Assembly: GCF_963853765.1 (NCBI RefSeq)
Contig: NC_088854.1
Span: 45,942,001 to 46,006,000 of the forward strand
DNA: 64,000 bases
Source: Magallana gigas
Lineage: Eukaryota
Direction: 5' to 3'
Positions 1 to 64,000 of this stretch are shown in pieces. Made by a program: the position numbers and the translations under genes. Numbering within the stretch: the first letter of the stretch is position 1; each line of letters opens with the position of its first letter. The notes beneath the pieces were generated by a model that did not search any database, was not told the DNA's origin, and saw nothing but the letters and a program-made list of their open reading frames with translations.

Positions 1-1549
1 CTTTCATGTACAAGTTATTCACATCATCTTATATATTTAGTTTTACAGTGCATACACATCATATATTCACTTCATTTGAGATTTAGAATATAAGTATAAT
101 ATAGACACAGTCACATAACGAAGATAAAAAAGCACATGTACAGACAAGTGTATACACCGACAGACAGACGTATATATGCACAAACAATCTCGAAAACTTG
201 CTTTCAGAAATTAACATAGAATTATAATAAAACAAAATATTCGGAAATGTATTTATTGGCCAATAAATCTCTCATCGACCGTAGAAACTAAAATATACAT
301 ATAAAGACAAATGAATTCAAAGCACAAATCACACACCAACGCTAGATCAATCACAACGACAACTGATTACCCTTATGGCACGTCATACTATTACTTATTA
401 GGTTAGTTACTGACTCACTACGCCTCGCTTTCGATAAGTTTGGCAAGTATCTAGTACATTTCGGAAAGATGTGTTTATTATGCAGCGTACAGATGTAGTC
501 AGACGATAGGAATAAGTAATTTTAACATTCTACAACCTATATATCGTCAGAAATCGTTGGAGAAACGGAAGAACTTGTTTAAAACATAGCTTGAAATGAG
601 GACCCCCTATAAATCCAAAATGGCGAGTGTCGTCCCTTTACTTTTTTTAATGTACATTGAATACACTTTTTTAACATGATTGAAACGGGGGGTTTCGGTG
701 AATTTATTTATTGCAATACACAAAAATACACATAAGATTACCAATTTTAATCAATTTTTTCTTCGGGAACAAATAATTAGGATATTCACTATCCAACAAC
801 CAAGCCCCTGTGATTAAAGTATTCTCGTGCAAAATGTGACATAAAGTAAGCATTAAAGATTTTAATTGACTGATAACTGCAATGCGATAAGAATCTGTAA
901 TAAACAAAATACAAATGAAAATGACAGGTATTGGTTTCCATAGAAAAATAATTCAATAAACCTTTCACATAGAATTAAGTAATGCAACATATCTTAAATA
1001 TATTCTATAAATAAATTCATTAATTGAATAGAAAATAATGAGTTAAAACCGTAATCAATTGACTTTATTAAACTGACTACGTAATTATCAAGTTCAAAAT
1101 GTAATGTTTGTCGACGAAATGGCGCACCATACTTGAAGCACATGGTAAACTAAAATCCATCGGTAACAAGAATATGCAAAACTAAGCATAGTTGACAATA
1201 AAGACAGAGGTAAATTACATCACTAGAAGATTAATAATACATAATTATAACAGTCAAAACACTTACACAGTGGAATTCAAGGCTTACAAAAAACTGTAGT
1301 AATCGAGCGTTTAGAAATATGGCGCAGTACTCCACCCATAAACAAACAAGTCGTACACAAAATCTTTCGTACAAAATACATGTAGTAATCAAAATAAGAT
1401 ATGCACAAGACATAACAGAAATAAAAGTTAACGTTGTACACAAGATAAGCACACAAGATATTTATAATTTTATATTAATGAAATGGTTTGTTAGCTTGCT
1501 TCTTATATCCCAAAATGATGTTTTGATATTTTCCATTATTTTTTTTTAA

Positions 1550-4536
1550 GATTCCGTTCCGTTCCGTTAAATACCAATATCCACACGGGTAATGGTATTT
1601 TGCGGAACGGAACGGAACGGAATCATAAGAAAATTATTCAAAAGTTTCGTAACAACATTTGTTATATCATTATTCATTTCAATGTATAACAAACAAGCTA
1701 TAGGTTAGCTTTTTAAAAAGAAAGTTAAGAAAGTCAGCCAGCGGAATATTATTTTTGGTCAAACGTGAATACACAATCTATTAAAATACGGGTAATGTAG
1801 TTTTCAGAAGAATGATAATAGGCAAGTGTATTTTTAGTTTGCACGCTTATTTTCATGTCTGTATGCATATGTGCGGAGAGAAGCTTATATATTATAGCAA
1901 TGTACTTACATTGTACGATTGCAAATCTACTTATTACTTAAAATTGTAATTTGCAAGATTGCACTCTGAATTTCATGGTCCTGTCGCAAACTACTGCCGA
2001 TGCATTTTCTCTCCAATCTCACTAAGCTGATTCCGAAGACCCCGGCCCGTGAACGCAGACGATACTTATGGGCAGTCTTTCAAGATATATATCCAGTTTG
2101 ACCTAGACTCTTCGAGTTTCTCTAACAAGGACTGTCTAATTCCTTCCCAGAATTTTAATTTACGGAAGCGCAATTGAAGTTTAATCCCAACTTAATAAGT
2201 CAGCCCACTCATAAGGCTATCAAGTATTTATTTTTAAAAATGATTATAACCCTGCAAATGGATTTGATATAAACTTTGACTTGATGTAAACATTGTCTTT
2301 CGCTAGCTTGATTAACCAACTAGCTAATTCTTCCTAAAAAAATCAAATAATTCATTATATAATGAATAAATGTTGCCTTTGTAAAAATATGTTTCACATT
2401 TTAAAAAGTTTGAAAGATTCCGTTCCGTTCCGTTAAATACCAATATCCACACGGGTAATGGTATTTTGCGGAACGGAACGGAACCAGAAGAAAATTGTTC
2501 AGACGGAAGGTAAGTGATGAATATTAAACTTTTTCCTTGCGAATGTGTTCGTTATATGTTAGAATTCTACGTAATATGGGATACACATTGCGTTATAAAC
2601 TAGTAATATCATCCGTGTAAGTAATGTAGTATCATAGATGAAATAAAAGTTATAGCTGTACTCAACACAGGAGTGATATGCACATATGCAAGATGTTTGA
2701 ATTGATGAAATGATTTGTTGGTTTGCTTCATTTATCTCAAAATAACATAGAAATAAACAAACAGCTAGTAGTTGTTATGATATATCTTATATTTCAAAAT
2801 TTTTAAACGGTTCCGTTCCGTTCCGTTAAATACCAATATCCACACGGGTAATGGTATTTTGCGGAACGGAACGGAACCAGAAGTAAATTATTTATAAGTA
2901 TGGTAACAACATTTGTTACATTATCATTCATTCAAATTTATTTCAAATAAGACTATCAAGTATTTTTATCGATATTATCCCTGCGCTGCGAATGATCTTG
3001 GTATAATATGAATTCTACTTGATATAAGCATTATGTTTTTGCTAGCTTAATTAACCAACTAGTTAGTTCTGCCGTGACAATGATATGAAATTGATAAAAA
3101 AAAAAACAAAAACAGAGTTGTTGTTGTATGCAGCACACGCACACAAACGCTGAAATTAATAATCAGCAAATACACAAGATGACTGAATTGATTTGATTGA
3201 TAGACTCATTCATCTTTAAAGAATCTGATAAAAAAAATTCAAGGAACGGTGAGTAGTTGTTATGATATTTTCCATTATTTAAAATGTTTGAAAGATTCCG
3301 TTACGTTCCGTTAAATACCAATATCCACACGGGTAATGGTATTTTGCGGAACGGAACGGAACCAGAAGAAAATTGTTCAGACGGAAGGTAAGTGATGAAT
3401 ATTAAACTTTTTCCTTGCGAATGTGCTCGTTATATTTTAGAATTCTACGTAATATGGGATACACATTGCGTTATTGCTAGCTTGATGAACAAACTAGTAA
3501 TATCATCCGTGTAAGTAATGTAGTATCATAGATGAAATAAAAGTTATAGCTGTACACAACACAGGAGTGATATGCACATATGCAAGATGTTTGAATTGAT
3601 GAAATGATTTGTTGCTTTGCTTCATTTATCTCAAAAGAACATAGAAATAAACAAACAGCTAGTAGTTGTTATGATTTATTTTATATTTCAAAATTTTTAA
3701 ACGGTTCCGTTCCGTTCCGTTAAATACCAGTATCCACACGGGTAATGGTATTTTGCGGAACGGAACGGAACCAGAAGAAAATTGTTCAGACGGAAGGTAA
3801 GTGATGAATATTAAACTTTTTCCTTGCGAATGTGTTCGTTATATTTTAGAATTCTACGTTATATGGGATACACATTGCGTTATTGCTAGCTTGATGAACA
3901 AACTAGTAATATCATAATATCCGTGTAAGTAATATAGTATCATAGATGAAATAAAAGTTATAGCTGTACACAACACAGGAGTGATATGCACATATGCAAG
4001 ATGTTTGAATTGATGAAATGATTTGCTTTATTTATCTCAAAAGAACATAGAAATAAACAAACAGCTAGTAGTTGGTATGATGTTTTCCTTTATTTAAAAA
4101 GTTTGAAAGATTCCGTTCCGTTCCGTTAAATACCAATATCCACACGGGTAATGGTATTTTGCGGAACGGAACGGAACCAGAAGAAATCTATTCAGAAGAA
4201 AGATTACTTAAGTAATTTTCATCGACTTTACACACACAGATTAATTGAGTTTGGTTTAAACCTCAACTTTATATTTACAGTGTCAATCAAACATCATAAA
4301 ACAACTAGTGACTTTAGGTTTTCTCGGGAAAGAAGCGTGTATTGACTTATAGAGCAATGAGTAGCATATTTTATGTAATACACAGTTCATTAAAACAGCA
4401 AAATTTGTAAAACAATCTTCCATTTACGATAAGTTAAATTGAAATAATGACGTTTAAAAAAAATATTGTTTCCCCTTTTGGGGCCTCTTAACTGGTTCCG
4501 TTCCGTTCCGTTCCGTTCCGCAAAGTACCAATAGCC
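1550..4536. repeat. Tandem array of ~400-bp TIR-bounded (MITE-like) units joined by six near-identical ~70-bp palindromic junctions
   Basis: The core (G/A)TTCCGTTCCGTTCCGTTAAATACCAATATCC-ACAC-GGGTAATGGTATTTTGCGGAACGGAACGGAA occurs at 1550-1624, 2416-2485, 2809-2878, 3294-3363, 3703-3772 and 4109-4178. Periods measured at ACAC are 866, 393, 485, 409 and 406 bp. A closing inverted half-copy lies at 4492-4536. Interiors are homologous but diverged. Confidence 0.9.
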
Positions 4537-4584
4537 ATTTTTCTTTCTTGGTGTATTAAGGGGTTTTTTCTTCTCTCATCCAGT

Positions 4585-4746
4585 TTACTTTGTATAAAAG
4601 ACTATAGCTCGATTCATCTTTGTATATTCGACTTTCAATTTGTGGCAGACTTCATGATCATCGTGTAAGCATTTCATAAAGTTAGCACGGTCTTCATGCC
4701 TTAAATAAACTTCATTAACACCCAAGTACGTAAGTACCATGGTTAT
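4585..4746 (-). CDS. Candidate isolated exon, unknown product (ITMVLTYLGVNEVYLRHEDRANFMKCLHDDHEVCHKLKVEYTKMNRAIVFYTK*)
   Basis: Minus-strand acceptor TTTTTTGCAG at 4747-4748, then 53 open codons to TAA. A possible donor lies at 4588. No family recognised and no partner exon found. Confidence 0.25.
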   Translation of the reverse strand: MTMVLTYLGVNEVYLRHEDRANFMKCLHDDHEVCHKLKVEYTKMNRAIVFYTK

Positions 4747-5904
4747 CTGCAAAAAATGTAAGTTTTAGCTGAATACAACCAAAAAATGAAGGCAATCAAA
4801 ACAAAGACAGTAAAGTTGAATAAACTAAATGTAGAATAAAAAGAAAATAATTTGAAAATTAAAGACAAACACAATGAACCAAAGAAAGTTACATGAAAAT
4901 GGAAAAAAAATAATGAAATAAAATAAAAATATCAGACAGAAATTGTTTATCTTTTCTTTTAAAAGTAATATATGTTTACCTTTGTATGGAAAAATTCAGT
5001 CACTATGTCACTCTGTAATTTATGAAACCCTAAAACGAGACAAACAAATTAATAATATATTTTTATGAAAATAATATTGTCAATCTGCGTTCTTAATATC
5101 AATATGTATGAAAATACTATACTGAACTAAAACGATATCGACTATTTCAAGGGCAGTTAATTTGATTAAAACAAAATAAATGTGTTGACTAATCTACCTA
5201 CATTTTAAAAAAAACGTGCAAAAATGCAGAGAAAAGCTTCCATTTCATTAACCATTAATATGATTTGAAAAACCATTAATAGCATCATGTCTCTATGGAT
5301 GCCACTGATTCTTGTAGAAGTCAAGGGATCACAGAAAATACAAATGTAAAGACCTGTGCTGTGGATATACTTTTACTGTTGTTATTTTATTTCAAGAAAA
5401 TTAACAGACTTTCAGAGGTTCCTGGCAAAGCACAAAGTAAACCAAAACAGAAACACAAACACGGCTTACACACTACTGTCATCAACATCAGAGTAAATCA
5501 AGTAATTTTTACCTCGATCTGTCTCTAAACAGTCTAGGATCCAATATCCATTCACTATATTATGCATATATGGCTACCAGAGTTCTGCTTCACACACCTC
5601 ATGTACCTTCCAATTGTTACTTTTTTAGGATTAAGATGGCGTTGACTGTAATAGGTACTTTACAAAACACAAGCGCATTTCTCCTTCAGCTGGTCAATGT
5701 ATTTTGTCAAAATGTATAATCTATAAGTGAACAGGGAAAATGTACCTCACCACGCTCATATGAAATTATAAAGAAGTGGGTCTCTCCACTTATAAACTGA
5801 CGTTGTTTACCTGCTGGTGTGAACTTGCTTAACCTTTCATAATATTACTTGACTAGCTGTACCATGCGTATCACGTGACAGAGATTTTGGCAAGCGCGTT
5901 CGAC

Positions 5905-6091
5905 TAGCTGCAGGTCTGTAGCTCCCGGCCTATAAAAAATTCGGATGAACGAATTGGGAGCTACATAGCTGCAATAATGTAGCCCTCTCCGATTTTTTTA
6001 TATCTGATATTTACTGGAGAGGGCTCCCTCTCCCCCCAAAAAAACAAACAAAAATCGGGAGAGGGCTACATTATTGCAGTTAGGAGCTACA
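5905..6091. mobile_element. Nested TA-flanked palindromic MITEs
   Basis: The inner element 5968-6080 has TIRs GCTGCAATAATGTAGCCCTCTCC / GGAGAGGGCTACATTATTGCAGT with TA on both sides. The outer part (5907-5950) matches the left arm of the element at 30859-30953. Confidence 0.7.
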
Positions 6092-6942
6092 ATGCCTCCA
6101 ATTGTAAAAAAAAATAAAATAAAAACTACAAAAAGCTATATACAGACAAGCAGCTATATATTGTTCGACGTGACATTATATGCCATTTAACTTTAATTAT
6201 TTATGCGAATTTCATTATTTGTGTAAGTTTTTATTTTTGATCGCTGTTTTCTCAGTGGTGAGAATTTGGCGACAAATAAAGTCACGTGGTATGTAAACGT
6301 GTGTTATCCGACCTATTTTCAAAAAATATCGAGCAAAAATTCACAGTAACAGGGTGTGCGGAATCATTGATAATGCGTTAATCAATTCATTACCGTAAAA
6401 AACGATCCAAATATATCAACAACAATCAGAATGTGGCATATTTATTCACTCTTGATTTTCAATCATCAAAAGCATGGTAGATTTTCTATAATTCGTTGTG
6501 TAAAAGGGACAGTTTTCATGTGTTTACTCTTTAAGCTACCCTTAAAACGTTTGATAAAGTAGTAGGACCGGTTTTGCATAATGGCTGTGAAATTTTGGGT
6601 TATGAGAATATAGATATCATTGAAAAAACTCCATTTGAAATACCGGTATATGTTCTATGATTGAAAAGAAGTATGCCATCTGATATGGTTGACGGTGAAT
6701 CAGGTCGTTATCCTTTATATGTCATTGTACATATTCTCGATTAATTTCTTACTGGATAAAAATGATCCAAGGTCCATTAAGATTGTGTTTACTGTTTACA
6801 AATATCTAGCAAATCAATATATGTACATTTGTACAATAATGACTGTAAATCCATGGACCGATTTTAAACGACATATTTTAGATTCTTGTGTTTTTTCTAA
6901 TATCTGGACATAGTTTTATAATAAGATTAAAGGAAAATGCAT

Positions 6943-7072
6943 NNNNNNNNNNNNNNNNNNNNNNNNNNNNNNNNNNNNNNNNNNNNNNNNNNNNNNNNNN
7001 NNNNNNNNNNNNNNNNNNNNNNNNNNNNNNNNNNNNNNNNNNNNNNNNNNNNNNNNNNNNNNNNNNNNNNNN
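6943..7072. other. Assembly gap (130 N)
   Basis: Run of N in the sequence. Confidence 1.
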
Positions 7073-8105
7073 TGCAGCTTCCTTAAATATTTAACACCTT
7101 CATATGATGGCATAATTCTGCAACTACTTGTCGGATAATTATGTCGATTTATTAGATAATTATGCTATAACTTGTCAGATTTTGATGTCGACTTGTCACT
7201 CATTCACGTGTTTAAATCTTCAACACTAAAACCTTTTCAAGCCCAATTTGTGCCATTCAGTTGACATTAAATTTTGAAATGTTTTCTGAAAAGTCGACAT
7301 AAGGATCTGACAAGTTGATATAATCATCATTATTATGATTTACCTGGCAAAGGGATTTTAATTCAACTCCAAAAATTGTTTAATGAGGAATGAAAAAATT
7401 AAGAGGATCTTTAAAAACAAAATCCGGATAGTTAACGTCCGGGTTTTACAATTACTTACGTAGACAAACCGAAAGTAGCCTAAAGAAAAACCTGTTTAAG
7501 GTAAACATTAAAACATTCATTATCATTCATGTACATAGTCAGCGAAACAGGTAAAGCAGATGTTCATTTTGTATTAATTTAAATACTGAGTTCTATTTTT
7601 GTGTAAATCTGTTTTAACAGTGAAGTTAACCCGCATAAAAATTGTCTCTGCGTGTTAATGTTTATCATAGTGTATTTTATGTTTACCTCTGACCCCTCAG
7701 ATAAGGGTAAAAGAATAGTTCAAAACCTAGAAGGGCAGTACAAAGTTAAAACAATCAATTCATTGATTTTCTATCGTAAATTAAATCTTTGATACGGGTT
7801 ATCCTCTTTTGAGAGGCGGACATTCATAACAGATGGCTTGGTGCATGTTAAAAGCTAATTCTTACAAATCAAGCTCCGCCCCCTCAACTTTGGAGAGACA
7901 TGGAAAGCAGGGGGTGGAGCTTGATTTTTCAATTTCAACACACAACACATTTGATTTGACATTTTTTATGTATCAAGATGTGGTAGCTGATGTGAGGAGA
8001 TTATTTATGTATACTTCTAACAGATATGCAATGTTGGGAAAATAGTCTGATTAATGTCAAATAATTAACTCATATAAAACCTGTAGATTGCATGTTATAA
8101 GTATG

Positions 8106-8480
8106 TACAGAGCTACAAATCTAATGCTTGCAACACCACTGTAAATATATTGTTTATGATAAGACACTCTCTGAGTCTGACACATACCTAAACATAAATA
8201 TTTCAATATAATTGGTGTAGACTTGAAGAGTTGACAACAGATTCAGGAAATAAGAAATACACACCTATAAACTGTTAAATGAATAAATATTCTATCATAG
8301 AATATTTATTCATTTAACAGTTTATAGGTGTGTATTTCTTATTTCCTGAATCTGTTGTCAACTCTTCAAGTCTACACCAATTATATTGAAATATTTATGT
8401 TTAGGTGTGTGTCAGAGAGTGTCTTATCATAAACAATATATTTACAGTGGTGTTGCAAGCATTAGATTTGTAGCTCTGTA
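8106..8480. repeat. Near-perfect 375-bp palindrome (foldback), possibly a TA-flanked foldback MITE
   Basis: Arm 8106-8295 is the reverse complement of 8297-8480 with a 1-nt centre (C8296). One 6-bp indel and one substitution were seen. Ends read TA-CAGAG...CTCTG-TA. Confidence 0.9.
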
Positions 8481-8676
8481 GACTATGGAAGTCTGAAAAA
8501 TTATTGAAATGTTACCGGTAAATAGGAGAGTAAAAAAACATTATCTCTTGACTGACGTTATGCCTCAGTGTAAACACCAAAGTAAAGTTTACTAATGTAA
8601 AACTTTGGAGAATTTATTTTGTTTAAAATTCAACACCAAGTACTTAGTTATAGTTACTAACCACATCATTCCTATG

Positions 8677-8898
8677 TACTGTGGAATCATCAATTTTCGC
8701 GGGGGCCAATTTTCGTGGATTCTTGATATTTTATAGGTTAGTGGGGACGTAATTTCGTGTATTTTCTTATACCTACAAAACGAAATATGACTTTATAACC
8801 CTAATATATTATTCGTGGAGGATGTTAATTCGTGGATGAGAGGTACCCACGAAATCCACGAAAATTGAGCCACCACGAAATCTAATGATTCCACAGTA
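8677..8898. mobile_element. Tc1/mariner-type MITE (TA TSD)
   Basis: Termini TACTGTGGAATCAT ... ATGATTCCACAGTA with internal repeats of TTTCGTGG/CCACGAAA. Confidence 0.8.
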
Positions 8899-9624
8899 TT
8901 TGATGGATTATAGTAAGGAAACTTAGAGATGGAGTCATGTTTAAGTTTTTTAAGCATAGTGAGTCATGTCAGACAAGAGCTGAGTTAACAAAATACATGA
9001 ATGACAAGCCCTCTACCTTGCTAATAACTCAACAGCTGGTATCCAAATTTATTAACACATTTAGAAATACCTTTATAATTGGTGTAAACAACAACAATAG
9101 AAACTAAAATTTAATTTTTTTTTGCGCAAATCGTGACCAAATCCATTTGATTGATTGTTAAATGTGATAATGCTTTGCACTACCGCCTTAACCCTGTCTG
9201 TATGTAAATTACCATGTGTTACAATCATGTGCGTGTTACAATTGATGAACAGTCTAAACTAAGCAAAACTGGACATTTATTTTGCCTCATCCCTATACAG
9301 TTGTGTAAAGGATAAACTTAATGTATTATCAATTTACCTTTTTTTTTAGTGTCAGTGTAACGTATTAGTTAAAAATCTTAAACTCCGTTTGTGTATAAGC
9401 AGTTGTATATAATTTACAAAGCAGTTAGATATTGGTTTGATCTGCCAGGGAAAAAAAGAAAAGGAAATATTGCCCTTTAATTGTTGTTTACGAGAATTTC
9501 TGAACAGGGAACAGACAGTTTATTTATCCTCTTTTATACAGTGATATTTCTCATTGGACTAAACGATGATGGATGGAACAGAAAGATGGATTTGATGAAT
9601 TAGATTAAGGGAACCTACCTGGAG

Positions 9625-12508
9625 ATGGAGATGTTTAATAAGCTATTTAAGAATAGTGAGTCTTTATTAAATTACTATATGATTTTATCAATACTTTTTG
9701 AATACATTTTTGTGGATTTCATTAATTATTTGATTCATGGGATTGAAATTGAAATTTAACAAATCGAAATTTTATTGATTCATGGGATCAATTAAATCTA
9801 AGCATATTCCACTGAAAGGATTATTGTAATTTTTGTATCCTTGAAACTGTCATTTGCAGTAAATCTATAAAAATTGGTACCCACAAATATTAATGCAACC
9901 ACAGGATTTTAGATTATCTGATTTATAACTTTGTTAGATGAAATGTAAGAATAATTTAGTACAAGTATATTAAACAGACAATTTAGAAATAAGAGATTTT
10001 AAATAATCGAGGTCAATGTAGAAATCATTATGTTCACTCAGCTTTCACATGTACCAGTACTTAGCCCATCAAATATATAAAATAATGTAGAGTTGTAGAT
10101 AAATGACATTCAAGATCCTCTTTTAGTACAAAATGAACGTGATTATCATATCAATAAGACATATGCAATATATTACAGACTAATATGATATATCATCTTG
10201 GCTAAAACAAAGCATCTTTAATCAAACTAATTTGCTTATACTGATAATTGACAAGCTAATTAGCATTTCAGTCCAACACTTTGCTAAGTAATAAAGTGTG
10301 ATGCGTTGAATTTACCAGTATTGTAAAGAAATTTTTAGACACTGTTGATGAACTTTTAACTGTAACAGTTAAAATCTATGCAACTCCCATTGACGGCAGT
10401 TTATTTTTGGCAATTACTTCCCTGTTTCTTGCTCAATGCAATGTACACACTTGCACACATTACATAAGGAATAAGGAATCATTCTTCGAGTATTATGAGG
10501 TGATAATTTTGGTCGGGGCATGATCAAATCCAATAAAGCCCGAAGGGCTTTATTGTAGATTTGAACACGCCCCGACCGAAATTATCACCTTATAATATTC
10601 AAAGAATGATTCCTTATTACTTATATTTATATGATTTTAAGCCATCGTACGATTAAACATTTAAATATAAATAAGCAAACCCCCCTGGCGCCTCAATTTG
10701 GCGTCATTTGTATTATGGGTTATATAGTACAAAATCGATAGGTAGTGTTATCATAGGCAAAGACACTGGAAAACGTAAATATATGTATTTAATGCTATTT
10801 TTTTTCATATTATGATTTGTATTAACATTGTTACCCTTGTAGTCTGTATAATTGAATACTCATGCAATCTCATATGGAAGGAAATAAAAATTGAGTGAAT
10901 GAATCATCCAAGATCATTGTAAGTAATTTTGAAATTGTAGAGGCATCTAAGTCAAACTGGGTGTGCCATAAGTGTAAAAATGAGGTGGACCAAGGAGAAA
11001 AATGCAAAACATGTCATAGATGGTTTAATAAGAAAAAAGATGAAGAAGTAAACTGTGCAAGAAATGAACAAAATACAAAAGAAGCATTGGATGGGGCCAC
11101 TGGTAATTCTGGTGATGATCAATTAAGTAGAATAAATTGTGATGTCGGCGGAGAAAGAGGGATTGAAACAGTCAATAGTAGTGGATGGACTTGTAAGATC
11201 TGCTACATAAGTGGGAATCAAAGTACTGAATGTAAGATGTGTAAACAAACCAAAAAGGATTTGAGTGACGAAGATAACATCAAGAATAGAAGGAAGAGGA
11301 AGAACCTCAACAGAAGCAGGCTCAAGGCGGGTCACAGTGTAAGAGTGAAGGACGAACTGGATAAGCAGAGAAAAGTTGCTAGGGATATTGCCAGAAACAT
11401 TACAGATTATTGCAACAAGGTAAAATTAAGCACTGGTTTTTTGTTAAGAATTAAAACTAATTTTAAAAAAAGAAGTACCGGTAATGATAAATCAATTTTT
11501 TAACCGGGTTTTCCAACGGAAAAATTCGGTTATTAAAATGGTGAAAATGGCGGGTTGGTGGGTAGGTGGCTGCTAAAAGGGTACCCTCATTGTACGGATA
11601 ACTTCTCCTACAGTTTTCAAGATTGGAAGTTATTCTTATGCAGATCAATTGTACATATATCAGAGGTGTGCATATTGCTAGGATTTTGATTTCTGTTTAT
11701 TTATGAAAAAAATACCAGCTTTTGAACTTAGTCATTTTTTGACCAAACATATCATATAGGGTACCCTAATTGTACGGATAACTCCTCCTACAGTTTTCAA
11801 GATAAGAAGTTGTTCTTTTGCAGATCAATTAGAGGTGTGCATATTGCTAGGATTTTGATTTCTGATAATTTATGAAAAAAATACCAGCTTTTGAACTTAG
11901 TCATTTTTTGACCAAACATATCATATAGGGTACCCTCATTGTACGGATAACTCCTCCTACAGTTTTCAAGATAGGAAGTTGTTCTTTTGCGGATCACTTG
12001 TACATATATTAGAGGTGTGCATATTGCTAGGATTTTGATTTCTGATAATTTATGAAAAAAATACCAGCTTTAGAACTTAGTCATTTTTTGACAAAATATT
12101 GAATATAGGGTACTCCATTTCACTGGATACGGTTGGTAGTGTTTATCAATTCAGGGTTGACATGGATTATGGATACAGTTCAAATAAAAGAAAACCTGGT
12201 TTGCTGTCACATTGACAGCTTTTCACTTGTTTTTTATTGGATTAAATCAATGCTGCTCTTTAATTTATTGCAGAATAATATTCATTATGAAGACAAGGGC
12301 TTTCCTGATTCAAATGCCCCTAAACGAGATGAAGGGCAATGGCAAAGAATAGGCCAAATTCAGGACAAAAGCTGTAAAGGAAAAGAATCTTGGACCATTT
12401 TCCGGAACCCCAGTCCTGATGATGCTATACAGGGGGAAGCAGAAAACTGTTGGTATGGAAGTCCTTATATTGCAATAAAGCTACGATAAATAGATGTCTA
12501 TTTCATGC

Positions 12509-12539
<31 letters not shown>

Positions 12540-15099
12540 TTGCCTATCCTTGTTTCTTGAAACATTTCCAAAGGTGAACACGCCTGAAATGCATGCTTGA
12601 AAAAAGCATGCATGAAAAACATTTTTTAGATGACCATGAATAAAGTCACCAGTTACAAACAATGAATCAATATTCATTGTATTTGAGAAGTCTCACTGGG
12701 GCCAAGTTTGAAAATGACTGTAAAAGGTTAAAATGAAAATAATCTATATTATCATAATATGTGAAGCTTTTTGTTGTTTAAAGTTATAAGGATTTTTTCC
12801 CCATTGAATGTGTAGAATTTTTTGAAATAGTTTTCATTCACCCATCCCATTTTTCAGGTTTCTGTGTGCAGTAAGTTTATTAGCTCAGAAAGGAGAACTT
12901 CTTAGAGACATTTTCATCACTGAGAATTTTTGTGAAGAGGGTTTGTACCAGGTTCGCCTGTGTAGGGATGGAAACTGGAAGACTGTGATTGTGGATGACC
13001 GCTTTCCCTGTGATGAAAAAGGAAATCTGAAATATTCTAGAGTAAGTACAATGCATGTTTATATATATCTAAGAAATCTCCTTTTTTCTTAGATTCATCT
13101 AATAACTCGCTTCATATAAGCACAATATTACCACATCTTGCCCTTTGTAAGAATTTTTTATGATGAGACAAAAACTAAAATGTTTTTAAAATGTCAGAAT
13201 ATAATAATCTTTATGTCTGATTCCAGCCTCAAAACAAACAGTTGTGGGTAATGCTGTTAGAAAAGGCGGCAGCTAAACTTTATGGAGGTTACAAAGCACT
13301 GCACTCTGGTCTAGTGGTAGAGTCCCTGACCATGCTGACAGGGGAGCCATGTGAACACATTGACCTCGAAGGTTAGTCAACAGCTCTCTGTGAATCAAAG
13401 TACTGAAAGAGTATAAAGGCATAAGACTAAAACTGTCCAGTATGTCAGATATTGTACAGTCCTCAGTGAGCACAAAATATGATTTAGTGGACAGAATCAG
13501 GCCTATAATAATTATGCAAACAACCAACAGTTTTAACAGGAGAAATCCTACACAATATTGAATTTGAATAAACACCAACTTAAAAGAATGTGAAACTTGT
13601 TCAGTGTTGCCACTTGTTGGGCCCCCAACTTTGTGATATGTGATATTTTTGGTTTATATTTTATTTGAAGGATCTGATGTAGAGAAGAAAGATGACAACA
13701 AACTTAAATTAGATCGTGACAAACTTTGGACTGAATTGAAGGATTGGCACTCCTTTAGGTATAGTCTAGACTGCCATAGTGTCTCTCTATTTATCAAAAT
13801 ATTTTTGCATATGCAATCCTATTGTTTGTTTCATTAAGAGTGATTTTTCTTATCCCTGCAACATCAACAATTTGGAGACAGTGATTAGTATCACTCGAGT
13901 ACTCGACTATCGCTCGGTCACACCGATCATTGATTAAAATTTTCTTAGTCAATTAATCGTTATAAAGTGAGGAAACAATTTCAAAACCTTTTTTTTTATA
14001 ATGCGGCAGTTTTGGGGCTTCGAATAAAAAAATAGTTTTCTTTTCTCGGCATTTTTAATCACGTTACACTCGGTTGAATCGAATGGGTGTCCCTAGTACA
14101 TTTTTAAGCTGCTACAAATTGATCTCTGTTGAATTTGTAGGTGAAATTGTTGTTTTAAATAGAAGTACTTATGCAAACATGTTCTTAAAGAGATCAATTT
14201 GTGGTTCTCCTAAACAGTTATTTATTGTATTAGATGTTTGTATTAATCAAAAATTTTAATCATATCAACTCAAGGCGTTTGTTTTTATACCACCATTAAA
14301 TTTAATTGTTGATTTGGCACGGCACGGGACAATGACTTAACATGAAACAGGTCACATTTGATTTGCCTAAAATGATATGGAGCTCAATTATGTGTAAGCA
14401 TCACAAGAAAAAAGAAAAATTAGGACATTAGCTAACGGATATCTAGATAAAATGTTTTTTAAATTTATTTGAAATCAAATACATCTATAGAGCGTATTAT
14501 CATAAGTTTTTAAATCACTATGTTTATTATGGATAATGGTTAAGATACAGTGAATGTGATAGTAGAATAAGCACACACAGTTTCAAATAAATAAATGAGT
14601 ACTGGACTATTGCTCAACTAAAGGCTCCGATTAACCGACTAAGCCAACCGAGTAAAATTGACATCTCTAGTAATTTTCAATGGTTTTATGGCACTTTTAG
14701 GTTTACCTTGGGTTACCTGTCAACTTGAAGATTTGTAAACGCTAACTGTATGATAAATCATTATTTTATAAGAAAAATTACCTCCTTAGCTAACAAAAAC
14801 TTTGGGTTATCTTTTCTGTTGATAAGAAAATTGATTTCTTGCATGAGATGTTTTATTTCAGTCTGATACACATATTAATAGTATTAAAGCAATATCATCT
14901 ATAAATGCATCCTGATTCCTTTGAACATTCTGAAAGTATGAAATAATGATTATATGATATATGATTTTGATTTTTTTTTTTTACAAATTATCCAGGTATT
15001 TGATAGGAATAAGTACTCCAGAAGATTTACAGCAGGGGGAACTGGAGTCTTCTCATTGTTATCCTGTTCTTGAAGTTCAGGAGATGAATGACAAAAAGT

Positions 15100-15174
<75 letters not shown>

Positions 15175-17930
15175 ACCAGTCAAATCTGAATTAAATTTAT
15201 TCTGATCTATTTTAAACAACAGGCTCTTGAAACTGTGGACATGTTCAGACCACAATCACTGTATCACTGGATGTTTGAAAAACAACGCTGATCTTCAGAA
15301 GGAGAAGAAAAGATTGTTACGAAACTTAAAGAAAGGAGAGTTTTGGATTTCATTTGAGGATGAATTTACAAAGTAAACTGTAACATTATATTTTGTAATT
15401 AGTTTCAAATATTTTGCATGTATCTTTCTGATTGCATTTTTATCCACCTCTCTATACTTGGTAATTTATTCTGCTTACAGATACTTCAACAGCCTGTCCG
15501 TCTGTAAAACAGATGAGGGATGGTTTGAATCTCGCTTTAAAGGTGTGTTTCCTCCCATCTTGAGTAAAGAGTGGAAGTACTACTCCTTTAGACTTGTGAA
15601 TGACACCAAACTAAAACTTGGACTATTTCAGAAAAGCATGAGGTAATTATCATCTCTTCTTTCCATATGGTTATTTAAAAGGTGTCATTCTTCTTTGTAG
15701 AATACCACATTAAATAAGTGGAATCTATAATAATGACATATTTATTGATGAACATGTAGAAAAACCCAGAATGAGATACCAGTTTATATGCCTATTTCTA
15801 ATTCAAACTTGAAAAATAATACTAGTAAATAGCAAAATACCAAATAGTAATAAAGAACACCTTTTAAACATGTTCATTGTAATTGAATATAAAGAAACCT
15901 TTAAAAACTTTGGAAAACATTAACTGACATAGGATATCAATAAGATATTCATGCTGTCACTCAGCATAGGACCTCCATTTAATGTAAGTCTGCTGTATTA
16001 TGACCCTGATCTTTGCCATTTGACCTTGTCTCAAACATGACCTTGACCTTTATTTGTCCATGTATTTCAACTAAGACAAATGCTTACTAATTAGTTCAAA
16101 TATTGAAACCATGCAATACTGATAACATAATTTTACAGAGGAACAGGTTTAAAGATACCAGAAACCTTCACAGATCTACTGATTATGGTGCTGAGGAACC
16201 AAGATGATGGTTCTGGACACCCATTTAAGGCAGCCCCACTGTTTTCTGAGGTCATTAGCTACAGTAAGAGGCGGGCCAGAAGCCTGACAACCTGTAATGT
16301 AGACCTTACCCAGGGTAGTTACACAGTGGCCTGTTTTTCATTCGGAAAGTTAAGACAAGGTCAGTGCTAACATAGATTACATTAAAAAGTAAGTGATGGT
16401 ATAACTGGACTTTCATTGATACATGATGAAAGTGCATATATTGAATGAGTATAAAATGTTCTGTGCATCAATTTTTTGCAGTTTTTTTTCTTTTTTATCT
16501 TTATGATTATAAACTTCATATTTTTGTACCTTTCAAATAATTTTTATTGAAACTTAATTAAGGCAAAGAGTTGTAATTCAGTAAGGTAGGTGAAACACTA
16601 AACATATATTGTACACTATTATTTTTCTTCCTACTACTTTTATGCCCCAAATCAAATCTTTAACTCTGTCTTCCTCATAAGTTTTGAACAAACAAATCAG
16701 TTTATTTTGTTACATACTTAATCTCCCAAGAAAGAGATAAGTACTATGTTATTTTAACAACATATCTATTGTTTGGAAATGAGACACTCCGAAGGTACTA
16801 TATACACTTACTCTGTCATACATTGAATAGCATGGAATAGGTCTCAGTTGGGGCTGCTGTTTAACCTTCAGACTTGAGGTCCTGATATAGGACAGTATCT
16901 GCATCTGTATTTCCCTTGCTTGACCTTTTGCATCTATTTGCTTGACTGTGAACACAAGATATGAAGCATGCATTCAATGTCTGTATGCTGATGAGTTATT
17001 ATGCATTCTTCACTGTACTTAAATTTCTGTAGCATATTATTTACTGTTTTCCAACTTCTCTGACAGACAATGATGTTGAGGTTGAAGACTATGTCAGTTA
17101 CACCTTAAGCATACACAGTTCTGTCCAGTTGCTGTTCATGGATGAATGTGAAGTCAATGCCTCTGGCTTTCCAGAGCTCATGTATGCCCCTGCCGATGCT
17201 CTCATTACATTGGCAAAACAGAGCAAGATCAAAGAATATGATGCAGACATAGGTCAGAGTGATATCAGGCTAAGTCATGTAAGTCATTAATTTGATTTTT
17301 GAAGATTTGAGAGGATGGAGTTTGAAATGCTAAATCATTTTATACATAGATAGCTTGAGCATACATGTATTTCATGCATATTTTAAGATTTTACATCAGC
17401 ATATATTTTATGTTTCTCATATAGATTGCGGATGGTGTGTATTGTGTGATGTTCATGTTCTATGGAGAAATTTGTGTCTTTATCAACGAGACAACAGAAG
17501 GTTATAGTTATATCAGGCACTATGGACCCAGTGAATACATCATGAGTGTTAGGCATAGAATGAAGACCACCGATTTCATTCCACCTAAATCAGGGTAAAT
17601 TATTTTAGCACTGTTAGTATACAATTGACATATTTATTTATATAACGTACATGTGTGTATCTAGAGGTAATTTTGTGATTGATGGAATAATAGTCATTCA
17701 TCCTTGCAGTGAGAGTTGTCTTTCTTGCCATAGGAATCATTAACCTTAATGGATTTCTTTTCAGACGCGTTATAAATATAGTGACTCCACAAAGCCCTGA
17801 GACTTCATGGAAGATTGCGGCTCAGAAGAATTTCTTGAAGTCAGAACCACTAGAAAGTAGTCCCCCAGTTCCAGACACATTGGAAGGTCTCCTGACACCA
17901 AGACCCATCCCTGAAATTACTTCATCATGA
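9625..17930 (+). CDS. CAPN15: Calpain-15 / small optic lobes (SOL)-like protein: RanBP2-type Zn fingers, calpain protease core, SOL-type C-terminus; divergent active site
   Basis: Phase-consistent GT-AG exons: 9625-9655 (tentative first exon), 10941-11419, 12274-12452, 12858-13041, 13227-13371, 13671-13758, 14996-15097, 15223-15372, 15481-15642, 16139-16359, 17067-17278, 17425-17594, 17765-17930. Motifs: WVCHKC and WTCKIC zinc fingers, QGEAENCWFL, WKTVIVDDRFP, QLWVMLLEKAAAKLYGGY, HCYPVLEV, GEFWISFED, C-terminal GLLTPRPIP. The symbol means family-level resemblance; this may be a paralogue. Confidence 0.85.
10470..10618. mobile_element. Imperfect ~150-bp palindromic element, probable non-autonomous transposon end (family not assigned)
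   Basis: Arms AATAAGGAATCATTCTT...AATAAAGCCC and GGGCTTTATT...AAGAATGATTCCTTATT around a GAA loop, in calpain intron 1. Confidence 0.65.
11496..12143 (+). mobile_element. Helentron/Helitron-like non-autonomous element carrying three satellite-like monomers
   Basis: 5' T-run and hairpin AACCGGGTTTTCC-AAC-GGAAAAATTCGGTT, then a degenerate GGGTTGGTGGGTAGG microsatellite, then monomers starting AGGGTAC at 11578, 11758, 11927 and 12107 (180, 169, 180 bp), then a small 3' hairpin TCCA-TTTCAC-TGGA. This layout matches HINE-type elements described in bivalves. Confidence 0.7.
15103..15171. repeat. (TC)n microsatellite, about 34 units
   Basis: Pure TC run starting a few bases after the donor of calpain exon 14996-15097. 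Confidence 0.98.
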
Positions 17931-20445
17931 TAGTTTATTATTGAAACCTGATTGGTTGTAAAAAGTGGCATTTGACTTTGCCTGCGAAAGGTTAATCTTT
18001 GATTTATGTTAAATAGAGCATTTTATTTAAAAAAAAAAATGAGATATGTGAAAATCATAAGTAGATGTAGTTTTCATTGCTTTTATAAGGCATTTTTTTT
18101 TTAACGATATACTAAGGTATTCGATGTATAACGACCACATTTTGTACCTTATAAATGAATGGTCCGATATTCTTAATCATGATATCATTTTGAAGGTGTT
18201 ATCAAATAAAAATACTCCACCAAAGGAATTTTCAAAATTTTGATTATGGTCCAACTAATTACACCTTGAATTTTGCATTGAAGTATATGGGCAATGTATG
18301 TTTTATTAAGATATTGTAAAAAGTAACTTAAAATTCGTAAAACTCTTTTGGTTAATACATGCACAAACTTTCTCTTTATTTAAATATGAAATAAAATGAA
18401 TTATTTACCGCAGATATTTTGACGAAATTAAAGTTTTCTTTTTTTCATCACGGGGAGATAACTCTTTAAAAAAAAATTAAAGTGCGAAATTACCGTCTCC
18501 TTATATGTTGTCTGTCATGTGAATTTGTTTCATGTCACTTTCATAGTTATCTTGCAATACATATTTAACTAGTTTAAAATGATTCAAAATTGTTCAATAT
18601 CCCGTCATTATACATTGAATACCTTAAACAGTTCATTGCTTACTAATTTTTAAAATGTCATCTGAAGCTGTAATTTGATAGCATTTACACTGTTTTGCCT
18701 TTTGTAGGTGAACCACATGAACAAACCACAAACTATATGTGCTCAAATTTACCCAAATGAAAATTGATGCAATTGTTTTACATCCCACACTTATTGAGTA
18801 AAATGTTATTTTTGGAATCATTGTTATTTAGATGTGTTAGGAAAGGTTGAAACGGCCAAACTGGATGATTTATGTCAGCATAGAATGTGGTTGTGAGATG
18901 AAGTGTACAAATTTTGAGAAAATTGAGAGAAAGTCATAGAGTAACTGAAATATCTCTAAAGTGTATGCATATATTTGCTTGATCATGGAGTTATAGTTTG
19001 TATACTGACCAGTAATAGATAACTTATAGATATTCATATAAATTAAACTATATTATGTGATGTCCCTAGAGCTTCATTTCAATAGACACTTAATCATGTT
19101 TTATTGCTAATTTTTACTATATTCAGAATTATTTTAGATAATTACATTATATACATGTACATTTATTAATTTTTTTGGTGCCTAGGTCACACTGACTTTA
19201 AAAGTATGAATTGGTTTGTTGTACATTTGAATTTTGTGCAATCTTTATATGTTAGAAAGCATTATTTGCCATTTTTCTGTATTAATTGATGAAATTATAG
19301 AGCTTCCAAAATATACCTGTGTGCCCATATAAACTGTGTTTGAACAGTTAACAAATTTTTTTACAACCGTTTGGCATAAATGAAATATAAACTGTCTGCA
19401 AAAAATACATGTAATTCCGCTGCCAAAAGTTATTGCTTAAATTATGTATGGCAAGACCAATGATGCAAAGAGCATGTGTGAAACTTAAAAAATAACCTGA
19501 ACAGAATATTAAAAGTAGAACTTAGTACTAAAATAAATTCTATAAATTCTGTATGTTATTAATTCATTTTTTTCATTGTAAATTAGCAAATTAATTCTGA
19601 TACAACAGCATTAGGAACAAATTGAATAAATGTTCATATTTTGAGTGCATGAAATTGACACAATTTGCCTCAAATTTTTGGAATCGCCCATATGAAAAAA
19701 AACAACCTTTTTTTCTATGACATACAGGACCTCAAAGATTTACAATTATTTTTCAATGAAAACCTGCAGTGTGGTGACTTTGTTTTAAGTACCGTGTAAA
19801 AAATTGAATTGTCCTAGTCTTGCAATAGTGTGGTTTAAAATTTAACAATGTTTCCATTTTAAAAAATAAATTTTGTGAGAAAACACAAATTTGTCATGTA
19901 TTCTGTTATCTGTTTGGTTTGAATCATCTCTATTGCTTTATTTAGCATAAAGTTTCATTTGAGCAGTAAAATGTTTTCTTTAGGTGACTAGTTCATGTGG
20001 TTATTGCAAAAAACAACAACAACTCATGTCAGCGTGTTATGTTGGTTTTTTTTGTTACCTTCTTACATCAAAAAGAAAACAATTATAAACACATATATAA
20101 ACACATAATTTTTGCCGGAATTATATACACGCACCTCTTAATGACGTTTTAACAACGTGAAATGAATAGTTTGGAAATTCGTCAATATCCAGATGACTAG
20201 CTGATTTTTCCGAGATTACTACTATTTGACAAACAGTTCGTTGTGTATTTGAAACGCAAGGCACCTAGACGCCAGTCAGACGTAAATGACGTTGGAACCA
20301 AATATAAACTATATTACTACGCCGTGAAGACGTTGTGAGTCTTTTGGAAATAATAACAAATAATAACCACATGTTGGAAATAACTTTTCGGATATAAAAT
20401 AATGTATTTGATTTGAATTCCTGTAACATTTAAATTATTTAGCGT

Positions 20446-21627
20446 CTACATATCGTCATCGTCGTCGCTGGACTCGTCAGAGGACAAGATGACCGGCTGA
20501 TAGTCCGGACGGAAATTATCTGCCGTTGTCACGGTGTCACGTGAACTGAAATCAAACTTCAGATTTTTGAAAGTGAGGCTTTTTAGATCCAAGTTACCCA
20601 CATGCCTGTTGTACTCATCTTCCGGAGTTCCGGGTACTTGCTCGTATTTAATACCTGATATTTCCTTCATCGCTGCCCTGAGTCTCAGTGTATAATAGTC
20701 TCTGTCTTCAATGTCATCCACTACCAAGTCATTCAAGGTGTCTACAAACTCTTGGATTTTCTGGTCATAATTCAAAGACTTGGTCGCTTTTAACTGTAAT
20801 TCGACAACATCGATTTTCTTCTCATCCTCAAAGAAACTGGAGGATTTCTTTCTGTGGTTCTCTTGTTCTGATGGCCGCCGTGACCCGGATGTTGCATCTT
20901 TGGTGACTTGCTGCAACAGGGACGGTCCGCATGTGTGAGGCCGCGCTTTCTGCTTCACCGGCAAATCTAACGTCAGTTTGTTGTTCTGTTTCTTTCCTTT
21001 GGTGGCAATACTCAGCTGGATGTCTTTTTTGAGGGGCAGGGATTGGACGCTGACTTCTACCTCCCGCTGTTGTGGACGACTCCCCGTGGTGGATGGTCGA
21101 TCTACGGTGGGCAGGGGTAGACCTGCTAGGGTACCTGTCGATCGTGACGTCATGCATTCACTGACAGAGTTGCTTCTCCGTCGAGTACCATTGCCGTCCA
21201 TAAATACGTCATCGACAAGTTCCTTTTGAGTGTCTTTTGGAATGGTGACTGTAATTTTTGGATGTTTTTTCTGTTTATTTTGCTGCGACTTTTTCCGGTT
21301 GCTCTGAAGTTTTGTGAGGAACTCGTAATCCTTTTCGACACTACCAAAATCAGTGTTTAATCCATGGAGATTTTTGGCCCGAAGTTCTCTTTCTATTTCT
21401 TTATTTCCATGCATGCGCGCCTCACATAATTTAGATCTATACAACTTATCCTGAAATCGTTTGAATAACACTTTTTGGTCTATTTTGATTCTATGAATTA
21501 CATTTTTCTCACTTCTTTCCAACACATGCATTTGTTTTTTCAATAAGATAGTTTCCTTCCAATTTGCATAATGCACTGATGGAGACTTTTCAGCATTTTC
21601 ACCCGTTTTCCATCCTTGCGATGTCAT
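20446..21627 (-). CDS. Uncharacterised intronless 393-aa protein; N-terminal predicted coiled coil, low-complexity basic/Ser-rich middle, acidic tail
   Basis: Long ORF with higher GC than its flanks. Helical heptad-like segment WKETILLKKQMHVLERSEKNVIHRIKIDQKVLFKRF is loosely reminiscent of CCDC190-like proteins (unverified). The true start is uncertain (see finding at 21599-21751). Confidence 0.7.
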   Translation of the reverse strand: MTSQGWKTGENAEKSPSVHYANWKETILLKKQMHVLERSEKNVIHRIKIDQKVLFKRFQDKLYRSKLCEARMHGNKEIERELRAKNLHGLNTDFGSVEKDYEFLTKLQSNRKKSQQNKQKKHPKITVTIPKDTQKELVDDVFMDGNGTRRRSNSVSECMTSRSTGTLAGLPLPTVDRPSTTGSRPQQREVEVSVQSLPLKKDIQLSIATKGKKQNNKLTLDLPVKQKARPHTCGPSLLQQVTKDATSGSRRPSEQENHRKKSSSFFEDEKKIDVVELQLKATKSLNYDQKIQEFVDTLNDLVVDDIEDRDYYTLRLRAAMKEISGIKYEQVPGTPEDEYNRHVGNLDLKSLTFKNLKFDFSSRDTVTTADNFRPDYQPVILSSDESSDDDDDM

Positions 21628-22036
21628 CTTGAACCTCTTGCGGCTTGACTGGCCGTGATTCTTTCAACATTTGTTTGTAGTGGGGTGCGTTTTTATCAGC
21701 TGTCGTTTGTACAATCTCTTGTTCTGTAACATAGTCGAGTACCTTTGTTTCTTATCGTGCAAAACGAATATATTCATTCCACTTTCATTTAATTTATGCG
21801 GCCATGGAAGTTCATTGATAACAACTGCTTTCACAAACGTGTAATTATCTTTAAGTCAACATAACTGCGATAGCTTACGTACAACTGTCGATTTACAGCT
21901 TCTAGAAGCCATTCCAATTCGGAAGTGTTATTTTTGCATGCTTTCGTACATGTTGGATTGAACCCCATAAGCCCCAAAAATACCTTTACGCTGAATTGCT
22001 TTATCCTTATCTATTGTTCTTGTGTCATGATTTATT

Positions 22037-23653
22037 TTATTTGTAGCTCTTGTTAAGGAGAACAGAAACAAAGCATATCCACACATTCATCAAAGTTAAT
22101 CCTGCGTTTGATTGCACCGCACGATTCGACTCGAACTTTCCTGGGCACCAAACTATCCTTTCACTCCTGTTACAAAACCCATGTAGCTGTTCCTCAAGTT
22201 TAGAGCTTCCAAGCTCATACACAGTATTACGTAGTTTGCAAAAACCTGTTAATCCCATGTCAAAAATGGTGCCACTGTGCAAAATTTCTTCAACGTCACA
22301 ATCGCATTCGAGTGGATTACCCGTTATATCTACGTAACTGAAAGAGCATAGGGGTGCATGGACAATAAATGAAATGTCCGATATATTATTGTTGTCTAAG
22401 TCGAGTCCAATCGAGTGTCGCATGTTTGAGAATGCTGAGGGAGATATGTGCACGAGGCTGTTATTACTCATGACCAGAGTTTTAATTGATAAAGTAGATA
22501 AACTGGTATCAAACGTTTGCCTATGGAAATGGTTATGAGATACGTCCAAGTATGATAGCATTTTGAGAGGGGCTAGAGAAGACACGGGTATACTTGTCAT
22601 CCCTACTTCCCTCAGAAACAAAGTCTCTAGCGAATTTTCTAGTCCCTGGAATGTAGTTTTGGTAAAGGTCAGTGGGTTGCTGTCAAGATAAAGCATGTCT
22701 AGCTGGTAATTGCCCTGAAATGCATTGTGGATGGTTCTGATGTCGTTTTTTGATATTTTTAAAAACAGAAGTTTCCTTAGTGGTTTCAACGCGGCAGACG
22801 GTATCTGTTGTAGATAATTACCATGAAGCTCGAGTTCTTTGAGACTCTCTTCCAGTCCTGCAAAGGCGCCATTTTCTATCGAAGACAGTTCGTTGTAGTC
22901 TAGAACTATTTTTTCCAAACTTGTCAAAGAGTGAAAACTGTTTGTTGCTATTGTTGATAAGTCGTTTCCACCCAGGAATAGCTTTTGCAGATTTCGCAGA
23001 TGTAACAATGCCGATGGCACATTTTCTAAATAATTATAGGTGAGATCGATCTCTTTGATTGATTCCAATCCGACGAATGCCCGCGGCCCTATGGAAGTGA
23101 TTCCGCAGGAACTCAAACTCAGTTTGCGAAGCGAGTGTAAACGCAGATCTCTGAAAATGTCATTTGGGAGGACCTGGATATCATTTTGATAATTATGGAT
23201 CATATTTGAATCCATTATAAGCTCTGTTAGAACACTTAAATCTTTCATGAACATTAAGTCTTGATCGATGGCTATTCGATTGCGTGCCAAATTGAGCTTT
23301 GTTATATAGGGTGCAAGCTGTGAGAGAGCCCCGATGGCGTGGTTCTCCAATGTGTTTTTGCTTAAATCTAGCTCTGTGATGTTCTTAAAACCCAAATCCG
23401 ATAGGGAGATTGAAGATATATTGTTTCCGCGCAGTAAAAGCTTTGTCACGTTGCGGTTTGACAGGGATGATAAATTAGGCATCGTTTTTAGATTTGCATG
23501 GCTGCAGTTCACGATGGTCAGTCTGTCATTGTTCCACCAGACGTCTTCTCGGCACGTGCATGACGTCTGCTTCTCCAGAACGGGGCAACGGAAGTCAGCG
23601 AATGACTTCATGGTGAACATAAATAAGGCAATCGCAAGAGTTAACAGAATCAT
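22037..23653 (-). CDS. Extracellular leucine-rich-repeat protein (signal peptide, LRRNT, LRR array, LRRCT, hydrophobic C-terminus)
   Basis: 538-aa ORF. Signal peptide MILLTLAIALFMFTMKSFA, CP..CTC cap, many LxxLxLxxN repeats, GNPLECDC cap, hydrophobic tail. A 5'UTR acceptor lies just upstream (~23669) and a candidate upstream donor at 24178. Confidence 0.92.
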   Translation of the reverse strand: MILLTLAIALFMFTMKSFADFRCPVLEKQTSCTCREDVWWNNDRLTIVNCSHANLKTMPNLSSLSNRNVTKLLLRGNNISSISLSDLGFKNITELDLSKNTLENHAIGALSQLAPYITKLNLARNRIAIDQDLMFMKDLSVLTELIMDSNMIHNYQNDIQVLPNDIFRDLRLHSLRKLSLSSCGITSIGPRAFVGLESIKEIDLTYNYLENVPSALLHLRNLQKLFLGGNDLSTIATNSFHSLTSLEKIVLDYNELSSIENGAFAGLEESLKELELHGNYLQQIPSAALKPLRKLLFLKISKNDIRTIHNAFQGNYQLDMLYLDSNPLTFTKTTFQGLENSLETLFLREVGMTSIPVSSLAPLKMLSYLDVSHNHFHRQTFDTSLSTLSIKTLVMSNNSLVHISPSAFSNMRHSIGLDLDNNNISDISFIVHAPLCSFSYVDITGNPLECDCDVEEILHSGTIFDMGLTGFCKLRNTVYELGSSKLEEQLHGFCNRSERIVWCPGKFESNRAVQSNAGLTLMNVWICFVSVLLNKSYK

Positions 23654-24837
23654 ACCGTCTTGCGTTACGAATCTAAAAAAAAATATTTAATAAAAGTTAG
23701 TTTACTATTACATACATACTATATAAAAGGCACGACTTTTGCCATTTTTACGATCGATTTTATACATGAAATCACAAAAAATATTTGGTTTAGGTTACAC
23801 GATTTATAGAAAAGATAGAAAACATATTTAGTTATGCTAAAACCCAGCAATATGTCAAACATCTGGAGGTTTTCATGCATAATAAATTGTTTTAATGTAT
23901 ATAATATTTATTGCCGGTATTTTTTATTTCAAGCCGCTGATGATAATAAACTTTATTTGCCACATAGTGGCTAATGTGACTTACAGTTTTTTAATCAAAT
24001 AAATATATACATATACATTAAAGATATTATGTTACTCATAATAGGGTTATGAAAATCTATGCGGTTTCAAATGGAAAAGGCAATCGTTTTGTTTTAATTT
24101 GGTACCGGTTAGCCATGTAATCCTAGAAATTAAGTGAATAATTACAACAATCAGAACAGAACATTAGCGATTGCTTACCTTTTTTAAGTACTTTGGTTTT
24201 GCACAATTCCTTTATAATAACTTGTTTGCCCGTGCCCCAGCACGCGCATTTTATATATACATTACACGGTTACTTATCACTGAGCAAAAATTTTTTTCAA
24301 CATCAGGGGAGTCCTGCTCACATGCGGCGGTGATTAAAGAACCATCACCAAAAGAAAATATCTGAAATCTCCCCAAAGTGAACGTTTCCCAGCTGCTGCT
24401 CAAGTTGCTCAATTACAGAACAGTTTCAACCGAAACACGGAGAGAGAGAAAAATTAGCGACCGTTTATATTCGATTATTGAACGATGGTGACTCTGATAT
24501 TTGTTAGCAAATCCACCCATTCAATCGTTGTATTAAGGTTTTGGAAGAACAGGAAGAAATCAACACACATGTGCGCAATTAGGTTTTTTCCCTTGCATCA
24601 ATCATCTGTTTTTGTCAGATTCCAATTCAATTTGTCTGAAAGGCACAAAAATATTTCAGCTCTGGCAAGTCATCTTGAATATCACAGAGTGGTGAATGGG
24701 GTTTTTTGGAGAGGCATAACGGGGTGAAAATAAGATAAAATTAATCTAGATATGACACATTTTTATTGCTATTGTACGTGATTTTATTAAATACAAAAGA
24801 GTTCGAATATGGCAACTTGAGATCGTGAGTTCACCAA

Positions 24838-27800
24838 TCATACGAGAGTTTTGGAAATGTATGAGATGAGGAAGCTTTGATTGGCTGCTTCTTTGAGGTA
24901 GAAGTGACCCCCGGGCAGATACTGGATCGATGTCTCTCCTGAAGTCATATCCTTCCATGCTGAAATTATCATGTATCACGCGATTAACAAGTTAAAAGTA
25001 AAATTATACAATCGTAGCACCCACATTAATGACTGACGGTCACAATGTGATGAGTTAAGGTAGCTCACTCACGACCGTTACACTTTAGGACATTACGTCA
25101 CAAGATGGCGCTTTAATGGTTTTGTTAAATTTGTCGTATCAATCGATCACATAGGCGTCGGAACCGGGGGGAGGGGCTAGGGGGCGCTCAGCCCTCCCCC
25201 CACTTTTTTTGTTAAGTTAGACCTAACCATTAGGCACATAGCAAAATAGAGGGATCAGCCCCCCCCCCCCCCCCCCTCCATTTTTTCGCAGGTAACATAA
25301 TTGTTCCGTAATGTACGTTTGAAAGATTGAGAAGTTGGAGTCAAATGTTATGGCCGGAAAGATTTGTTGTAAAGGAGTTAACCCCCCCCCCCCCACGGAT
25401 TAGGATTTTCATGATTTTGTGAATAAGGTTTTTTTCTCTCTCAATATTTCTGAGGATCAGTCTAGCGCCCCCCCCCCCCTTTCAATTTGCTTCCGACGCC
25501 AGTGGATCATCATAGCGCAGTGGATAAAGTTACGGTTTGCGAATCGCAGATTACGGGTTTAAATCTGTTCATATAAATTTACTATATTAAATTTTTAAAA
25601 CTCAAAATATTTTATCCAAAATAACATATTTTTGCGGCTTATATAATTCCTACCTATAATAATCTAGTAAATTTCGGCATATTTGAGAACCTATTTCAAG
25701 GGGTAGTAAACCACCCTGATTTAAAATTAAACCTCTATGTTGTTTATTTCTTTTATTCTTTTGGACAAAGTTGTATGGTGTTGGAAAAAATTAATGATCA
25801 GCTCTCTACCTTAAACAGTTACCAAAACTGAAATAGATTTGGCATTACCAAAAATATAAAAGAGAGCACATAAAATTAATGACTGACTAAACAAGTGAAG
25901 TCGACTGTAAAACGTGTAGTTGATTGTTATTACATCTTTATTTGTTATTTTAAAAAACAAACAAAATATAATACCTTCTAAATTATGTTTGACGTCGTCT
26001 TGACCGTCAAATACATGTATAGGACAAGAAAAGGGCGGGTCTGTTCCACAGACTTCAGAACTGAAAAAAATGAAAACGCTCTTGTCAATATATAAAGCAA
26101 GCGTGTATAAAGGAATTTGATGGAATTTTGATGTTTTTTTACCTGAAACCTGCAATCATCGTGTAATCTGCCCTGAGAGGAGGTAAGAAAAGTTTCATCA
26201 TCTCGGGGTCTGATATCATCTGTTCTGGGGTCCCCCCTGTGTGTTATAGAAGAAAGGTATGTATATCTGATTTATCAACGGTCGCGCAAGCTTTGAAAGC
26301 AGGTGCATTAGTTATATTTAACTATCAAAAAATTTCAGGATCCAAAGCAGTATGTACCAAGCCTTTTCAAGAATTCTATAAACTCTGAATCAGACATGTC
26401 CGCAACTTTTGATCCCAAGCTTTTCCTTTCCGGGGTCTATAAATAGTAAAATTGTTTGAAGATGATATAAGTGGATAACGTTTTTTTCCACGACTGTTTT
26501 GATCATTTCACGCATGCACAGACCAATTTGATTAACTTACATGTGGCGCCGAAACTCCCGAACAAAACATTCTCACTGGTTCTTTATGATGTAATTTCTT
26601 CATCAAGAGAGCAGTTTCAAAACTGAAGAGTGCTCCCATACTAAAAAGAAACACAGAATAAAACGTATTTGTAAAATGGCACAAATGCCTAGTTATTAAA
26701 TCGTTTAATAAAATTTCTCATTTTTAATATTTTCATTTAAATTTATTGCATAAATAATGTGCTTTACATCCTAATGGAAGAATTCAAAACCACAATTTCA
26801 AACTATAGTCGGTTTGAAGAGTTGAATAGTTTCAAACACTATTGAAATTTTTGGTGGCATTGAACTTTCAACTTTTAAGATTAAAATCTATTCTATTTAC
26901 ATCATACTTTAATTACAACAGGACAAAATATGGAGATTGAGACATGTAGCTAACTATACGTCGCAGAGAACGGTTTTTGAAAAAAGAAAAGTCAAATACC
27001 AATACATTTGACTTTTCTTTTTTCAAAAACCGTTCTCTGCGACATATAGCTAACTATACGTCGCAGAGAACGGTTTTTGAAAAAAGAAAAGTCAAATGTA
27101 TTGGTATTTCAATTTTCTGGATTCCTACCCGTCCTTCTGTCGTTATTTCATCGTCACTTATCTTTAGAACATCATCAAGGGATTAATAAGTATTATATTA
27201 GAAGAATTAATGATTGAAATTTTGACTTTTTTGGAAGAGCCTTGCCACTTGGTCTAAACTCATGCAAACCTCTTTTCCCACTGGAAGCCACAGAAAGCCT
27301 CGACCCCCCCCCCCCCCCAATCCCTCGCCTTATTAGCTGACAGTACCAGATCTTAAATCCGAGATCTACCTCCTCTACCCACCATCTTGATATATGTATT
27401 ATGGACAATTTTGACTCAGTATGTCAGTACCTTAATTGGTTTGATTATAGACCGTCCAGAAAATTGTTTTGTAAACATGCTGTTCATACAACATGGTACA
27501 TCGTTTGCACAATATTGGAAATGGGTAGTACAGTTACTATAGTACCTTATGTCAATTTTCTTTGACACTGCTTTTATAGGAACCGGTATGTGGAGAAAAA
27601 AAATCATGTCTTGGAATACTCCGGTATTTCATCATCAAAATCACAGCTTTTCTAAACGTTCAGTGATTCACTTCATTTTTTAGACGGTATCACGTGACCC
27701 CGTCTATTGGTTTACTGTCAGCCGAAGTCTCAAACCGGAAGGCACGCGTAGAACACATGAATTGAGTCTACGCGTAAGAAAATAGTGCAGAAAGTTTTCA

Positions 27801-30509
27801 TGCATTTCAGTAAATATATATTATGAAAACACGCATTTAATCTTTTTAAGTCCTCTGTGTATAAACAAAATTCTATTTAGAAAATAAACAAATAGTTTTA
27901 TTGATCAAAATATTCTTGCTCGGGTTCAAATGTGGAATGAGTTACGTAACTGAATGCACAGCCCCGTTGACGATTCAGTTGGTGTACGAGCTCATTAATC
28001 AATAAAATAGGTTGATGGCGGAATCGAAATTAAAGTTCCCAAACGCAATGTGCCATTTTTGAAAAGTTGTGAATTTCATTTTGACAATCTTTCACCTTAA
28101 TACTACCAAACTTCATGCGCAAGCCGATGTTAAAATCGGGACGGGTTATACACAGATGTTTTACAAATTAAATAGGTGTTTTATTGGCTTCCAGTCTACT
28201 TGCGGTATGACTGCTGTTCGTCTCTAAAGGAATTGTGTACAAAGAAAATAAAGACTAGTCTCAATATTTGCCTTCTCGTTCGTTGGCTCTTTAGTTGATT
28301 AAACTGAATTTAAATTTTAAACAATGCATTATAAGCAAAATGTATAATAGATTATACATTTTGGAAGACTTATACATCATATAATATATACAATCTTATC
28401 GATTGAAGAACCAAGTTAAATGTTAATGTTCATGTTTTCCGGCTTAGTTGGAATCAGGCTTGGGGTGAATTACATTGTAAAATAATGCATTGCATTACCA
28501 TTACTTCATGAATTAGGGCATTAAATTACCATTACCATTACTTAATTTTGTTGAAGTAATGCATTACATTACCATTACATGAGTAAAGTAATGCATTACC
28601 ATTACTTTGTGAAAAGTCAATAAGTTTTTAAAAAGTAATTTAAGGTAGCTCCATACTTGTAAAATTCTCTGAGGAAAGTTGAAAAACCGAACTGATTTCG
28701 ACTTAATAGACTTAAATGTCATCAATTGTTAGAAAAAATTTACATGTCATCACACTTTTTGAGATGCCAGATAAACACAAACTAAAGTATATTTTAGCAT
28801 TAGAAAAATGTATTTTTTTCTGTTAAAAGTAAAATCTTGTAGGCAGAAATTTGTTTTTCTTGTTTAATTTTAATGTCAACTTTATCAGAAAACTAAAATT
28901 ACAAAATTATTTCAAAATTAATCGTTGGAATAAGAAAAACTATAGCATTTAGACATACAACTGAGAGAAAAGTCAGAAAAAGAGTTATTTCCCCTTTGCA
29001 TAGATAAAATATATAAAAATTTGGAAATTTAGTATAAAACTAAGTGCGAAAATATCTTTAACCTACCAATAATTCTAATTACATCCATGTGATTATATTC
29101 ACATGAAATAAATAAAACTATCTTGCACAATTTTTAAAGAATTCAAAGTTTTACAAAAAAGTGTGACGTCACAGAACACTGGATCTACTTTAAAAACTAA
29201 ATAAAGAGTTTTTGTAAATATTTTATAAATAAAACATGCTTAAAATATTTACAGGTTCATGTTCATGTTTACTATCAGGTTCAAATTTAATGACTTATAG
29301 AAGATTGCTGTTGCACTTGTAGTTCTCAAAGTAAGGTTGGTCCCGTAACATTTACACGCTAATGGCAGAGTTGACAATCTCTGTTATCTATGTCTCTGAT
29401 TTTCGGAGTATGATTTTTAATGAAAGGAACGGTTGTATCGTAATTCGTGTAGGTGATGCACGAGTTCACACAAAAAAGTAGTAAGTGGCGAACGGATTTA
29501 TTTTTACCTATTAATTTTGCATGAATCGCAAATGAAGAAAATCGTGTCAGATAAGTCGGTCTTAAAAATCAAAATGGTGACCGTGACAAATCTTTTTATT
29601 GTCAAAGTTCTTGGAATCTTATTGTAAAAAAATATTTCTAACGTCAGGTGCCTGTGTTTGTTATCGGTATACAAATGTTCACTTTGTTTGTTAATTCAGC
29701 AGTTTTAGTGTTTTCGGGGTTTTCATAAAACTTTTATTACAGATACCGTCCGACTAGTGGATTTCCTTTGGATCACAAAATTGAATAAATCTAATGATTA
29801 AAATTATCTACTTTGATATAGTTGTTTGATTTTCCCGGTTAGTAGTAATTTGTACAATTTTTCCTTGGGGTCTTTTTTTTTTTACATAATTTACCTTTGT
29901 GTCAATTTTCTACAATTATGAAGGCCGGGATACAGTTAAATTTAGACAAAGTATCAGACAATTCCAAAAAAGCCGAATTAACATAGATTGTAACAAATAA
30001 TTCAAACTCATAAATTTTGGAAGCATATTCGAGGAAATCCAGGACAATTACAAGATCAAACTTTCAAGACCCCGTCTTTCAGTACTCTCAGTACTTTGAT
30101 TTTAATACTGTATGCTGGATCAGCATTCTCAATATAAATAAATCCCAGTGTCTTATTTACCTGTGACCCCAGAAGACTAGGTCTTTATCCGGGTACCTGT
30201 TCAGGATTGCAGAACATGTGTCCTTTACAATTTGTTTGGCGTCCGTTGAACATGGTTCTCCAAAACGAGATTCACGCCCTGGTAGAGTGACCCCACAAAC
30301 TAAAACAGTAAATGTATTTCATTAGTTTGTTGTATTCGAATGAACGTAAGTATTTCATACATTCACGTGCACTCACCCTCTATAGAATCAGGAAACTTTT
30401 TTCCCCACTGTGCATAAAAGTTAGATCCTCCACCAGCCCAAGGGAAACAGATCATCGCATATTTGGCATTGGGTTTGGCACGAAGGCAGTTCAGAAACTT
30501 GTCAACCAT
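24838..30509 (-). CDS. OLAH: Type II (medium-chain S-acyl fatty acid synthase) thioesterase, 250 aa
   Basis: Phase-consistent exons: 30509-30377, 30299-30161, 26640-26541, 26436-26358, 26236-26143, 26060-25975, 24959-24838 (753 nt). Motifs: [25 protein letters not shown] (nucleophile Ser), [24 protein letters not shown] (His). Confidence 0.93.
25059..25810. mobile_element. Kolobok-like non-autonomous element (TTAA-flanked, GG termini) with a tRNA-like segment
   Basis: TTAA|GGTAG ... CTACC|TTAA. The internal ATCATCATAGCGCAGTGG resembles the reverse strand of element 38215-38539. Only 5 bp of terminal inversion survive. Confidence 0.5.
25150..25504. mobile_element. MITE with 5-bp target duplication, nested in the Kolobok-like element
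   Basis: TIRs CATAGGCGTCGGAA / TTCCGACGCCAGTG, flanked by direct GATCA at 25145-25149 and 25505-25509, with internal poly-C/G tracts. Confidence 0.75.
26941..27109. repeat. Direct-inverted-direct micro-triplication
   Basis: 26941-26997 equals 27041-27097 (1 mismatch). 26994-27043 is the exact reverse complement of 27060-27109. Confidence 0.95.
27682..27776. promoter_or_regulatory. Promoter-like motif cluster inside thioesterase intron 2
   Basis: TCACGTGA E-box (27690-27697) flanked by inverted AGACGG/CCGTCT, ATTGG (reverse CCAAT) at 27706, ETS-like CCGGAAG at 27735, and an inverted pair of ACGCGT, all in a CpG-rich island. Confidence 0.35.
28455..28639. repeat. Truncated element with (CATTAC)n-like repeats, abutting a TTAA-GGTAGCTC Kolobok-like terminus at 28640
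   Basis: Repeated TAATGCATTAC/CATTACCATTAC motifs. TTAAGGTAGCTC at 28640 matches the start at 25055. No right end was found. Confidence 0.45.
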
Positions 30510-30858
30510 TCTACAATCAATCATATGTACATATAACTCATTATCAATTTGCACGCATACACCATATACATGTATGTGTACACTGCACGGTGTGTAAACA
30601 CACTATTTTTGGTAGTTTTTTTCTTAACACAACCTCCCATCCACTGAACCGAAAAAATTATTATTGTTGTAAAAGTTGGAGCTATTGTGGTATATCTATA
30701 TGTATTTGTATATGTTTGATCCCGGATTTTATATAGTCCGTTTATATTTTTAAGACTATTGATGCTCTGTTTATTAATTTATATTTAAATTCTATTGTCT
30801 ATAAGTGTATGACCGTCATCGGTCATACGAGAGGCTCTCTTGTTGTTCTATGGACCTA

Positions 30859-30953
30859 GCTGCAGGACTGTAGCTCCCGGTCTGAAAAAATTCCGATGGA
30901 CGACCTGGTCGTCCATCCGAATTTTTTCAGACCGGGAGCTACAGTCCTGCAGC
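30859..30953. mobile_element. 95-bp almost fully palindromic MITE with TA TSD
   Basis: TA|GCTGCAGGACTGTAGCTCCCGGTCTGAAAAAATTC...GAATTTTTTCAGACCGGGAGCTACAGTCCTGCAGC|TA. A related copy starts at 5907. Confidence 0.85.
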
Positions 30954-31808
30954 TACTATGGACCAATCTCTTCCCTCTCTCCCTTTGCGGCATTTATTTA
31001 TGGTAAATTTTCATTTCTACGTCTTAAATTCGAAACGGAATCAAACAAATGTTATTTATGTTCAATATTTGATTTTTGCTTAATAAATTCTTAGATCTGC
31101 GCTATCTTTGTTATTTTGTAATTCAGAGGCAAACTGAACAGGATGATCCTGGGTTGATGCTGAAAGACGTTGAATCTCTCTTCTTTTATTATATTACACT
31201 ATTGATAGAACTCACTGCTTAACAGGGGGCTTCTAGAGTGGTACATGTACTTATATGAGCCCTATAAAGAGCGTTGAACCTAAAGCTAAACTACAGTTTA
31301 AAAGAGGTTTTTGTGCATTTTTATTTAAATTTCATGACATTACTGAAAATCATAAAAATATGCCTTTCATTCATTATGACGAATTTAAAGGTTTGCACGT
31401 GTAGGCTATATAAATTTATTATTCAATACAGCAAAATATATCAAATCCATAAATACACCGACATGTTTATATTATTGAAGGGTTAATTCTAACATCTCGA
31501 TTGCATTTGATGATAATAACATGAGTCGGTTCGTCAGAATAGTTGGAATACAAATATCATAGTCAAACCTAATTTTGCCATGAGTCTAAAAGAAAGTCAT
31601 AGGACTGTTCATATTAAGATACATGTATAAAAACGCATATCCAGAGAAGACAAAACACACTTGGGGGGGGGGGGGGGGGGGGGGGAGGTGAAGGGAGACT
31701 CCCCGAGAGACCGAACCTATAGATGTAATATTGCATTATGTTTTTATACAATCATTAGATTGGCTTTGCATGATGATTTCAGAATAAAAAAGCAGATTTA
31801 TGTGCATC

Positions 31809-31900
31809 GTCTCAAGCCACGGGTTTTGTGTCCATTCTATTTCCACAACTTGAACCCGATTTGTGGAAATAGAATGGACACAAAACCCGTGGCTTGAGAC
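31809..31900. repeat. Perfect 40-bp inverted repeat with a 12-nt loop
   Basis: 31809-31848 is the exact reverse complement of 31861-31900. Confidence 0.97.
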
Positions 31901-32657
31901 ATAAATATCCCAGCACTGTTCAAAGTGGTACATTTGTACCGCAGCATGGAAGGGACCATATATTTTTATTTTTATTTTTTTTTTGTTATTTGTGAAATAT
32001 GTTGGAAAAAACCACAATTTAAAAAAAACCACGCAAATGTAAAAGTAAATGATGTTTGATAAAAAATCTTGATCATTTCTCTCCTTTAAAGATCGTATCA
32101 GTGTGTGTTAATGATAAAGATTAATATAATATGATATAATAACGAAACTATAACGCAAAACAAAGGAAAGGGAAATCATTGGCATAATATAAAATTAAGG
32201 TCACAAAATTCTAATATTGTTTAATTACACTAAAAAAAATGTATACCCTCTATATATTTTAATCCAATAATTAACGTTAGGAAAGCGATGATAGCGTAAA
32301 AAATAAAAATAAAACGCGGAACGACAGAAAGACAAACGACGATCGTGACACGATATCCTGGCCATGAAACAAACTCAGGATTTGTGAAAACGGGAAAAAA
32401 TGGATTTTTCCAGAACGGTATTTGGTACGAATAAGCTTTGCACGACCCATCCTGCTCTTATTACATGCTATAAATAGATCGGGTGCTTCCCTCATTGGAA
32501 TTTTTTTTACATTCGGAATCATCTTGACTTTTGGTAGACTCGGAAGAAAAGACCAAGAAATGAGGCGAAGATGACGTAAAGGGGAAAATAAATGGTGGCG
32601 AAAACAAGAACTTGAAAAAGCATTTTGTTTTCTTCGATTATGTAGCCCCAAAGAGTC

Positions 32658-64000: not shown

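What the first reader, a model, noticed from the sequence alone, without database searches (positions are those of the whole stretch)
1550..4536. Cassette-like array: diverged ~400-bp units joined by invariant palindromic junctions
Seen: six near-identical ~70-bp palindromes (only isolated substitutions at 3303 and 3730 and small edge variants) separate units whose interiors fall into types. Units 2453-2841, 3331-3735 and 3740-4141 are near-identical. Units 1587-2448 and 2846-3326 form a second, more diverged type, and 4146-4536 a third. Each junction reads as right TIR + ACAC + left TIR, and the array closes with a free TIR at 4492-4536 that differs from the internal ones. So the array is head-to-tail TIR elements in the order A-B-A'-B-B-C, always joined by the same 4 bp and the same four arm asymmetries. 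Inference: plain tandem duplication should let junctions diverge with interiors. Identical junctions between unlike units suggest either repeated site-specific integration of circular elements at the junction (tyrosine-recombinase logic, as in integrons or Crypton-type elements, with inverted arms around an asymmetric core), or self-targeted MITE insertion, or selection/conversion acting on the hairpin. No recombinase is encoded in this window.
Basis: partly seen in the sequence, partly recalled or inferred. Interest (0 to 1): 0.75.

Follow-up and report, generated by a model that had tools for sequence, protein, structure and literature searches.

The report
Satellite-bearing arm of oyster foldback transposon
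The "cassette array" is real, but it is one of two mirror-image arms of a 7.9-kb gene-less foldback-type DNA transposon of an oyster; its repeats are the catalogued satellite CgiSat35, so it is a new example of a known kind of element.

Summary
Six near-identical 66-bp imperfect palindromes (right half-site, ACAC, left half-site) separate unlike ~350-860-bp units, and a different free end closes the array at 4536.

The array is not a stand-alone cassette array. It is the right arm of a 7,887-bp element (G000:C2:45938650-45946536). A mirror-image arm lies just upstream of the window, and a ~2.9-kb centre lies between them with no Pfam-matching ORF. About 25-30 copies are dispersed over the chromosomes. 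They have GG..CC termini and 8-bp target-site duplications (four perfect, ours 7/8), and they keep the same unit order with different unit numbers.

The repeat matches satellite CgiSat35 of Crassostrea gigas. Interiors of different unit types are 68-77% alike or unalignable, but the 31-bp half-sites stay about 100% identical, with a sharp edge. Three half-site classes (outer, left, right) stay distinct even in an older relative that is 70-78% alike. This fits selection on transposase-binding sites, not repeated integration.

Nearly all right half-sites genome-wide sit in full junctions (259 versus 280), so there is no visible population of solo units. The transposase was not found. Termini and duplication length fit Merlin weakly and do not fit IS3EU, the label published for CgiSat35. 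Verdict: a new member of a known kind.

The parts
1..1551 (.). Right part of the ~2.9-kb centre of the element. The rest is upstream of the window, at L031:8718-10000.
   Evidence: It is 96-99% identical over its aligned blocks to the centres of 5 other copies. No ORF of 180 aa or more lies here, and the longest open frames have no Pfam match.
1552..1617 (+). Junction palindrome J1 (right half-site 1552-1582, ACAC 1583-1586, left half-site 1587-1617), at the boundary of centre and arm.
   Evidence: DNA hairpin of -29.2 kcal/mol, z = -9.3.
1587..2448 (+). Unit A (862 bp), the innermost unit of this arm. It is a D/A'-like unit with a ~480-bp extra segment.
   Evidence: A aligns to D at positions 1-136 and 620-857 with 74-77% identity.
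2418..2483 (+). Junction J2
2453..2841 (+). Unit B (389 bp), inner-B subtype.
2811..2876 (+). Junction J3
2846..3326 (+). Unit A' (481 bp).
   Evidence: It is 98% identical to the A' unit of the opposite arm.
3296..3361 (+). Junction J4, with a substitution at 3303.
   Evidence: RNA reads, presumably from other copies of the family, show C at 3303.
3331..3735 (+). Unit B (405 bp), inner-B subtype.
3705..3770 (+). Junction J5, with a substitution at 3730.
3740..4141 (+). Unit B (402 bp), outer-B subtype, which always lies next to unit C.
   Evidence: clade support 99.
4111..4176 (+). Junction J6
4146..4536 (+). Unit C (391 bp), the terminal unit. Its interior is unrelated to the other units.
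   Evidence: It differs at 1 of 391 positions from unit C of the left arm; the interiors are identical.
4492..4536 (+). Outer terminal inverted repeat (O-type half-site plus five GGAAC repeats), the true right end of the mobile element.
   Evidence: It mirrors the left end at L031:6650. The 19-nt terminus occurs 47 times perfectly in the genome.
4537..4544 (.). Right copy of the 8-bp target-site duplication (ATTTTTCT; the left copy is ATTTGTCT, one mismatch).
   Evidence: Perfect 8-bp duplications occur at three other full copies and at a 666-bp derivative.

Best explanation
Window 1552-4536 is the right arm of a non-autonomous, foldback-type cut-and-paste DNA transposon, 7,887 bp long at G000:C2:45938650-45946536, in an oyster genome (very likely Crassostrea/Magallana gigas). 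The layout is an outer TIR, then [C-B-A'-B-D] reversed, then a ~2.9-kb centre with no Pfam-matching ORF, then [A-B-A'-B-B-C] and an outer TIR. The arm repeats are the catalogued satellite CgiSat35.

Shown: the whole element is the mobile unit. It has 8-bp target-site duplications and GG..CC termini, and about 25-30 copies are dispersed through the genome.

Inferred: it is moved in trans by a transposase that was not found here. The 66-bp junctions are back-to-back pairs of TIR-like half-sites. They most likely act as internal, uncleaved transposase-binding sites, as shown for Galileo and proposed for Tetris. They would be kept by selection in transposing lineages while unit interiors drift.

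Shown: the number of units varies between copies while the order is conserved. Inferred: the variation comes from unequal recombination at the identical junctions. The array probably arose once, by tandem multiplication of one MITE-like unit together with its single junction. It did not arise by many separate insertions.
For: A mirror arm and shared outer termini flank the window array.

8-bp duplications: AATAATCC, CAACTTTC and TGAAATAC at three full copies, GTTCAGCC at a 666-bp two-unit derivative, 7/8 at our copy, and 7 nt retained at a copy that lost one end.

The 29-nt terminus occurs 40 times perfectly and pairs up at distances of 5-23 kb. The 19-nt terminus occurs 47 times perfectly.

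Centres of the six compared copies are 96-99% alike over their aligned blocks, and no transposase ORF or Pfam match was found in the centres examined.

The unit order is conserved in 7 copies while unit numbers differ, and A'-B dimers are amplified in one copy. B units cluster by position, not by copy (support 99).

Across unlike unit types, identity is 95-100% for the first 30 nt on each side of ACAC, 65-77% at 31-40 nt, and at background beyond about 70 nt. Interiors are 68-77% alike or unalignable.

Within unit types, half-sites differ from the consensus at 0.47% of sites against 1.83% for interiors (p = 1e-13). Copy-private changes are not significantly fewer in half-sites (0.33% against 0.55%, p = 0.05-0.07). 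That pattern is what selection in transposing lineages predicts.

An older relative whose interior is only 70-78% alike has a perfect outer half-site and 0-2 mismatches in its left and right half-sites, and the three classes are still distinct.

The CgiSat35 consensus contains our junction and adjoining unit sequence. Its 0.02% genome share is consistent with the copy numbers seen here.

Published analogues: Tetris and Galileo (PMC4079207).
Against: No transposase was found, so cut-and-paste mobilisation in trans, and the role of the half-sites as binding sites, are inferred only.

Two copies deviate from the 8-bp rule. One full copy (C4:257) has no clean duplication. One old 765-bp derivative has an 11-nt flanking repeat instead.

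Selection on every one of 10 or more internal junctions is a strong demand. Homogenisation by gene conversion is not excluded, because copy-private changes are still somewhat fewer in junctions.

How the first junction, with its ACAC spacer, arose is unknown.

Short-read contigs cannot confirm the unit order at this locus.
Confidence: 0.8

Rival explanations
1. The junctions stay identical through gene conversion or repair, not through selection. The palindromes would extrude as hairpins or cruciforms, break, and be repaired from other junction copies, which homogenises them. The element is still a foldback transposon under this reading.
For: The hairpin is strong. Copy-private changes are somewhat fewer in half-sites (0.33% against 0.55%, p about 0.05-0.07). 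At least 100 of the 259 junction cores are perfect over 42 nt.
Against: The conserved block ends sharply at about 31 nt on each side rather than decaying with distance. The four arm asymmetries and the three half-site classes (outer, left, right) remain distinct, even in a relative that is 70-78% alike; free conversion should blur them. Opposite arms of one copy are not markedly more alike than arms of different copies (1.4-2.1% against 1.8-2.5%).
Confidence: 0.15
2. The array grew by joining of abutted ends, like a circle junction or signal joint. The transposase would join the right and left ends of MITE-like units with a short spacer, as in bacterial IS dimers, and such junctions would remain reactive.
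For: The junction has the form right end, 4 bp, left end. The published Repbase label for CgiSat35 is IS3EU, a superfamily related to IS3. IS3-type elements transpose through circles with abutted ends separated by a spacer.
Against: The spacer is the same 4 bp almost everywhere, although the family's duplication is 8 bp, and the cited rule is that the spacer has the length of the duplication. The internal half-sites differ consistently from the outer, cleaved ends at 3-4 positions. The unit order is inherited as a block. The IS3EU hallmarks, TA..TA termini and a 6-bp duplication, are not met.
Confidence: 0.08
3. One reading: an integron- or Crypton-like cassette array built by repeated site-specific integration of circular units at the junction by a tyrosine recombinase.
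For: The junctions between unlike units are invariant and have an asymmetric core.
Against: No recombinase is present in the window, in the centres of the copies examined, or in their nested inserts. The same cassette order recurs in 7 copies that carry transposon-type 8-bp duplications. The interiors are diverged homologues of each other, apart from C, rather than unrelated cassettes.
Confidence: 0.03
4. Self-targeted insertion of single MITEs into the junction, or a Helentron-borne satellite, which is the usual carrier of oyster satellites.
For: The units look like MITEs with inverted ends. Most abundant C. gigas satellites are associated with Helitron/Helentron elements (abstract of PMC8268682).
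Against: Insertion by this family would leave 8-bp duplications around each unit, but a constant ACAC is seen. Genome-wide there are 259 full junction cores against 280 right half-sites, so free unit ends are rare. The element has TIRs and 8-bp duplications, which by general knowledge of the family are not Helentron features.
Confidence: 0.03

Closest known systems
Tetris (Drosophila virilis) and Galileo (D. buzzatii), foldback-type DNA transposons
   Same: Long inverted arms built of tandem repeats, a non-coding middle, and no transposase in the copies found. The arm repeats contain a copy of terminal sequence: a 37-bp match in Tetris, and extra transposase-binding sites in Galileo. The arm repeats double as a satellite, and Tetris has 8-10-bp duplications (PMC4079207).
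   Different: Here each repeat boundary carries two TIR-like half-sites back to back, forming a 66-bp palindrome, so each unit looks like a complete MITE. The units have diverged into five types in a fixed order. The host is a bivalve. The superfamily is undetermined.
CgiSat35, a catalogued satellite DNA of Crassostrea gigas (Tunjic-Cvitanic et al. 2021, PMC8268682)
   Same: The published consensus contains our junction and adjoining A', B and C sequence. Its genome share of 0.02% fits about 25-30 elements.
   Different: The paper lists it as a 690-bp monomer with a Repbase hit to DNA/IS3EU. In the text searched it does not describe the foldback transposon, the palindromic junctions or the unit types. 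The 690-bp consensus appears to be a composite of several unit types.
Other foldback transposons of the same genome noted by this scan (carrying CgiSat25 and CgiSat33)
   Same: The same architecture: arms made of satellite arrays, no coding capacity, duplications of 7 bp or more, and tens of copies (unchecked notes).
   Different: The repeat units there are different and much shorter (86-105 bp). No palindromic double half-site junction is reported for them.
KolobokP composite-like transposons of bivalves (Kojima and Bao 2022, PMC9587614)
   Same: Found in the Pacific oyster. Terminal modules of ~450 or ~660 bp have their own short TIRs, the termini are RR..YY, and multimers arise by unequal crossover.
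   Different: KolobokP modules are direct repeats flanking a coding region and make 3-5-bp duplications. Here the arms are inverted, the duplication is 8 bp, and there is no coding region.
Merlin superfamily (related to IS1016/IS1595)
   Same: Terminal 5'-GG, TIRs of 24-462 bp, and 8-9-bp duplications (PMC8101967). The genome has 27 matches to the Merlin transposase domain.
   Different: None of those matches lies inside a copy. The one intact Merlin gene inspected has unrelated ends. The one Merlin fragment 4.5 kb from a copy lies outside that copy.

Membership tests
Foldback-type DNA transposon (a structural class) | Two long inverted arms that make up most of the element and are built of tandem repeats | tested here: met
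   The arms are 2.1 and 3.0 kb of a 7.9-kb element, and the mirror order of units is seen in 7 copies.
Foldback-type DNA transposon (a structural class) | Mobility as a unit: dispersed copies flanked by target-site duplications | tested here: met
   Four perfect 8-bp duplications and one 7/8. There are 47 perfect termini spread over 9 of the 10 large contigs, none on C7.
Foldback-type DNA transposon (a structural class) | The middle domain lacks a transposase in most copies | tested here: met
   No long ORF and no Pfam match in the centres. The only domain found is a nested retrotransposon fragment.
CgiSat35 satellite | Sequence identity to the published consensus | tested here: met
   An exact 14-nt junction query hit only CgiSat35, and the printed consensus shows our junction and unit sequence around it.
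IS3EU/GingerRoot (the published Repbase label of CgiSat35) | TA..TA termini | tested here: not met
   The termini are GG..CC. The rule is taken from PMC10045372.
IS3EU/GingerRoot (the published Repbase label of CgiSat35) | 6-bp target-site duplication | tested here: not met
   The duplications are 8 bp.
Merlin | 8-9-bp duplication and terminal 5'-GG | tested here: met
   The rule is taken from PMC8101967.
Merlin | A DDE_Tnp_IS1595 transposase encoded by the element or by a partner with matching ends | tested here: inconclusive
   There are 27 matches in the genome and none inside a copy (one search compared). One intact gene was inspected and its ends do not match.
hAT | 8-bp duplication together with YARNG termini | tested here: not met
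   The duplication length fits, but the termini begin GGCTA. The terminal rule rests on general knowledge of the family.
Mutator/Foldback (MULE) | Duplications of 9-10 bp typically (8-10 bp in Tetris) and a MULE transposase | tested here: inconclusive
   8 bp is at the low edge of the range. The transposase was not searched for.
Helentron / HINE (the usual carrier of oyster satellites) | Insertion between T and T without a duplication, with asymmetric ends and a 3' hairpin | tested here: not met
   The ends are symmetric TIRs with 8-bp duplications. The rule rests on general knowledge of the family.
KolobokP | Long terminal direct repeats, 3-5-bp or TTAA duplications, and a transposase plus a His-Me nuclease | tested here: not met
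   The arms are inverted, the duplication is 8 bp and nothing is encoded.
Integron or Crypton type cassette array | A tyrosine recombinase and independent site-specific integration of cassettes | tested here: not met
   No recombinase is present in the window or in the copies examined. The order of units is inherited as a block.
microRNA precursor families (Rfam) | A score at or above the family's gathering threshold | tested here: not met
   The best match is mir-76 at 33 bits against a threshold of 75, which is only a generic hairpin resemblance.

The most novel reading that the evidence does not exclude
The palindromic junctions may be preserved abutted-end joints, that is right end, 4-bp spacer, left end, as in the circle junctions and tandem dimers of bacterial IS3/IS30-type elements. 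Under this reading a eukaryotic transposase multimerises MITE-like units head to tail and may still use such junctions as reactive ends. That would be a eukaryotic counterpart of IS dimer chemistry, and a transposase-driven route from a MITE to a satellite.
Probability: 0.08. Interest if true: 0.7.

Novelty: new member of a known kind. Interest (0 to 1): 0.33.

Why it matters
The result gives a catalogued oyster satellite, CgiSat35, a concrete genomic carrier: apparently most or all of it sits in the arms of about 25-30 copies of one foldback-type transposon. It also shows that the published IS3EU label does not fit the element's termini or its duplication length.

It adds a third family, after the CgiSat25 and CgiSat33 carriers noted by this scan, to the picture that oyster satellites travel on non-autonomous DNA transposons other than Helentrons.

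The fixed order of diverged units, and three separately conserved half-site classes, make the element a convenient natural test case. It could show how internal transposase-binding sites are maintained and how a MITE-like unit becomes a satellite.

For annotation, the practical point is that the locus should be masked as one 7.9-kb mobile element and not treated as a cassette array.

Tried and rejected
1. Search for an autonomous partner.
- The larger copies owe their extra length to more units or to unrelated sequence. C4:547 (11.6 kb) has more units and a 4.3-kb centre; it shows no ORF over 119 aa in the centre. The 10 kb fetched from the C4:452 copy (17.4 kb) are mostly unrelated sequence without ORFs.
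- C4:486 has a 7.9-kb centre with a nested retrotransposon RNase H fragment.
- 9.3 kb inside the 23-kb pair on C10 are unrelated and hold no ORF above 120 aa.
- An unpaired end on C8 abuts an ankyrin-repeat gene, not a transposase.

2. Merlin. The genome has 27 domain matches, none inside a copy. One intact gene has unrelated ends. The fragment 4.5 kb from an old copy lies outside that copy.

4. Flip-flop inversion of the centre. The apparent inversions are simply whole elements lying in the opposite orientation, because the arms are asymmetric, with A on one side and D on the other.

5. I briefly thought there was a second subfamily with a different centre. That was an artefact of my own BLAST filter.

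6. Arm-to-arm homogenisation within a copy was not seen.

7. Use of internal half-sites as transposition ends was not seen. The one copy that lacks an outer end has a 39-nt terminal deletion next to a retained duplication.

8. Rfam gave only sub-threshold hairpin matches.

9. The bacterial promoter and terminator scan is irrelevant to this eukaryotic sequence.

10. Reads. Short-read contigs break at the junctions and cannot test the unit order.
Full report
**1. The observation**

Reading window 1300-4900 and the repeat search confirm six copies of a 66-76-nt imperfect palindrome. They lie at 1552-1617, 2418-2483, 2811-2876, 3296-3361, 3705-3770 and 4111-4176. Each consists of a 31-nt right half-site, ACAC, and a 31-nt left half-site.
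- The two half-sites differ at the same four positions in all six copies.
- The only substitutions are at 3303 and 3730.
- A 15-mer of the arm occurs 16 times in the window and never in 100 shuffles.
- As single-stranded DNA the junction folds into a hairpin of -29.2 kcal/mol, z = -9.3.
- The units between junctions are A 862 bp, B 389, A' 481, B 405, B 402 and C 391.
- The array closes at 4536 with a third half-site variant followed inward by five GGAAC repeats.

**2. What surrounds it**

The window is G000:C2:45942001-46006000 of a 564-Mb assembly in 29 contigs. Hits to the junction come in pairs of clusters of opposite orientation a few kb apart. One such cluster lies just upstream of the window.

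I fetched the 10 kb before the window (L031) and five other loci and mapped the half-sites. The window array is the right arm of a 7,887-bp element. Its parts, from left to right, are:
- an outer end at L031:6650;
- a reversed array C-B-A'-B-D;
- a ~2.9-kb centre (L031:8718 to window 1551);
- the array A-B-A'-B-B-C;
- an outer end at window 4536.

The outer ends are inverted copies of one another and begin GGCTATTGGTAC.

Flanking 8-bp direct repeats are perfect at three other full copies (AATAATCC, CAACTTTC, TGAAATAC) and 7/8 at ours (ATTTGTCT / ATTTTTCT). One full copy has no clean duplication.

The 29-nt terminus occurs 40 times perfectly, in pairs 5-23 kb apart. The 19-nt terminus occurs 47 times perfectly and 11 times with one mismatch. 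That gives roughly 25-30 elements spread over the large contigs.

**3. Coding capacity**

The centres of the six compared copies are 96-99% identical over their aligned blocks. Their longest open frames are 80-150 codons and have no Pfam match.

The larger copies owe their size to extra units or to unrelated insertions.
- The 11.6-kb copy has eleven units in one arm and a 4.3-kb centre.
- The 10 kb fetched from the 17.4-kb copy hold mostly unrelated sequence without ORFs.
- The 13.6-kb copy has a nested retrotransposon fragment with an RT RNase H domain.
- 9.3 kb inside a 23-kb pair of ends on C10 are unrelated to the element.

The family is therefore non-autonomous in every copy examined.

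**4. The array is inherited as a block**

All seven mapped copies have the same order from the outside in: C, outer-B, optionally another B, A', inner-B, then A on one arm and D on the other. A is a D/A'-like unit with a ~480-bp extra segment.

Unit numbers differ between copies. One copy has three extra A'-B dimers. This is what unequal exchange at identical junctions would produce.

In a tree of the 32 B-unit interiors, units fall into an outer-B and an inner-B clade (support 99). They group by position across copies, not by copy. Copies differ by about 2%. Opposite arms of one copy differ by 1.4-2.1%, which is no less than arms of different copies.

**5. Junctions versus interiors**

Between unit types:
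- Interiors are 68-77% alike (A/A'/D, A'/B), or unalignable in the case of C.
- Anchored at ACAC, identity among unlike types is 95-100% for 30 nt on each side.
- It falls to 65-77% at 31-40 nt and to about 50% at 41-60 nt.
- It is at background beyond about 70 nt.
- The conserved block therefore has a sharp edge, about the length of one half-site on each side.

Within unit types:
- Half-sites differ from the consensus at 0.47% of sites against 1.83% for interiors (p = 1e-13).
- The deficit lies mostly in variants shared between units.
- Copy-private changes are not significantly fewer (0.33% against 0.55%, p = 0.05-0.07).

An older relative (L044) is only 70-78% alike in its interior. It nevertheless has a perfect outer half-site, and its left and right half-sites carry 0-2 mismatches and keep their class-specific differences. 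Its spacers are GTGT and AGGT, read on the opposite strand.

Three half-site classes that stay distinct and are each conserved across such divergence argue for sequence-specific constraint. The most likely cause is recognition by the mobilising transposase. Free homogenisation or independent origin of the junctions fits this less well.

**6. Are there solo units?**

Genome-wide there are 280 right half-sites (up to one mismatch in 19 nt). There are 259 full 42-nt junction cores (up to three mismatches), and at least 100 of these are perfect. Right half-sites therefore hardly occur outside junctions.

The short derivatives I found are bounded by the outer ends, not by internal half-sites.
- A 666-bp two-unit element has a perfect 8-bp duplication, GTTCAGCC (L046).
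- An old 765-bp element has an 11-nt flanking repeat with one mismatch (L053).
- One copy lacks its left terminus through a 39-nt deletion next to a retained 7-nt duplicate.

I found no case of an internal half-site used as a transposition end.

**7. Identity of the repeat**

Two earlier notes of this scan describe foldback transposons in the same genome that carry CgiSat25 and CgiSat33. That led me to search the supplement of the C. gigas satellitome paper (PMC8268682). An exact 14-nt junction string hits only CgiSat35, and the printed consensus shows our junction with adjoining A', B and C sequence.

The paper lists CgiSat35 as a 690-bp monomer making up 0.02% of the genome, with a Repbase hit to DNA/IS3EU. 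The text I searched does not describe the carrier element.

IS3EU elements have TA..TA termini and 6-bp duplications (PMC10045372). Neither feature holds here.

**8. Superfamily**

- Merlin: terminal GG and an 8-bp duplication fit its definition (PMC8101967). The genome has 27 matches to the Merlin transposase domain, but none lies inside a copy. One intact gene has unrelated ends. The fragment 4.5 kb from an old copy lies outside it.
- Mutator-type foldback elements usually make 9-10-bp duplications; Tetris makes 8-10 bp.
- hAT termini do not fit.

The partner, and therefore the superfamily, remain open. My rough odds are Merlin one third, MULE/Foldback one quarter, and other superfamilies for the rest.

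**9. Reads**

In DNA contigs of two individuals the single-copy flank (4601-5500) has depth 7-10. The units have depth 60-1,000 and the junction bins 740-2,500, consistent with the copy numbers above. Contigs break at the junctions, so they cannot test the unit order.

A polyA RNA run gives low coverage on both strands over the element (up to 26 and 17 reads per bin) and none on the flank. This profile does not follow DNA copy number, which suggests some transcription of the family. DNA carry-over is not excluded.

One X4 contig reaches the right flank at 4539 and continues for 1,072 nt that do not lie on the stretch laid. It may be an empty-site or alternative allele. I could not read it.

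**10. Mechanism**

Shown:
- The 7.9-kb element is the mobile unit, bounded by outer TIRs and 8-bp duplications.
- The array is inherited whole.
- The number of units changes while their order is kept.
- The half-sites are conserved far beyond the interiors.

Inferred:
- Mobilisation is in trans by a cut-and-paste transposase.
- The internal half-site pairs serve as uncleaved accessory binding sites. This has been shown for the repeated THAP sites of Galileo and is proposed for Tetris.
- The array arose from one MITE-like unit and one junction by tandem duplication. This would explain why the same spacer and the same asymmetries are everywhere.
- Unequal exchange at the junctions causes the length variation.

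**11. Verdict**

This is a real and tidy structure, but it is an example of a known kind: a foldback-type non-autonomous DNA transposon whose arms are a satellite. The satellite itself is already catalogued.

The back-to-back half-site junction and the fixed order of diverged units are the unusual details. The reading that the junctions are abutted-end joints of IS-dimer type is not excluded, but it is unlikely (about 8%).

The run of N at window 6943-7072 was left alone. 

Noticed in passing
window 385-428: A ~40-nt stretch inside the element's centre has very high depth in DNA contigs (the 369-552 bin is about 4,100-4,400, against 7-10 for single-copy flank). Many loose ends sit at 385-393 and 422-428, and there is an opposite-strand joint at 422/428 in RNA reads. 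This is probably the edge of another very abundant short repeat or hairpin.
   Followed up: no
window 4539-5500 (run X4, contig record 24): A 2,034-nt contig from another individual matches the right flank from 4539 and continues for 1,072 nt that do not lie on window 1-5500. It may be an allele without the insertion, or with a different one.
   Followed up: no
window 1-4600, RNA run X21: PolyA RNA reads cover the element on both strands at low depth and are absent from the adjoining flank. The profile does not follow DNA copy number, so the family may be transcribed in both directions.
   Followed up: partly
L046:255-920 (G000:C6:56633555-56634220): A 666-bp two-unit deletion derivative with both outer ends, one central junction (spacer AGAC) and a perfect 8-bp duplication, GTTCAGCC. 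The family also moves as a MITE.
   Followed up: yes
L034:7340-7350 (G000:C2:15085340 region): One copy has lost exactly the outer 39 nt (TIR plus GGAAC repeats) of its left end, while 7 nt of the target duplication remain. It looks like a one-ended deletion after a failed excision.
   Followed up: partly
L053:201-965 (G000:C10:29214924-29215688): An old, degenerate 765-bp relative is flanked by an 11-nt direct repeat with one mismatch, instead of 8 bp.
   Followed up: no
L032:7222-10000 and L037:1-44 (C3 copy): One unit of the left arm is 2,823 bp long, presumably because another element has inserted into it.
   Followed up: no
L049:3752-4630 (G000:C4:48636652-48637530): A 293-codon open frame with an RT RNase H domain (a retrotransposon fragment) is nested in the centre of the 13.6-kb copy.
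   Followed up: yes
L031:9324-9820: The centre of the element contains its own diverged inverted repeat of about 500 nt (68% complementary).
   Followed up: no
window 11578-12113: A tandem repeat of a 169-bp unit, 3 copies, 88% matches.
   Followed up: no
window 20449-23653, minus strand: Two large open frames. The 538-codon frame is a leucine-rich-repeat protein (LRR_8, E = 9e-49). The 393-codon frame next to it has no Pfam match.
   Followed up: partly
L047:1953-3620 (G000:C8:48582853-48584520): A 555-codon ankyrin-repeat-like open frame, judged by eye from its translation, lies directly beside a truncated old copy of the element.
   Followed up: no
window 6943-7072: A run of 130 N (an assembly gap or masked stretch).
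   Followed up: no
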